Of a DNA stretch of 64,000 nt, positions 1 through 64,000 are shown in pieces. Numbering within the stretch: the stretch's first letter is position 1; each line of letters starts with the position of its first letter. The translations under genes and the position numbers were made by a program. The stretch is from a virus. The notes under the pieces are model-generated. The model did no database searches. It saw only the letters and a list, made by a program, of their open reading frames with translations, and was not told the DNA's origin. The stretch is taken from positions 1-64,000 of the IMG/VR virus record IMGVR_UViG_3300032240_000659; one strand, given 5' to 3'.

Positions 1-684
1 CTTAGTTGCCCATGCTTGATCTGCTGGACTCATGGCTGCATATATTGCAGCCTGTTTAGGATCATTAGCATACGGATTTGGTGCCGCCGCTGGTGCCGCT
101 GGTGCTGCCGCTGGTGCTGCCGCTGGTGCATTCGCAACAGCCGTTTGTTTGCTATTATCCCAAGTAGCGTTTGCATTTGGAGCAGTTGTTTGTCCGCCTG
201 TTGCCTTAGTACCGCCCCATGTTGGATCAAAAGCATGAGCACCTGCTTCATCGTCGGTGTTCATAGATGTTTGCGGAGCTGCCGCCGGTGCCGCCGGTGC
301 AGTAGCTGGCCCTTTTTCAGCGGCATTAAGATCAGCGGCTACTGCTTTTTCTGCATCAGTTTGTGTCGTTACATTAGGAAATTGTGCTTGAGCCGCTTGA
401 GTTGCAGGGCCCATAATACCATCAGCTTTAATCTTTGCACCAGCCGCAATCAATTTGTCTTGTAGTGCTTTTACATTAGGATCTGGTTGGGCTTTTGGTC
501 GGACTGGCGCTGGCTTAGCGCCTTGTCCTGCTACTGGAGCAGCTGGTTTTGCAACAGCAGTTGGGGAAGCTGCCGGTGCTGATGTTGTAGGATTTCCCAT
601 AGCATCGTAGCCGCCGTCTTCAATTAATTTTTCTTTTAAACGAAGTACATAGGCTTTTAGTTGTGATTCTGTAATCTTTTTCAT
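1..684 (-). CDS. Ala/Pro-rich protein with a peptidoglycan-binding-like motif; runs off the window edge (partial, missing from the ORF track)
   Basis: Translated by hand from ATG at 684 (MKKITESQLKAYVLRLKEKLIEDG...), open to base 1. Contains VKALQDKLIAAGAKIKADGIMGPATQAA, resembling the PG_binding_1 pattern V..LQ..L...G....DG..G..T..A, plus APAA repeats. Confidence 0.7.
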   Translation of the reverse strand, partial: MKKITESQLKAYVLRLKEKLIEDGGYDAMGNPTTSAPAASPTAVAKPAAPVAGQGAKPAPVRPKAQPDPNVKALQDKLIAAGAKIKADGIMGPATQAAQAQFPNVTTQTDAEKAVAADLNAAEKGPATAPAAPAAAPQTSMNTDDEAGAHAFDPTWGGTKATGGQTTAPNANATWDNSKQTAVANAPAAAPAAAPAAPAAAPNPYANDPKQAAIYAAMSPADQAWATK

Positions 685-685
685 A

Positions 686-2956
686 TTATTTTCCAAAGTT
701 AATTTTTTCTAATAACATTTTCATGCTGTCTTTTGCAGACGATTCTGACATTTTATTAGATATAGCATGGGCATGTGAACCAAAGTCTGGAACTTGGATT
801 TGTTCTTGTTCCATATGATCATGTCCTGGAACACCTGCTAATTTCATGATGTGCATGTGTTCTTGACTAGACGGATCCATCTTATCAATCATCGCAATAA
901 CTTGATGCACATCTTGTTCTGATGCATTAGGGAATTCGCCGTCCTTAAATCCTTTAATGATTTTTGTTTTAGCGCGAGTTCCGCCAATTGTAAAATTCTT
1001 TTGTTCTTTATTCCAGAAGCCTGAAATATATTTTGTCATTTGATCAATACCACTTTCGTTGCTACTATCTTCAGGTTCATCAAACCCACATTCCATTGGG
1101 GTCATTCCACATTCTTCAATAGCATCGTGCAATGTCATATGTTTTCCACCTAATGTAATAGGTGTGTCTAACTTTGCACCTGCTTTTTTTGCAGATTGAA
1201 TAGCTTTCATTAATCCTTGATGTGCTAAGTGTTTAGCTTGGCTGCTTCCGCCATGTCTTGCACCACTTTTATCAGTTACTGTACCTGAACTCTTTTTATA
1301 AGGTCCGTCAAACGGAACATCATCACTATTTTCAGCAACAGGTGCTGGCGGTTGCTGTTCTGGTGCAGCCGGTAGCGCCGCTTGTGGTGCTTCAGGTGCC
1401 GGTACTGGCGGTGCTTCAGGTGCGGGAGCCGGTACTGGCGGCATTTCTTGCTCACCTTCGCCCCCAAACTCTAACTGGCTAGCAACTTCTGGATCTTGTT
1501 GTAAAATAAATTGTTGTATTAATGGACGAACATCTAAATCTGCATCAATGTCACGTAAACTTAATAAAAATTCTGGATCATCAATCAAACCTTTTAGGCT
1601 ACCAACAGCATTGACGCCGTCTGGGCCACCTTTTAGCTCTTGATTCATAATTTTGTTTAATTTCTGTATAGCAACATTTCTTGCATCTTTGTTTGGACTA
1701 AAAATCTCGTCTTTGTCTTCACTAACAATGCTATCCATAAAACTTTCAAACTGATCTTCAGGGTCTAAAATAGCATCGTGCTTATAACGATCATTTGAGT
1801 CTTTTCTTTCCCAGTTTTTACCACCGTCGTCGTAGTCAGTCTTAGTATGTTTAATACCGTGTTTTGTTTTTTCAACTTTGCCGCCACGATGTGTAGTACC
1901 AGTTTCTTTATCACCGTCAAATATTTCATCTAATAAGTCGTCAACACCTACTTCTAATACTGGCAATTCTGATTCGTCAACAAACTTGGCAATATAAGGA
2001 AATACTGATTTTAATTCTTCATTAAATGTACGAATAGTTAAACGATCAATTAAATTGTTAACTAGTTCTTCAGGAAGAACTTGTTCTTCTGTAGCAGTAT
2101 ATGACTCTGCAAATGTTTTATAATATGCTTCTCTTTGTAAATTAGTTACTTCTTTTTTAATTTCTTCAATACGTTCTAACACACGACCTGTAACAGAACT
2201 CATTGCTTCGCTGAGTTGTTCTTGACGGCCAACATAATTTTTAAATTTACGTAAACCTGCTAATTCTTCTGATAGTCCAGTAATATGTTGTCCAATAGCA
2301 TCGTACGGGTTACCGCCAGCCTTAACATGTTCTGCTAGAGCACGAGCACCGTTAATATGTTTAAACGGATATCGGAAACGTTCTCCTACAGAATTTTCAA
2401 CATAAATGTTTTCAATGTACAAAGTACGCCCTGCTGGGATATCTGTATTAATTGGCTGGCTATGTTTAATAATTAAACGTGCTTCACCTAAGTCTTGGTA
2501 GCTAATCCTATTAGTACCGTAAAATTTACTTTCCATAACTGGCTGCGTTGTTGGCATAACTGGTAGTTCCTTACGCTTTGCTATAAAGCTATAATCTCTT
2601 TTATCTAGACCACTCTTACCAGTGTTTTCAATCTTAAAATTTAATAAACGATTTTTAGCAAATTGTTTAAATGACCTTATAAATTTAAATGCACCGTGAT
2701 GATTAGAGTTGTCATTGTCGTTGACTAAATCACCGCTAACTTGTACAACAACACCGTCGTCTTGATCTAAATTAATAGCGATTGTTCCTAACGGTTCGCC
2801 ATCTTCTTCGTATTCAAATTCGAAAAAACGAGCACGAGGAATATCTTGTTTCTTGCTTAAAACTTCTCCGTGTTCGTCCCCAATTTTAATGTTAGGGAAT
2901 CGATTCTGTATCTTTCCATACAGATCTAAAGCAATTTTGTCTAAATTAGCGTCCAT
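686..2956 (-). CDS. Hypothetical 756-aa protein, probably virion or internal head; globular N-terminal part and modular, Pro-rich C-terminal part
   Basis: Long ORF next to the terminase, preceded by TAAATA 4 nt upstream of ATG. Pro/Ala-rich linker PPVPAPAPEAPP. No recognised family. Confidence 0.6.
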   Translation of the reverse strand: MDANLDKIALDLYGKIQNRFPNIKIGDEHGEVLSKKQDIPRARFFEFEYEEDGEPLGTIAINLDQDDGVVVQVSGDLVNDNDNSNHHGAFKFIRSFKQFAKNRLLNFKIENTGKSGLDKRDYSFIAKRKELPVMPTTQPVMESKFYGTNRISYQDLGEARLIIKHSQPINTDIPAGRTLYIENIYVENSVGERFRYPFKHINGARALAEHVKAGGNPYDAIGQHITGLSEELAGLRKFKNYVGRQEQLSEAMSSVTGRVLERIEEIKKEVTNLQREAYYKTFAESYTATEEQVLPEELVNNLIDRLTIRTFNEELKSVFPYIAKFVDESELPVLEVGVDDLLDEIFDGDKETGTTHRGGKVEKTKHGIKHTKTDYDDGGKNWERKDSNDRYKHDAILDPEDQFESFMDSIVSEDKDEIFSPNKDARNVAIQKLNKIMNQELKGGPDGVNAVGSLKGLIDDPEFLLSLRDIDADLDVRPLIQQFILQQDPEVASQLEFGGEGEQEMPPVPAPAPEAPPVPAPEAPQAALPAAPEQQPPAPVAENSDDVPFDGPYKKSSGTVTDKSGARHGGSSQAKHLAHQGLMKAIQSAKKAGAKLDTPITLGGKHMTLHDAIEECGMTPMECGFDEPEDSSNESGIDQMTKYISGFWNKEQKNFTIGGTRAKTKIIKGFKDGEFPNASEQDVHQVIAMIDKMDPSSQEHMHIMKLAGVPGHDHMEQEQIQVPDFGSHAHAISNKMSESSAKDSMKMLLEKINFGK

Positions 2957-2966
2957 GTTATATTTA

Positions 2967-4556
2967 TCAGATACCAGAAATGAATATAGGAAGCGGAGGC
3001 TCCCAATCGTCGTCTAAATGTATGTCATTTACACTTAGGGTTTCAAAAACTGCGGGATCCCACTCTGCTAGCACTACACTCATACGTACTAACAGTAAAA
3101 GCGCACTAACTAAGTCGTCATGTTGCCCTTCTTTTGCTTTAAAAGTAATCCCGTTTGCTACAAATGTTTTTAATTCGCTAATTAACGGTTTACTGTATAA
3201 TTTCATCTTGTTTTCTTCAATTAAGAATTTAAGCCTAGAACAAGCTGAAATTTTAGTAGTATATGTAGTATTAAAACCCTTGCGAAATTTACGCACATGT
3301 CCTTTGCGTACAGGCTCACTTACAAAAAGCCCGGGAAAAGTTTCTTCCCCTAAGTCCTTAATAACAACTAAGGCAGCTTCGCCCACTGTGTTATTTTCAA
3401 CGCTCCAGTAAATGCTGTTAGGATGATCAGGACCTAGTGCGTCATCAATGTGACGTATAATATCTCTAAATAATTTAACTTGTCCTTGTATTGGAGTAAT
3501 GTTGTGCTGCCACTCTGCTACTTGTTCAAATGTAGGCAATTCAAATACTTCAATACCGGAATAATCGCCGCCTGTACCTAAGCTAGGATCTAGTGCAATT
3601 AGATATAAGTTTCCGGGTTTTGGTTCTTTATACCAGCGTACTTGGCCAACTCTGCTTTTAGGATCGCGGCCAAGTAGCTCTGCTAGTTTTAGTGAGCTAA
3701 TTAATGTTTCATCATAGACTAAGAATTCACAACCATACTCACGACGGAAACGTTCTTCACCAATACGCCCCATCTCAGTTTTCTTCCATTCTTCGTCACG
3801 ATCTGGGTGATCGCCCCATTCGCTTCTAAACCCAAAGAATCCATTACGACCAACAGTTGTTTCGTTTCCAAACTCGTCAAATTTATCTTGGCTTTCTTTC
3901 CAGATAGTGGCAAAGGTATCTTCGTCACTATTTGGCGTACTAGTAATAATTGCTCGTCCACCAGTTGCTAGTGTTGGCGATATGGAGGTCCAGAATTCTT
4001 CAGCAATGTTAGGTTGAACAAACGCAAACTCGTCACAGTATAATAGTGATATAGACATACCACGACCGGTTGTACCAGTAGTTGTTTGACTTACAATACG
4101 ACTACCATTGTCAAATTCTATACTGCCTTTATTGTAGCTAACTACCCCACAACGTATATGTTCGTCACATAATTCATATCCATAGCGAATACGTTGCATA
4201 ATTTCTTGAGCACCTGTGTATTTGTGCGCGGCAACTAGAATGGTCTGATCTGGGTGAAACATGGCAAACCAAAGCAAGTAAGCTGATGCACAAGTAGTCT
4301 TACCGCTTTGTCGAGGCAACATGTTTACATTAAATCGATTATCATGATAGCTGTGTAACAGCCCTACTTGGTATTCATATGGCGCAAATAATAACTTGCC
4401 TTTAACTGGGTGCTGAATATAGAAAAATTTCCTAGCAAAGTACAAATAACCTTCAGCGGGATCAGCACATTGCAACAAGTCTTGTACTTGTTCTTCTGTA
4501 AATTTTTCTTTTGTATGCGCTTTTTTTGTTAAAACGCCATCTAGTGATTTTGACAT
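2967..4556 (-). CDS. gp17: Terminase large subunit (T4 gp17-like)
   Basis: Walker A PRQSGKTT, Walker B LLYCDEFAF, coupling motif ITSTPN, RNase H-like nuclease motif IALDPS and C-terminal HDDLV; 529 aa. Confidence 0.97.
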   Translation of the reverse strand: MSKSLDGVLTKKAHTKEKFTEEQVQDLLQCADPAEGYLYFARKFFYIQHPVKGKLLFAPYEYQVGLLHSYHDNRFNVNMLPRQSGKTTCASAYLLWFAMFHPDQTILVAAHKYTGAQEIMQRIRYGYELCDEHIRCGVVSYNKGSIEFDNGSRIVSQTTTGTTGRGMSISLLYCDEFAFVQPNIAEEFWTSISPTLATGGRAIITSTPNSDEDTFATIWKESQDKFDEFGNETTVGRNGFFGFRSEWGDHPDRDEEWKKTEMGRIGEERFRREYGCEFLVYDETLISSLKLAELLGRDPKSRVGQVRWYKEPKPGNLYLIALDPSLGTGGDYSGIEVFELPTFEQVAEWQHNITPIQGQVKLFRDIIRHIDDALGPDHPNSIYWSVENNTVGEAALVVIKDLGEETFPGLFVSEPVRKGHVRKFRKGFNTTYTTKISACSRLKFLIEENKMKLYSKPLISELKTFVANGITFKAKEGQHDDLVSALLLLVRMSVVLAEWDPAVFETLSVNDIHLDDDWEPPLPIFISGI

Positions 4557-4568
4557 AACTTTATTTAC

Positions 4569-4597
4569 AAAAAAAATAGCCCCCGAAGGAGCTATTT
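4569..4597 (-). terminator. Rho-independent terminator with cUUCGg loop
   Basis: Minus strand AAATAGCTCC-TTCG-GGGGCTATTT followed by a T run, downstream of the 4629..5399 gene. Confidence 0.85.
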
Positions 4598-4628
4598 GGC
4601 ACTATAAACAGGTGCTAACTGCGACGAA

Positions 4629-5399
4629 TTAACTTCTTAGCATTTTAGCCAATTTAAGAATATCTGCAGATTCATTGACACCCTCGTCGTATTTGTTATA
4701 CTTGTCTCTAACTTTGTCTAAGTCTTTGCCTTCTTTCCCGGCTTTTGCAAGTGCTTGCATACCTTCTTTACCGTACTTTTCATAACCTTTGGCAGCACGA
4801 CTCATTGTCTTCTTTTCGCCTTCTTTTAAACGGCCATCAGCTTCTGCTGATTTTAACATGGCTGCACGATCAGCATAGCTACCGCGTTTGACATCTTTAG
4901 CGGCTTCTTTCTCGCCCTTAGTTGGATTTTTAACATGCTTTAGTGGATCAAATTTTCCTTCTTTATCTTTTTTACCTTCTTTAATCTCGTCGTACATTTG
5001 TGCTAAACGAGAAACTAATGCTTCTTGCATTGGATTGCCGCCACCATTTACTTTAGGGGCTTCATGTCCTTGACCGTGCATATCGTCTCCGGTTTGAGTA
5101 ATATCTTTGATATCCAATGTAACTGCACCACCATCGCCTTGCTTGGAATTTTCATATCCATCACCAAATAGCTTTTCAGCATCATGCGGATGTGGATTCA
5201 TAGGTTCTGCACCGTGCTCAATATTCTTTAAAATATTCATCAAATCTTTAATACCGCCAGATCCGTTACCATTCATGTTAACACTCATAGTAACACTGTC
5301 TTGTTGTCCAGGTACAGGCATTGGCATACCACATTCTTCAATAGGTGCTACACCTTCTTCAATATTTCTAATTTTTTGATATAAGTCTTGAAAGTTCAT
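4629..5399 (-). CDS. Hypothetical Lys/Glu-rich modular protein, possible internal head protein (start revised to ATG 5399)
   Basis: ATG 5399 (MNFQDLYQKIRNIEEG) has an AAGGA SD and avoids overlap with the upstream gene. Charged modules are separated by IKE/LKE/VNE motifs. Confidence 0.6.
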   Translation of the reverse strand: MNFQDLYQKIRNIEEGVAPIEECGMPMPVPGQQDSVTMSVNMNGNGSGGIKDLMNILKNIEHGAEPMNPHPHDAEKLFGDGYENSKQGDGGAVTLDIKDITQTGDDMHGQGHEAPKVNGGGNPMQEALVSRLAQMYDEIKEGKKDKEGKFDPLKHVKNPTKGEKEAAKDVKRGSYADRAAMLKSAEADGRLKEGEKKTMSRAAKGYEKYGKEGMQALAKAGKEGKDLDKVRDKYNKYDEGVNESADILKLAKMLRS

Positions 5400-5400
5400 A

Positions 5401-5991
5401 TTATTTTCCTTTGCCACTAATAGGGCTCTTAGTAGCAGGGAGTTTATCTGCTTTTACTGACTTTTCGGTTGGGACTTTCTTAGCTAAAAGTTTATCATTA
5501 ACACCTTTATATTGTGTTAATCCTACTTTATTTTTACCAAGTTCTTTCAATAAACTCATCTTTTGTTTATCGCCGACTAATGTTTGTCCATCAGTATCTT
5601 CAAGTTCTGGTTTTTCTAACAATGCTTCGCCTGATATTTCATCGTTAGCATGATTAATTTCTTCTTCTTCTTGTTCTTTTAAATTGCGTACTTTAATAGA
5701 ACTCAATAAAATATTGCAATGTTCTGCAACTAGGTCTCTAACTTCTAAACTAGTTGCAGGATATTCTGTACATACATCAAAAATAGTAACACCTACATTT
5801 TTAAGTGTAGGAAAATCTACTTGAGTTTCTTGTATTGGTGCGCTCTTACCGCTTGAGCAAGATTCAACTTTAAATTTAGACAGTGCTTCTTTAATCTTAG
5901 TAGCACAATCTTTTGGGCAATCGCCCGCAACTTTAACTTTAAACTCGTAAGTTTGTTTGCTTTCTATTAGATATTCTTTAAATGATTTCAT
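5401..5991 (-). CDS. Hypothetical protein, probable internal head protein
   Basis: N-terminus MKSFKEYLIES resembles the T4 internal-protein capsid-targeting sequence MKTYQEFIAE. TAAATA at 6010-6015 and AGGA SD upstream. Confidence 0.6.
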   Translation of the reverse strand: MKSFKEYLIESKQTYEFKVKVAGDCPKDCATKIKEALSKFKVESCSSGKSAPIQETQVDFPTLKNVGVTIFDVCTEYPATSLEVRDLVAEHCNILLSSIKVRNLKEQEEEEINHANDEISGEALLEKPELEDTDGQTLVGDKQKMSLLKELGKNKVGLTQYKGVNDKLLAKKVPTEKSVKADKLPATKSPISGKGK

Positions 5992-6008
5992 TGTAGGATC
6001 CTGATATG

Positions 6009-6491
6009 TTATTTATTCATATTTTTAAGTTTTTCTAATAGACTGTTTCGATCTGTTAGTATGTATCCGTCACCTGTAATGTTAATACCATTGTCTTCAG
6101 CTTGTCCTGCATCTTGATCTAATTTCTGTTTTTTAAGTTGTAATTCTATCATTTTCAACTTTTTATCAATCTTAGCGGCTTTAGCATCAATAGCGTTTTT
6201 CAACATTCCACCAGCAACTTCAAAAATTCGACCGCTATAACGTGCTTCAACATTCATACCTAGATCCATTAGGTCGTCATAAGCATCTGTAGCACGTTGA
6301 GCAAGAGCATCAAACTCTGCATCACTTGCATCGCCTAATCCGTTAACTGCTGGAAGTGCGGCTGAAATTTTATCAAACTCACTCATGTCTCGTAAGAATG
6401 GTTGAGCTTCGGCTTTTTTAGCCTGCTTTTCTTCTGCTTTAACAATTTTTTTACTTTCGGGTAGATTTAGTAATTCTTCAAGTTTCTTCAT
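6009..6491 (-). CDS. Probable terminase small subunit (gp16-like); start revised to ATG 6491
   Basis: Helical 160-aa protein. RIFEVAGGMLKNAIDAKAAKIDKKLKMIELQLKK resembles the gp16 pattern R.FEV...lik......kl..l..k.k. Lies near terL and the gp4-like gene; TAAGTA 5 nt upstream of ATG. Confidence 0.55.
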   Translation of the reverse strand: MKKLEELLNLPESKKIVKAEEKQAKKAEAQPFLRDMSEFDKISAALPAVNGLGDASDAEFDALAQRATDAYDDLMDLGMNVEARYSGRIFEVAGGMLKNAIDAKAAKIDKKLKMIELQLKKQKLDQDAGQAEDNGINITGDGYILTDRNSLLEKLKNMNK

Positions 6492-6508
6492 AACATTACT
6501 TATCAACT

Positions 6509-6937
6509 TTATTTGCTAAACATATCATTTTCGTTAACAATACGAAATTTAATACCTTGCTGTCTACACCAAATATTAGCTGCCGCCCATTTGGCTTGAT
6601 TCTTAACAAATTGTGCTTGATTATATTTGTTTTTACCTACACGTTCTAAAATGCTTTGGCTGGCTGGTTTAATTTCAATTAATTCAATGTGTATTTTATT
6701 ATTTTTATCAACATATTCTATAAAGAAATCTGGAACATATATAGTATGACGACCGGTTAACGGATCTCTATAAGGAATATTAACAGCTTCGCTTGCCCAC
6801 TTTGTTACACTTGGGTTAGTGTCGCAGAATCGCATAAAACTCCACTCCCAACTAGAACGATATACTGGCGCTTTCATACCAACATATTTTTCGGGGTGAG
6901 TTACCGTGTACTTGCCACGTGCAAATTTGCTAGCCAT
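6509..6937 (-). CDS. gp4: Head completion nuclease (T4 gp4-like, TnsA-type PD-(D/E)XK fold)
   Basis: YRSSWE..F..FCD.NP.V..WASE...IPY...YVPDFFI...IEIKP is the gp4 family pattern. Confidence 0.85.
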   Translation of the reverse strand: MASKFARGKYTVTHPEKYVGMKAPVYRSSWEWSFMRFCDTNPSVTKWASEAVNIPYRDPLTGRHTIYVPDFFIEYVDKNNKIHIELIEIKPASQSILERVGKNKYNQAQFVKNQAKWAAANIWCRQQGIKFRIVNENDMFSK

Positions 6938-6938
6938 A

Positions 6939-7307
6939 TTATACTAAGATGTTTCTACTTTCGTAGGTATCTGCTAGCGGTGCAATTCTATAGCCAAGTA
7001 AACTAATTTTTTCTCTATATGCGTTGAGAACTTGTGCAACTACTTGGCTTAATTGCACATCTGAAAGTGTTTTTAGTGTATCAATAAGTTGAAACACGTT
7101 GATATTATCAACACGAGCTTGGTTTAGTAGCACAATTGCTACACTTCGAGAACTATCTAAATCAAAATTTCTTTTTAAAAAAAATCCTAGAACTGCATCT
7201 ATTTGATTGCTAGGAAAGCTAATCTGATGTACAAAAAATTTATCAAAAAATTGTTTAACATCAGCTGAACTGTCGGATGCTTCTGGAAAAGGTAAATTTA
7301 TTGACAT
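6939..7307 (-). CDS. Hypothetical protein (122 aa)
   Basis: ORF tiles tightly between its neighbours with 1-2 nt gaps; no recognised family. Confidence 0.7.
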   Translation of the reverse strand: MSINLPFPEASDSSADVKQFFDKFFVHQISFPSNQIDAVLGFFLKRNFDLDSSRSVAIVLLNQARVDNINVFQLIDTLKTLSDVQLSQVVAQVLNAYREKISLLGYRIAPLADTYESRNILV

Positions 7308-7309
7308 GT

Positions 7310-8308
7310 TTAACCTAAATTAACTTTTGTTGCTATTGTTGAACTAGTTACCATAGGTGCTAACGGAAATACAATTCCTTGTATTCCACTTACACCTTGT
7401 ATTGCAGTTTGTATTACTGAACCACCATTTGATAACGCAGTAGCTCCGTTAGTAGGCAATTCTTTAGTATTTTGATAAGTGTTAATTTGTTTAGTTACAG
7501 TATTAAGGAAATCGCTTGCATTTCTCTGAAGATTAATACCGTTGGCAAAACTAGGACTTGCGGTGTCTAAAGTTCCGCCACTTATCAACGGGCTTGGTGT
7601 AAGGTCATAGTGTTCTAATCCAAATCCTATTGGCTCGCCTTGACTTACTTGCCCGTTACCATAGGCTACAGCTTCAAATGCAATACCCATAGATTTTTCG
7701 TTTATCTCATTTCCTTGATATTGTCCTGCGCCATGTGCCCAAGAAGTAATAACAGGATTCCTTAAGGTATAACTTACATATTCATGTTTTGCCATTTGAT
7801 AAATGGTAATACTATTAAAGAACGGTGCTGTACTTCTATTATCTAAACCATAGTGATTGTTGATAAAATCACTACTACGAGTTGCATTTCTATTATATGC
7901 ATCGCCTACATTTGCGCTGTTAGGATCTGCGTAGTAATATGTATAATAATTTTGCCACAGTTGATTAATTAAACTCATGTTATCGTCATGAAATTTAATA
8001 TTAATTGCTTCAAATTTATGTGTGATTTGTACAATTTTCTTCCTGTTGTACTGATTCATGGTTTCCGTAGACATTGTAAATTTAGGTAAGTCTACACTTT
8101 TAACCAGCATATTAATTTCATTTCTATGGCGCTGTACTAAGTCTATACTTTTTAATGCCGCAGAGTTAATGCTAAAACTAACATGAAAAAGAAATTTGCT
8201 TTTTGGGGCTAGTCTAAAATTATCGTCAACAAATAATCTACTTGCGTGTTGATAGTCACGCAAATTTATATGCGGATTAGGTTGTAGGTATTTAGATGTA
8301 TTAGCCAT
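7310..8308 (-). CDS. Tail-tube-fold protein (gp19 paralog; gp54/gp48-like tube initiator)
   Basis: RLAPKSKFLFHVSF...LVKSVDLPKF...NQYNRK.......I.IKFHDD parallels the gp19 fold; adjacent to the tail tube gene. Confidence 0.65.
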   Translation of the reverse strand: MANTSKYLQPNPHINLRDYQHASRLFVDDNFRLAPKSKFLFHVSFSINSAALKSIDLVQRHRNEINMLVKSVDLPKFTMSTETMNQYNRKKIVQITHKFEAINIKFHDDNMSLINQLWQNYYTYYYADPNSANVGDAYNRNATRSSDFINNHYGLDNRSTAPFFNSITIYQMAKHEYVSYTLRNPVITSWAHGAGQYQGNEINEKSMGIAFEAVAYGNGQVSQGEPIGFGLEHYDLTPSPLISGGTLDTASPSFANGINLQRNASDFLNTVTKQINTYQNTKELPTNGATALSNGGSVIQTAIQGVSGIQGIVFPLAPMVTSSTIATKVNLG

Positions 8309-8354
8309 ACAATATTTATCTGATTAATAATGTATGCATTTAATGATCAGTCAT

Positions 8355-8381
8355 AAAAAAAGCTACCGAAGTAGCTTTTTT
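8355..8381 (-). terminator. Rho-independent, possibly bidirectional terminator with cUUCGg loop
   Basis: AAAAAAGCTAC-TTCG-GTAGCTTTTTTT on the minus strand, right after the tail tube stop codon. Confidence 0.9.
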
Positions 8382-8382
8382 A

Positions 8383-9003
8383 TTAACTTCCTACTGCTTG
8401 TGTACCTGCTTTACGAGTAACTACTGCGCCAACACCTGTACCTTGTGGTGTTTGCATACAATTGTCAACTTGTATTGTTAAATCAATTTCAACGGCACCT
8501 TGTTCTGCATAGGCCAAGTTATTATAGTTAGCAGTTTGCACATAGCAACCATAACATTCCCATGTTTCTAAAACTGTTGCGGCATTATTACCGTTTCCGC
8601 CGTCTAACAATTCAATACGTAGTGTAAACTTGTAGTCACCAGCTGCCGCTGAAGAACTTTGTTCAAAGAAGTCAAACTGTCTTTGCATTTGTTCACCAAC
8701 TAATTTAGTAACATTTCCGTTTACATCGTCGCGTAACTTAACTGCGATTGGTTGCCATGTAGCTTTACCAGCGTAGTTAATTTTGCTGTTGTATACTTCA
8801 ATAACTTGGTTAGCAAATTGTGCGTTAGGGCGCCCTGCGCTTACAACTTGCTTAGTCATTTCTGTTGTTGAGCCAGATACTCCGAAGTTTTCAAATGTCA
8901 CTCTAAAGCGATATTTGAGCTTAGGCATTAACAGACCTTGTGAACTAGCACTCTGGTCTGAAGCTAGTGGTACTGTAAATCTTGATAATGATGCGATTGC
9001 CAT
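8383..9003 (-). CDS. gp19: Tail tube protein (T4 gp19-like)
   Basis: 206 aa directly downstream of the sheath; LLMPKLKYRFRV...GRP......YNSK...AGK.TWQPI...LRDD...ETW...GC. Confidence 0.88.
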   Translation of the reverse strand: MAIASLSRFTVPLASDQSASSQGLLMPKLKYRFRVTFENFGVSGSTTEMTKQVVSAGRPNAQFANQVIEVYNSKINYAGKATWQPIAVKLRDDVNGNVTKLVGEQMQRQFDFFEQSSSAAAGDYKFTLRIELLDGGNGNNAATVLETWECYGCYVQTANYNNLAYAEQGAVEIDLTIQVDNCMQTPQGTGVGAVVTRKAGTQAVGS

Positions 9004-9023
9004 TTTTTTATTTCTCCGTTATA

Positions 9024-12000
9024 TTATGCTAGGCCCTTGATCTCGCCAGTATTTTTCAAGCGTAGTGGAATATAGATAAATTCAACTGCTTTAACTGGCT
9101 CAATAGCAACATCAAGATATAGTTCATTTCTGTCAATTCTTGATGGTGTATTGTTTGAAGTATCACAGACAACTAGATAATCGTACAATGCACGTTGGCC
9201 TACTAGCTCAAGCAATAATGCTTCAGCGGATTGTTTAATTTCGTCGCGTGTAATCTTATCGTTTGGTTCAAACACATATGGTTTAGCCAACTGTGCAAAC
9301 TGACGGCGTAGATAAATCACTAGACGAGCAACGTTAATACGATCTAAACTACTTGCATTTTTAGCACGAGTATATTGACCGTAGTTAACAAGACCTGTTC
9401 CTGTAATGAATGTTAATGGATTAACTTTGATGCTAGCTAAAGTATCACGTTGTCCATTGTTTAATGCTACTGACTGGAATTCACCACCACTAGTAATATA
9501 ACCAACTGCTGTTGCGTTAGTAATACCGCCACGACGTGTTCCTGCTGGGGCAAACCATGGATAAGAAACATTGTCGCTTAATGCAATAGTGCGTAGCATC
9601 ATATGGCTTGGTGGAACAACTACGTTGTTACCAATATTATCGCTTGTGTAACCCCATGGATAGAAGAAACCTAAATACTCATCACTGCTTACTAATCCAT
9701 CGTCGTTATCTTCTAATGCACCTTTTTGGTTTGTGCCCCAATTTAGCAAGCTGGTTGCATCTGGTGTTAGGCGTGCCGGTGTATCTGCTACAACAAACGC
9801 TGTTAAGCCACGATCGTAGTTTAAACTAACCATTTCACCAACTAGCTCAGGATATCCTGGGCAAGCAATTAAGTTAAAAATACGTGCTTCTTCGTCGCGA
9901 ATTTGCTGGTTAGCATTGACCAGTCCTTGTAATTTCTGTATAACAACTTTACGTTGTGCTTTACGTCCAAATGTTCCTGCACCATTTTCTTGATTAGCGG
10001 CTTCGCTAACCCAACGATTAGCATAGTAACTAGTCATTAGTTGTCCAGAACCAATTGTGCCAGCGCTACCGTTGCTACCGTTGTAACGCAGGTTACGTGC
10101 AGTAGTATCGACATAACCCTGAACATAACGCTTAACATTAAATCCTGAACGGCGTAAATTCCATAACAACATGCCTTTTGGATATAGTGCTGGACTTGGT
10201 GCGTCAGCGTCAACAAAGTCGTTGCTTAGTAAATCTACAATAGCACCCGGTGTTGCACTTGTTCCAGTTGTGTCCCAACGAGCATCAGCAAATAAAACAC
10301 CGTTTTCTGTGCTTTGATCGCTAGTGTCAACTAGTACCCACTTTTTAGTAGCATAGTTAAACTTATATAGTCTTGGAAATTTTTCTAAATCACTTGTATC
10401 AATCCATAAGTCGCCGTTAGCCAATGGTGTGCCATCGCTTTGTTTTGTTGGTTTTGTAGCGCTGACTAGTGGTCCTGCTGGGTCTGTTGCATCACCACCA
10501 CCACCGTTTTGTGTATAATGTAAGTAACCAACCCAGTATGTTCCATTGTTAATCATAATGTCAACTTCAGTAACATCGCTGTTATACCATAATGTGCCAT
10601 CTGCCGGAACAGTTGTAGGAGCATCTGCACTTGCAGGTGCAACACCAACTAAAGAACCAGCACTGTTTAATACAGTTGAACTCCATAAAGTTCCTACGAA
10701 ATCTGTTGTAACACCTGTTGGACTTGCATAATAGTTTGCAGTAGTAGTTGTTGAGAATAATGTGCTTAATGGTGTTCCAGAAATGTTAGACAAGTAGATG
10801 TCACCGCCTGTTGTATGCGTTAAAACAATTTGATTAGTAGATGCAATCTTACTTGCTGTTACTAAGCTACCTGCTGGTAATGCTGAAGTAACTGCTGTTA
10901 AAATTGTATCTGCGTCAGCGGATGTGCCAGCTGCCGTAAATGATACTGAATAAGCGGTACTTAATGTTGCTGTACCTTTTTGTGTATAGCTAATTGAGAA
11001 TGACAACGCACCAGCGCTAAATGTACTTGCGGCAATTGCTACAGATTTAATTGTAGTTGCGCCGGCACCTTTACGTGCATAAATTTTAAAATTTGACTGA
11101 ATAGCACTAGCACTTGGTAAAGTTCCTGTACCTTCATCATCGTTATACTTAACATACAATTGTCCTAACGCTAAGTTAATGCCGCCGCCTGTTGAGTCTA
11201 AGGCCGCTAGTGCGGCTGCGTTAGTAGCATATAGTGGAGCTGTTAATGATTGCCATGCGCCAACAGATGCATTGTATTTTTTAACAGCCCAGTCAGCACC
11301 AGCATTTGGATTAGTTGCTTTAATCCATACAGAACCAGTTGCTTGACCGTTACTTGTTAATGGTTGATCTGTTCTTTTCCATAATGGAACACTAGTGTGA
11401 GAACTAATTTGTAAAGAAGGTGAAGCATATGTTCCAGCAGGAATACCAACTGCTGTACATGCTGTTCCTGATAAAACAATTGATGTTCCCGATGTGTATA
11501 ATTCTAATTTACTATTAACTGCTGCCGCTTTAATGCCAGCGGTGTTAATTGCGCTATTTGCATTAATATCTGTTGCTAATCCAGATAATGTTGTTGAGCC
11601 ACTAACTGTAGTACCGTTAATTGTAATGCTAGTTCCAGTGACTGTTGGGGTTGCAACAGTTCCTTGTGCGGCAGGCCATGCCTGAGCCCAAGTAGTTGAA
11701 CCAACTTCAACCCATGTTCCTGCGGCGGTATTGGTTAATGCTTTCTTAAAATATAATCTATTAAGTGTTGTTGTTGCGACTATTGCATAATCGCCAATAG
11801 CACCAACGCTTGCTAATGGAATACCGTCAACCACACCACCAACTAATTTAGTTTTATCAGTGATAACTGTTGGAATTTTATTAATAAATGTTTGTCCTGT
11901 TGCTGTATCAGCACTAGCAGAATCCCATTCAAAGATACCAAATGCTGTGTTAGAAACATCAAACCAGTAAGTACCATCTACTGGTGCGCCTGTTGGTGCA

Positions 12001-12374
12001 GTTCCAGTAGCATCTAACATTCCTAAGTCAATGTCTGCACGAACAACAAATGCTCTATTGCTTACACCTAAATAGCTATATGCCGCTTGTAAGCCATATT
12101 CGTTTTGCTCGCCACCGTGAATAGGATTATTATTTGCATCGGTCTTAAACATTGGTGTACCAAAAGTATCTGCTAAGTCTTTCTGACTTGTTAGCAAATA
12201 AACTTGACCAGCGTTGGCTTTTAATGTGCCGGGGGCAATGCCAGTCCCGGCGCCGTTTTGTTTACTCTCTTCAGAGGTAACAATAATTAAAGGGGTTGTA
12301 CCTGGGGCAGCTGGAGTATAGAAACTTTCGTCTATTACTGTTACGCTTACGCCTGGTGAACTAAGTTGAGCCAT
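9024..12374 (-). CDS. gp18: Tail sheath protein (gp18-like), enlarged by insertion domains; start revised to ATG 12374
   Basis: N-terminal SPGVSVTVIDES; C-terminal WFAPAGTRRG, VNPL, INVARL, FEPND..TR, PVKAVEFIY. ATG 12374 has a GGAGA SD; 1116 aa. Confidence 0.95.
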   Translation of the reverse strand: MAQLSSPGVSVTVIDESFYTPAAPGTTPLIIVTSEESKQNGAGTGIAPGTLKANAGQVYLLTSQKDLADTFGTPMFKTDANNNPIHGGEQNEYGLQAAYSYLGVSNRAFVVRADIDLGMLDATGTAPTGAPVDGTYWFDVSNTAFGIFEWDSASADTATGQTFINKIPTVITDKTKLVGGVVDGIPLASVGAIGDYAIVATTTLNRLYFKKALTNTAAGTWVEVGSTTWAQAWPAAQGTVATPTVTGTSITINGTTVSGSTTLSGLATDINANSAINTAGIKAAAVNSKLELYTSGTSIVLSGTACTAVGIPAGTYASPSLQISSHTSVPLWKRTDQPLTSNGQATGSVWIKATNPNAGADWAVKKYNASVGAWQSLTAPLYATNAAALAALDSTGGGINLALGQLYVKYNDDEGTGTLPSASAIQSNFKIYARKGAGATTIKSVAIAASTFSAGALSFSISYTQKGTATLSTAYSVSFTAAGTSADADTILTAVTSALPAGSLVTASKIASTNQIVLTHTTGGDIYLSNISGTPLSTLFSTTTTANYYASPTGVTTDFVGTLWSSTVLNSAGSLVGVAPASADAPTTVPADGTLWYNSDVTEVDIMINNGTYWVGYLHYTQNGGGGDATDPAGPLVSATKPTKQSDGTPLANGDLWIDTSDLEKFPRLYKFNYATKKWVLVDTSDQSTENGVLFADARWDTTGTSATPGAIVDLLSNDFVDADAPSPALYPKGMLLWNLRRSGFNVKRYVQGYVDTTARNLRYNGSNGSAGTIGSGQLMTSYYANRWVSEAANQENGAGTFGRKAQRKVVIQKLQGLVNANQQIRDEEARIFNLIACPGYPELVGEMVSLNYDRGLTAFVVADTPARLTPDATSLLNWGTNQKGALEDNDDGLVSSDEYLGFFYPWGYTSDNIGNNVVVPPSHMMLRTIALSDNVSYPWFAPAGTRRGGITNATAVGYITSGGEFQSVALNNGQRDTLASIKVNPLTFITGTGLVNYGQYTRAKNASSLDRINVARLVIYLRRQFAQLAKPYVFEPNDKITRDEIKQSAEALLLELVGQRALYDYLVVCDTSNNTPSRIDRNELYLDVAIEPVKAVEFIYIPLRLKNTGEIKGLA

Positions 12375-12405
12375 ATTGTGTTCTCCATGATTACATGTTC
12401 TATTG

Positions 12406-12473
12406 TATTTAGTGGAATTTTGGTTTTTGTACCAATAATACCGCATGGAAAAGGGAAGAAAAAGGTGTAAATA
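12406..12473. promoter_or_regulatory. Back-to-back T4-type late promoters: TAAATA at 12406-12411 (minus, sheath) and 12468-12473 (plus, HNH-like gene)
   Basis: Motif read directly on both strands of the divergent intergenic gap. Confidence 0.7.
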
Positions 12474-12478
12474 TTATT

Positions 12479-12814
12479 ATGAGACCATTATGTATTTGCG
12501 GACACAGACCAGCCGCTGTTAACTATAAAAAAAATGGGCGCATCTACTATCGTAAATTATGCGAGGCCTGTTTAAAGGGCGGTATAAACGCAGGCATCCC
12601 TCGCTGGCAGAAGGCTGGCTATAAAATAAAAAACACCTGCGATAAGTGTGGATTTAAAAGTCCGCACAAAGAGGTGTTTCGTGTATTTCATGTAGACGGT
12701 GAGTTAAACAACTGCCGTCCTACAAATCTAAAAACAGTTTGTTCTAACTGTTCGTTAGTCCTGCATAAAGAGGGCGTTCGTTGGCGTCAAGGGGATCTTG
12801 TACCAGATCTTTAA
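12479..12814 (+). CDS. Zn-binding HNH-like protein
   Basis: CxC, CEAC and CDKCG Cys clusters, and HVDGELNN...NL.TVCSNC, an HNH-family pattern; 111 aa. Confidence 0.7.
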   Translation: MRPLCICGHRPAAVNYKKNGRIYYRKLCEACLKGGINAGIPRWQKAGYKIKNTCDKCGFKSPHKEVFRVFHVDGELNNCRPTNLKTVCSNCSLVLHKEGVRWRQGDLVPDL

Positions 12815-13424
12815 CACTGGCAAACAGATCATCTATACTGCCATTATTATCAAAAACATGATCAAATTTAGTACCAACCCATGCTGTTTCGCTAGCATGA
12901 ATTCCTAGTCGTCGAATACGTTCGCTACTGATTGCATAGCTCATATTTTTATCGCCTGCATTCATATTAACAGCATCATCATACCAATCTGGTAATGCGC
13001 CGCGACGAACCCAAACAATTTCGCCTCCTGCATTTTTAATTGATTTTATTTCATTAGGAAAACGACAGTCACTAATGACAATATCATCTTTACTGTTGCG
13101 TAGTTTGTTTTCTAAACTAGCAATCCATATATCGTTGTGAAATGCTTTACGACATACTTCGGTTCCCCAATATTGTAGGACCCACCGTGGTGTAAGATTA
13201 GGCATGTTTAAGCGTTCTGCCCACCAAGGATCTACTTGCTCACGCCATTCACGGGCTTGTTTTGTGCGGCCTTCTAACATGGTCCTGTCCCAGCCAAAAA
13301 CATGTGCTACTGCATCTTTGAGCGTATTAGCAAAACTTTCTCTTCGAAATCCGTGAAAGTTAGTAAGATAATCGGCAATAGTATCTTTGCCAGAACCAAT
13401 AAAACCGCACACACCTATAATCAT
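12744..13424 (-). CDS. gp1: Deoxynucleoside monophosphate kinase (T4 gp1-like)
   Basis: N-terminal P-loop GVCGFIGSGKDT, SFA..LKD, R..LQ.WGTE..R, VISDCRFPNE, H.SE. Confidence 0.92.
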   Translation of the reverse strand: MIIGVCGFIGSGKDTIADYLTNFHGFRRESFANTLKDAVAHVFGWDRTMLEGRTKQAREWREQVDPWWAERLNMPNLTPRWVLQYWGTEVCRKAFHNDIWIASLENKLRNSKDDIVISDCRFPNEIKSIKNAGGEIVWVRRGALPDWYDDAVNMNAGDKNMSYAISSERIRRLGIHASETAWVGTKFDHVFDNNGSIDDLFASVKDLVQDPLDANERPLYAGLTNS

Positions 13425-13445
13425 AGCATCTCCTAAAGATATGCT

Positions 13446-13474
13446 AGTATATAACAGTTTTATTACAAGGTCAA
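13446..13474 (-). promoter_or_regulatory. Sigma70-type (early) promoter of the dNMP kinase gene
   Basis: Minus strand TTGACC (13474-13469), 17-nt spacer, TATACT (13451-13446), then an AGGAG SD before ATG 13424. Confidence 0.8.
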
Positions 13475-13481
13475 GAAATTT

Positions 13482-14252
13482 TTAACCAATTATGAATGTT
13501 AGTGGTGTTCCACCTGGCACCATATCGGCAATTTCTTTTTCTAACTTTTCAATTTCGGCAGTGCCTTCTTGTTTTAATGTTGCACCATTTAGTTGTATTC
13601 CGCCACCGCCAGGGCCAGCAATGCTTGCAAATTTACTACGTGCCTCGCCCAACATTAATTTACAAGTTGCTAAAGTGTAATCATATAGCCATTGTTTTGC
13701 ATATATATCAGTCAATAGTACAAAATCTGGACGATAATTCTGTGTACGTAATAACACTTGCTCACCTTGAGCAAAGGGACGTTGTAAAATTGTTAGCATA
13801 TGATTACTTTGGCGCCAATTAAATTCAATATAACTACCAAACATTTTGCCTACTAGCTTTTGATAGCCGGCAAATAGTTCATAAGTTGCTAGGCCGCCCA
13901 TCATACTTCCAGACATCAAATAAGTGTTAGTGTATGCCAAGTTGAAAGGCTCAAACAATGTTCCGCCTGCGCCTAAACCGCTTCGTGATCCAATAGCACG
14001 TCTAAAAATACTTTGTACACTAATAATTTCATCAGGTAGTCGGTACTCGTTTTGATCCTGTATAAGTTCTAAAAAACTGTAACTTTCTTCTACCGAATTG
14101 CTACTACGTTGACGAAACTTTGTAATTGCCTTATCTAGTGCTGTTTCGTAGTGCTTAGGGTCAAGCTCTACTTCGATCATGCCGTCGCCCAGCATAGATC
14201 TAACGTAATCAAACGCTTTATTTCGTTCTTGTAATGATGTAGGATCTGACAT
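13482..14252 (-). CDS. gp13: Neck / head-tail adaptor protein (T4 gp13-like)
   Basis: LG....VELD..H....D.A...F; W..DY.LA..K..LG..RSKF....GPGGG.I.LNG..L..EG..EIEKLE is the gp13 family pattern. Confidence 0.88.
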   Translation of the reverse strand: MSDPTSLQERNKAFDYVRSMLGDGMIEVELDPKHYETALDKAITKFRQRSSNSVEESYSFLELIQDQNEYRLPDEIISVQSIFRRAIGSRSGLGAGGTLFEPFNLAYTNTYLMSGSMMGGLATYELFAGYQKLVGKMFGSYIEFNWRQSNHMLTILQRPFAQGEQVLLRTQNYRPDFVLLTDIYAKQWLYDYTLATCKLMLGEARSKFASIAGPGGGGIQLNGATLKQEGTAEIEKLEKEIADMVPGGTPLTFIIG

Positions 14253-14269
14253 TATTAGTTCTCCAAGTA

Positions 14270-14289
14270 TATTTATGCGGCGATAAATA
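14270..14289. promoter_or_regulatory. Back-to-back late promoters: TAAATA at 14270-14275 (minus, gp13) and 14284-14289 (plus, gp14)
   Basis: Two motifs 8 nt apart in the 42-nt divergent gap. Confidence 0.75.
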
Positions 14290-14294
14290 TCATT

Positions 14295-15455
14295 ATGCCA
14301 CGATTATCCTTATACAAACCCGAACGAGGGCAAGACTACAAGTTTATAGATCGCCAGATTTCTGAAATGTTTCAGGTCGGCGGCACTGATGTATACTTGC
14401 ACAAATATATAGGTACTGAAACTGTTGATGACAACGGTAATACTATTACTAAAGATATTACACAGATTCAAGATTTAATGTTTTTAGAAAACCGTGATAG
14501 GAAATACGGTGAAGAAATTTACAGAATCCGCGGTCTGTATAACGTACAAAATATAGATTTTAATTTAAGCCAATTTGGCTTATTCATAGACAATGATACC
14601 TTGTTTATGACTGTGCATATTAATGATTTTATTAACTACATTGGTCGTAAACCTATTACTGGTGATGTTCTAGAATTACCGCATCTTAGAGATCAATTTG
14701 CATTAAATGATTATGATATTGCATTACCTCGTTATTATGTTATTGAGGACGTTGGTCGTGCAAGTGAAGGATTTAGTTCTACTTGGTATCCGCATTTGTA
14801 CAGACTAAAAATGAAAAAGATTACAGATGCACAACAGTTTGCTGATATTCTTAATAAACCCGCACTTGATGCAAACGGTGATCCAAGCAGCCAAACACTT
14901 AAAGATTTGCTCAGCACATACAACAATGAGATCGCAGTTAATAATGCTGTTATAACAGAAGCAGAATTGGCAGCGCCAAAAAGTGGATATGAAACAAGAC
15001 AGTTTTATACACTAGCAGTTGACCCAACTACTGGTAAAACGTTGCTAAACACTGTTGACGAAACAGGTTTACTTGCAAGTGATGGATCGATAAATGTTAC
15101 TGACGATAATGCAAGACCAATACGAAGCGGTTATACCGGTTATTTGTTAGGCGACGGGTCACCGCCAAATGGTTATGAGTTTGGGTTTGGAATACAATTC
15201 CCAGACACTGCTGTTAAAGACGATTGGTTTTTAAGAACAGATTTTTTACCTAGTAGATTATTTAGATTTGACGGTGTTCGTTGGGTTAAGGTAGAAGACG
15301 GTGTGCGTATGACCACAACCCAAACTGATACTCGTAATACACAAAAAACTAGTTTCATTAATAATACAAACACTAATGTTATTGCTAACGAAACAATTCC
15401 AGAGCGACAAAGTCTCAGCAAGGCACTTAAATATAAACCAGAGGCAGATCTATAA
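14295..15455 (+). CDS. gp14: Neck / head closure protein (T4 gp14-like)
   Basis: GGTDVY.HKY.G; FLENRDRKY; FGLFIDND.LF.T.H; GD.LELPHL; WYPHL.R.K; divergent from gp13. Confidence 0.75.
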   Translation: MPRLSLYKPERGQDYKFIDRQISEMFQVGGTDVYLHKYIGTETVDDNGNTITKDITQIQDLMFLENRDRKYGEEIYRIRGLYNVQNIDFNLSQFGLFIDNDTLFMTVHINDFINYIGRKPITGDVLELPHLRDQFALNDYDIALPRYYVIEDVGRASEGFSSTWYPHLYRLKMKKITDAQQFADILNKPALDANGDPSSQTLKDLLSTYNNEIAVNNAVITEAELAAPKSGYETRQFYTLAVDPTTGKTLLNTVDETGLLASDGSINVTDDNARPIRSGYTGYLLGDGSPPNGYEFGFGIQFPDTAVKDDWFLRTDFLPSRLFRFDGVRWVKVEDGVRMTTTQTDTRNTQKTSFINNTNTNVIANETIPERQSLSKALKYKPEADL

Positions 15456-16951
15456 TGCAACATTTTTACGACGGACAAGTAAGAAGATATATTACACAAA
15501 CTATTCGTGTATTAAGTAACTTTGTTGTCAAATACGGTGACGGAACACTACATCGTGTACCAGTTGCCTACGGCGATGCTGATAAACAAGCGGCCGCCAT
15601 TCTTCGACAAAACAGTGAAAACAAGATTAATAGCACGCCAAGAATTGCAGTTTATGTTACTAGCCTTGCATTGGATAGAGATCGCCTAGGTGACTCAACA
15701 TATGTTGGTAAAGTGCATATTAGAGAGCGTGATATGGTAGATAGTCAATATACTCATGGCCAAGGTAAAAATTACACCGTTGAGAGATTGATGCCAACTC
15801 CATTTAAATTAACAATGAAAGTTGATATTTGGAGCGCCAACACCGATCAAAAATTGCAAATACTTGAACAAATTTTAGTATTATTCAATCCAAGTTTAGA
15901 ATTACAAACAACAGACAACTATATTGATTGGACTAGTCTAAGTGTTTTAAACTTAAATGATATTGCATGGTCTAGCAGACAGATTCCCGTAGGTGCTCAA
16001 GAGTCTCCAATTGATATTGCTACATTAACATTAGACACTCCAATTTATATTAGCGCACCTACTAAGGTTAAACATCTTGGAGTTATTACTAAAATTATCA
16101 GTAACATCTGGGAGGGTGCTAATTCAGCGCCAGGTAATTACATTGAAGGATTAGGTAACGATTTGTACGCACCTACTACAAGTTTTTCTTCTTTAATGTC
16201 CGAAGATGTTATTACAATTACAGATTATCATATAGAAGTTTATAATAATAGACAAGGTTTAGGGCAAGCTACGTTATTAGGTAAAACAGAAAACGCTTTA
16301 CCTAGAGAGCCTAGTTTTGAAATTCCAATTAGACAAGGTTCTACTATAAATTGGGAAGAAGCACTATCTGCATATCCTGGAAAGTTTATTGCAGGTTCTA
16401 GTAAACTTTACTTATTGCAACCAAATGGTACTGAGATTACAGGAACTGTTGCATTAAATCCGCTAGATCCAACAGTGCTATCTGTTACATGGGATCCTGA
16501 TACGCTAACAAGTAATACAGGTATTGACAGTGCCGGCAATTTAGACAGCGATCCTGGCTACAACGCTGCCGCTAGTTATCGTCCTAGTAGTACAGGAACA
16601 TTTGACGCCATCATTGACCCTACTACAAAAGGCCCAAGAGGTAACGGATTAGATACTCCTACAGCAGGTATTCGATATTTAATTATTGAAGATATTGGTA
16701 ATATTAGTAATCAAGACGGTCCGGATGCTTGGAAATCTGATGCAGGTGTAGATTTTATAGCTCGAGCTAACGATATTATAGAGTGGACTGGCACAGCATG
16801 GCATGTAATTTTTGATAGCAACCAAGAAGCAGATACTATGGTCTGGCAAACTAATATATACACTGGAGTTCAGTATTTGTGGAATGGGGTTTCATGGATC
16901 AAGAGCTTTGAAGGTGATTATAGGGCAGGGCAATGGAGACTAGTGCTGTAA
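15455..16951 (+). CDS. gp15: Tail terminator / sheath stabiliser (T4 gp15-like) with C-terminal extension
   Basis: FYDGQ.RRY......R.....RVPV.YG; PTPF.L...VDIW..N.DQ.LQILEQIL..F.P; TAATG coupling to gp14. Confidence 0.8.
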   Translation: MQHFYDGQVRRYITQTIRVLSNFVVKYGDGTLHRVPVAYGDADKQAAAILRQNSENKINSTPRIAVYVTSLALDRDRLGDSTYVGKVHIRERDMVDSQYTHGQGKNYTVERLMPTPFKLTMKVDIWSANTDQKLQILEQILVLFNPSLELQTTDNYIDWTSLSVLNLNDIAWSSRQIPVGAQESPIDIATLTLDTPIYISAPTKVKHLGVITKIISNIWEGANSAPGNYIEGLGNDLYAPTTSFSSLMSEDVITITDYHIEVYNNRQGLGQATLLGKTENALPREPSFEIPIRQGSTINWEEALSAYPGKFIAGSSKLYLLQPNGTEITGTVALNPLDPTVLSVTWDPDTLTSNTGIDSAGNLDSDPGYNAAASYRPSSTGTFDAIIDPTTKGPRGNGLDTPTAGIRYLIIEDIGNISNQDGPDAWKSDAGVDFIARANDIIEWTGTAWHVIFDSNQEADTMVWQTNIYTGVQYLWNGVSWIKSFEGDYRAGQWRLVL

Positions 16952-17382
16952 AAGATAGAATTATTTGTAGCGGAGCATTATTTTATGCTAAATCTACAAG
17001 GCGAGTGTTACTTCTACAAAAAGCTCACGGAAAACATGCAAGCACTTGGGGGCTCGTAGGTGGAACTACTGTAAACGGGGAAAGTCCGTGGCAGGGATTA
17101 CAGCGTGAAATTGTTGAAGAAATAGGTGCAATGCCTAATGTTATTAAAAATATACCGCTGGAAACATTTGTCAGCAACGATAGTGTTTTTAATTTCCATA
17201 CATACTTGTGTGTTATTAAAGAAGAATTTATACCCATACTAAGTGAAGAACATAGTGCGTGGGCGTGGGCTACTATTGATTATGCTCCTAAACCCTTACA
17301 CCAAGGTTTGCGAAGTAGTTTTGGTAACAAAACTATTCGTGCTAAATTACAAACTGTTTTTGACGTTGTTGACCTAATATGA
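16933..17382 (+). CDS. NUDIX hydrolase
   Basis: Nudix box WGLVGG...GES..QGLQREIVEEIG and downstream EH..W.W; exact start uncertain. Confidence 0.88.
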   Translation: METSAVKDRIICSGALFYAKSTRRVLLLQKAHGKHASTWGLVGGTTVNGESPWQGLQREIVEEIGAMPNVIKNIPLETFVSNDSVFNFHTYLCVIKEEFIPILSEEHSAWAWATIDYAPKPLHQGLRSSFGNKTIRAKLQTVFDVVDLI

Positions 17383-17600
17383 AAACACCACCCTGGCTTA
17401 TTGTACTAGCACTGATCGATCAGGTACCCGAAGAACATAGAGCACCAAACTGGGCCGATAGATTACAAACTTGTTATGATTGTGAACATCTTGTTGAAGT
17501 TGCCCTAGTAAAACAACAAGTATGCAACAAATGCTACTGCGTTATGAATAAAAAAGTTACTCTTAAATCATCAACATGCCCGCTTGACAAATGGCATTAA
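17379..17600 (+). CDS. Small Cys-rich protein (DUF6171-like)
   Basis: RLQTCYDCEHL...CNKCYCVM.KK......CPLDKW; ATGA overlap with the NUDIX gene. Confidence 0.65.
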   Translation: MKTPPWLIVLALIDQVPEEHRAPNWADRLQTCYDCEHLVEVALVKQQVCNKCYCVMNKKVTLKSSTCPLDKWH

Positions 17601-17887
17601 CTAACTGAATTATACCATATATACCAATTAGCTCTTGCAAGTTCGTACGCAAGTTGTTTTTCTTCTAACTCCGATGCGCTAGCATCTCTGTTAACATACA
17701 GTCCGGACATGTTGCTATATTCTGTAGCGGCTTCTCGATATGCTTTGTACAATAAATCAGGTTCATCGTTTGGTTGAACTGCATGTTTACCAATTGCCTC
17801 GGCACATTTTGTTGCCTCTTCAATCCAATTTTTACCTTTAAACCAAGTTAGTAGCGGTCTTCCATCAGCTGTGAGTAAATTTTCCAT
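17597..17887 (-). CDS. Hypothetical protein (96 aa)
   Basis: ATG with AAGGA SD inside the upstream stop region; no recognised family. Confidence 0.6.
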   Translation of the reverse strand: MENLLTADGRPLLTWFKGKNWIEEATKCAEAIGKHAVQPNDEPDLLYKAYREAATEYSNMSGLYVNRDASASELEEKQLAYELARANWYIWYNSVS

Positions 17888-17890
17888 ATG

Positions 17891-20800
17891 TTATCCTTGT
17901 GCCTCTGTCCACGAAATACGAGCTTTAACCGTTGCAGTGTTTACACTTAAATTAGTTGCAAATACTACAAGCAAATCAGGGCCGTCTGGGTAACCATTAT
18001 TACCGCCTAAAATACTGTTACCTAAATCACGAATAATACTAATATCTTGGTTTGTAATGGCTGCACGACCGTTACCGTCATCAGCATAGAACGAGTACAT
18101 ATTATCGCCGGCTGTTGGTGCAGGGGTCGTACCTTTTACACTATGATCTAAGTATTGACTAATACTACCGTTACCTACTGAGACCCAATTTGATGTTGTT
18201 GTAAACAGTGTGCTTTCACTATTAATTTTAATACTAATGCTTAGTGCGTAACTGGTTACAATACCAACGCTTTTTAATGTAATAGCAGACCTATTGATCA
18301 AATTTCTAATTCCAAATTCTCGGCCAATACCATTATCCACCGTAGGGGCTAATCTAATGCTAATTAATGGAACTGTTGAGCCAGAGCCGATTGTTATGTT
18401 ATTTGTCATTTGGGATGTAAACAAATATGATTTATCTTCATCAAACCTACCATCCATAATAGCCGAAACGCCCCAATGGCTTAATGCAGGGGCACAGTTT
18501 TGATTAAAACTTTGAACTGAATCTCCTACGCTTGCACTAGCATTAGATGATAACCCGTATTCGTTGCGTAGATCAATAGTAAAGTTTGTATTGGCGCCAC
18601 TGATTGTTCCTTTTGTGTAGCGAATTACTTCACTGTTGATAATAGCTCTACCTTTTTTTACAAATTGATCTGCATCAGTAGTGAGCATAGTAAAACTAGT
18701 ACCACTAGTTGACAGCGAGCTAGTTAACACACCTAACTTAGATTTAGTATTAATTTCAAATCTTCCTGGTAAGTTACCAGAGCGCATATATGCTTCTGTA
18801 TTAATGTTATTTTGCGGGGCTTGATGAATATAGATAATGCTACCGTCAAGACTTCTCATACCCCATCGAATACGTCCTGCACCATACCACGAGTAATCAA
18901 GAAATACCATCTGCATTTTAGTTCTATCAAACACAAATCCGCTTGGACCAGTGCCATCAATTTTATCTAAGTTAAAGTTACTTTGTATTACTCGAGTGTC
19001 AACTGTTTTTTGGATTTTTAAGCCGGTTTCTGTGTTTCCTCTGTAATCTGGCTGAACGGCCAACGAGGTATTTGAAAATATATTGGTAACTAGATAACTA
19101 CATCCTTTGATAACAACATAGTTTCCGGCAGCAAGCTGGGTTGCCCATTTAGTATTTGTACCTGTAACTGTTGCTGAGTTATTTGTTACAGCCGCTGTTC
19201 CGCTTAAAATTAATGTAGACGATCTTTTTACTACTGCTAGATCAGTGCCATCGTGCTCAAAGAAAATTCCGTTTTGATCGTCATACAACCCATCACGTAC
19301 TACCGCATCAGTCCATGATACCAGTGTAATTTTTTGCTGGCCGCCTGGAAACAAATCAGTAATACTTGGTGAAACTTTAATAGTAAATGTTTTATCATTA
19401 GTAATACTCTGTACATAATATAAACCGTTATAGTTGAGACCAGTCGATACAGTAAATCCACTTAATAAAATATATGCGCCAACTCGGTATGTATCCGGCT
19501 GAGCAAAACCATTGACCTGATCAGTTGTGATGTTAAGATCAAAATATGGATAACTTGAAGCATTATATACATTGGTCAATACAACATAAGTTGCAACATC
19601 ATACGTTGGAGCAAATAATATACCAGTACTAAATTGAATACCTTTACCAGATTGATAACGGAAGTACTTACGTGTTTGTCGAATAATTTGGCAGTTTGGT
19701 GTTGACGAACCTGGATTAATTTGTACACCACCGCTTTGAAATCTATGAAATCCAATACCTGTTGGACGGACATAAATCTTTGTAGTACCTGTACTAACAG
19801 TGGTGGCACTACCATAATTAGATAAAGCATTTCCGGTATATGTAACAACTGTACTACTTAGAATATTTTTGACTGAAAAAGATCCAATGTATACTTGTGC
19901 AGACTGGCTCGCATCAACCACGTAAATATATTGTCCAGGAAATAGGCCATGATATGTACTAAACGTAATTTGTAAATCTGTAGTGCCTACTACAGTAGTA
20001 ATGCTAGTTAACGGAATCTCGGCACTGGTAAAAAAGCCACCAGTATAAATTGTAGTATAATTTGAAACATAATTTGTTCCAGATACTAATGATACGCTCA
20101 TAGTAGCTACAAACGACAATGAACTTGGGACTGATTTAATTAAATAAGAACCATCTAAATATAAGCTGGCAGTTTCTTTAAGAATAATAGGTTGTCCAAT
20201 GTAAAATGCCGTACTTGGAGTTGTGTTAACTGTTACTGTTACGTCTCGACTTGCGCCAGCTGATGTAATAATTTGATATGCTGAGTTACTGACTGGAAAA
20301 CTACTGTTCTGTGCAACAAATGTTGAGTTCACTCCGTCACCAACTGCCGGTGCATTAACACCATATGTACTACCAGCCGTTGGTATATGTACTTTAATAG
20401 TATTTGAGCCGCTTGTAAACCATACTTCGTAAATATAAGTTACACCAGTTGCACAGCAGTTGTTACCTTCAGCTCGAATAATAAAAGTGCTGCCAACTGT
20501 TCCAGTGTAATATTGGTACATAGTTCTATCACCTGGCATAATCATCAAAGAAGGGAACGGTGGATTTGCACCAGTAAGTCCTGAATATGCGTTTGAACCT
20601 CCGCCAAATGTTATATAACCATTAGATCCTAAATAGACAGTAGAATAATTAACACCTAAAAACGGTACAGTAAACGGTAATGAGATAGGATAGTTAGCAT
20701 CGTCAGCATAACTAGCACCGTAATTTAAAATAAGTGTCAGACCGGTAGTACCGTTGGCTGCGTAGGTAATAGTTGATATAGCAGCCGAAGCACCTCCAGG

Positions 20801-21772
20801 AACCGGCAAAATACTAGTGATCTGGCTGGCGGTAAATGATGGTTCATTTGCCTTACTATAAACTGATGGAATATTATTAACTAGTGACACGGTTTCCCAT
20901 TTAGTACCTTGTAGGCTATATTCAAAGTCAGTATCGATCATAGCTTGAGGCTCTGATACACGTTGTTTTTCTACAGGATCTTGATAGGTAGGATGAGGTT
21001 TAACAAACTCAGTGTCTTTATTAACAAATATCTGTAACTTGTCTTGAGAAGACATTCCAGTTGTATCTGTATACAGTGCATATCGAGTTTGTTGTGTAGG
21101 AAATTGGTAAATGGAATAACCAGCTTTTGTACTGTCAGCAAAATTATATACAATAGTGCTTTTAGTAACGTTTGTGATTAACAACAAATCTTTATAATTA
21201 ATATTTCCGTCAATATAGACATATCCGTATGATCCACTAGCAGTTGTAATTGACGGAGATGTACCTGTATTAATATATGAAGTAAGATTACCGGCCAAGC
21301 CGGTAATTACTGTGCTGGCGCCAGCCTCAGCGGCTGATCCTGATGCATTTTGTGTAACTATTGTTTGATATGCAGGACTAGCGGCAGTACCTGTAAAAAT
21401 ATAATTGTTAATTAAGTCTCTAATATAGTTATGTGTTGAAATTTCAGGACTTCTGTCACCGTCAATTTGGGGGATTCCGTTAGACCAATAAAAACTACCC
21501 ATTTGCACGGTTTCAACATTACCGCCAAATCGTAAATCATTAATGTAAGCATCAATAACATAACCAACATCTCGCTCACATTTAAAACTGTTATAGGTAA
21601 AATTAATAAAAGGAGAAACGTTGTTAGCAACCTGATAAGCAATGTAGGCAGTTGCCATTACTTGTATATATCGTTTGTTATTAGATAGTCGTGTAACAGC
21701 ATTAGGATATGCGTTGTATGTTTGATTATACCCTGGTGTAAATGAGTAATTGTATATCTGTTGTTTTGCCAT
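17891..21772 (-). CDS. Large virion structural/fibre protein (1293 aa), paralog of 36527..39436, with a NIDO-like insert
   Basis: Shares LLITNVT..YNF, DP..K.RVS.PQA.IDTDFEY, FRYQSGK.IQFSTG, DY.WYGAG, EAYMRSGNL, YPDGPD and SWTEAQ with its paralog. Confidence 0.7.
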   Translation of the reverse strand: MAKQQIYNYSFTPGYNQTYNAYPNAVTRLSNNKRYIQVMATAYIAYQVANNVSPFINFTYNSFKCERDVGYVIDAYINDLRFGGNVETVQMGSFYWSNGIPQIDGDRSPEISTHNYIRDLINNYIFTGTAASPAYQTIVTQNASGSAAEAGASTVITGLAGNLTSYINTGTSPSITTASGSYGYVYIDGNINYKDLLLITNVTKSTIVYNFADSTKAGYSIYQFPTQQTRYALYTDTTGMSSQDKLQIFVNKDTEFVKPHPTYQDPVEKQRVSEPQAMIDTDFEYSLQGTKWETVSLVNNIPSVYSKANEPSFTASQITSILPVPGGASAAISTITYAANGTTGLTLILNYGASYADDANYPISLPFTVPFLGVNYSTVYLGSNGYITFGGGSNAYSGLTGANPPFPSLMIMPGDRTMYQYYTGTVGSTFIIRAEGNNCCATGVTYIYEVWFTSGSNTIKVHIPTAGSTYGVNAPAVGDGVNSTFVAQNSSFPVSNSAYQIITSAGASRDVTVTVNTTPSTAFYIGQPIILKETASLYLDGSYLIKSVPSSLSFVATMSVSLVSGTNYVSNYTTIYTGGFFTSAEIPLTSITTVVGTTDLQITFSTYHGLFPGQYIYVVDASQSAQVYIGSFSVKNILSSTVVTYTGNALSNYGSATTVSTGTTKIYVRPTGIGFHRFQSGGVQINPGSSTPNCQIIRQTRKYFRYQSGKGIQFSTGILFAPTYDVATYVVLTNVYNASSYPYFDLNITTDQVNGFAQPDTYRVGAYILLSGFTVSTGLNYNGLYYVQSITNDKTFTIKVSPSITDLFPGGQQKITLVSWTDAVVRDGLYDDQNGIFFEHDGTDLAVVKRSSTLILSGTAAVTNNSATVTGTNTKWATQLAAGNYVVIKGCSYLVTNIFSNTSLAVQPDYRGNTETGLKIQKTVDTRVIQSNFNLDKIDGTGPSGFVFDRTKMQMVFLDYSWYGAGRIRWGMRSLDGSIIYIHQAPQNNINTEAYMRSGNLPGRFEINTKSKLGVLTSSLSTSGTSFTMLTTDADQFVKKGRAIINSEVIRYTKGTISGANTNFTIDLRNEYGLSSNASASVGDSVQSFNQNCAPALSHWGVSAIMDGRFDEDKSYLFTSQMTNNITIGSGSTVPLISIRLAPTVDNGIGREFGIRNLINRSAITLKSVGIVTSYALSISIKINSESTLFTTTSNWVSVGNGSISQYLDHSVKGTTPAPTAGDNMYSFYADDGNGRAAITNQDISIIRDLGNSILGGNNGYPDGPDLLVVFATNLSVNTATVKARISWTEAQG

Positions 21773-21799
21773 TTTTATTATTAACCTATTGTACCATAT

Positions 21800-22231
21800 T
21801 TAGCTGAGTGCCACTGCGTATGCAATGGATAAGGCGTTACTAACTAGTGCTGATCCGCTTGCAGTTATTGTTCCAGATACTGCCATATTTCCCGTTACTT
21901 GTAACTTAGTAACACCGTCATCAATGCCAGTTCCTATTAAAATATTACCGCTATACTGTGCTAGTTTTACTAGTCCAGCGCTAGTTACTTCAATACTTGG
22001 AATTCCAGACACATCATTAGCTGAAAAAATTGTACCTGACAAGCTATTAGTTAACGATAACAATTGTCCATTACTAGACTCAAAACTTAGTGTTCCGCTA
22101 TTAGCAGGATATGCCAGCACTGATATGTTTTGTGCAGCCGTTGACCCATCGGCGCCGCTGAACACAATTTTAGGATCAGCAGACTGCCCGTTGTTTGGTG
22201 TTATTACTATATTTTTGTCGGTTAGTGCCAT
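21800..22231 (-). CDS. Short tail-fibre-associated structural protein (143 aa)
   Basis: Thr/Ser/Gly-rich; LFS.ND.SGIPSIEV...G.V.LA.Y.GN..IG pattern typical of fibre modules; TAAATA 6 nt upstream. Confidence 0.55.
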   Translation of the reverse strand: MALTDKNIVITPNNGQSADPKIVFSGADGSTAAQNISVLAYPANSGTLSFESSNGQLLSLTNSLSGTIFSANDVSGIPSIEVTSAGLVKLAQYSGNILIGTGIDDGVTKLQVTGNMAVSGTITASGSALVSNALSIAYAVALS

Positions 22232-22247
22232 ATTGTATATTTACCTT

Positions 22248-22727
22248 TTATACTATTGCCGTTTGTACTGGAAACATAATTGCGGTAACACTATCGTTAA
22301 CCTGGCTTAGTCCGTGTAAAATTTCGTTTGCTACTAAGAAACAATCCCCATTTTTTAATTTATAAAAATTTGCGGTTGAATTAGTTTCATCAAAGATGAT
22401 TATTTCTTCATTGATTCCTGTGTTTAAAATTAAAATTCCTATATAATTACATTTTTCTTGCCACATACTACTAGTATGATTGTGTATTTCATTAGAACTA
22501 TGTTTAAGATATTGTGCTATCCATATACTTTCGGGTAATAATGCATTGGTATTCTCTAATCCAAATTCATGCTGGATTTTAGTTGATAATTCTACTGAAT
22601 TATTAACAAACTCTAAACATTCTTCTGGTTTAAGATTTCGACTGATTGTTGATAACCCGTCTGATAGTTTTGCATATTTTAAATAAGCATCTATATTTTC
22701 TAAGTTAAAATTACAAATTTTTTTCAT
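22248..22727 (-). CDS. Hypothetical protein, possible 2OG-Fe(II) oxygenase-like
   Basis: W...Y......HNH......GIL.LN.....GDCFLV.NEILHGL.QV resembles a double-stranded beta-helix with HxH...H ligands; visibly AT-rich DNA. Confidence 0.4.
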   Translation of the reverse strand: MKKICNFNLENIDAYLKYAKLSDGLSTISRNLKPEECLEFVNNSVELSTKIQHEFGLENTNALLPESIWIAQYLKHSSNEIHNHTSSMWQEKCNYIGILILNTGINEEIIIFDETNSTANFYKLKNGDCFLVANEILHGLSQVNDSVTAIMFPVQTAIV

Positions 22728-22731
22728 AATA

Positions 22732-24900
22732 TTAATATTGAATAGTTACAGATCCATTAGTACCAGCAACACCTCCTGCACTACCTCCTGCGCTGCCGCC
22801 GCCTTGTGAACTAAGAACAAGAGGTGTTGTTGCACCACCGCGTGGATTGGTTTGATCTTTTAGAAAATTCCAGCCACCTTGCCCAGAAGCGTTTGCATTA
22901 GTTATGTTATTTTGGCCGCCTTGGCCGCCAATATATCCGCCACCGCCGCCACCGCCGGGGTTTGTGCGTTGAATTGTGCCGCCTGTACCACCTCCGCCGC
23001 CGCCACCGCCGCCACCGAAGCCGCCTCTGGAACCAACACCAGTTCCGTCGTTAATACCATTACCAGCGGTCCCGTTACCGCCTAGACCAAAGCTAGTGCC
23101 ATATCCACCACCGCCGCCGGCGCCGCCTGCATCTAAACTTGCAGAACCGGTCCATGTTGTTCCACCATTGCCTCCACCAGAGATATCGCCAGAGGCACCA
23201 TTTAAAATTGAGTTAGAAAAAATTGTAGATGAATTACCTGTTCCTCCCGGACCTCCACTAGCGGGTGTGGAACTATAGACTACAGTGTGACCTCCTGATG
23301 TTGTTGCCACACCGGTGCCAACTGCTGGAATGTTTACGGAGCTTCCACCTCCACCACCTGCAGATACAATGTGAGTACTTCCACTTATTAGTCCGCTAAA
23401 ACCACCGCCACCACCGCCATACCTAGTAGTAACAGTTCCACCTTTGGCTGCGCCGCCGCCGCCTACGATAACACTATAAACAGTGCCCGGTGCAGTTGCC
23501 ACCCACCCAACAATTTGGCCTCCTAAGCCGCCGGTTAGGGGGGTTGTGTCGCCGCCTCCGCCAGATCCGCCACCTCCGTTTGCAGTTACCCTTATCCAAT
23601 ATATGCCGGCAGGTACGGTAAATGATTGTGCTGCGCCAGTAAACGAAAAAGGAACCGAGGTTGTTATTGTTTGAGGATCTGCAGGAATAGTTATTACTGT
23701 TAGATTAAAACTGTTGCTACTTGATTGCCCGGATTGATCTTGAACTGTTATTGTAACACTTGTGCTACTTAGTCCCGCTGTTGGAGCTAATGTTAATAGC
23801 CCGGTGGTCGTATTAAGGTTTGCGCCGCAAGATATAGGCAACGCAGATATACTATACGTGTACGTTCCAAACCCTCCGCTAGGTATAACTGGAAAATATT
23901 GATTATATGTATTTTGACTAAGTGTAATATTAGAGGCAATATTTAATACCGTAGTCAACGGTAAAGCCGCTACTGTTAAATTAAGTGTTTTGCTACTTGT
24001 TTGTCCTATAGCATCTGTAGCAGTTATGGTGTAAGTTGTTACACTGGACAATGCCGATGGTGTGCCAGTAATAACTCCAGTAGAAACGTTCATTGAAGTA
24101 TTGGTCGGCAATGTTGGAGAAATAGAATATGTTACGTTTCTATATCCGCCGGTATAAGATATAGGCGTTACAGTTGAAAATTGATTAGCATATATAGTAG
24201 TGCTAGATACTAATTGTGTAGTTGTCAACGAAGAAAAACTAACAGTTTCAAATGTTCTAGTATAAAATGCTCTATAATTTTGCACAATTTCAACATCTGT
24301 TAAAGCTCTGTTGTAAATTCTAACTGCTCGAATGTTGCCGACAAAAGAACCAAGGCTTGGACTGTTTCCTATTCTAAGCGGATAAGCAGTTCCATTGCTA
24401 ATATTACCAGTTCCGGCAGTAGTTTGAACGCCGTTAACCCAAATAGTACTATTTCCGCTAGAAACCGTACACACAACGTGATACCAGTTATTTACCGGGT
24501 AAGTTGCGGCATCTTGTATTGTTCCGCCCGGAGTTTCAAATCTAAATGTCCCACTACTAAAATAATGCAATGCAACTTGCCAATTAGAACTGTCAGCGGC
24601 TATGGACATAATTGATTTATACCCACCGTTAGAAGTGGGGTAAACCCACGTTTCTAAAGTAAAATTAGAATTATATAAATTAGTACTTAAAATTCCGTAG
24701 TTAATTAACGAAGATCCATCAAATGCTACAGCACCGGTGGTTGTATTAAACGTAAGGGCTCCGGTAATATTTCCAGTGTTATTTCGACCGTCGTTTGTAT
24801 TCCATGTCTTTTGTCCTAGATCAAAAGAATTATATTTAAAAGAATCAATATTAAAAATTAATCCAGAGATTACTAAATTAGGCCCTGTTATCCCGCTCAT
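22732..24900 (-). CDS. Adhesin-like protein: LamG/ConA domain, Ig-like repeats and polyglycine C-terminal domain
   Basis: FTLETWVYP...WYHVVCT....IWVNG...IYNRALTDVEI (LamG); YSISPTLP...TGVITGTP (Ig-like); many GGGG motifs at the C-terminus. Confidence 0.75.
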   Translation of the reverse strand: MSGITGPNLVISGLIFNIDSFKYNSFDLGQKTWNTNDGRNNTGNITGALTFNTTTGAVAFDGSSLINYGILSTNLYNSNFTLETWVYPTSNGGYKSIMSIAADSSNWQVALHYFSSGTFRFETPGGTIQDAATYPVNNWYHVVCTVSSGNSTIWVNGVQTTAGTGNISNGTAYPLRIGNSPSLGSFVGNIRAVRIYNRALTDVEIVQNYRAFYTRTFETVSFSSLTTTQLVSSTTIYANQFSTVTPISYTGGYRNVTYSISPTLPTNTSMNVSTGVITGTPSALSSVTTYTITATDAIGQTSSKTLNLTVAALPLTTVLNIASNITLSQNTYNQYFPVIPSGGFGTYTYSISALPISCGANLNTTTGLLTLAPTAGLSSTSVTITVQDQSGQSSSNSFNLTVITIPADPQTITTSVPFSFTGAAQSFTVPAGIYWIRVTANGGGGSGGGGDTTPLTGGLGGQIVGWVATAPGTVYSVIVGGGGAAKGGTVTTRYGGGGGGFSGLISGSTHIVSAGGGGGSSVNIPAVGTGVATTSGGHTVVYSSTPASGGPGGTGNSSTIFSNSILNGASGDISGGGNGGTTWTGSASLDAGGAGGGGGYGTSFGLGGNGTAGNGINDGTGVGSRGGFGGGGGGGGGGTGGTIQRTNPGGGGGGGYIGGQGGQNNITNANASGQGGWNFLKDQTNPRGGATTPLVLSSQGGGSAGGSAGGVAGTNGSVTIQY

Positions 24901-26096
24901 AGACCGTATCTTCCTTTGTATGTATTATATATTTGTAATATTTCTACGGTACTTAATGCACTGGTGAATACACTAATATTAGATATTGACCCGTTGATAT
25001 AAGAACCGTCTCTAGGGTTATAGCCTATGTACACAAGAGAACCGTCACCAAAATTATAATTTGAAGGCAGTGTTATTGATAAAGACTGTACATTGTCTTT
25101 ATATAAAATTAACGAAGTACCATTTCTAACCACTACTAAATGATGCCATGCTAGATCATTAACATCAACTCCTGATAAGTTATCTACAATACCATTATTA
25201 TAATAGGTAAAATTATAGTTAGTCGATGAATGAGATATTTTAAATGCCCAGGCGCCGTTAATTGGGCTTCCGGTAAATCCTTGACTTAGTAGTGCAGAAT
25301 ATGCTGTTTGACTTGTTGAGTTAGCTTTCCACCAGATGCTAATAGTCCAGTTAGTTGTACCTAATTTAGCAACTGGCACATTATATCCGTTAACTAAGGC
25401 AGCACCACCAGTGACATTGCCGTTAAATGAAAGAAGGCCGCTAGTTACATTTGGTGTTACTTGGTAATATAAAATAGCATTGGTGGTAGAATCATTACTA
25501 ATTAAATTTTTCCAAGTTGTTCCATTTAAATTAGCTTGAGGATTAAAAGTAGTTACAGCATTGGCACGTTCAACTTGTAGGCCATCAAACCAAATACTTG
25601 CACCGTTGGTTGTGTTACCTAATCTAGCTTGAACCCAGGCGGTTGACGCACCGCTAAACGTTGCAGTAAAACTAAAACGTTGCCAAAAAGTAGTAACTGT
25701 AACTCCGCTACTAGGCGCTTCTAAATAGTTGCCCGAAGCATTTGCACTAAACAAATAAGGTAATGCTTGTGCTGTTGTACTTGCTTTGGCCCAATAACTC
25801 ATAGTCCATGTTTGGCCGTTGGCTGCTGGAGCTAGGTTCCATGTTAAAGTATTAAACGTTGCAATATATGCATCGGTACCTGTTGATGTTAGTTTCAAAG
25901 GTATACCACCGGCAGGGCTACGATCTATAGTTGTGTCTCTACTGATTGATCCAGTATTAACACTGGCTGTTCCGCACCATGCATATAGATCAAGAGGATT
26001 TGGAATTACATTAGGACTATAACTTTTAGGATTAGCCGCGTCATAGCACATCACTAGTGTTGACGTTGGGATCAAAGGATTATATGCAACTGTCAT
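24897..26096 (-). CDS. Carbohydrate-binding module plus LamG/ConA lectin domain protein
   Basis: T.S.WAKA...WQRFSFT...IWFDGLQVE (CBM/galactose-binding-like), then WTISIWWK...WHHLVVVRNG...LYKDN...FTSALS (LamG). Confidence 0.72.
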   Translation of the reverse strand: MTVAYNPLIPTSTLVMCYDAANPKSYSPNVIPNPLDLYAWCGTASVNTGSISRDTTIDRSPAGGIPLKLTSTGTDAYIATFNTLTWNLAPAANGQTWTMSYWAKASTTAQALPYLFSANASGNYLEAPSSGVTVTTFWQRFSFTATFSGASTAWVQARLGNTTNGASIWFDGLQVERANAVTTFNPQANLNGTTWKNLISNDSTTNAILYYQVTPNVTSGLLSFNGNVTGGAALVNGYNVPVAKLGTTNWTISIWWKANSTSQTAYSALLSQGFTGSPINGAWAFKISHSSTNYNFTYYNNGIVDNLSGVDVNDLAWHHLVVVRNGTSLILYKDNVQSLSITLPSNYNFGDGSLVYIGYNPRDGSYINGSISNISVFTSALSTVEILQIYNTYKGRYGL

Positions 26097-26746
26097 AATC
26101 CATATCTCCCTTTTGTTGCAATATAATTTTGTAATATTTCTGCTTGGGTCAGTGCTCGATTATAAATTTGCACTATTGATATTCTTCCGTTAAATGTTTC
26201 ACTGCTTGGGGATACACAGCCAATATATAAATTTCCAGTACCGGGGGCTGAAGGAGCGAATGCAAATGCATTTGATGCTAATAAAGTATTGTTAACATAT
26301 GCTTTAAGTCCGGTACTATCTCCTGTGACAGCGTTATAAGTCCATGTATTTAGGCTAACACTTGAATTAGGAGTAGATATTGTGTTGCCTGACACATAAA
26401 ACCATAAATTGTTGTATTGTTCATGTCGAATTCTATAACCAGAATTATAATTTTTTGAAACAATATTACCTAGTCCGCTAGTATCGACAGGATACGTCCA
26501 GGCTATTATTGTAATTCCATTCGTCAGTGCTAGTACACTAGGATTTCCAAAGTCAATATAACTTGAAATGCCGTTAAATGTCATGTATCCATTAGAGTAT
26601 GACACATTATTCATAGTGCCAACTGCTTGTTTACCGCTTATGTCGTATGCTGTTGTGCCAGACCCGATATAACTTTTAGGGTTGGCTGCATCAAAGTAGA
26701 ACACTAACCCATAAGTTACTGATTGAGCACCGTAGTTGACAGCCAT
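26093..26746 (-). CDS. LamG/ConA lectin domain protein
   Basis: GLVFYFDAANPKSY; ITIIAWTYP; WTY.AVT; YVN; IYNRALTQAEI.QNY.ATKGRYGL. Confidence 0.78.
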   Translation of the reverse strand: MAVNYGAQSVTYGLVFYFDAANPKSYIGSGTTAYDISGKQAVGTMNNVSYSNGYMTFNGISSYIDFGNPSVLALTNGITIIAWTYPVDTSGLGNIVSKNYNSGYRIRHEQYNNLWFYVSGNTISTPNSSVSLNTWTYNAVTGDSTGLKAYVNNTLLASNAFAFAPSAPGTGNLYIGCVSPSSETFNGRISIVQIYNRALTQAEILQNYIATKGRYGL

Positions 26747-29700
26747 TATGCATTTACCTCTACCTCTAACCTATCAACATCTTTACGTGTTGCCCACACA
26801 GTATAGAAACAATCAACATTGCTACTGAATAGATTATCGTTACCAACAAATACTTTGTTATTTTCAATTTTTTCTATGTATAGTTTTTGATGCTTTCCAA
26901 TTGGTGTTAAATCTACAGTAATTGTAGATGCGTCTACTAGGCCTAACCAGTGCTCGGGCAATTCAATTACAGATCCTGTTAAACGACCACGTGAGTATAC
27001 TCCGTGTTCAGGGCCTTCTAAGCTACCATATACTAATTTCATCCCAGGGCGAGTTGGGTGATCAATAAAGAAGCTCTTAGTTGTAGCGTTAAATGTACCT
27101 GTAATTGTTAAAGTATTAGTAGTGTTATTCCACACAAAGTTACTTGAGCCAGCAAATACATTGCTATTATTAAATTGAACTTGTGTGTTAGATCCGCCTG
27201 GAATACCGCCGCCAATCTGTCCCCAGCTTGTACCGTTATAACCTTCAAATCTAGTCTGTGTGGTATTATAACGAATCATGCCTTGAGCCGCAGTAGCCTG
27301 ACTTGCTTGCCCTGGTTGTTGTGAATCAGTGCCGACTGGTATTTTAATTGCACCAGTACCGCCAATATTTACTACACCAACACCATTTGGCGTTAGTGAA
27401 ATATTGTTATTTGCACCAGCAGTAATAACAATAGTACCGCTGTTAGTACCACTATTTGTGTTTAGTGTTAAATTGGCAGCGGCTGCTCCAGTTGTTACTG
27501 TGCCCGATACCGTGGTATCACCTAAAATAACAGTACCAGTTCCATTGGGAACAATAGAAATATTGCCGTTAACACCATTGTTTAGTGTTATTGATCCTGC
27601 ATTGGTTCCGCTATTTGTATTAATTACTAGATTACTTGTACTAGCGGTTGTAATCGTAGTGGTACCACCGGCACCACTGTTAAGTTGCAGTATATTACCT
27701 GTGATTGCTCCGCCAATTTGAACTGTAGTTATAGCACTTGCACTTTGCCCTAATTGTACAGTGCCGCTGGATCCAATTTTTGTTGTAGTGGCAGCACCGG
27801 CAAAGTTCATTGTTGTAGCACTTGTATTAAACAAGTTAGCATTTGTCATTGTTGTGGTCAAATCTAACTGTGTTGCGGCGCCTGACAGTTCAAGGCGCAT
27901 ACGCTCAGTTAGCGTTTGTACTACACTACCACTTGACCCTTGAGTTGGTGTTTTAAAAGCAATGTAGCCGCCGGAAGTGTTATTTCCAGTGTTTGCACCA
28001 CCTTGAATTGTAAGGTTTGGTGCGGCAGTGTCTGCACCAGATGCATTTGTTGTTGTAATTATAGCGTTGGTTGTTGCATTTCCGACTACAAGAGCACCTG
28101 TACCGTTAGGAGTAATAGCAATATTGCCATTAACACCGTTATTAATTAAAATAGTACCAGAATTGGTGCCACTATTTGTGCTTAGAGTTAAGTTAGCTGT
28201 ACCGTTAGTTGTTAATGTTGTAGCTGTACTTGCTATACCTTGTACAACTGTACTTGATGTTAGTGCAATAGATCCAGTGCCGTTTGGCGCTAGTGATATT
28301 GCTCCATTGGTTCCAGCAGTAATTACAATAGTTCCAGATGTTGTGCCATTGTTTGTACTTAAGGTTAAGTTGGCATTGATAGCGCCTGTGGTAATTACAC
28401 CACTTGCTGTAGTATCACCTAGTCTAACATTACCTGTGCCGTTAGGGGTAACTGCAATATCTGCGTTAATACCTGTATTAACAGTAATGTTACCGGTGCT
28501 AGTTCCTGCGTTTGTATCTAATACCAAGTTAACAGCACTTGCTGTTGTAACTTTTGGTGTGCGAATATCTGTAGTAAAACTTGGTTGAGTCTGTAGGGCA
28601 ACTACTGTACCGCTACCTGTTGTTGAATAACTAGTGCCCCATGCTGAACCGGTTGAGTTAGCAATACCGCTAGTTGGATAAGTCATTGGTGATCCATTAG
28701 CAATACTAATAGAACCGTTACCGTTAGTGATAGTAATGCCTGACCCTTGTGTTAGCGTAGCTTTAGTTAGTGTATTGCCAGATGTATTACCAATTAATAA
28801 TTGTCCGTCGGTGTATGTTGTTTGTCCAGTGCCACCATACGCTACTCCGATTTGCGTGGCAGTCCAAGATCCAGATGTAACTGCACCAGCAGTACTAATT
28901 GTAAAAGTATTGGCAACAACTGTGCCAGTACCTTTACCTGCAAGTACTAAGTTGATGTTTGGGTTTGCACCGCTGGCTGTAATATTACTGGTTGTGTTAG
29001 TTGTTGTACTGGCTACAACAAAACTACCAGTGCCTTTTGTTTGTAGGTTAAAGTTTACGTTAGCGTCTGTTGCGCCTGCTGAAGCTACTGTAGGGCCAGT
29101 TCCGCTGGCTGCACCTGTTAATGTAAAGTAGTTTGAACTACCATTAGCAAGGGTACTTGTACCTGAAATAACTAATGTACCAGCACCTGAAATGTTACCA
29201 GTAGTAGTTAATGCAGATTGTACAACTGTACTACCAGTACCGTTTGGACTAATTTGAATATTACCATTTGTACCGTTAAACAGAACAATACTACCGGCGT
29301 TAGTGCCGCTGTTGGTGTTTAATATTAAGTTACCAGTACCGTTGGTAGTTAAAGTAGTGTTAGTATTTGATACACCTTGTACGACAGTACTTGCCACTAG
29401 TCCAACTGCGCCCGTACCGTTAGGCGCAATGTTAATAGCAGTATTAGCACCAGTATTGATTGTAATGTTACCAGTGGTTGTACCTGCATTTGTGTCTAAC
29501 ACTAGAGCAACTGCACTTGCTGTTGTAACTTTTGGTGTACGAATATCAGTGGTAAAACTTGGCTGTGTTTGTAGTGCTACTACTGTACCTGATCCAGTCG
29601 TTGAATAACTTGTACCCCATGCTGAACCGGTTGAGTTAGCAATACCGGTGGCTGGATATACCATAGAGCCGCCAGCGGCAGACCAACTTAAATTACCGCT

Positions 29701-29829
29701 AGTGTCAGACGATAATACATATCCGTTAACGGCGGCTACCGCGGCTGGAAACGTTAACGAGTAGTTTCCACTTGCGCCGGGCTTTAAAGTCAGTACGCCC
29801 GTATTGGTATCGTCAAGTTGGATAGCCAT
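26746..29829 (-). CDS. Tail fibre protein with PNGTG repeats and a conserved C-terminal domain
   Basis: Seven I..PNG(T/V)G modules; GMIRYNTT..RFEGY motif; C-terminal TKSFFIDHP...L.YGSLEGPE.GVY.RG domain typical of myophage fibre ends. Confidence 0.75.
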   Translation of the reverse strand: MAIQLDDTNTGVLTLKPGASGNYSLTFPAAVAAVNGYVLSSDTSGNLSWSAAGGSMVYPATGIANSTGSAWGTSYSTTGSGTVVALQTQPSFTTDIRTPKVTTASAVALVLDTNAGTTTGNITINTGANTAINIAPNGTGAVGLVASTVVQGVSNTNTTLTTNGTGNLILNTNSGTNAGSIVLFNGTNGNIQISPNGTGSTVVQSALTTTGNISGAGTLVISGTSTLANGSSNYFTLTGAASGTGPTVASAGATDANVNFNLQTKGTGSFVVASTTTNTTSNITASGANPNINLVLAGKGTGTVVANTFTISTAGAVTSGSWTATQIGVAYGGTGQTTYTDGQLLIGNTSGNTLTKATLTQGSGITITNGNGSISIANGSPMTYPTSGIANSTGSAWGTSYSTTGSGTVVALQTQPSFTTDIRTPKVTTASAVNLVLDTNAGTSTGNITVNTGINADIAVTPNGTGNVRLGDTTASGVITTGAINANLTLSTNNGTTSGTIVITAGTNGAISLAPNGTGSIALTSSTVVQGIASTATTLTTNGTANLTLSTNSGTNSGTILINNGVNGNIAITPNGTGALVVGNATTNAIITTTNASGADTAAPNLTIQGGANTGNNTSGGYIAFKTPTQGSSGSVVQTLTERMRLELSGAATQLDLTTTMTNANLFNTSATTMNFAGAATTTKIGSSGTVQLGQSASAITTVQIGGAITGNILQLNSGAGGTTTITTASTSNLVINTNSGTNAGSITLNNGVNGNISIVPNGTGTVILGDTTVSGTVTTGAAAANLTLNTNSGTNSGTIVITAGANNNISLTPNGVGVVNIGGTGAIKIPVGTDSQQPGQASQATAAQGMIRYNTTQTRFEGYNGTSWGQIGGGIPGGSNTQVQFNNSNVFAGSSNFVWNNTTNTLTITGTFNATTKSFFIDHPTRPGMKLVYGSLEGPEHGVYSRGRLTGSVIELPEHWLGLVDASTITVDLTPIGKHQKLYIEKIENNKVFVGNDNLFSSNVDCFYTVWATRKDVDRLEVEVNA
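28535..29647. repeat. Direct repeat inside the fibre gene, period 978 nt (in frame)
   Basis: Exact 33-nt copy CCCCATGCTGAACCGGTTGAGTTAGCAATACCG at 28637-28669 and 29615-29647; exact GCACTTGCTGTTGTAACTTTTGGTGT at 28535 and 29513. Confidence 0.9.
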
Positions 29830-32006
29830 TAGAATGTTACCTCTGTTGTTTCTGCTTTACATACCCATCGTATTGTATTGGCTACTTGTCCGGTTACTGT
29901 AACTGCTAATGCACCGTTAGTTGTATCCGCTGATAGTGCAATAGTCCAAGTACTTGCTCCGGAATCCGCTGCCGTTATGTTGATAATAGCAGTGCCAACA
30001 ATTGACGTAGTTGCATTTGTCAGTGCTTTTTTAACAACACATTCAAATGTCCATGCTTTAGTTGCGCCGGCGGCTGTTACTGTTGCAATCACTGAGCCTT
30101 TAACATAGTATGCACTATTGCTAGGTAATGCTATTTGATTTGAACTGCTGGCTGCACTGTTATCTGATCGTAAAACTGTTGCAGTAGCATCAGTTGTTTG
30201 TCTAGCAAGTATTAGTAGACCACCTTGTGATACTCCGCTTGTAGCAGCGATTGGGGCAAAACATGCCGGAAACGCATGGAATCCCACTACAGCTCGTGTA
30301 TCACCGTATGATCCTCCCATAATTGCACCGTAGGCCATATTATTTTGATGACCTCTTCCGCCAGCAACAGTGCTCCAGTTATATCCTGCATAATTGTCAC
30401 TGCCGCCACTTATAGTTGCATAAGACCCACCTGATACTTGGTTATTATATCCGCCACTAAGTGTTGCATACGATCCACTGTTTGTATTTTTTTGTCCGCC
30501 TCCAGTAAAACTCCAATCGCCGCTGGCTGTGTTTCTATTTGTAGCGGTAACTCTATCACCGCCTCCAACAACTATAGAGTATAAACCAGTAGCTTGATTA
30601 TTTGCGCCGCCACCAATAAATGCACCAGGATAAAATAATGTTGTTGTTCCTCCTGTTACTGGGTTATTGTAACTAATGTTTGCTGCCATAGTTGCAGTAA
30701 TTGTAGTGCTTTGTTTAACAGTTCCTTGTATGCTAATAGTACCAGTTGCACTAGATCCAAAAGATACACTGCCTGCCGATGATCCAGTAACAATGTATGT
30801 TCCGTTGATTGTACCACTGGTTAGTGTTACACCTGCAATAGTAATCCAAGAATCAACAGCGTAAGTACCGCTAGCATGTGTTAATGTATATGTTGTACCG
30901 TTGCCAGAGCCGCCAGTAGTAGCAAATGTACTACCAGCGGCTATATATGTCAATACAGCTTCTTCATTAAAAACAGGTGAGCCGTTATTTGCAACGCTTG
31001 AAAAAATTAATCCTGCTTTAATACTAGCATTGTCTGCACTTAAAGCAATGTTTGCTTTTCCACTTTGACTAAAAAAAGTTATTTGAAACTGAGTGGCGCC
31101 TGCTTGATTTGCATAACCGCCTGCTATCGCACCCCAGTAGCTGGTCTGTCTACCATTTTGACCGCCTAATATTGATGCTGAAGGACCAGAGTTCCAATTT
31201 GCGTCACCGCCAACAATAACACCCCTGTCTGCATTTAGAACATTACTATATCCGCCACCAAGAAACTGATAATTTGGCACATAGCTTGCACCAAGGAAAC
31301 CACCGCCACCGCCACCTACAGAGTTTTGTTGGCCGCCGACAATAGCCGACGAGTTAGAATAAGTTATTGTATTCTGATTGCCGCCGCCTATAAATTGATT
31401 TTTCCAGCCAGTGTTAACACTTTCAATTAGGTTACTAGTACCGGTTACAATTGCATGGGTTTGGCCGTTTTGTACTGTATTGTTTTGTCCTGAACCAATA
31501 AAAGAATAGGTACTATTAGCAACTTGTGTGGCGGCAGATCTAGACATTTGAAAATCTACAGAATAAGTTCCACGCTTGTTACCACCTGCTGCGTTTCCAT
31601 CTGGCACTTGAGCCAGTATCGCGCCCGTACCTTTAACTACTAAAGCAATGTCAATATTTGCATAACCTACGTTAGTAGCCGTTAATGTCGCAACTGGTAT
31701 TACGTTGTTAGGTGATACTGTTGAAATAGTATCAGTAAAATTGGTTAGTCCGCCACCACTTGCTACTACTGTTGCAAACGATAAATTGCCAGCACCGTCT
31801 GTTCTTAAATATTGTCCAACTGTGCCATCACTAGCAGGCCATCGTATTCCGTTCAACGACAGTGTTTTACTAAATGGATTATATGTTAGTGCTGTAGCAG
31901 AAAGAATGCTAGTAGTACGGCCAGCACTAGCTGGCTGCATTGAAAGATACAATGTTGCATTGTCGCTAACTGCTGGAAGTACTTGTAATGAGGTATCTGT
32001 AATCAT
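29829..32006 (-). CDS. Fibre/spike protein with GGG..N repeats (YadA-head-like beta-roll)
   Basis: About a dozen ~14-aa repeats such as FIGGGNQN, FLGGGYSN, TLSGGYNN and TISGGSDN, interrupted by an insert. Confidence 0.68.
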   Translation of the reverse strand: MITDTSLQVLPAVSDNATLYLSMQPASAGRTTSILSATALTYNPFSKTLSLNGIRWPASDGTVGQYLRTDGAGNLSFATVVASGGGLTNFTDTISTVSPNNVIPVATLTATNVGYANIDIALVVKGTGAILAQVPDGNAAGGNKRGTYSVDFQMSRSAATQVANSTYSFIGSGQNNTVQNGQTHAIVTGTSNLIESVNTGWKNQFIGGGNQNTITYSNSSAIVGGQQNSVGGGGGGFLGASYVPNYQFLGGGYSNVLNADRGVIVGGDANWNSGPSASILGGQNGRQTSYWGAIAGGYANQAGATQFQITFFSQSGKANIALSADNASIKAGLIFSSVANNGSPVFNEEAVLTYIAAGSTFATTGGSGNGTTYTLTHASGTYAVDSWITIAGVTLTSGTINGTYIVTGSSAGSVSFGSSATGTISIQGTVKQSTTITATMAANISYNNPVTGGTTTLFYPGAFIGGGANNQATGLYSIVVGGGDRVTATNRNTASGDWSFTGGGQKNTNSGSYATLSGGYNNQVSGGSYATISGGSDNYAGYNWSTVAGGRGHQNNMAYGAIMGGSYGDTRAVVGFHAFPACFAPIAATSGVSQGGLLILARQTTDATATVLRSDNSAASSSNQIALPSNSAYYVKGSVIATVTAAGATKAWTFECVVKKALTNATTSIVGTAIINITAADSGASTWTIALSADTTNGALAVTVTGQVANTIRWVCKAETTEVTF

Positions 32007-32020
32007 ATGTAATATTTATT

Positions 32021-35000
32021 TTAAGTACCTAACATGATTTCTGCAGGTTTAAATGGATAACGTTTTACTGGAGGAGTTGCGGCATTAATACCAGTGCTTC
32101 TAATCATCACAGTTGATTGCGGGCTAACCGAGCCTGCAAATTTAATAGTACTGCCACCAGCAATAGTATAAGTTAAACCAGTTGGTGTTCCGCTAGCAGT
32201 TATAATAGGGATAGCGCCTAATGTTGGTGCTAACTGAAACGTTGTTGATCCATTAGTAGCTACAATGTAGTAGGTTGTGCCAGAAACATAGTTTTGAATA
32301 GTACCAGCTGATGGCCAAGAACCGTTACCGTTTGTACCTGTAATAGTCATTGTTTGTCCAACATATAAAGTTGTTGGTGCAGATAGACAGCTAAATTGCC
32401 CGGCTGATCCTGTAATAGCCACTGTGCTAAGATTAGCTGTACTGGTTTGTACTGTATAACCCCTGTAGGCACTAAAGAAGCAACTAGTCCATATTGGATC
32501 GTAATTTACGATAAATGCCGGTTGTACTAATCCATTAACTGTGACCATTAGACTAAATGGGTTTGCTACTGCTACTGGAAGTTGATTAAATGTTAGGGGA
32601 AACGCACTTTTTGAATCGTTTAGAGTAAGTTCATCTAGGTCGTAAGCCGCATAAGTACCGCCAACAATATTGCCGCCAAAATAGGCATTGCTCATTGAAA
32701 CAAAATTGCCTTGAACTACCATAGTGTTATTAACAGTAACTCTGTTGTCTGAATAACCCATGGACATTGCTGTCCCAGTATTGGTTGTAGTGCTGTTAGA
32801 AAAAGTTTGCGCAGAGTCAAGAATGTTACTAGCGTAGATTATTCCACCATACTGTCCGGCTCGAATATACGCCGAAGTTCCTGCTGAGCTATTGCCAAAA
32901 TTAATTGTACTATTGGTTGGGATTGATGTAGATGATAAGTTACCTAAATTTAGTGTAATACTTCCCTGAGATCCGCTTGCTGGGCCTAGTGTCATAGTTG
33001 CACCTGCAACTGGAATTCTTACTAGGCCGCTGCCATTAGGTGTAATATCAATGTTACCGTTAGCACCTGCATTAATTACAAAACTTCCACTAGTTGAGCC
33101 GTTGTTAGTATTTAAAGTTAAGTTAGCAGTAACTGAACCGGTAGTAAGCGTACCGGAACTAGTAATGTCACCCATGTTTACCACTGAAGTTGGTGCACCA
33201 ACATTAACTGTTGTAGCATTGGCTGTAAACAAGTTTGCTGTAGTAGCAGGTGTGCTTAGGTTTAAAATAGTACTAGCACTGGCTGTATCAATACTTAAAC
33301 GCTCTTGTGCAGTTTGTAGTGTTGAACCTGTAGTTAATGTTGTACCAGTATAAAATTTAATAGCACCGCCAGTACCAGTACCAGTTGATAGACCACCTTG
33401 TATTGACAATGTGCCAGCACTGATATCAGTACCAGACATGTTGGTCATTCTAATAGTTCTTGCAATGGCAGTAGTGTAAGTGTCACCAACACCCAAAATT
33501 AAACTAGATGCAGATATTCTAAATGTTTCTAAATTATTTCCTGAACCAAATGCTACGCCATAGGTGCTGCCTGGTGGATTAAATTCAATATAACCTTGTG
33601 GTGTTACATCGATACGCTGTTGAATACGTGTACTATCACCTGTCCAGTCAGCACCGTCAGTGTGACGATGGTGATAGGTATGTAATAGTGTTCCATTACC
33701 ATTATTACCAGATAGCTGTGTCCACTCTGTACCTTTTCTAAATGTATGTGTGCCAGCTGGAAGTGTACCTGTTAAATCTATTGGGGTACTTTGGGCGTTA
33801 GCGTTATACGACGAAGTATGTAATTTAACTGTTGTTGTATCAACAGTTTGAACATAGTAGAAATATTGCCAGCCTTGCGGTAAATTAAATGATCCGGCAA
33901 GTCCGCCAATTGCGCCGCCAGACCCTGGGATATAAAACACCATGTCGCCAGTATTCAAATTATGAACTGCACTAAATGTAATAGTATCTAGTGTAGCGTC
34001 CATTGCACTAACTGTACTTAGGTTAAAACTGGAATTTACACCTCTGCTATTGTTAACATGTAGTAGTGCATTTGGCTGTGTTTGATTAATACCAACGTAT
34101 CCCATTGGTGTAACTGTTGCACGAATTTGGCCGCTGCCTAGGTCTGTGCCGTTAGTTCCGCTATCACCTGAGTATATGTCTAAAATTTGCCCAATATTTG
34201 TGACCTGTCGAGAACCAATACCAGTGTTGTATCTATTATTAGTTGCATCAGGGAAAGCAATAGTAGGAACAGTTCCGCCAGCGGAAACAATTGTGACTTT
34301 ACTAACAGGGCTTGTTGTGTAAAATCCAATCTTACCAGTACCATTAGGCACCACAGTAATGTTTCCGTTAGTACCTTGGTTAAGAACAATGCTACCTGCG
34401 TTAGTACCACTGTTAGTATTAATTGTTAAATTACCAGTGCCGTTAGTTGTTAAAGTTGTAGCAGTATTACTTACACCTAATTGTGTTGTGCTAGTAATTA
34501 GGTCAACTTTACCAGTACCGTTGGTTGTAATATCAATATTACCATTAGTACCGTTGTTGAGAACAATGCTACCTGCATTGGTACCATTGTTAGTATTAAT
34601 TGTTAAGTTAGCAGTGCCATATGTTGTAATGGTAGATGCTGTATTTTGCTTGCCTAATTGTACAGTGCTAGCTGACAAACCAATAGTGCCAGTAGCGGTG
34701 GTAATAATGCTTAACCCTTCACCGGATATATTACTTAATATACCTAATCCAGTTAAGCCAGTTCCGCCCCAAGTGCTTGCTCCGCGATTATAAGAAATAT
34801 ATGCTGAATAGCCGCTTGAGGTATTTTGAAAAGTAATTAATGAAGTAGATGGTGCAGTTGCAGTAGCACTGCTACCTAAATTGATAACTGCTTGGTTTGT
34901 TCCAGTTCCAGATGGACTTGTTGATCCAATAGTTAATGTTCTATTAACATCTCCTGAACCTGTTAAATTAAGATTAATATTGCTATCCCAAGATGTTGTT

Positions 35001-36484
35001 GAATTAACATATGTGATAGTTTTATTAGTTGTGCCTAGCAAAGTAATGCCGCCACCGTCAGCGGTAACATCTGTAGCACCGCCGATATTTAATGTAGCAC
35101 CTGTTGCTGAACCAGATCCAGTCAGCGCTTGATTTAGTGTAATTTGAGTTGCGCTATCAATTGACAATACTGTTGTACTTGCTGGCAGTGTTACGGTGCC
35201 GTTGCCGCTTAGTGAACTAACTGCTGATCCAGGGATAATATTTGCTGTGGCAGATAAGTTAGTAACAACTGCTGATCCAGCACTAATATTACCAGTTTGT
35301 GCTGAAGAAACAACACCACCTAATTCTAAATTCTTATCATCAACTGATACTGTGTTAGAATTAATAGTGGTAGTAGTACCATTAACTATTAAATTTCCAG
35401 TAATTGTTAATGCTGATAATGTTCCTGGAATATCTGCAGCCACTAACGCACGGAATGACGGATTGCCGTTTCCGCCCGAGCTTGGTCCAGCATACACATA
35501 ATTTTGTGTTTGACTACCAAACGTGCTATTAATATCCGAGGCAGCGGCTGTTGATACAGTACCACTAGTACCTTTTAATAAACCAGTTAATGAAGCAAGA
35601 ACTATTGAACCTGTGCCGTTTGGTGTTAACGAAATATTTCCGTTAACACCTTGATTAATAACAATAGAGCCACTGTTAGTGCCGCTGTTTGTGTTTAAAG
35701 TTAAATTAGCAGTACCATTAGTTGTTAATGTTGTTGCAGTATTACTAATACCTTGTACAATTGTACTTGATGTTAGTGCAATTGATCCTGTTCCGCTTGG
35801 CGTTAGAGTAATAGCACCATTAGTACCAGCGGTAATTACAATGCTACCAGAATTGGCACCGTTGTTTGTGTTTAATGTTAAGTTGCTGGTTATAGTACCA
35901 GTAGTTACTAGGCCAGCACCAGTCATGTCACCTAGATTAACTACACCAGTTCCATTAGGTGTTACTGCAATGTTACCGTTAACGCCTTGATTAATAACAA
36001 TTGAGCCAGAATTTAATCCGCCGTTAGTATTAACTGTTAGTGTCTGTGCGCCATTAGTAGAATAAGATGGGGAAGTAAAACTAATACTGGCTCTAACAGT
36101 GCCATTTACTGCTAGTGTAGATGTTCCTGTAGTCCAAGTAAAATTACTTGAACCAGCTGTTGTACCATTGCTATTATACTGTACTTGACTGTCAGATCCA
36201 GCGGCAGCTAATGCTGAAGCAAGTGCCGAAGCAGTAGTTGCTAGTACTGACCACCCAGTAGTACTATAAACTTCTAAATTTCCGCTATTATATCTTAACG
36301 CACCAGTAACATTATATAAACTATTAGCTGTAGAAATATCAGGTACTACTAGGCCTTGACTTACAAAGGCGGCGCCTTGTACAACTAAATTTTTTCCAAC
36401 ACTAACTCCGCCACCACTGGCAACTAGTTGATTGTCGCCTACTACTAGACCATCGGGCTCCAGGAAGATCTTATTAATTGTCAT
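32021..36484 (-). CDS. Long tail fibre protein (1487 aa) with PNGTG repeats
   Basis: Six PNGTG-type modules, a GNL.VNGTTTTINS module and a C-terminal YDLD...PFK...IML module; T/G/S/N-rich. Confidence 0.72.
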   Translation of the reverse strand: MTINKIFLEPDGLVVGDNQLVASGGGVSVGKNLVVQGAAFVSQGLVVPDISTANSLYNVTGALRYNSGNLEVYSTTGWSVLATTASALASALAAAGSDSQVQYNSNGTTAGSSNFTWTTGTSTLAVNGTVRASISFTSPSYSTNGAQTLTVNTNGGLNSGSIVINQGVNGNIAVTPNGTGVVNLGDMTGAGLVTTGTITSNLTLNTNNGANSGSIVITAGTNGAITLTPSGTGSIALTSSTIVQGISNTATTLTTNGTANLTLNTNSGTNSGSIVINQGVNGNISLTPNGTGSIVLASLTGLLKGTSGTVSTAAASDINSTFGSQTQNYVYAGPSSGGNGNPSFRALVAADIPGTLSALTITGNLIVNGTTTTINSNTVSVDDKNLELGGVVSSAQTGNISAGSAVVTNLSATANIIPGSAVSSLSGNGTVTLPASTTVLSIDSATQITLNQALTGSGSATGATLNIGGATDVTADGGGITLLGTTNKTITYVNSTTSWDSNINLNLTGSGDVNRTLTIGSTSPSGTGTNQAVINLGSSATATAPSTSLITFQNTSSGYSAYISYNRGASTWGGTGLTGLGILSNISGEGLSIITTATGTIGLSASTVQLGKQNTASTITTYGTANLTINTNNGTNAGSIVLNNGTNGNIDITTNGTGKVDLITSTTQLGVSNTATTLTTNGTGNLTINTNSGTNAGSIVLNQGTNGNITVVPNGTGKIGFYTTSPVSKVTIVSAGGTVPTIAFPDATNNRYNTGIGSRQVTNIGQILDIYSGDSGTNGTDLGSGQIRATVTPMGYVGINQTQPNALLHVNNSRGVNSSFNLSTVSAMDATLDTITFSAVHNLNTGDMVFYIPGSGGAIGGLAGSFNLPQGWQYFYYVQTVDTTTVKLHTSSYNANAQSTPIDLTGTLPAGTHTFRKGTEWTQLSGNNGNGTLLHTYHHRHTDGADWTGDSTRIQQRIDVTPQGYIEFNPPGSTYGVAFGSGNNLETFRISASSLILGVGDTYTTAIARTIRMTNMSGTDISAGTLSIQGGLSTGTGTGGAIKFYTGTTLTTGSTLQTAQERLSIDTASASTILNLSTPATTANLFTANATTVNVGAPTSVVNMGDITSSGTLTTGSVTANLTLNTNNGSTSGSFVINAGANGNIDITPNGSGLVRIPVAGATMTLGPASGSQGSITLNLGNLSSTSIPTNSTINFGNSSAGTSAYIRAGQYGGIIYASNILDSAQTFSNSTTTNTGTAMSMGYSDNRVTVNNTMVVQGNFVSMSNAYFGGNIVGGTYAAYDLDELTLNDSKSAFPLTFNQLPVAVANPFSLMVTVNGLVQPAFIVNYDPIWTSCFFSAYRGYTVQTSTANLSTVAITGSAGQFSCLSAPTTLYVGQTMTITGTNGNGSWPSAGTIQNYVSGTTYYIVATNGSTTFQLAPTLGAIPIITASGTPTGLTYTIAGGSTIKFAGSVSPQSTVMIRSTGINAATPPVKRYPFKPAEIMLGT

Positions 36485-36500
36485 TTACGCTCCAAATAAT

Positions 36501-36527
36501 ATAGAAGGGAGGAGTCCTCCCTTCTAT
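36501..36527 (-). other. Perfect 12-bp intercistronic hairpin
   Basis: ATAGAAGGGAGG-AGT-CCTCCCTTCTAT (plus strand), about 16 nt upstream of ATG 36484. Confidence 0.8.
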
Positions 36528-39436
36528 TAAGCCTGTGCTTCTGTCCAGCTTAAACGACTGTTAATTGTGTTTGTTGCTTGGTTAGTAATGTTAGTACAGC
36601 ATACAGTAATAACGTCTGGACCATCTGGGTAAATGTTAGCAGGAGTTGTACTACCGTTTGCTGTAGTACCACCACCTAAAATACTATTACCAATGTCTCG
36701 AACAATTGACAAGTCTTGTGTAACTGCGCCAGAATTACTAGTAAAGAATCCAAAAATAGCCTCACCACCAGACACTGTCTGGCCGCTGGTATGGAAAATG
36801 TATTGCGCTAGACTTGATCCGCCCACGTTAGCCCATGTTCCGCCACTGATACGAGCGTTTAAGAAAATTTCAATCTTAAACGCAGTACCGCTGGTAAAAA
36901 CGTCCATCTGACGTAAGGTTAACTGCATACGGTTGATAATTTCACGCTGTCCAATCAATCCTGATAGACCATTATCAATACTTGGTGCAATACGGATACT
37001 TAAAATAGGTTGACGAGTATTTTGAGCCAAGTTAATTAGCGCTGTATTGTTACCAGCGTTGAACACTAGAGATTTATCATCGTCATAACGTCCGTCCATG
37101 ATAACTGAACTACCCCAGTGGCTTAACTGTCCAGCACTTTGTGGACTGTACAATTCTGCTTTGATAGGAGCAGTAGCACTATAGGTAAATGTCTGTGCTG
37201 ATCCTTGTCCGCCTGTTTGAGCACGAGAACCAATAGTCAGTGTGGTTAGTGTTTTAGAAGTATATGTAATATATTCAATTACAGCGCCTGTGGCTGCTGA
37301 TGCTGTTAATACTACTGTACCGCTTGCTGGCCAGCCAGTTGTATCATTTACACTGATTGTTGCACCAGTTGTAGCCGCACTGGACAAGGTTGCTGTCAAG
37401 TAAGTGTAATAAGGCAAGTGGTTACATTCGTAACGTCCTACCAAGTTACCTGAACGCATGTATGCTTCAGTGTTGACGTTATTGTTTGGAATTCTATGGC
37501 AGTAAATAACTTCGCCGCGGTTGTTCTTGAATCCAAAACGGATAGCACCAGCACCGTACCATGTGTAGTCCATGTAGAACATTTGCATCTTACTTAGGTC
37601 AAGTGTCATTCTGCTGTGTCCGGTACCGTCCATCTTGTCAATATTCCAAGTGTTAGTTGCACCAACTAGGCTCAGCCCGGGATAACGAGTATCAATGGTC
37701 TTACTGATAACACAGTTTACAGTTGAAACACCTTTGTATTCTGGATAAACATACATTTGTGTATCGCTAGTAATCTGTTGTACAAAGTAAGTCATACCTC
37801 GAAGAACAATAGAATCGCCTGGCTTTAACTGGCTTGAAAACTTGGTATTTGTACCTACCACACTTTGACTTCCGTTGGTTGCCTGAGCAAAGCCGCTGAT
37901 CTGAGCAGTACTTGAACGTTTAACTGCATAAATTGTCTGCCCATCATATTCAAAAAAGAATCCGTTTTGACTATCAAACATACCAAGTCTACTGGTAGCA
38001 CCGTACCAGCTGTATGGGTTAGCGTTTACGTTACCCGTAGCAGGGCTGGCACTTGGTGTGCTACCAGCAGTATAGGTAAATGTTGTTGGTGTTGCGGCAG
38101 TTACAATAGTAAAGTTACCGTTGTAGGCTGTTTCATTAGCACCTGATATGGTAACAACTGCACCTACTAACTGACCGTGTGGATATTTTGTAGTTACCGT
38201 TACAGTTGTACCACTACTAGTAATTGTATCTGGGTTTAAACTTGGTTTTAAAATACTACCAGTTGAGAATTGAATAGCTTTACCAGACTGATAACGGAAT
38301 TGGCGTCGTGTCTGACGAATAATTTGATATCCGTGATATGGGCTAACGTTACCAAACTGTACACCACCGTCAAATGGTCTGTGATTAATATAACCTAATG
38401 GACGTGGGTATAACGTTGCTGTTGCACCAGCTGCCGCTGTAATAGTACCAGTAGCTGTACAGGCAAATGTAAATGTTGAGTTACTTGGAGTTGTAGCAAC
38501 TTTCCAGCTAGAGTTCAGTGTGCCAGTGGCACCAGTAGTACCAACTATATAAAAAGCGTCACCTACACGTAGTCCGTGATCGCCAGTTGTGGTAACTGTA
38601 CCAACTGAACCAGATAAACTGATCGCGGCGCCAGCACTGGCACTAACTGGAATGCCAGCACCTGTAAAGAAATAGGCAATAAAAACATAAGTTTTGTTAG
38701 TATCAAACAAGCTGGCTGCTGGAACATTGCCTGCTGGGATCGTATAGGTAAAGTTAGTGTTACCGCTAACCGATTCAACTAACCACCATCCGCCTGCGTT
38801 AGCATCGTCTAGTGTACCTTGAATAAAGATTGGAGAGCCTACAGTAATACCTACAGTGTTGTTAATAGCAACTGTAACAACTTGTCCAGTAGCTGTAACG
38901 TTAGTAATTTGATAGCTACCACTACTTGCTGTTCCACCGTTGCCTACGAACGCAGGAGTGCTAGACAAATTACTTAAACCCGTTGTGAAATCATAAAATG
39001 CACTAGGACGATTATGGCATAAGATTAAACTTTCCCACTTAGTTGGTTGAACACCATATTCAAAGTCAGTGTCAATTAATGCTTGTGGTGTTGAGACACG
39101 CAATTTATCAACTGGGTCGCGCATTGTTTCTGCGGGAACAATTTCTGTATAAGTTTCTTCAACTATAATACTTAATACATCAGTTGAATTCATTGATGTT
39201 GTATTATAGTTAAGTGTAATACTAGTAGTTTCTACAGGAGTACCCGTAGTACTAACTAAACTGTTAGTGTAAGCAGTCGCAGTAAGCGAAGTATCACTAA
39301 AATTATAAATTACCGTATTTGTAGTTACGTTGGTAATTAAAAGAAGCTGTTCTCTTCTTATGTTTTTTCCGTTGACTACAACTTGTCGTGAAGACGGGGT
39401 AAATGTGTAGCTTTCTAAGATTGCATGTTTTGCCAT
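36527..39436 (-). CDS. Large virion structural/fibre protein (969 aa), paralog of 17891..21772
   Basis: Same ordered motif set as 17891..21772; contains HGL.VGD.(F/V).I beta-domain repeats. Confidence 0.7.
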   Translation of the reverse strand: MAKHAILESYTFTPSSRQVVVNGKNIRREQLLLITNVTTNTVIYNFSDTSLTATAYTNSLVSTTGTPVETTSITLNYNTTSMNSTDVLSIIVEETYTEIVPAETMRDPVDKLRVSTPQALIDTDFEYGVQPTKWESLILCHNRPSAFYDFTTGLSNLSSTPAFVGNGGTASSGSYQITNVTATGQVVTVAINNTVGITVGSPIFIQGTLDDANAGGWWLVESVSGNTNFTYTIPAGNVPAASLFDTNKTYVFIAYFFTGAGIPVSASAGAAISLSGSVGTVTTTGDHGLRVGDAFYIVGTTGATGTLNSSWKVATTPSNSTFTFACTATGTITAAAGATATLYPRPLGYINHRPFDGGVQFGNVSPYHGYQIIRQTRRQFRYQSGKAIQFSTGSILKPSLNPDTITSSGTTVTVTTKYPHGQLVGAVVTISGANETAYNGNFTIVTAATPTTFTYTAGSTPSASPATGNVNANPYSWYGATSRLGMFDSQNGFFFEYDGQTIYAVKRSSTAQISGFAQATNGSQSVVGTNTKFSSQLKPGDSIVLRGMTYFVQQITSDTQMYVYPEYKGVSTVNCVISKTIDTRYPGLSLVGATNTWNIDKMDGTGHSRMTLDLSKMQMFYMDYTWYGAGAIRFGFKNNRGEVIYCHRIPNNNVNTEAYMRSGNLVGRYECNHLPYYTYLTATLSSAATTGATISVNDTTGWPASGTVVLTASAATGAVIEYITYTSKTLTTLTIGSRAQTGGQGSAQTFTYSATAPIKAELYSPQSAGQLSHWGSSVIMDGRYDDDKSLVFNAGNNTALINLAQNTRQPILSIRIAPSIDNGLSGLIGQREIINRMQLTLRQMDVFTSGTAFKIEIFLNARISGGTWANVGGSSLAQYIFHTSGQTVSGGEAIFGFFTSNSGAVTQDLSIVRDIGNSILGGGTTANGSTTPANIYPDGPDVITVCCTNITNQATNTINSRLSWTEAQA

Positions 39437-39449
39437 TTTTAAATTTCCT

Positions 39450-40658
39450 TTAAGATCTCAACATTATATTTAGTGCAGAAAAGGGCACTTGGGTATAATT
39501 AAACGTTGGTGCTGGGTCCTGGTTCGTTCTAATTTTTCCGTAGAAAGACATTCCTCTCCTTGGAGCCGTTGCAAACGTAATCGCAGAACCAGCGGTTACT
39601 GTTGCGCCAGGAGTTATCGTCCCGGTTGTTGTGGTTAATGCAAATACTGGACTTGAAGCAGTTGCATTAGCATAAGTATTGGTAATTTGAATACTGGTTG
39701 TTGAGTTTATTTTACCAACATAGTAAGTTGTTCCTGTAGTGTAAGTGCTAATAGAACCTGCTGTAAATGTGCCAGAAATTGTTATAGGCTGTCCTATATA
39801 ATACAATCCTGCACTAACAGTTAAGGTTCCTACTGCATCTGCTATTGCTACAGAAGAAATTGCCAATTGAGTTATTGTATATCCTGCGCTAAACACAGGA
39901 ATATCTGGTAGGTTAAAATAGTCTGCTATGATTTTTGCTGGACTAATTTGTATGCCTCCAATTAATATTTCTACTTTGTTTGGATGATTGGGACTGATTG
40001 GTGTTCCATTATTATAAGTTAATCCAAATGTTGTTGTGATATTATCAAACTTAGCACTAATGTTGTCTAAATCATAGGTGTAACCAATTGGTTCACCGGT
40101 AGGATATGTGTAGTTTGTTGCAGAAACACTAGTAGCTGATAGTGTAGGAACAACAACCTTACCAGTGCCGTTTGGTGTTAGTGAAATATTGCCGTTTGTA
40201 CCTGCGGTAATAACAATACTACCCGTTGTAACACCGTTGTTCGTGTTTAATGTTAAGTTGCTAGTTAAGCTACCAGTGGTTACAATACCTGCGCTTGATT
40301 GATCGCCAATTAAAACTGCACCTGTACCATTAGGCGTAAGTGCAATGTTAGCATTTGCACCTTGGTTAATTGTAATTGTACCACTACTTGTTCCAGTGTT
40401 AGTTGACAATAACAAGTTTGCCGCAGTAGCTGTGGTAACTAATGGAGTACGAATGTCTGTTGTAAAACTTGGACTTGTATTGAATACTAGGTTACCTGTA
40501 CCAGTTTCGTCGTTGATAATGGCTGCTAGTTGAGCACTAGTTGATGTAGCAAGTTTGCTTAATTGTATACCGGCAGCGGCTGCAATGTCAGCATCTACAA
40601 TGCTACCATCTAAAATTAGCGCACTATTAACATAGCCGGGGGTTACTGATAATCCCAT
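39450..40658 (-). CDS. Fibre-like structural protein (402 aa), partial paralog of 32021..36484
   Basis: Two PNGTG modules, SFTTDIRTP module shared with 26746..29829, and YDLD...PF...IML C-terminal module shared with 32021..36484. Confidence 0.65.
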   Translation of the reverse strand: MGLSVTPGYVNSALILDGSIVDADIAAAAGIQLSKLATSTSAQLAAIINDETGTGNLVFNTSPSFTTDIRTPLVTTATAANLLLSTNTGTSSGTITINQGANANIALTPNGTGAVLIGDQSSAGIVTTGSLTSNLTLNTNNGVTTGSIVITAGTNGNISLTPNGTGKVVVPTLSATSVSATNYTYPTGEPIGYTYDLDNISAKFDNITTTFGLTYNNGTPISPNHPNKVEILIGGIQISPAKIIADYFNLPDIPVFSAGYTITQLAISSVAIADAVGTLTVSAGLYYIGQPITISGTFTAGSISTYTTGTTYYVGKINSTTSIQITNTYANATASSPVFALTTTTGTITPGATVTAGSAITFATAPRRGMSFYGKIRTNQDPAPTFNYTQVPFSALNIMLRS

Positions 40659-40667
40659 ACTTGCTCC

Positions 40668-43600
40668 TTATTTGTACTGTGCATCAAACCAACAGTTTGC
40701 CGCACCAATTGTCTTGGTAGGACCCGTTGTTGAATTGCACACTACAATTCCTGTTGAAAAATATCTGCCATAGACACCAAAATCAAAACTGTAATTACTC
40801 AACGCTGGCACATAAAACATTACTGCTGGTACACTAGTGTCAGCTGGTAATGACGTTGCGTTATGAATTTGAATAAACTGCGGCGATGCTAGACTGTTAT
40901 ATCCGCTTAACATGTAAAGTGTTCCAGCTGTTGCTTTTACTACTAAGTTAGTTGCATATGCACTAGTTGTTGCATTTGTACCAGAATATGTTCCAGTAGC
41001 ATCTGGTGTTGCTTTTGTTTGCACAACATCGTCAGTTGCTACTGTTACTCGTAATGTGCCTGCTGAACGTACACCTGTATTAGTTGCAATTGCATTACCA
41101 TTAAACTGCGTTAAACTAGTAACAGTTGCTAGTGTTTGGCTGGCAGCAATGTTTACATCACCAATGATAACACCACTGTTTGCTGACAATTTACCAATTG
41201 CATTTGTACCTGCAGGTAATGGGCTATTAGGGCTTAATCCAACTACTAAACTTGTGTCAGTCGCAATGGCCGCAGTACTTGCTGCCTTCATTGAAATAGC
41301 AGTGCCGTTAAATTGTGTTAAACTTGTAACTGTTGCTAGTGTCTGTGAGGCAGCAATATTTACATCGCCAATAATAACGCCGCTGTTTGCTGACAATTTA
41401 CCAATGGCATTTGTACCAGCTGGTAGTGGACTATTAGGACTTAATCCTACAACTAGACTTGTATCGCCAGCAGCGGCTGCTGTGCTAGCCGCTTTCATTG
41501 TAATTGCAGTGCCGTTGAATTGTGTTAAGCTGGTGACAGTCGCTAGTGTTTGACTTGCGGCAATGCTAACTGTTGCATTTAAGTTTGCCGCTGTAGATTG
41601 TGCTACTGTTACTGAATTGTTTGGACTTACTGCAACAACTAACGCAGGATCGCCAACAACTGCCGCAGTACTAGCGGCTTTGATCGCCACAGAGTTAGTA
41701 CCATCACTTGGTCTGGTTAACCAAGGAGTTGTATTAGCTGTATTACCAGGTTGAACTGTCCAAGTACCACTTTGGCTTGCAGGTACTACGTCATCAGTAG
41801 CAATAGTAACACGCTGGGTTCCTGCGGTACGAACACCGCTACCCATGGCAATTACTTGCCCGTTCATTTGTGTTAAACTTGTTACAGTTGATACTGTGCT
41901 AACTGTTCCTAATGTTTGAGCGGCAGCTATTTCAATTGCGCCAATTGTAACACCACTGTTTGCAGACAACTTACCAATAGCGTTAGTACCTGCTGGCAAT
42001 GCAGAGTTAATTGCGCCAATGTTTACACGACCACTTGTATCGGTATTTAATGCTCTTAAGTTTGCACCATCCCAACCGCCAATTTGTTGTACACTAACTG
42101 GCTGTGATGTAGTACCGTTTGGTGATATAGATAAGTTTACCTCGCCGTCAGTTTGTGATGACATTGAGATAAATGTTACTGTACCGCTACCATAAGCAGA
42201 CATTCTCAAACGTGTTTGATATGCACCAGGCGGAAGAATAATAGTTCTAACCGCACCTACAACTAGTTGAGCATTTGTTATGCTATTTGAAATAACTCCA
42301 GCAACATCTTTCATGTATGCTGTATTCCATGTACTGCCGTCAATTGTTACTTCGGCAACTACTGTTATACCTGTTGGCACGCTGATTGCATTTACTACAA
42401 CACTTGTACCTTTTTGGCTGAATACATTCCACGGGCCCATTACTTGATTTAGCGCACCTAGTGCTCCAAAATTTGTTTGAACTCCGGATAAATTTACAGA
42501 ACCAATATTGTTTTGTCCAAACGGTAGTGGGCTATTAGGGCTTAGAGCAACTACTAGTGACGGATCGCCGGTTGCGGCAGCAGTACTAGTTGCCTTAACT
42601 GCTACAGTATTAGTACCGTCCCATAACTTTGCAGGAGTATTAGGACTTAATGAAACAACTAGTGCAGTATCTGCGGCTGCGGCTACTGTGCTTGCTGCCT
42701 TGACAGTTGCAGTATTTGTACCGTCAGTTACTCTGTGATAGATACCACGTGCGGCTGCATCGCCCATTGGCATTGTATTGGTGCCGTCACTAATTTTAGT
42801 TGCTGAGTTTGCGCCAGCAAAAGAAACTACCAATGCTGGGTCAGTGGCTGCGGCTGATGTGCTTGATGCCTTAACTGCTACGGTGGTTGTACCGTCCCAT
42901 AATTTTGCAGGAGTGTTAGGACTTAGAGCAACTACTAAACTATTATCGCCAACTACAGCCGCTGTACTTGCACTTTTCATTGCGATAGCAGTACCGTTAA
43001 ACTGTGTTAGACTTGTTAATGTTGAAACTGTGCCAATATTACCAATTGAGTTTGTACCTGTAGGCAGTGCAGTGTTAGGACTTAGAGCAACCACTAAACT
43101 TGTATCAGTAGCTGTGGCAGCAGTACTTGCAGCCTTCATTGAAATAGCAGTACCGTTAAACTGAGTTACACTTGTAACAGTGCCTAATGTTTGGCCGGCA
43201 GTAATACTAATTGGTACTATATCATCTGTAGCAATTGTAACACGTTGCGTACCGGCAGTTCTTACACCGGTACCCATAGCAATAGTTTGTCCTGCCATCA
43301 TTGACAAGTTACTAATGACGTCTGGTGTATAAGTTGAATAAGTTACGCCGCTTGGAGTACCTGCTGTGGTTGTAATAGCAGTACCGTCTAAGTTTACTAA
43401 GGTAAATGTAGTACTTCCGTTGGTTACACTAATACGATAAGTGCCGTTAGTAATTGATCCAGTGCCGCCGTTTGTTCCAGCAATAACAACAGTTTGTCCA
43501 ACGTATAAAATAGTAGCACCAACAGTAAGCTGGCCACCAGTTCCTATTGCGGTAAGAGCACCGGTTGTTGTTGGTTGGGCTGAGTTAACACTGATCGGAC

Positions 43601-43721
43601 TATTGTCGCTGGCAATAGTAACACGTAGCGAACCAGTTCCAGTTACGCCATTACCGACTAATAAGTCGTTACTTTTAACCTTTAACAGGTTAACTAAGGT
43701 TGTGGTTCCGCCCGCTGCCAT
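40668..43721 (-). CDS. Repeat-rich fibre-like protein (1017 aa)
   Basis: Many KAAST....D..LVV.LSPN and LPAGTN.IG modules; T/A/S/G-rich. Confidence 0.65.
41095..41575 (-). repeat. Tandem 207-nt (69-aa) repeat, about 2.3 copies
   Basis: [18 protein letters not shown]...SGVIIGDVN recurs; DNA anchors CCAAT(G/A)ATAAC at 41161 and 41368 are 207 nt apart. Confidence 0.85.
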
Positions 43722-43722
43722 A

Positions 43723-44052
43723 TTATGTTATCTCCACGCCAAATGCGCTAAATGAAAGTGTTGCCAGTGTAGCGTACACTCTAATCTTATCAGTTGTTGC
43801 TAAGGTAATTCCCATTGTTGCTGTAAACGACGAATTACCATCAAGCAATTGATCATAAAAAAGATACTGTGAAACTGTATCAGCGGCGCCGGCAGGTGCA
43901 ACACTAATTCTAAATGTTGTTGCTGTTGCACTTCTGTTTACAACTACTAATGTGCTAACTGTTGTACTGGTTAATGCTGGAACAGTATATAAATCTGTTA
44001 ATGTTGTTGCGCTGGGCGCTGATTGTCCTAATACCTTAAACGACTCTGCCAT
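43723..44052 (-). CDS. Small beta-sandwich virion protein (109 aa), paralog of 51092..51412
   Basis: T.LYTVP...V..N.S..ATTF...P.G.....L.D.I...A pattern shared with 51092..51412. Confidence 0.6.
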
Positions 44053-44053
44053 A

Positions 44054-44695
44054 TTATCCTCCCATCATTGTGAATGTTCTTGCCCAAATATTGGGAGTAT
44101 TTGTCAAGCTAGTGTAACTACCTGTGCCTGCTACTGTTGAAATACCAACGGTACCAATATATCTATAACCATAAACATAAATTACTTGAGTGGCAGTCAT
44201 GACTGCTGGTGGCACATTTAAGAAATGTAATGTTCCTGATTTGTAATCAAAGTACCACTCGCCTTGTCCGCCTGACCCGTCTGCGAAAATTTGTGTTCCA
44301 CCTGTTGTTGCTGGGTCTGATAATCCTGTATTGCCATAATACACCGCTACTCGATAAGTGTTAACAGCATTAGCTGTATCAAATTCTGTAGGAATCCAGT
44401 TAGTCAAGTTTGTTTTCCACATTGGATTAATTAACACACTACCGTTACTGATTGATGTTGTATTAGAATCAGCAACACACTCAACCTTACTGGTGCTAGT
44501 ATATGCTTGAACAATACCTGCTACGGCTGCTGCCGTTGTTGGAATACTTGATGCTTGATTCCAGACTTGATCACCGCGAATTAATGCAGGACTGGCAATA
44601 CCTTCTTGTCCGGGTGTTTTGACACCTGTTGAGCGAGCAACTCCGTAAAGTTTCTTTAATAACAGGTCGGTTTTAATTGCATCAGTTAGTGCCAT
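44054..44695 (-). CDS. Hypothetical structural protein (213 aa)
   Basis: Tiles within the fibre operon; W.FDYKSG.L.F and YGYRYIG motifs; no recognised family. Confidence 0.6.
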   Translation of the reverse strand: MALTDAIKTDLLLKKLYGVARSTGVKTPGQEGIASPALIRGDQVWNQASSIPTTAAAVAGIVQAYTSTSKVECVADSNTTSISNGSVLINPMWKTNLTNWIPTEFDTANAVNTYRVAVYYGNTGLSDPATTGGTQIFADGSGGQGEWYFDYKSGTLHFLNVPPAVMTATQVIYVYGYRYIGTVGISTVAGTGSYTSLTNTPNIWARTFTMMGG

Positions 44696-44699
44696 GTTA

Positions 44700-47600
44700 T
44701 TATCCTAAATATAATGATGTTATAGACTGGCCGCTAGTCAATTTAATTCTAACCCAAATTTCGTTGTTAGTTGCTGACGAAGAACTATAAACACCAAAAT
44801 CTACTGTAAATGTTTGTGCTGTGTATTGTTGTCCCGCTACAAATGCAGTTCCACTTACACAACCGTTTAATAATGTTGAGTTGGTGCCTAATGATAACCA
44901 GCCGTTAAGACTCGACTTACCAGTACCGTATACCGATCCGTTACTTGATCCAGGTAGCCCTGCCCAGAACCCAGCAATACCAGTTGCGCCAGTTGTGAGT
45001 GTTATTGGAAATCCGTTAATAGCACTTCGAACAAATCTAAATGTAAAATACTGTGCGTTACCGACTGTTCTGCCACTTAGGTTAGGGCCTGCTGGTAAGT
45101 AACCGGTTGAATAGTTTGTAACATCATGTTTTAAACTGTTAATACCTGTGCCAGTACCTACTACCGTTGCATCTGTTGCTAGTAATGTGCCTGATTGGCT
45201 ATTAAATGCGGCAGCACCACCTGCAAATGCAGGAGTGTCAGTATTTGCAGTTCCTGTATCTGGGTTAACAACTCTTAACCCACCAGTAGTGCTGCCGCCA
45301 ACTGCGGCATTAAAGAAAATATTTGTTTCATCTAAGAACGTTGTTGAACTTGTTGTTCCTGTTTTATATAATATAATTGCATTTAGTGCAGGTAATGCGC
45401 TAGCCGCTGTTGTGTAACTATTATCAGCAGTAAATGCAGGAACTGTTGTTGTAGTTGTCCATGCACCAAATCCAGTAGTAATACTATGCGTAAAAGTGGT
45501 TGCGTTAGGACCTGATCCAGCTGTTACTGTTGTAGTTGTTGGTAATGTTGTATAACCTAAGTTGGTATAAGTTTTATTACCGGCACTGGTCCACGGCCCA
45601 ATTGCGGCAGTGGTTAAAATGCTTGTTGCTAAACTAGAATGCCCTGTTTGTCCTGCGTTCCATGTTACAACAAAACCAGAGTTGTATGTTGTTGAACTAT
45701 TGTAATGAGGAATTGTGCTAGAATAAGTTAAATTACTTGTACCTAACGCAAAAGTTTGTGTACCAAATGTTGGCGCAACTGTAGCACTATTATCGTAATA
45801 CCAAACACCTGTGTTTGTTGTGCTAGCTCCAATAGTTGTTGAGCCAGCGGCGCCATGTGTAATTTGTACAGTGTTCCAACCTGCAGGTACTGTGGTACCA
45901 GTAACAGTTACATCAATAGTTTCATAAAATCCCGGTGTACCAACTGGGGAAGCAACGTTATTAGTAACAACTAGAGACGTATTATTTGCTGTATAGGTTC
46001 CGTTATCACTAGTTGATGTAAATGTTAGTGTTCCAGTTGTTGTACTAGTAGCATTAAATGCAGAACCAACTGAACCGGTAGTAGTATTATATGTTGATAA
46101 AGTTAATGTTGTTGCGGTTACTGCGGTAATATAATAAGCAGTAGAGTTAGACAGTCCGCCAAATGCTCCACTTGCACCAGTTGTAATCAAATAGCCAACA
46201 ACTAATACGCCTGCGGCAGGCGGCGTAAATGTCACAACGTTACTGTTTAATGTTGTTCCAGTAATTGTTGCTGTAATAGTTTGAGTAGTATTACCGTAAG
46301 TTAATGTTTTAGTTGTGGCTGCGGTATTATTTCTTTTAACAGTAACTAGACCTTGTGTACCTGGGCCTGTTGCTGTAATTGAACTTGTAGATAATGTGTT
46401 TGCACGGATAACATAGACAATAGTACCAGCCGCTGGAGTTGTTACGTTGGTTGCATCATTATTAACTTGTGAACCGGCGGCAGTAAACATAATGCGTTGC
46501 GTTAATCCATTCACAAAAAATGATTGACCTCCTGGAAATGCTGTAGGTGCCGCTGGTGTTAGTAGACTTAGTGTTTGATTTAACAGTCCAATACTATCTG
46601 AAACTGAAGTGCTGATTGACAAAGAAACTCCCCCTGTTAACGCTCCTTGTGCTGGTGTTCCTACAGAAATACCAGTAGCACTACTTGTTGTCAGTAATCC
46701 CGTAACTGTTGTAGGTGCATTAACAGTAACAGCTTCACCGGTTGCTGGATCAATATTAATTGGACCAACAGTAGAACCAATGGTATTACCAGAAATAATA
46801 ATATTATTTGCAGTAATTCCGGTTGGACCAACTGTGGTAATACTAGTACCATTATTAAATGTAATACTGTTTAGTGATGATACGTTTAGTGCGCCAGCGG
46901 CAAAATTAACAGCTCCTGTTTCGTAATTAACTGTAAATAAACTACCAACGCGGTAATTACCGCTTTGGTCTACAGAATTATAATATACTTTACCGCTATT
47001 AACTTGTATAACTTCGTTAGCTTGAACTACTGCACTCTTATCGTTTGTTAAATCAGCACCTGTTCCAATATAAGCAAAATTGTGCGCCATTAACTGAATA
47101 GAAACACCATAGCCGTCTGCTTTAACACCTTGGTTACCATAGATGTTAGCGCCAGAAATAGCTCTCATTTCTGCACCAAATTCACCAGTATCATATCTAG
47201 TAATACCAGTAGCAGTTCCGCCACTAGTTACTCTAATATCTTGAACTGTAACACCGTCGTCTACCGTAGTTGTTGCGTTATTTACGCCATCAAAGTGTAG
47301 CAATGCTACTGTTGTTGAATCACCAACATATGCGCTAGTTGCAGGAGTGAATGTAGTTGTGTAACGAGCAACACCTTTGCTAATTCTAAATTCGTCAATG
47401 TATCCAGTGTAACCAGCAGTTGAATCAAATCTACATCCAATGGTAACTGTTCCTTGAATATAGTTGTTTGTATCTGTATATGTTTGTGTTTGAACAGTTC
47501 CTCCAACAAACATTCTTGTAACTCCGCTTGCTCTAGCAATAGCAACATGTGTCCAAGTGTTTAAGCTAATAGCACTGTCACTTTGAATCTGTTGTGCGCC

Positions 47601-49403
47601 GTTGGTTGAAAATCTCAAAAAGTTTGTAGTTGGGCTTAGGTAAAATGTAGGAACAAGTTGAGGATCACTAGTTCTAAAGTCAAGAATTATTTGATTACTA
47701 GAAGATGTGGCAGTATTATAAATCCACATGTCAAATTCAAAATCACCAGTACCAAATGCAAAATCAGGACTGGTATTAATTGTAACATAGTCGCCTGTTC
47801 CGTCAAAGAATGCGCTAGTTGCGCCAAATTTAGCAGTAACACCGTTGCTTAACTTGGCGTTGCCGCCCATGTTTACAACTTTATTATCTCTATTAGCATT
47901 TGTTAAAAGGCCAGTTACTTTACCAGTAAGTGTAATTTTGCTACCGTTGATAGCCGCAATAGTTCCAGCACCTAATGCAGTAGGATAAACAGAATAAAGT
48001 GTTAATGTATCACCAACGTTGTAAGTTCCAGTCTTACCTGTTAGTGTCACGTATGTTTGCCCAACACCACCACGCCCAGTAGAACCTACGACACCTTCAA
48101 AGTGTAAATCAGCAAAGTAAGTAAAACAAGTTAACCATTCAACTCTAGCACCGTTAGTCATAATCAATGCACGACTATTTGGTACAATAAAAGTTGCTTC
48201 GTTAAACAACATTGCAGCCTCTAAACTTCCGCCGCTGGCAATAGTACCTTTAGTCACTAACGAACCATCTACATATGCGCCACGGCCAGCGTCTGCACTA
48301 GCAAAGCCATACGGATCGGTTGTTGTATTTGCTCCACTACCTTTGTTTAAAACTGTTACACGTTCAATATACGGGCTTCTACTAGATATCTGTGTTCCGG
48401 TAGCATTAATTGCTGTGCTAAGTGTAAATGTTAAGTCGTTTGTTCCATCAACTCCGCCTAAATATGCTCCGCTGATGGTAATAGTATTTGTAAGAGCATA
48501 GTTAGCTCCTGCATTAGAACCTAAAGCAACACTAATTGTTGTGCTGTATGTTGTACCGGTTGTTTTAGTAATAGTAAAACTTGCACCTGCTCCTGTTCCA
48601 CTTGTAGATTTTTGTGGAATATTAGTAAATGTGCCGCCGGCAGTTACACCCGTACCTGTTATAGATGTGTATGTTGTACTAGATGATAATGAATTACCTG
48701 TAAATTTAAATGCATATCCTGTGCCGTTACCTGCACTATAAAACATGTCTTTAATTGTTAAATCGCTGATTGTGGTTTCACCGTTGACTAAAAAACAATC
48801 TTTTGTGTTTGTGCCAGTTGTTGGATAAACAATTGTTTCACGCAACCCTGCTCCTCGAACACTAACACCTTTAGGCACAACTAAAGGAAATACTTCTTGA
48901 TACAATCCAGCTAAAATATAAACAGTATCACCAGATTGTGCTTGACTAAGAGCATACGCAATAGTCCTTAACGAATTCATTTCGCTATGGCCAGCATTGG
49001 TATCAACACCTACGTTATCTGAAACATACCATACACTTGTATCGCCAGAACCAAATACAACACCGTTGATAATAACTTTGCCGGTTCCGGTTGTAGTTAA
49101 TGTTAAATTACTATTTGTTGGTGAAGTTAAAGCAAGAGCACCGCTTGTTGAGCTTAAAGTGTTGCCAGTTAATTGTAAATTACCAGCATTAATTGTAGTA
49201 CCAAGTAGCGTTGTAGCACGAGCAGTTCCTGTAATATCTAAAGGATAAGCAGGGTTCTGATTCTTAACGCCGATGAAGTGGTTACTACGATCAGTAGTAT
49301 CGCTTACTAACAAATACAACAGATCTGTCTCAAAAGCTAAATTATTCCCGTTGCGGGATAAATTATCCTTTAAGAGCGGACCCGATATTCTTCCAACAGA
49401 CAT
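44700..49403 (-). CDS. Very large tailspike/fibre protein (1567 aa) with a pectin-lyase-like beta-helix start and a LamG domain
   Basis: WYVS...G.D.N.G......TI.YAL..A..GDTV.I.AG.Y.E.FPL.VP.GVSVRG (beta-helix entry); FAFGTGDF..DMWIY...WTHVAIARASG..RMFV.G (LamG). Confidence 0.7.
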   Translation of the reverse strand: MSVGRISGPLLKDNLSRNGNNLAFETDLLYLLVSDTTDRSNHFIGVKNQNPAYPLDITGTARATTLLGTTINAGNLQLTGNTLSSTSGALALTSPTNSNLTLTTTGTGKVIINGVVFGSGDTSVWYVSDNVGVDTNAGHSEMNSLRTIAYALSQAQSGDTVYILAGLYQEVFPLVVPKGVSVRGAGLRETIVYPTTGTNTKDCFLVNGETTISDLTIKDMFYSAGNGTGYAFKFTGNSLSSSTTYTSITGTGVTAGGTFTNIPQKSTSGTGAGASFTITKTTGTTYSTTISVALGSNAGANYALTNTITISGAYLGGVDGTNDLTFTLSTAINATGTQISSRSPYIERVTVLNKGSGANTTTDPYGFASADAGRGAYVDGSLVTKGTIASGGSLEAAMLFNEATFIVPNSRALIMTNGARVEWLTCFTYFADLHFEGVVGSTGRGGVGQTYVTLTGKTGTYNVGDTLTLYSVYPTALGAGTIAAINGSKITLTGKVTGLLTNANRDNKVVNMGGNAKLSNGVTAKFGATSAFFDGTGDYVTINTSPDFAFGTGDFEFDMWIYNTATSSSNQIILDFRTSDPQLVPTFYLSPTTNFLRFSTNGAQQIQSDSAISLNTWTHVAIARASGVTRMFVGGTVQTQTYTDTNNYIQGTVTIGCRFDSTAGYTGYIDEFRISKGVARYTTTFTPATSAYVGDSTTVALLHFDGVNNATTTVDDGVTVQDIRVTSGGTATGITRYDTGEFGAEMRAISGANIYGNQGVKADGYGVSIQLMAHNFAYIGTGADLTNDKSAVVQANEVIQVNSGKVYYNSVDQSGNYRVGSLFTVNYETGAVNFAAGALNVSSLNSITFNNGTSITTVGPTGITANNIIISGNTIGSTVGPINIDPATGEAVTVNAPTTVTGLLTTSSATGISVGTPAQGALTGGVSLSISTSVSDSIGLLNQTLSLLTPAAPTAFPGGQSFFVNGLTQRIMFTAAGSQVNNDATNVTTPAAGTIVYVIRANTLSTSSITATGPGTQGLVTVKRNNTAATTKTLTYGNTTQTITATITGTTLNSNVVTFTPPAAGVLVVGYLITTGASGAFGGLSNSTAYYITAVTATTLTLSTYNTTTGSVGSAFNATSTTTGTLTFTSTSDNGTYTANNTSLVVTNNVASPVGTPGFYETIDVTVTGTTVPAGWNTVQITHGAAGSTTIGASTTNTGVWYYDNSATVAPTFGTQTFALGTSNLTYSSTIPHYNSSTTYNSGFVVTWNAGQTGHSSLATSILTTAAIGPWTSAGNKTYTNLGYTTLPTTTTVTAGSGPNATTFTHSITTGFGAWTTTTTVPAFTADNSYTTAASALPALNAIILYKTGTTSSTTFLDETNIFFNAAVGGSTTGGLRVVNPDTGTANTDTPAFAGGAAAFNSQSGTLLATDATVVGTGTGINSLKHDVTNYSTGYLPAGPNLSGRTVGNAQYFTFRFVRSAINGFPITLTTGATGIAGFWAGLPGSSNGSVYGTGKSSLNGWLSLGTNSTLLNGCVSGTAFVAGQQYTAQTFTVDFGVYSSSSATNNEIWVRIKLTSGQSITSLYLG

Positions 49404-49515
49404 TAGCGCTCCTCAGTACCCCGTGTTACACGGTTAACCAAATTTTCAGCTTGCGCTCTTTGCTGGTTTACCACAGTTTAAAATCTCAGCCATTTAGCAT
49501 GAGCAACTGTATTTA
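49404..49515 (-). promoter_or_regulatory. Late promoter (TAAATA 49510-49515) with a structured ~100-nt 5' leader; candidate cis-regulatory RNA
   Basis: Stems CTCA/TGAG, CAGC/GCTG, GGTAAACCA/TGGTTAACC and CCGTG-TAA-CACGG, then a GAGGAG SD. Confidence 0.55.
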
Positions 49516-49529
49516 TGTTATTTTGGTTT

Positions 49530-51092
49530 TTATCTGTCGAAGCCATGTAAAACGTTGACTGTTTTACCTAGTGGTACTGGTTCTGTAAACTGTAAGTAAT
49601 AACTATTATTAGAAACAGTGTTTGTAGCGTCTACTAGTGTATATGTCATTCCTTGTGGAATGATTTGACTTGTTGTTCCTAGTGCAAGAGTTGCGCTAGT
49701 TAATGCTCCGCTGATACTGTCAGTTGTGTAACTGACAACGGTTGAGTATGTTGTCAATGTTAATCCAGTAATTGATCCGCCAGTGGCTGTCACTGCGGGG
49801 CCGCCAATAGAAGTTGACAACTGGAATGTTGTAGTACCGTTTGTTGAAATAATATAATATGTTGTAGGATTAGTATATCCAGTAATGCTACCGGCGCCGC
49901 CGGCCGTTCCACTAATTTGAATTTTCTGATTAACTGCTAAGGTATTGGCTGTACCTAATGTAAATGTATTACTACTAGTTGTAATAGTTCCAGAAATAGT
50001 TGTACTAGTTGGAATATATGTAGAATACGCTCCGCTAACTTTAGAACTGGCTGTAACAGTACCTGATTGATTTGATAATACTAGTGAATAAGATACCGAT
50101 GTTGCACTAGGAGCTGGGCTTGCTAATACACTAAATGACCCGTTAAAATTTGTAATACCTGTAACAGTAATACTTTGACCAGAAGCAAACGGAACACTAC
50201 CTAGACTAGTAAAGGTTAATGTTGCTACGTTTCCAGATACTGCCGCAGTTAATACAGTTAATGTTGATGATGTTGATACTGTTGCTGTAGTAATGTCTAC
50301 AGACGGATATGCAATAGTACCACTGGCGCTAGTTGCTACCAATGCTGTTGTAGAAGGAATAGCACTATACACACCGTTTGAACTTAGTGTATAAGTTCCT
50401 GTTCCGCCACTGCCGACAGTAATGGTTCCATAAATTGTACCAGTTTGTGCGTTGGCAATTTGTTGTCCCACTGCCAGTTGTGAAGGACTGCCTGAATTAA
50501 TTGATCCTACTGTAAGTGTAACAGATGATCCATTACTTCCGCTAGCCCCAATACTGCCAGTTATCCAAATACTAAAATAAATTGTCTTACCTGCAACTGC
50601 AATAGCATTACTACTAGTTGCTGTATAGGTCTCCCCAGCAATAGTAGGGTTTTGTACTACAAGATAGTTTGATACAGCTAATTGAATAACGTTTTCAACA
50701 ATGACTATTAAATTTTTAGCCATCTGTGTCATATCCCAAGTAACACCGCTTTGTGCTGTAGTTGCCGGTGCTGGATTTAATGGGCCAAAATATATAGTTA
50801 AGCTATCGCCTGCTCCTAAATTTTGTAATGTAATTAGGCCTGGTTCTTTGTAACGAATTGCACGCCAGCTTGCACTACTACCTTGATACACTTCTACTTC
50901 TTGGGTAGTTGTATTGTAACGAATCATGCCAGTTGACGGTGTTCCTGGTTGTTGTGCAGTAGTACCGTTAGGTAAAACTAAACTACCTGCACCAATAGGA
51001 CTAACATAGACATTAGTTCGTGAATCATCAGAATACAAAGTGGTATTATTTGCAGTTCTGCGATCTAAAGTTTGACGTTTAATAAATCTCAT
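49530..51092 (-). CDS. Fibre-like structural protein (520 aa)
   Basis: L.LP.GTT.Q.P..P..GMIRYNTTT..VEVY motif; T/S/G-rich inserts. Confidence 0.62.
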   Translation of the reverse strand: MRFIKRQTLDRRTANNTTLYSDDSRTNVYVSPIGAGSLVLPNGTTAQQPGTPSTGMIRYNTTTQEVEVYQGSSASWRAIRYKEPGLITLQNLGAGDSLTIYFGPLNPAPATTAQSGVTWDMTQMAKNLIVIVENVIQLAVSNYLVVQNPTIAGETYTATSSNAIAVAGKTIYFSIWITGSIGASGSNGSSVTLTVGSINSGSPSQLAVGQQIANAQTGTIYGTITVGSGGTGTYTLSSNGVYSAIPSTTALVATSASGTIAYPSVDITTATVSTSSTLTVLTAAVSGNVATLTFTSLGSVPFASGQSITVTGITNFNGSFSVLASPAPSATSVSYSLVLSNQSGTVTASSKVSGAYSTYIPTSTTISGTITTSSNTFTLGTANTLAVNQKIQISGTAGGAGSITGYTNPTTYYIISTNGTTTFQLSTSIGGPAVTATGGSITGLTLTTYSTVVSYTTDSISGALTSATLALGTTSQIIPQGMTYTLVDATNTVSNNSYYLQFTEPVPLGKTVNVLHGFDR

Positions 51093-51412
51093 TATACTGG
51101 TAGTGTGCTAATCACTATATTTAAAGATGTTGTTGTACCTGCAATCGCTACAAGAGTATCATTGCTTGCTAATACTAATTTTTCTTGATCTAATGTAACA
51201 GTTTCGCCTGACGGAATTGATAATGCACTTACTATTTTATTAGTATTACTTGCTGTACCAACTGATCCGGCACTGTTTGGAACTGCATACAAAGATAATG
51301 TAGTAGCGGCGACGCTATAATTACATACCATCATGCAGGTAACAGCATTATTTCCACTGCTAGTATAAACTGTAGTATTTGTTGTTCCAATTAATGCTGC
51401 GGTTAACGCCAT
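51092..51412 (-). CDS. Small beta-sandwich virion protein (106 aa), paralog of 43723..44052
   Basis: TTVYTS...V..M.V.NYS......LYAVP...L...D.LVA.A; TAATG coupling to the next gene. Confidence 0.6.
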   Translation of the reverse strand: MALTAALIGTTNTTVYTSSGNNAVTCMMVCNYSVAATTLSLYAVPNSAGSVGTASNTNKIVSALSIPSGETVTLDQEKLVLASNDTLVAIAGTTTSLNIVISTLPV

Positions 51413-51421
51413 ATTCTTTCC

Positions 51422-52456
51422 TTATAATAAAATGCTTAACAGCACTGCTCTATTCTTACTTACTAATTCATCTTGATTATAAGCAAGAGCACCGTAGGCA
51501 TTGTTGCTTACAAAATATATACCAGTTCTACCCGGACCTTCTGTAGATTTTGAATAAAATTTAACTTTGTTTGCGGCTGTTGCCGGATCGCTTACACTTA
51601 CATCTATTTCTAAACTTGCATTAAATTCAACAACCCCATTACCCGAAGTTACTATTAAATTACCGGTGCCAGAATTAGTTACGGTATTACCTAAAATGTT
51701 AACACCAGGTAAACCGGCAGTGGTATTAACAGTTAAGCCGCCAGATGTAACTTGCGTTCTTAAAATTAAATTACCTGAACCACTATCAATAGTATAAGTG
51801 TCAACACTGTTAGTAGTTGTTTGTACAAGAGATTGCGATATAGAAGATACAATTTTTTGTATTTTTTCTACGCCAGCTGATGCAAGTTGTGCTGTTACAT
51901 AACTGGTAACAAACTGTCTATTTGGTATATCGTTATCGTTAACTACTCGAGTATAGTAATTTGTTGAATTGGCAATTTTTAACACACTATTGCCATTTTG
52001 CATATCAAGATATAAGTTAGTATTAACTATGGGGCTAATACTGTTTACTTGTAAACCTGTTGTTCCGGTTGTAGTGCCGTTGTATGTTTTAATAACAAAC
52101 GATCCACTCACACTGCCGCCTGCACCAGCATTTGCTGTTGAATCCCAGTGCGTAACTTGTTCATCATAAACTAAAAATGCATCTGGACTGCTGCCTCTAC
52201 CAATTTGCAAACCTGCTTGGTATGGCATTTGTAATGCACCGCTAATTCCACTTCCGGATTGCCCGTAGTTTACTTGAATAATATTGTCTTTGATTGTTGT
52301 GTTTGTTGACTCAACTGTAGTAGTTGTGCCTTGAACGTCAAGGTTACCAGTGATAATAACAGTGCCCGCAGTTGGGCCAGTATCAAATGTGATAGTACCG
52401 CCAGTATTAACTGCAATTCTGTAATTATCTTGATCAACACGTAGTATTCTTGACAT
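51422..52456 (-). CDS. Fibre-like structural protein (344 aa)
   Basis: ITGNLDVQGTTTTVEST...IKDNII module, also present in 32021..36484. Confidence 0.6.
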   Translation of the reverse strand: MSRILRVDQDNYRIAVNTGGTITFDTGPTAGTVIITGNLDVQGTTTTVESTNTTIKDNIIQVNYGQSGSGISGALQMPYQAGLQIGRGSSPDAFLVYDEQVTHWDSTANAGAGGSVSGSFVIKTYNGTTTGTTGLQVNSISPIVNTNLYLDMQNGNSVLKIANSTNYYTRVVNDNDIPNRQFVTSYVTAQLASAGVEKIQKIVSSISQSLVQTTTNSVDTYTIDSGSGNLILRTQVTSGGLTVNTTAGLPGVNILGNTVTNSGTGNLIVTSGNGVVEFNASLEIDVSVSDPATAANKVKFYSKSTEGPGRTGIYFVSNNAYGALAYNQDELVSKNRAVLLSILL

Positions 52457-52468
52457 TTATAATCCTTG

Positions 52469-52486
52469 CGGGGACCTAAGTCCCCG
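52469..52486 (-). other. GC-rich intercistronic hairpin without a U-tract
   Basis: CGGGGAC-TTAG-GTCCCCG on the minus strand, immediately 5' of the AAGGA SD of 51422..52456. Confidence 0.75.
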
Positions 52487-52496
52487 ACTTTATATA

Positions 52497-54254
52497 TTAA
52501 ACGTTATCGATTTTAACTGAAACGTTTAGCACTGCTGAGCCAAATGTCCAGTTAACTGTTGCGCCATCTGCAAACTGTGTACCAGTATTGCGTGTTACAC
52601 GGCAACGACGGTTAGTAATCTTGCTGACCCAATACGAACCACCAGCAGAGTCAACAGCGTTAATAGCCATTGTTCCACCAACTGTTGGGAAAGTTGTTAC
52701 CAGTTTAGCGTAGAAAACACCATCAGCATTTTCAACACGGAAACGTTGTGTGTTTTCTTGTTTGATAATGTCAGTGTCTTGACGAGCAACACCACCAGTT
52801 GTAGACAGTGCTACTGCTTGCATTGCGGCATAGTTACCAGTATAACCAGTTGTGACCTGTGCGGCAAATGTCATACTTGCGGCGGCACCTTGGTTGCTGT
52901 TGATTGTAACAGCTACGTTACCACTTACTACTGTGGTTGCTGTCGATGTTGCTGAAGTAACTGCTGTAGCATTACCACCTGCTGAGCCGCTTAGAACAAT
53001 TTCAGTTGCTCCGTTAACTGCAATGATGTAATATGTGCCAGCTGTTAAACTACCACCAGTACCAGTTGTAACTACTTTTAATCCTGGGACTAATTGGTCT
53101 GTTGAACTAACAGTTGCTTTGTATAAGTTAATTGTTAGACCAACGATATCACCACTTGCTGTACCGTTTGCTACTGCTGTACCGTCAATATTGGTCAATG
53201 TAAATGTACTTGTACCGTTAGTGGTTTTAACAAGATAACTCTTACCAGTTGAGTAACCAGTAATTGTAGTACCAGTGTTAGTACCAGTTAATGTCAATAC
53301 TTGACCGACATAGAATGTACCAGCACTCTGTGGAGTAGCTAACAAATAACTACCAGTAAGACTTGTTGAACTAAAACCAGAACTGGTAAATGCACTGATA
53401 GCTGTTAGTGTTGTACTTGTGATACTTGGAGTTACTGGCACTGTGTTGATGTAACCGTTACCAGTGTTAGTGTATGTGACACCGTTAACACCAAATGTTG
53501 CTGGAGTCAATGTATGACCAGTACCTGAAGTACCTGTCGGAGTTTGAGCAGAAGCTAAACCACTTGTAACACCTGATTGTTGATATGTACCACCACTTGC
53601 AACAGCAACGCTGGCTAATGTACCTGCAACTGTACCAATTGTAACTGTACCGTTACTAATAGCTGTTGAACCACCAGTGAATGTAATTGCTGTTCCAGCA
53701 AGTGCGTTAGCATAGCTAGAAGCCAATGTCACTGTTGTCGAACTTGAAGTTGTAGCGGCAACATAATATGTTGTACTAGCGGCAAGGCCTGAAGTTGTTG
53801 TAACTGAAGCACCAGTGATAAAACTTGTACCTTGAATATAACTTCCGCTTGTAACTGTTACTGCTGTACCATTAGTGTTAGTAATTGTGTTACCAGAAAT
53901 AGTAGACAATGTTGGTGTCCATGTAGATGTTACACCGCCATATGTAACTGACAAAACGTCAGTTGCCAAATATGCTTTAGTTGCTGAACCACTAACAGTA
54001 GCAGTTAAAATACTAAATGTTGGAGTACCAACTGCTGTTACACCACCTTCACTAGCCAATGCTGGAGCTGGAAATGTGAATGATGTTGCGGCAGCTTGAG
54101 CTTGAGTAAATGAACCAGCTGTGATTGAACCAATACCTAGAGCTTTTAAACCACCTAGGTCATAGTCTGTTGGCAATAAACTTGTATTACCGTATAGACC
54201 TGTGGCACCGGTATTTCTCTTACCAAAATATTTTTTATTTAAAGGACGTCCCAT
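52497..54254 (-). CDS. Structural protein downstream of the major capsid gene (585 aa); possible head decoration or whisker
   Basis: Own late promoter and strong AAGGAG SD; globular C-terminus DIIKQ....RFRV...G...KLV; T/G/S-rich inserts. Confidence 0.55.
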   Translation of the reverse strand: MGRPLNKKYFGKRNTGATGLYGNTSLLPTDYDLGGLKALGIGSITAGSFTQAQAAATSFTFPAPALASEGGVTAVGTPTFSILTATVSGSATKAYLATDVLSVTYGGVTSTWTPTLSTISGNTITNTNGTAVTVTSGSYIQGTSFITGASVTTTSGLAASTTYYVAATTSSSTTVTLASSYANALAGTAITFTGGSTAISNGTVTIGTVAGTLASVAVASGGTYQQSGVTSGLASAQTPTGTSGTGHTLTPATFGVNGVTYTNTGNGYINTVPVTPSITSTTLTAISAFTSSGFSSTSLTGSYLLATPQSAGTFYVGQVLTLTGTNTGTTITGYSTGKSYLVKTTNGTSTFTLTNIDGTAVANGTASGDIVGLTINLYKATVSSTDQLVPGLKVVTTGTGGSLTAGTYYIIAVNGATEIVLSGSAGGNATAVTSATSTATTVVSGNVAVTINSNQGAAASMTFAAQVTTGYTGNYAAMQAVALSTTGGVARQDTDIIKQENTQRFRVENADGVFYAKLVTTFPTVGGTMAINAVDSAGGSYWVSKITNRRCRVTRNTGTQFADGATVNWTFGSAVLNVSVKIDNV

Positions 54255-54348
54255 TTTGTTTTCTCCTTAAGAAAAACGGCGTTCTAGGCCGTACGCGGTT
54301 GGATTTCCGCATAAAATTCACCCTATGTGAATCATTACTATGTATTTA
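54255..54348 (-). promoter_or_regulatory. Late promoter (TAAATA 54343-54348) with a three-hairpin 5' leader
   Basis: Hairpins at 54315-54333, 54293-54312 and 54276-54292, then an AAGGAG SD. Confidence 0.55.
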
Positions 54349-54357
54349 GCAGATATA

Positions 54358-54382
54358 GAAAAAGGGCTCCGAAGAGCCCTTT
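54358..54382 (-). terminator. Rho-independent terminator after the major capsid gene, cUUCGg loop
   Basis: AAAGGGCTC-TTCG-GAGCCCTTTTT on the minus strand. Confidence 0.9.
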
Positions 54383-54409
54383 AATTGGTTGACAACTTTT
54401 AAGGTTAGA

Positions 54410-55582
54410 TTAACTAAACTTAACGTTGGCTGCTGTGATAGCAACTTTACCTAAGTAGTCAGCGGCGTTACCTAGAGAAGACGCTGTGTTTGACAATTCA
54501 ACATAACCATAACGTGTCATGAATGATACGACTGGTTCGAATGTTGATGGGTCAAGAACAACACCACTGCTCATCAATGGAATGTATGGGCAATAGAATG
54601 CTGGTGCGTCAGACTCAGAACCACCTTTGTAACCGATTAGAACATCAGTTGAATCAGTTGCATAGCTGTTTACATAAACTTTCATTGCGTTGTTTAATGT
54701 ACCAACGAACTTGGTGTTTGTAGGAGCTTCAAATGTACCTTCTGTTGTACGAGCAAATGCGCTAGTAGTAGCAGATTGTAGAATTGTTAAAGCAAATGGA
54801 CTTACTACAGCCCAGTTACCAGCACCACGACGTGTACGTTGAGCGATCAAGTTAGCAACACGGTTGATCTGAACTGCCAATGCGGCATGCTCGTCACCAA
54901 CGAATGTAGCTGTACCAGATACAGCTGATTGGTCATAAGTTTGTACGGCTGTACCGGCTAGAGTAGCTAGACTAGCTAGGATCTCTTGGTCGATTTCAGC
55001 AGTAATTTCTTGTGCAAGAGCAGCCATGATTTCTGCTTCAACGTCAATACCTTGTTGGGCTTGTGCGTCTTGAGCAGCCTCGAATGTCCAGCGAGCTGAT
55101 AACTTACGTGTCTTAGCTTCAACTGTTTGCTTCAAGATTTGAATTGACATACGCTTACCAGCTGCACCTTCTAAGGTAGCTGTAGCGGCTGCTTTAGCTG
55201 GGCTTGCCTCATTACCTGAGTAAGCTTCAGCAATCTTGAATGGGCTTAATGCCTCTTCACCAGCAACAACGCCAGCACCACTTGATGAATCGCTGTAGCG
55301 AACACGTAGAGTGTGGATTTGTCCAACTGGACCAGTCATTGGTTGTACACCAACTAGTTCATTAGCAATGACTGTTGGCATAACGCGACGGATTACTGGT
55401 AGAATGACGCGGTTTAGTGTTGCAACGTTACCGGCAGAAGTAGCACCAGCAGTTGGAGATTCCATCAAATACTTGCGTGTATTTTCTAGTGTAACTCCCA
55501 TTACTGATTTTTTAGTGCCTTGTAAGCCTTCTAGTAGGGCTTCCTTGGTTTCTGCCCAACGTCCGTTTAATAATTCAGACAT
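54410..55582 (-). CDS. gp23: Major capsid protein (T4 gp23-like)
   Basis: LPVIRRVMP..IANELVGVQPMTGPVGQIHTLR; TRKLSARWTFEAAQD; FYCPYIPL; FMTRYG; 390 aa. Confidence 0.97.
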   Translation of the reverse strand: MSELLNGRWAETKEALLEGLQGTKKSVMGVTLENTRKYLMESPTAGATSAGNVATLNRVILPVIRRVMPTVIANELVGVQPMTGPVGQIHTLRVRYSDSSSGAGVVAGEEALSPFKIAEAYSGNEASPAKAAATATLEGAAGKRMSIQILKQTVEAKTRKLSARWTFEAAQDAQAQQGIDVEAEIMAALAQEITAEIDQEILASLATLAGTAVQTYDQSAVSGTATFVGDEHAALAVQINRVANLIAQRTRRGAGNWAVVSPFALTILQSATTSAFARTTEGTFEAPTNTKFVGTLNNAMKVYVNSYATDSTDVLIGYKGGSESDAPAFYCPYIPLMSSGVVLDPSTFEPVVSFMTRYGYVELSNTASSLGNAADYLGKVAITAANVKFS

Positions 55583-55593
55583 GTAAATTCTCC

Positions 55594-56691
55594 TTAAATT
55601 TTTAGTCCTGCGAGTTTACGTATGTCGATAATGTTACTATCGATCTCGCTACTACGGTTGTTGGAAATTTCCTTATTTCCGGTGATTTCTTTAGCCTCTA
55701 CTAGTGCCTGTTTCTTCTGCGGAGCTTTCCCACCAGATAATACTGACGGTAGATACTTTTCAAAACTTTCGTTTAGTCGAGTAGTCTTTACGCTCTCCAT
55801 TAATTCTCCCATGATTTCGCGTTGTTCCTTGTTTAAAGGAGCAAGTAACTCGTCCATGATATTTTTTCTTTCTTGGCTCTCTTTCAGAGCACGAATTTCT
55901 GCTTCTTTACTTTCTAAAATGTATTCTGCTTGTACAACGGCTTTTGCAGCCTCTTGCATTGCATGATCTTTCAAGTCTATGACTTTGAGTAATTTTGCAG
56001 TTTCGGATTTTTCGTTTAGGTAACTGGACTGATATTCAGCGGCAAATGCCTCAAATAACTTACGTCCAAAATCAGCACGGCGAGCCGCTTCGATGTCTTC
56101 TTTCAATGATGTAATCTCAGTACGTAGACCTTGACTTACAACACCTTCAACCATCTTAGCCGCACGTTGTACAAACTCTTGTTTTACCTTTTTAATTTGT
56201 TCACGTCCTTCGCGGACTAAACGTACCTTGGTTTCAGCCAAGTCTTGTTTATCTTTGTAAAACTCTGTAATTTCTTGAGCTAGAGCCTCTACTACAAAAT
56301 GTTCTAACTTGCCAAATTTACTAGCCATTGCTACTTGATCTTCGTGTAACTCTTTAACTTCAGAAGCTAGTTGACGTGTAACAAATTCCTTCATTACTCG
56401 TGCATCGGACTTCATTTTGATGGCATATTTTGCCTTCATTTCAGCTAATTGCTTACGATCATCAGCAAACTCAACAAGTTCACTAGATAATTGTTCTGAT
56501 AACATTTTGTCAACAGCTTCAATCATTGTGTTCTTGTCGTGCTCGTATTTTTGTGCGAACTCTTCGCGTAGTTGTTGAGCAACTTGTGTGCGAGCCTCGT
56601 TAATACGAGTTTCGAACGCTGCCTCAATAGACTCTTTGATCTCTTCAGAAATCACATTGTTTTCGAATAAACTTTTTAGTGCATCCAACAT
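55594..56691 (-). CDS. gp22: Prohead core scaffolding protein (T4 gp22-like)
   Basis: Coiled-coil, Glu/Lys-rich; located between the protease and the major capsid gene; RKLFEAFAAEY. Confidence 0.85.
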   Translation of the reverse strand: MLDALKSLFENNVISEEIKESIEAAFETRINEARTQVAQQLREEFAQKYEHDKNTMIEAVDKMLSEQLSSELVEFADDRKQLAEMKAKYAIKMKSDARVMKEFVTRQLASEVKELHEDQVAMASKFGKLEHFVVEALAQEITEFYKDKQDLAETKVRLVREGREQIKKVKQEFVQRAAKMVEGVVSQGLRTEITSLKEDIEAARRADFGRKLFEAFAAEYQSSYLNEKSETAKLLKVIDLKDHAMQEAAKAVVQAEYILESKEAEIRALKESQERKNIMDELLAPLNKEQREIMGELMESVKTTRLNESFEKYLPSVLSGGKAPQKKQALVEAKEITGNKEISNNRSSEIDSNIIDIRKLAGLKI

Positions 56692-56704
56692 ATGATTCTC
56701 CTTG

Positions 56705-57334
56705 TTATTGGAGTCGGCTTATTATACCTAATAAGCTCTCTTTGAGATATTTTTGTGCCTTGGGGTCACCTTTCACCTCTTGCGCTATACGCAAGGCATT
56801 TAATCCGCCCTTATTATTCATAAGGTGTTCATAAATTGGTGTTGGATATGCTCCAGGAGCACTAGGTTGAGCTACCATATCTACTGTGATAATCTCAAAA
56901 TCTGATACTTCACCGGATCCGTCAGCTTTGACGTTTCCGGATCCGCGACTACTAACTCCTAATTTGACTCCGCTTTCTAGCATTGTCTTGATTAGTTGTC
57001 CCATAGGGGTTGGTAAAATTTTCAGTTTACCGTAACCATTAGGACCGTCCATCCACATATTTGTTATCATGTGAGACACACGGTCCAGGTTAATTTTTAG
57101 ATCATCTGGATGATCCACTTCTCCGAGAACTGAATAGCCGTTTTGAATCTGATCGTTAAGGGTCTTAACAGCCTTGCCAATCTCATTAACAGGGTAAACA
57201 CGCTGGTTAGCGTTACGTATACCGCCCTGGATGCAAATCCCGGACATGTACAAGTTCTTACCGTCTTTGTCATCAGACTCAACGACCATTTTTGCTTCGT
57301 TGAAACTGAGATTCTCTCGGAGGTATAGTGACAT
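56705..57334 (-). CDS. gp21: Prohead protease (T4 gp21-like, peptidase U9)
   Basis: G.CIQG..RNANQRVYP; GEVDHP...INLDRVSH; LGVSSRGSG; DMVAQPSAPGAYP. Confidence 0.95.
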   Translation of the reverse strand: MSLYLRENLSFNEAKMVVESDDKDGKNLYMSGICIQGGIRNANQRVYPVNEIGKAVKTLNDQIQNGYSVLGEVDHPDDLKINLDRVSHMITNMWMDGPNGYGKLKILPTPMGQLIKTMLESGVKLGVSSRGSGNVKADGSGEVSDFEIITVDMVAQPSAPGAYPTPIYEHLMNNKGGLNALRIAQEVKGDPKAQKYLKESLLGIISRLQ

Positions 57335-57355
57335 ATTATCTATGTACTCTTTTTA

Positions 57356-58243
57356 TTACTTACGAGCACGTAGGATGCTTTGGGTGTTCTTCTCACCATC
57401 ACGTGAGTTTTGACCTGTTCCTGCACCTGCGTTTTGTCCTGGGGCTGCACCTTTCTTCTCAGCACCATGACCTGGTTCTTTTTTCTTAAATGCTGTTTTA
57501 CCAGCATTTGAATCTTTACGGTTGTGGATTGTGCCCAAGCCGCTTGTTAAATCACCAGCTTTTGGATTTGCTAAACCACCTTGTGTACCTTCACCTTTAG
57601 CTACACCACCACTAACGATATTAGCAGTTGTGCCGCCCATGTCGTTCTTACCAGCTACGATTGATGTATTATTAACACCGTTGTCGCCGCCTTTGGCAAA
57701 TGTGTTGTATGTCTTGCCACCGTGTTGGTTAACATATTCCATCATCATTGATGGATCTTCTAATTCTAATTCGTCGCCGCCCATGTCGTCCATTCCGCCC
57801 ATGTCGTCCATGTCGTCACCGCCCATGTGCTCTTCGCCTTCTTCGCCAGCCATTAGCTGTTCAAATTCTGCTTTTAGGTCTTCAAGTGCATCTTCTAGAT
57901 CCATTACGCGATCTTCTAATTCACCGTCACCACCTTCTTCACCACCTTCTTCGTCGCCAAATGGGTTTTCTTCACCTTCTTCTTCTTCACCTTCTTCTTC
58001 TTCACCTTCTTCTTCTTCACCTTCTTCTTCAGGTGCGCTTTCTTCTTCCTCTTCGGATTCTTCTTCCATTGGGGCTTCAGTAGGTGGCATTTCGCCATCT
58101 TCTGCAAAGTCTGATTCTAATAATTCTTCGTAGATTTCACGAGATTTTGCTACTACGATGTTGTGAAAAATCTCTTTTGCTGCTTCTTGATCTTCATTGA
58201 TCAAAGCTTCAAGCATTGCTTCAAATTGAGCGCGGTCAGTCAT
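57356..58243 (-). CDS. Acidic prohead core protein (gp67/gp68-like position)
   Basis: Very Glu/Asp-rich with EEEEGE tandem repeats; sits between portal and protease as T4 gp67/gp68 do. Confidence 0.55.
   Translation of the reverse strand: MTDRAQFEAMLEALINEDQEAAKEIFHNIVVAKSREIYEELLESDFAEDGEMPPTEAPMEEESEEEEESAPEEEGEEEEGEEEEGEEEEGEENPFGDEEGGEEGGDGELEDRVMDLEDALEDLKAEFEQLMAGEEGEEHMGGDDMDDMGGMDDMGGDELELEDPSMMMEYVNQHGGKTYNTFAKGGDNGVNNTSIVAGKNDMGGTTANIVSGGVAKGEGTQGGLANPKAGDLTSGLGTIHNRKDSNAGKTAFKKKEPGHGAEKKGAAPGQNAGAGTGQNSRDGEKNTQSILRARK
57950..58075 (-). repeat. Low-complexity tandem repeat encoding (E)4-5GE
   Basis: Repeated TTCTTCTTCACC units on the plus strand. Confidence 0.85.
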
Positions 58244-58351
58244 GTTTGTTCTCCTATATGTAATGATTACAAGGCTGTATTATATTTACACTTTAATTAC
58301 AAAAGTGGGTAGATATGCCGCAAAAACGACAGATTTTTTGCGTATTTGTGA

Positions 58352-58591
58352 TTATTGTGCTGGGGCGGGTGGTGTTGCGTACATTGAATGAATAAACTCT
58401 AATTCGTTTTCTTGTTCTAAGATGTGTGCTTCACTACTTTTTCTCAGCTCATTTAGTTGTCTTAGAGTCAATCTTGTTTTTCTTGTGTCACCTTTTTTTA
58501 CGGAGGTGACATCTCGACCCGGTGAATAGCGAAGATCATTTGCTATCTTTCTAGTATCTGGATCAATATAAAAAAGTTCTCTAAGAATCAT
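58352..58591 (-). CDS. Hypothetical protein (79 aa)
   Basis: MILRELFY...DTRKTRLTLRQLNELRK; TAAATA 5 nt upstream of ATG. Confidence 0.65.
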   Translation of the reverse strand: MILRELFYIDPDTRKIANDLRYSPGRDVTSVKKGDTRKTRLTLRQLNELRKSSEAHILEQENELEFIHSMYATPPAPAQ

Positions 58592-58599
58592 AATGTTAT

Positions 58600-60339
58600 T
58601 TATGCGGCAGGTGGCGTTGCAGGGCCTGCTGGAGCAACTGGTGGTATACCGCCTTCAGCACCAGGTTCGCTAGCATTTGCAATATCTTCTGGTGCCGATA
58701 AATCTCCTGCGGCTCCTAAGTCGCCTTCAATACCGGCTGCACTTAGACCTGCACTACGTAGTTCTCCAGCGGCATCAGTATGTGTAGGCTGTCCTTTGCC
58801 GTTTTCTTCTGCCCACATGCGTTCGTTTTCTGCAATCTCGTCTTCACTTAATCCTAAGAAACGTTTTAATGCAAAACGTTTTGACATAAAAGGAACAGCT
58901 TGAATAGTATTAAATGTATTAATCCGTTCAGTATCAATAGCCGCTTGACGGCTACTTGCAAAGTTCATTGGCGGATTGAATTTTAATTCAAACAGATTAG
59001 CGTCAATATTAACGCCTCTGCTGTACATATACATTTTGAATTCTTCGTCAAATGCCGCAGTAATTAATGCTTGTAAACGTTCGCAATATTTGTTAAAACG
59101 CAGTTCTTGAATGTATGCAGTACCTACTCGACCGTCATTAAATGATGCTTGACTGTCATCTGCACCTGTTGGCAAGTAGCTACTTGGGATACGTAAACCG
59201 CGAAATAACTTGTTAGTAAAATATTTTAAGTCATCAATCTCGCCAAGATTCGTGCCTCCTGGTAATGTTTCAACTTTGCTTCCTCTTCCTTCAGCTGTTG
59301 TAGGGAAGAAATAATCTTCATTAATTGACAATGGATTGTAAGCACTATCGATAACATTTTGTCCGCCACCGCTTTGACTTGGAATTCTACGTTGGTGTAT
59401 TTCATTTTTAACCCTTTCAACAAAAGCCATAGCCATGTGGCTGGGCATATTACCTACGTCGATATGGAATACTCTGCGCTCTGGAGCACGTTGTATACGA
59501 TAGATTAAGATAGCATCTTCAAGTAATTCTTTTTGTTTATATACTTTAAAAATGTTCTCAAGCAAACTGTTACCAAATGGATAGTTGTTATCCAACCCTT
59601 CACTTAGGCTTAAATGTACTACATGTTTAGCGTCAATTGCGTGTTCAGTTTCAGTTAGTCCAAAACGGCTACCGCTACTATTAGGGTAAGAACTTGATGC
59701 ACCTCGCTGTGATCCAGCTGAACCAAATCCGCTACTAGGAATAGATCCTGCACCATTATTGCGAGGATTAACATTAGGTGTAATCATGGTAGCAACTAAA
59801 CTTGTAAAGTTAGGTGCTAGATCTTTAATTACATATTGCTCAGGCTTCTTGCCTTCGCTTTCGTTGACAATGATTTTAACAATTTTACTAGGATCAACCC
59901 ATGTCCACTTTTGTGTTTCTGGATCACGAATAAAAAAAGCATCACCGTACTTAAATGTATTACGAACAATTCTAAAAATCCTAGTGTCAAACTGATTTAG
60001 TTTAACCCATTGTTGCATGTACTCGCCTAAGATACGAATTTCACTGTTAGTGGCTTTGTTGCGCCAACTGACTGTAAAAGGACTTTTACCGTCTTTGAGT
60101 TTTTGCGTACAAAATTCTGCTAAAATATCTAAGGCTGCATTAACTTCTGGATCGCTGTCCATAACTTCGTATTGCGTATAACGTTCAATACGATTTGGGC
60201 TACCAGTGTACACATCAGGCAGATAACTTGAATAATTTGATTTTGCTGGGCCTGGGCGGTTAGCAGAATCCATACCCGATATAGTGGTTAAACCGTTAGT
60301 GCTTACAGCTACTGGTGAGAAATATTTTTTCCAAGTCAT
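58600..60339 (-). CDS. gp20: Portal protein (T4 gp20-like)
   Basis: Y..MD.D.EV..ALD; EDA..IYR..RAPERRVF.IDVGNMP; EDYFFP...GRGS..ETLPGG.NLGEIDD..YF..KLFRGL.IP. Confidence 0.97.
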   Translation of the reverse strand: MTWKKYFSPVAVSTNGLTTISGMDSANRPGPAKSNYSSYLPDVYTGSPNRIERYTQYEVMDSDPEVNAALDILAEFCTQKLKDGKSPFTVSWRNKATNSEIRILGEYMQQWVKLNQFDTRIFRIVRNTFKYGDAFFIRDPETQKWTWVDPSKIVKIIVNESEGKKPEQYVIKDLAPNFTSLVATMITPNVNPRNNGAGSIPSSGFGSAGSQRGASSSYPNSSGSRFGLTETEHAIDAKHVVHLSLSEGLDNNYPFGNSLLENIFKVYKQKELLEDAILIYRIQRAPERRVFHIDVGNMPSHMAMAFVERVKNEIHQRRIPSQSGGGQNVIDSAYNPLSINEDYFFPTTAEGRGSKVETLPGGTNLGEIDDLKYFTNKLFRGLRIPSSYLPTGADDSQASFNDGRVGTAYIQELRFNKYCERLQALITAAFDEEFKMYMYSRGVNIDANLFELKFNPPMNFASSRQAAIDTERINTFNTIQAVPFMSKRFALKRFLGLSEDEIAENERMWAEENGKGQPTHTDAAGELRSAGLSAAGIEGDLGAAGDLSAPEDIANASEPGAEGGIPPVAPAGPATPPAA

Positions 60340-60351
60340 TTAAATTTGTCC

Positions 60352-62634
60352 TTAGGCTGCTGTCCTGCTACCTGCTTTGCCTGCATATTTTGCAGTTTTA
60401 GAACTGGCATCGCTGATATCAGCAGTGTGTGCAACCATCTGCCCCATAGTCTTATTTAACTGATTAATAGCTTCAAGTATTTTAGTTTGGATGTCATCCG
60501 GTGTAGCTTGCATTTTTTTAATTTGAGCATCAGCATTGTTGTTTGCAGTATCAGCCCATTTATATCCGGCGGCTTCAGCTTCTTGTTGCGATTGAGATTT
60601 TTTAGGAGCAACATCGGATGCTTTTGGTAACATTGGCAACTTTGGAAATTCTGGTTGTTTGATATTAGACATGCCAGCTGTTAATCCTTTAAACTGCCCT
60701 TCTAGTTTCCCTAACATGTCTGTCGGTGCATTAGGTATTTTAATCTCAGGCATCTTAACTGATTGTAGCTGTTTAGTAATTTGTTCAAAAGGATTGTTAT
60801 TTTGCTCAGGCATCTTAACTGATTGTAGCTGTTTAGTAATTTGTTCAAAAGGATTACCGCCTTTTGTTGACATGTTATCTGCAAGGGATTTAGTTTGTCC
60901 TTGCATTTGAGACATCATGTCTTTCATAAACTCTGGAAGTTTAGCTTCTGGAACAACTGCTTCTTTACCGTGTAGTTCAGATAACCCGCCTTTGCCCCAA
61001 TCTTTAGCAAACCAGTCACCAAATACTTCTTTAGATCCAAGTGTTTGCTTAACTGGTTTTGGAGCTTGTCCGGGCTGAGTATCGCCCAGTACAGTTCCCG
61101 GTGTAGGAGTATTGCTATTACTAGCAGAAGACGTTTTATCAATAGCTTCTTTAATTTTATTGCCTACAGGTGCAATAAGTTCTTTGTTCTTTTCTGCAGA
61201 TGTTTGTCCTAGTTTCCCGCTGAGGTATTCAATCGCATCAGCAGTGCCCTTAATAAGTTTTGGTGATCTACCAAACTCATCGTTAAATTTAACTAGCTCA
61301 GTTGCACCAGCAACTGCTAGTTTTCTAAAGTTTTCTTGTCCTGCATTTAGTAAACGAATACCAGTTTGCCCTTCATCTACTTGGCCAGCATTTGGACCTA
61401 CACCAATTTGTCCTGCTTGCTGTCTCTTTGAAATTTCTGTTTGTGTTTGTTGAGCTTGTCTAAAATCTTGACCTGTTTCTCTAGCAACTGTTGCTACACC
61501 TGCTCGTTCTTTGTTTTCAACAATTAATTTTTTTTGTTGTTCAGCAATTTCGCCTGTGCCCTGCAAAGCCAGTCGAGCATAGCGCTCACTACTTTGCCAT
61601 TCATTGATTTTTGCTTTTGCGGCTGCTAAGGCTGCATCTGCTTGTTGTTTTTGTGCTTCGGTTGTTGCACTTTGTTGCATTCTAATAGCACGTTGAAAAT
61701 CACCGGCAGCTGGCCCTAGAGCATTTAATGTGGCCAAGTTATCTTTAGTCATTCTACCGCCTGAAGCAATAGTTTGAGCCAAGTTACCGATACTAGGTCC
61801 CATATTTCCAAGAGCAGCTTCAGTTTTTGTAAACGCTTCTCTTTGTTTGTCAGTCATCAAGTTCATAGCTAGAATAGCTTCTGGACTCTTTAGTCGTTCC
61901 TTTAATTCTGCTTCAATTACTTCTCTGCTTTTACCAGATGCTCTTGCCGCTAGATCAATATTTTGTGCTAGTTCTGCACTTGCTTGAGCTAGCTCTCTAC
62001 GGCCTTCTGCATCATCGCGCAAGTTCTTTTTAGTGTTAGATGCCATAATAGCGGCAGCGGAATTAAGTCCTTCAACACCGCCAGCGGCCGTTGCCATTTT
62101 TTGTCCTAGATCACTTTCAATAGTTTCTTGACTTAGTTTTAAGAATCGCTGATTAGCATCTTGTGCATTTAATCCAATGCCTGTTAAACTTGGGCCCATG
62201 TCTTTGAGCAATTTTAAATTGCCGTCCATGGTCATACCGGCTGCTTTAGTTTGTGCGGCAAATTCTACAACATTATTTCCGCCAACGCCTTGCTTGCCAG
62301 CTTGTGCTATATTTTCACGGCCTTGTTCTAATGTTTGAACAAATCCACCTAACGTTTTTCCAACACCTGGTGCAAAGCTAGCAAGATTGCTGAATACTGT
62401 TGCCGCTTCTTTACCGTGTGCCCCAATACCCATAAAAGCAGATATGACGGGCGCGGCTGCTTTGCCTGTTTCTTTTAAGTTGTTATAAAAATCAGATAAT
62501 GCAGATTTTTGGCTAGTATCCGTACCACTAGGTGTTCCGCTTGTGCTAGGCTTTGACCCAGAATTGCCCCCAAATACATTTTTCAATGCACCCTCAAATG
62601 CGCCTTGCAACTCCGATAGTGAATAGTCAGCCAT
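60352..62634 (-). CDS. Tape-measure-like helical protein (760 aa)
   Basis: Ala/Gln/Lys-rich helical repeats; ELHGKEAVVPE motif seen in phage tape-measure/tail proteins; divergent from the gp26-like gene. Confidence 0.55.
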   Translation of the reverse strand: MADYSLSELQGAFEGALKNVFGGNSGSKPSTSGTPSGTDTSQKSALSDFYNNLKETGKAAAPVISAFMGIGAHGKEAATVFSNLASFAPGVGKTLGGFVQTLEQGRENIAQAGKQGVGGNNVVEFAAQTKAAGMTMDGNLKLLKDMGPSLTGIGLNAQDANQRFLKLSQETIESDLGQKMATAAGGVEGLNSAAAIMASNTKKNLRDDAEGRRELAQASAELAQNIDLAARASGKSREVIEAELKERLKSPEAILAMNLMTDKQREAFTKTEAALGNMGPSIGNLAQTIASGGRMTKDNLATLNALGPAAGDFQRAIRMQQSATTEAQKQQADAALAAAKAKINEWQSSERYARLALQGTGEIAEQQKKLIVENKERAGVATVARETGQDFRQAQQTQTEISKRQQAGQIGVGPNAGQVDEGQTGIRLLNAGQENFRKLAVAGATELVKFNDEFGRSPKLIKGTADAIEYLSGKLGQTSAEKNKELIAPVGNKIKEAIDKTSSASNSNTPTPGTVLGDTQPGQAPKPVKQTLGSKEVFGDWFAKDWGKGGLSELHGKEAVVPEAKLPEFMKDMMSQMQGQTKSLADNMSTKGGNPFEQITKQLQSVKMPEQNNNPFEQITKQLQSVKMPEIKIPNAPTDMLGKLEGQFKGLTAGMSNIKQPEFPKLPMLPKASDVAPKKSQSQQEAEAAGYKWADTANNNADAQIKKMQATPDDIQTKILEAINQLNKTMGQMVAHTADISDASSKTAKYAGKAGSRTAA
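60745..60855. repeat. Exact 51-nt direct repeat, period 60 nt
   Basis: CTCAGGCATCTTAACTGATTGTAGCTGTTTAGTAATTTGTTCAAAAGGATT at 60745-60795 and 60805-60855, encoding NPFEQITKQLQSVKMPE twice. Confidence 0.95.
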
Positions 62635-62658
62635 AATAAATTTCCAGAAATGTATGTA

Positions 62659-62681
62659 TATAAATACCTATGTTATATTTA
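62659..62681. promoter_or_regulatory. Face-to-face late promoters: TATAAATA at 62659-62666 (plus) and TAAATA at 62676-62681 (minus)
   Basis: The plus-strand site is an exact T4 late consensus; both sites lie in the divergent gap between the tape-measure-like and gp26-like genes. Confidence 0.7.
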
Positions 62682-62695
62682 TCCGGAGTCCTATC

Positions 62696-63523
62696 ATGGC
62701 CAATAACCCACTACAAAAGTATTTTCGTCAACCAAAAATTTTTATTAACTTGCCTAGTCACGGCATTTATAATAAAGAAGGAACACTCAACGGAGAGCCA
62801 ACTAACATGCCAGTTTACGGTATGACTGGTATGGACGAAATTATTGTAAAGACTCCAGATGCATTGATGACCGGAGAAAGTACAGTTAAAGTTGTTGAAA
62901 GTTGCTGTCCTACTGTTGCAGATGCTTGGGGTTTAAGTGTTTTAGATACTGATGTTATATTTGCAGCCATTAGAATTGCTACCTACGGAAACATATTAAG
63001 CCTGTCAAATACCTGCACAAATTGCAAGACAGACAGTGATTATGACGCAGATTTAAATAAAATCATTGATCATTTTGCAGCCTGTAAGTACGATAACACT
63101 ATTATAGTTGACAATTTAACAATCAAAACACAGCCGTTAACCTACAAACAAAGCACAGATTTCAGTTTAAAAAACTACGAATTACAACAAAAGTTAGCAC
63201 AAATACAGCAGATGGAGGATACTCCAGAACGTCAGCATAATATTAATTTACTATGGCAAGAACTTGCAGAAAGTCAAAAAAATGTATTTTCACTAACAAT
63301 TGAAAGTGTAGAAGTAGACGGAACAGTGGTTACTGAACGCGGTTATATCACTGAATGGTTAGCAAATTGCGATAAAAAGATTGTAGATGCTATCAAAGAA
63401 CACATTGAATCTAACAAACAACAATGGACTATGCCAAGATTTCCAGTTAAATGTGATCACTGCGGGCACGAAACAGAGTTACTACTTGATCTAGACCAAA
63501 GTAATTTTTTCGAATTAGCCTAA
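62696..63523 (+). CDS. Baseplate hub / tail assembly protein (T4 gp26-like); start revised to ATG 62696
   Basis: MANNPLQKYFRQPKI.I.LPS; MT..DE...KTPDAL..G; D.D..F.AIRIATYG; CxxC...C.HC. GGAG SD before ATG 62696. Confidence 0.7.
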   Translation: MANNPLQKYFRQPKIFINLPSHGIYNKEGTLNGEPTNMPVYGMTGMDEIIVKTPDALMTGESTVKVVESCCPTVADAWGLSVLDTDVIFAAIRIATYGNILSLSNTCTNCKTDSDYDADLNKIIDHFAACKYDNTIIVDNLTIKTQPLTYKQSTDFSLKNYELQQKLAQIQQMEDTPERQHNINLLWQELAESQKNVFSLTIESVEVDGTVVTERGYITEWLANCDKKIVDAIKEHIESNKQQWTMPRFPVKCDHCGHETELLLDLDQSNFFELA

Positions 63524-63744
63524 TTAATACCCCGTTTGCTGAAATAGAAGCAAAGTTAGTTAGGCTAGACCAAGAAGTTAAGCAGTTTAAAACAGAATTG
63601 TTTAGACTTGCTTGGTACATGAGGGGAGGTGTTACTATCAATGACCTCCTATATACCTATAGTTTTGAAGATAGGCAAGCTATCTATACTGTTGTTACTG
63701 AAAATATGGAAACAACAAAAGAAACCCAACTACCGTTTATTTAA
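63505..63744 (+). CDS. Start-less -1-frame ORF (gp51-like / gpGT-type extension), missing from the ORF track
   Basis: Frame is open from 63505 to TAA 63742-63744: FFRISLINTPFAEIEAKLVRLDQEVKQFKTELFRLAWYMRGGVTINDLLYTYSFEDRQAIYTVVTENMETTKETQLPFI. First TTG is at 63598 and first ATG at 63619. Confidence 0.65.
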   Translation, partial: FFRISLINTPFAEIEAKLVRLDQEVKQFKTELFRLAWYMRGGVTINDLLYTYSFEDRQAIYTVVTENMETTKETQLPFI

Positions 63745-63994
63745 AGTCTTTGAATAGAGGACGATCAAACTGAGACTGTTGACCGGTGTTGGCCGTTGAT
63801 CCAGTTCCAGTAGGGCCTTGGCTTGATGCGTCAATATCTTGTTGAGCAGTTGTAGCAGGATTTCCGCCCTGTCCTGCGTTATTTCCAGTACCTTGTTGTC
63901 CGTATCTTAGTTTATCGCTGAAAAATCCTAAAAGTGCATCTTCACCCCATGCACCTAAGTATCCAACAGCTTGTCCAAATATAGAACTTGCCAT
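63737..63994 (-). CDS. Hypothetical protein, possibly the C-terminal part of a gene starting beyond the window
   Basis: Gly/Gln/Thr-rich 85 aa; the frame stays open to the window end (AAT TTT ATG). Confidence 0.5.
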   Translation of the reverse strand: MASSIFGQAVGYLGAWGEDALLGFFSDKLRYGQQGTGNNAGQGGNPATTAQQDIDASSQGPTGTGSTANTGQQSQFDRPLFKDFK

Positions 63995-64000
63995 AAAATT

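Follow-up and report, generated by a model that had tools for sequence, protein, structure and literature searches.

A probable programmed -1 frameshift cassette at the end of a gp26/gp51-family hub-assembly-chaperone gene in distant T4-superfamily phages

The 64,000-nt window analyzed here is contained in a 128-kb genome fragment of an uncultured virus, a T4-related giant phage from a lake, and very probably carries a programmed -1 frameshift cassette, which ends a single hub-assembly-chaperone gene of the PF12322 (T4_baseplate) family and would give a short and a long form of its product. Distant phages of the T4 superfamily would in this way carry a cassette in the style of G-GT, located in the gp26/gp51 family. 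On comparative grounds, the site is among the best supported recoding sites short of experiment. Mechanistically it is classical, a heptamer and a stem-loop yielding two products of different length; the novelty lies in the gene family and the lineage of phages involved, and in the resulting link between the logic of lambda G/GT and T4 gp26/gp51. The searchable literature yielded no published description of a frameshift for either this gene or this group of phages, and the first-pass annotation of the window knew of no characterization of the site in this phage group.

The features of the locus are collected in Table 1. The most likely start of the PF12322 gene is the ATG at 62696, which has a GGAG sequence (62685-62688) 7 nt upstream; an upstream ATG at 62654 is without a comparable Shine-Dalgarno (SD) signal. 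The motif TATAAATA, found 5' of the gene, is what we take to be the T4-type late-promoter consensus. In the 0 frame, the gene closes with CAA AGT AAT TTT TTC GAA TTA GCC TAA. The -1 frame is closed by a TAA at 63502-63504, opens at 63505 and continues for 79 codons to a TAA at 63742-63744; an ATG first occurs at codon 39 (63619) and a TTG at codon 32 (63598), neither of which is accompanied by an SD sequence. The predicted junction of the trans-frame product reads ..DQSNFF|RISLINTPFAEIEAK... The first-pass annotation had proposed a candidate programmed -1 frameshift at a heptamer at 63505-63511, with a -1 frame of 79 codons reaching 63744, no ATG in its first 38 codons and no SD-led start, and had expected products of 275 and ~350 aa. 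The sequence reads as it described, and the two products are 275 aa and a predicted 349 aa.

Table 1. Coordinates of features at and around the putative frameshift site (positions are those of the window)
Feature	Position	Strand	Details
Possible tape-measure / hub protein (760-aa neighbor)	60352..62634	-	Divergently transcribed
Late-promoter-like motif TATAAATA	62659..62666	+	30 nt 5' of gene start; read in sequence
gp26/gp51-family (PF12322, T4_baseplate) hub-assembly-chaperone gene	62696..63523	+	0-frame product, 275 aa
Predicted trans-frame product	62696..63744	+	349 aa; residues 1-272 from the 0 frame, 273-349 from the -1 frame
Slippery heptamer T_TTT_TTC	63505..63511	+	X_XXY_YYZ phase with the gp26-like ORF
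-1-frame extension	63511..63744	+	77 codons (RISLINTPFAEI...WYMRGG...TQLPFI) and stop; lacks a start codon ahead of codon 32
Candidate stimulatory stem-loop	63516..63567	+	Outer stem, 63516-63528 with 63555-63567; inner stem, 63535-63540 with 63549-63554
0-frame stop TAA	63521..63523	+	3 codons past the slip site; inside the 5' arm of the stem

The 275-aa product scored 51.4 bits with the PF12322 model, whose curated cut-off is 24.5 (E = 1.4e-13); residues 60-272 aligned to positions 42-218 of the 219 in the model, and the assignment was confirmed by the genome search. It also matched phrog_150 (baseplate hub; E = 1e-14). Alignment columns of its homologs contained four invariant Cys residues (CxxC...CxxC). 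A total of 1652 homologs were found, the best 120 of which were 272-290 aa long throughout, and the closest cultured relatives, with 26-29% identity, were jumbo myoviruses (121Q/PBECO4-like, PA5oct-like, XacN1, Atu_ph07, and Phosso). A T4-type portal gene was identified by Pfam near the PF12322 gene. The 79-aa extension gave no family in Pfam or PHROGs scans; its invariant residues are R3, W37, R40, and G41.

In silico scans of IMG/VR with seeds from the upstream domain gave loci at 36-89% identity, while the extension motif W[YF]MRG served as a separate seed, and deduplication produced a set of 138 distinct frameshift-type junctions. TTTTTTC followed by G was present in phase, and with the -1 relation, in all 138, down to ~25-36% protein identity. 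The codon before the heptamer was AAT, AGT, GAT, ACT, CAT, TCT, or GGT (seven codons for six amino acids) and ended in T in 138/138 junctions, compared to a baseline of 37% T at third positions overall in these genes. Similarly, the second Phe codon was TTC in 86 of 87 loci, versus 16% of the Phe codons elsewhere in the genes. The final C of the heptamer begins an invariant Arg codon (CGN) of the -1 frame, the N of which was T in 45 junctions, C in 44, A in 25, and G in 24; this variation is silent in the -1 frame, but in the 0 frame it makes the residue Val, Ala, Glu/Asp, or Gly. The 0-frame stop occurred 1-4 codons past the heptamer in 136 of the 138 junctions, and the extension was 79 codons long in 72 of 86 loci. 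All 63 of the non-fused loci in the motif-seeded set combined the -1 phase with a heptamer in phase and an upstream ORF of 200 codons or more, and no locus with another phase relation was found. With the same heptamer in the same phase in 138/138 distinct junctions, the pattern is far beyond chance.

Column entropy showed that third-position variability flips from the phase of the 0 frame to that of the -1 frame exactly at the heptamer. For extension codons 3-37, which precede the first conserved ATG, dN/dS was 0.44-0.46 in the -1 frame versus 0.88-0.91 when these bases were taken in the 0 frame; values in the flanking coding sequence were 0.33-0.59. The segment before the first ATG is thus under purifying selection in the -1 frame. 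No conserved start codon was found in the extension among the 138 junctions: its first 30 codons were devoid of ATG in 88 and of ATG, GTG, and TTG in 60, and the first conserved ATG encodes the Met within the invariant WYMRG motif. Of the environmental loci in the initial set, roughly one in five had an ATG at codon 8. The checks that the first-pass annotation had suggested, namely conservation of the heptamer and of the -1 phase, and a coding signal upstream of the first ATG, therefore came out in favor of a frameshift. It had also named an ordinary SD-led start or a variable phase relation in homologs as signs to the contrary, and neither was seen; no start codon is conserved and the phase is constant.

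In -1 frameshift cassettes, a stimulatory RNA structure is usually located ~5-9 nt downstream. Folding of the 120 nt beginning with the heptamer (63505-63624) gave a minimum free energy (MFE) of -39.4 kcal/mol (z = -6.05). The conserved core of the candidate stem-loop pairs 63518-63528 with 63555-63565 and begins 6 nt past the heptamer, the spacer being 4-6 nt. In 28 diverse sequences, 79% of the cells were paired, versus 19-49% when the 3' arm was slid, a count for which the stem was taken from the window's own fold and not from an RNAalifold consensus; RNAalifold alone predicted no consensus structure for these 28 sequences. Changes on both sides occurred at 8 of the 13 stem pairs, and the observed covariation was reached by 0/500 shuffles. 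Pairing in the stem also explains why GCC TAA TTA, and TTAGGC further on, are conserved as nucleotides. For the 62 nt past the heptamer, the 138 junctions had a median MFE of -16.1 kcal/mol, whereas control segments taken from these genes had one of -7.7 kcal/mol (p = 8e-22); z was below -2 for the post-heptamer segment in 91 of the junctions. Distant clades had different stems in the same place, as in Atu_ph07 (z = -5.9), Phosso (z = -3.7), XacN1 (z = -3.1), and PA5oct (6-nt spacer); a significant hairpin was not found in 121Q or in two environmental loci (L079 and L097). Judged by sequence comparison, the downstream structure covaries and appears to be of the kind expected in a -1 frameshift cassette, with a few relatives having no clear hairpin.

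A word-based search for longer proteins bearing the extension found none. This blank marks the sensitivity limit of that search, because an exhaustive comparison of the extension profile with 1.84 billion representatives later found 392 proteins, ~20 clusters of which were fused forms, i.e., 319-351-aa proteins with the extension at the C-terminus and with N-terminal parts above the PF12322 cut-off. The junction of the fused forms reads ..LDxSxxF-R-x-K-L-I.., with a single Phe, and its DNA has no slippery site (e.g., ATA TTC CGG, CAA TTT AGA, or CGT TTT CGT); therefore, the fused forms are not homopolymer errors. The in-frame clade is only ~25-43% identical to the frameshift type. When 82 virtual frameshift products were compared by hhalign with the natural in-frame homologs, the alignment had a probability of 100% and an E value of 1.3e-92 over 324 columns that run through the junction. 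In an AlphaFold2 model, the in-frame long form was a single confident unit (pLDDT 90.7, pTM 0.85) in which the extension consisted of four helices (residues 249-258, 262-291, 296-300, and 304-324). As modeled, the long product ends in a helical domain made up by the extension.

The number of PF12322 genes also differed between the two types. The frameshift-type genomes (the fragment containing the window, a complete 372-kb genome with terminal repeats, and a 199-kb fragment) had one PF12322 gene each, whereas three in-frame-type contigs of 196-360 kb had two in tandem, one short and one long. The short paralog ends just past the Phe motif or the second CxxC and is without the extension, which the long one carries. 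The same two proteins would therefore come either from one recoded gene or from two genes. Taken together, the covarying stem-loop, the collinear in-frame fusions, and the difference of one versus two gene copies lend the frameshift proposed by the first-pass annotation support beyond that of the heptamer itself.

T4 provides a comparison at greater distance. Its gp26 is 208 aa long, with PF12322 covering residues 1-206, and is followed by gene 25. The end of gene 26, GAG TTC TTT GAG TTA CTA TAA, encodes ..EFFELL before the stop. Like the short form described here, which ends in ..NFFELA, gp26 has the Phe-Phe motif and belongs to the same Pfam family, but T4 encodes the two Phe residues as the non-slippery TTC TTT. 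The divergently transcribed paralog gp51 (249 aa) consists of the same domain (PF12322, residues 1-201) and a 48-aa C-terminal tail, which corresponds to PF28602 in precomputed tables. T4 therefore has short and long forms as separate genes, and in this respect it resembles the environmental phages of the fused type. Homology of the extension to the gp51 tail was considered and dropped, since hhalign of the extension or the long form against T4 gp51 (as a single sequence and as a 36-member alignment) gave no significant match, and a targeted tail-only alignment was collinear but weak (probability 28%, E = 6e-4). Of the gp26/gp51-like pair in the earlier annotation, the upstream member is a gene of the gp26/gp51 family PF12322; the downstream ORF is not a "gene 51."

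The cultured jumbo phages 121Q, JP4, PA5oct, Paride, XacN1, Atu_ph07, and Phosso fit the pattern of heptamer and -1 phase. Their junctions read CAT TTT TTC GAG TAATG in 121Q and JP4; AGT TTT TTC AGA in PA5oct and Paride, the extension of which is without any start codon; GCT TTT TTT ATT in XacN1, the only one with a run of seven T; and CAT TTT TTC GCA/GAA TGA, with an ATGA overlap, in Atu_ph07 and Phosso. In 121Q, Atu_ph07, and Phosso, an ATG at codon 3-4 of the -1 frame overlaps the 0-frame stop and has no good SD sequence; the window has ATT at the position of the Atu_ph07 and Phosso ATG. The public records of these phages omit the extension in PA5oct and Paride and list it as an unrelated small hypothetical protein in 121Q, JP4, and Phosso, and ribosomal slippage was not annotated in any of the cultured jumbo phage records examined. 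These records therefore have an annotation gap, the extension being either omitted or presented as a separate hypothetical protein.

Three other explanations of the locus were weighed. The downstream ORF might be a small gene of its own, translated either by ribosomes that terminate and reinitiate where the stop overlaps, or from the Met inside WYMRGG, with the heptamer being just the codons of a conserved Phe pair. Candidates for reinitiation are the ATT at 63514 or 63523 in the window and the ATG in 121Q, Atu_ph07, and Phosso. The ATGA or TAATG overlaps in three cultured phages and the separate small CDS of public records agree with such a gene, as does the Phe-Phe pair kept in T4 gp26, from which it follows that the motif has a role at the protein level. 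On the other side, T4 writes the pair in non-slippery codons, while the T before the motif is retained here across six different amino acids and the Arg of the -1 frame is invariant directly after the heptamer, where the overlapping 0-frame residue varies freely. The lack of ATG, GTG, or TTG in the first 30 codons of 60/138 junctions, the lack of an SD sequence, and the in-frame homologs, in which the extension is the C-terminal domain of the same polypeptide, also argue against a separate gene, which we consider very unlikely. Separate initiation could nevertheless contribute in 121Q, Atu_ph07, Phosso, and the loci with an ATG at codon 8.

The two frames could also be joined in the transcript, if RNA polymerase were to add one U in the T6 run. 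Efficient slippage by bacterial RNA polymerase usually needs runs of ~9 or more, whereas exactly six T were present in 138/138 junctions, and seven only in XacN1. Moreover, ribosomal frameshifting accords with the conserved X_XXY_YYZ phase, with the conservation of C as the seventh base, and with a stem-loop spaced at the canonical 4-6 nt. Transcriptional slippage, which is thereby rendered quite improbable, does have the homopolymer run in its favor; it would give an identical protein, indistinguishable from the frameshift product at that level, and slippage of this kind is reported to yield length variants of some bacterial genes (PMC4256274). Since homopolymer indels are common in assemblies and in-frame long forms occur in other phages, a sequencing error might have split an in-frame gene, or the downstream frame might be a decaying remnant. 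Against this stand the T6 run and early 0-frame stop, which recur in independently sampled material (138 distinct sequences) as well as in cultured phages with completed genomes, the non-homopolymer junctions of an in-frame clade that is so distant in sequence, and purifying selection in both frames. Artefact or decay is hardly credible on these data.

In the programmed -1 frameshift that we favor, most ribosomes would read AAT TTT TTC GAA TTA GCC TAA and make the 275-aa short form. A fraction would pause on U_UUU_UUC (63505-63511) against the stem-loop ~6 nt downstream, and the tRNA-Phe pair on UUU (63506-08) and UUC (63509-11) would re-pair with UUU (63505-07) and UUU (63508-10). Decoding would then resume at CGA (63511-13), giving the 349-aa long form, i.e., residues 1-272 followed by the predicted 77-aa helical C-terminal domain. 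By analogy to lambda gpG/gpGT and T4 26 and 51, the short and long forms may act as assembly chaperones, in a fixed ratio, for a tail hub / tape-measure complex. We infer slippage in vivo and its efficiency, the trans-frame protein and its abundance, and the chaperone roles and partners.

Two known systems resemble this arrangement. The E. coli dnaX tau/gamma -1 frameshift uses a heptamer and a stable downstream stem-loop, together with an upstream SD-like stimulator, and its shifted product is the shorter one. The heptamer, the stem-loop at short spacing, and the two products with a common N-terminus are shared with the present locus, at which, unlike dnaX, the shifted product is the longer one and no conserved upstream SD-like element was seen by column entropy, only conservation of the coding type. 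A conserved "G-T" -1 frameshift is known from long-tailed phages (Levin 1993; Xu, Hendrix & Duda 2004; reviewed in PMC5009743). As in lambda gpG/gpGT, the putative -1 slip uses an X_XXY_YYZ heptamer, placed only a few codons ahead of where the upstream ORF stops, the short and long products have a common N-terminal domain, and the downstream frame lacks its own start codon; in addition, T4 members of the family are classed as assembly chaperones, and a gene that may encode a tape measure adjoins here. The differences are that the gene described here belongs to PF12322, with a product of 275 aa and a zinc-ribbon-like CxxC...CxxC module, and not to the ~130-aa Phage_TAC family, and that it is divergent from the putative tape-measure gene instead of being flanked by the genes for tube and tape measure. 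The locus also has a strong covarying stem-loop, whereas lambda G/GT is not known to need such a stimulator.

Leiman et al. (PMC3004832) count T4 gp26 and gp51 among the hub assembly chaperones and describe gp51 as essential and of unknown function, and a 2016 review named T4 as the exception to G-GT frameshifting. A wider reading, which we offer tentatively and stop just short of calling probable, is that PF12322 may be the missing tail assembly chaperone (TAC) of the whole T4 superfamily. In this reading, the G-GT frameshift would be ancestral and would survive in jumbo phages of the Rak2/121Q/PA5oct/XacN1/Atu_ph07 type and in their large environmental clades, while T4 and a sister environmental clade would have swapped it for duplicated short (gp26-like) and long (gp51-like) genes. 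If true, it would explain why T4 is the textbook exception to G-GT, and also the role of the enigmatic, essential gp51. With a G-GT-style cassette in the gp26/gp51 family and relatives that have two genes, the question of gp26 and gp51 becomes a testable model of chaperone ratio.

The structural comparisons bear on the same question. The best structural matches of the N-terminal domain were three solved tail assembly chaperones, with weak scores; Foldseek of both models against the PDB gave nothing significant, and in a viral structure library TAC-labeled proteins appeared only among the non-significant matches. A PDB sequence search with the long-form profile found no match, and none of 46 N-terminal domains scanned with Pfam (E <= 5) matched a TAC family. 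The structural matches are suggestive of a TAC-like fold of the shared N-terminal domain but do not prove one. The 760-aa neighbor had no match in Pfam, PHROG, or PDB sequence searches; tape measure proteins were its nearest named clusters by language-model features (score 0.92), no more than a lead. Its counterpart in 121Q is a structural protein of the virion, and the one in PA5oct was detected by MS.

Within the gp26/gp51-like domain (PF12322), the four cysteines C107, C110, C253, and C256 were found to be invariant in alignment A1 of the homologs, in the pattern CxxC...CxxC, a sequence motif that probably forms a zinc-binding module. The second Cys pair has been lost in one environmental subclade (e.g., loci L091, L095, and L103), with ..GAPxx(W/F/Y).. 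in its place, and the T_TTT_TTC heptamer is retained in these loci. In the sister phages that carry PF12322 and the extension in one ORF, the order of the two tandem paralogs varies. The long gene precedes the short one on contig G002 (L191), whereas the short gene lies ahead of the long on G001 (L197) and G003 (L198), a difference that hints at independent or rearranged duplications.

In public records of cultured jumbo phages, the extension ORF is without annotation in PA5oct (L027) and Paride (L199) and is annotated as a separate small hypothetical protein in 121Q (L026; gene 595), JP4 (L200), and Phosso (L002). Ribosomal slippage is annotated in none of the five records.

The minimum-energy fold of the 120 nt from the heptamer onward (63505-63624) predicted a second long hairpin immediately 3′ of the first stem-loop. 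Further downstream, the end of the extension ORF overlaps by 8 nt that of a convergent ORF, for which no family match was found.

Features surrounding the heptamer
Feature	Coordinates	Strand
Extremely acidic 295-aa protein	57356-58243	-
T4-type portal gene	58600-60339	-
760-aa protein gene, putative tape-measure/hub	60352-62634	-
gp26/gp51-like gene	62696-63523	+
Second long hairpin (predicted)	63569-63616	+
Convergent 85-aa ORF, Gln/Gly/Thr-rich	63737-63994	-

The putative tape-measure/hub protein had no family match in Pfam or PHROG. Near its C-terminal third, a 17-residue peptide (NPFEQITKQLQSVKMPE) is duplicated exactly in tandem, and the remainder is rich in Ala, Gly, and Gln. Two ORFs downstream of the portal gene, with a 79-aa ORF in between, lies the gene for the acidic protein. 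This protein has lengthy runs of Glu/Gly together with MGG/DDM motifs that recur along it, and it may serve as a scaffold or as an internal protein of the head.
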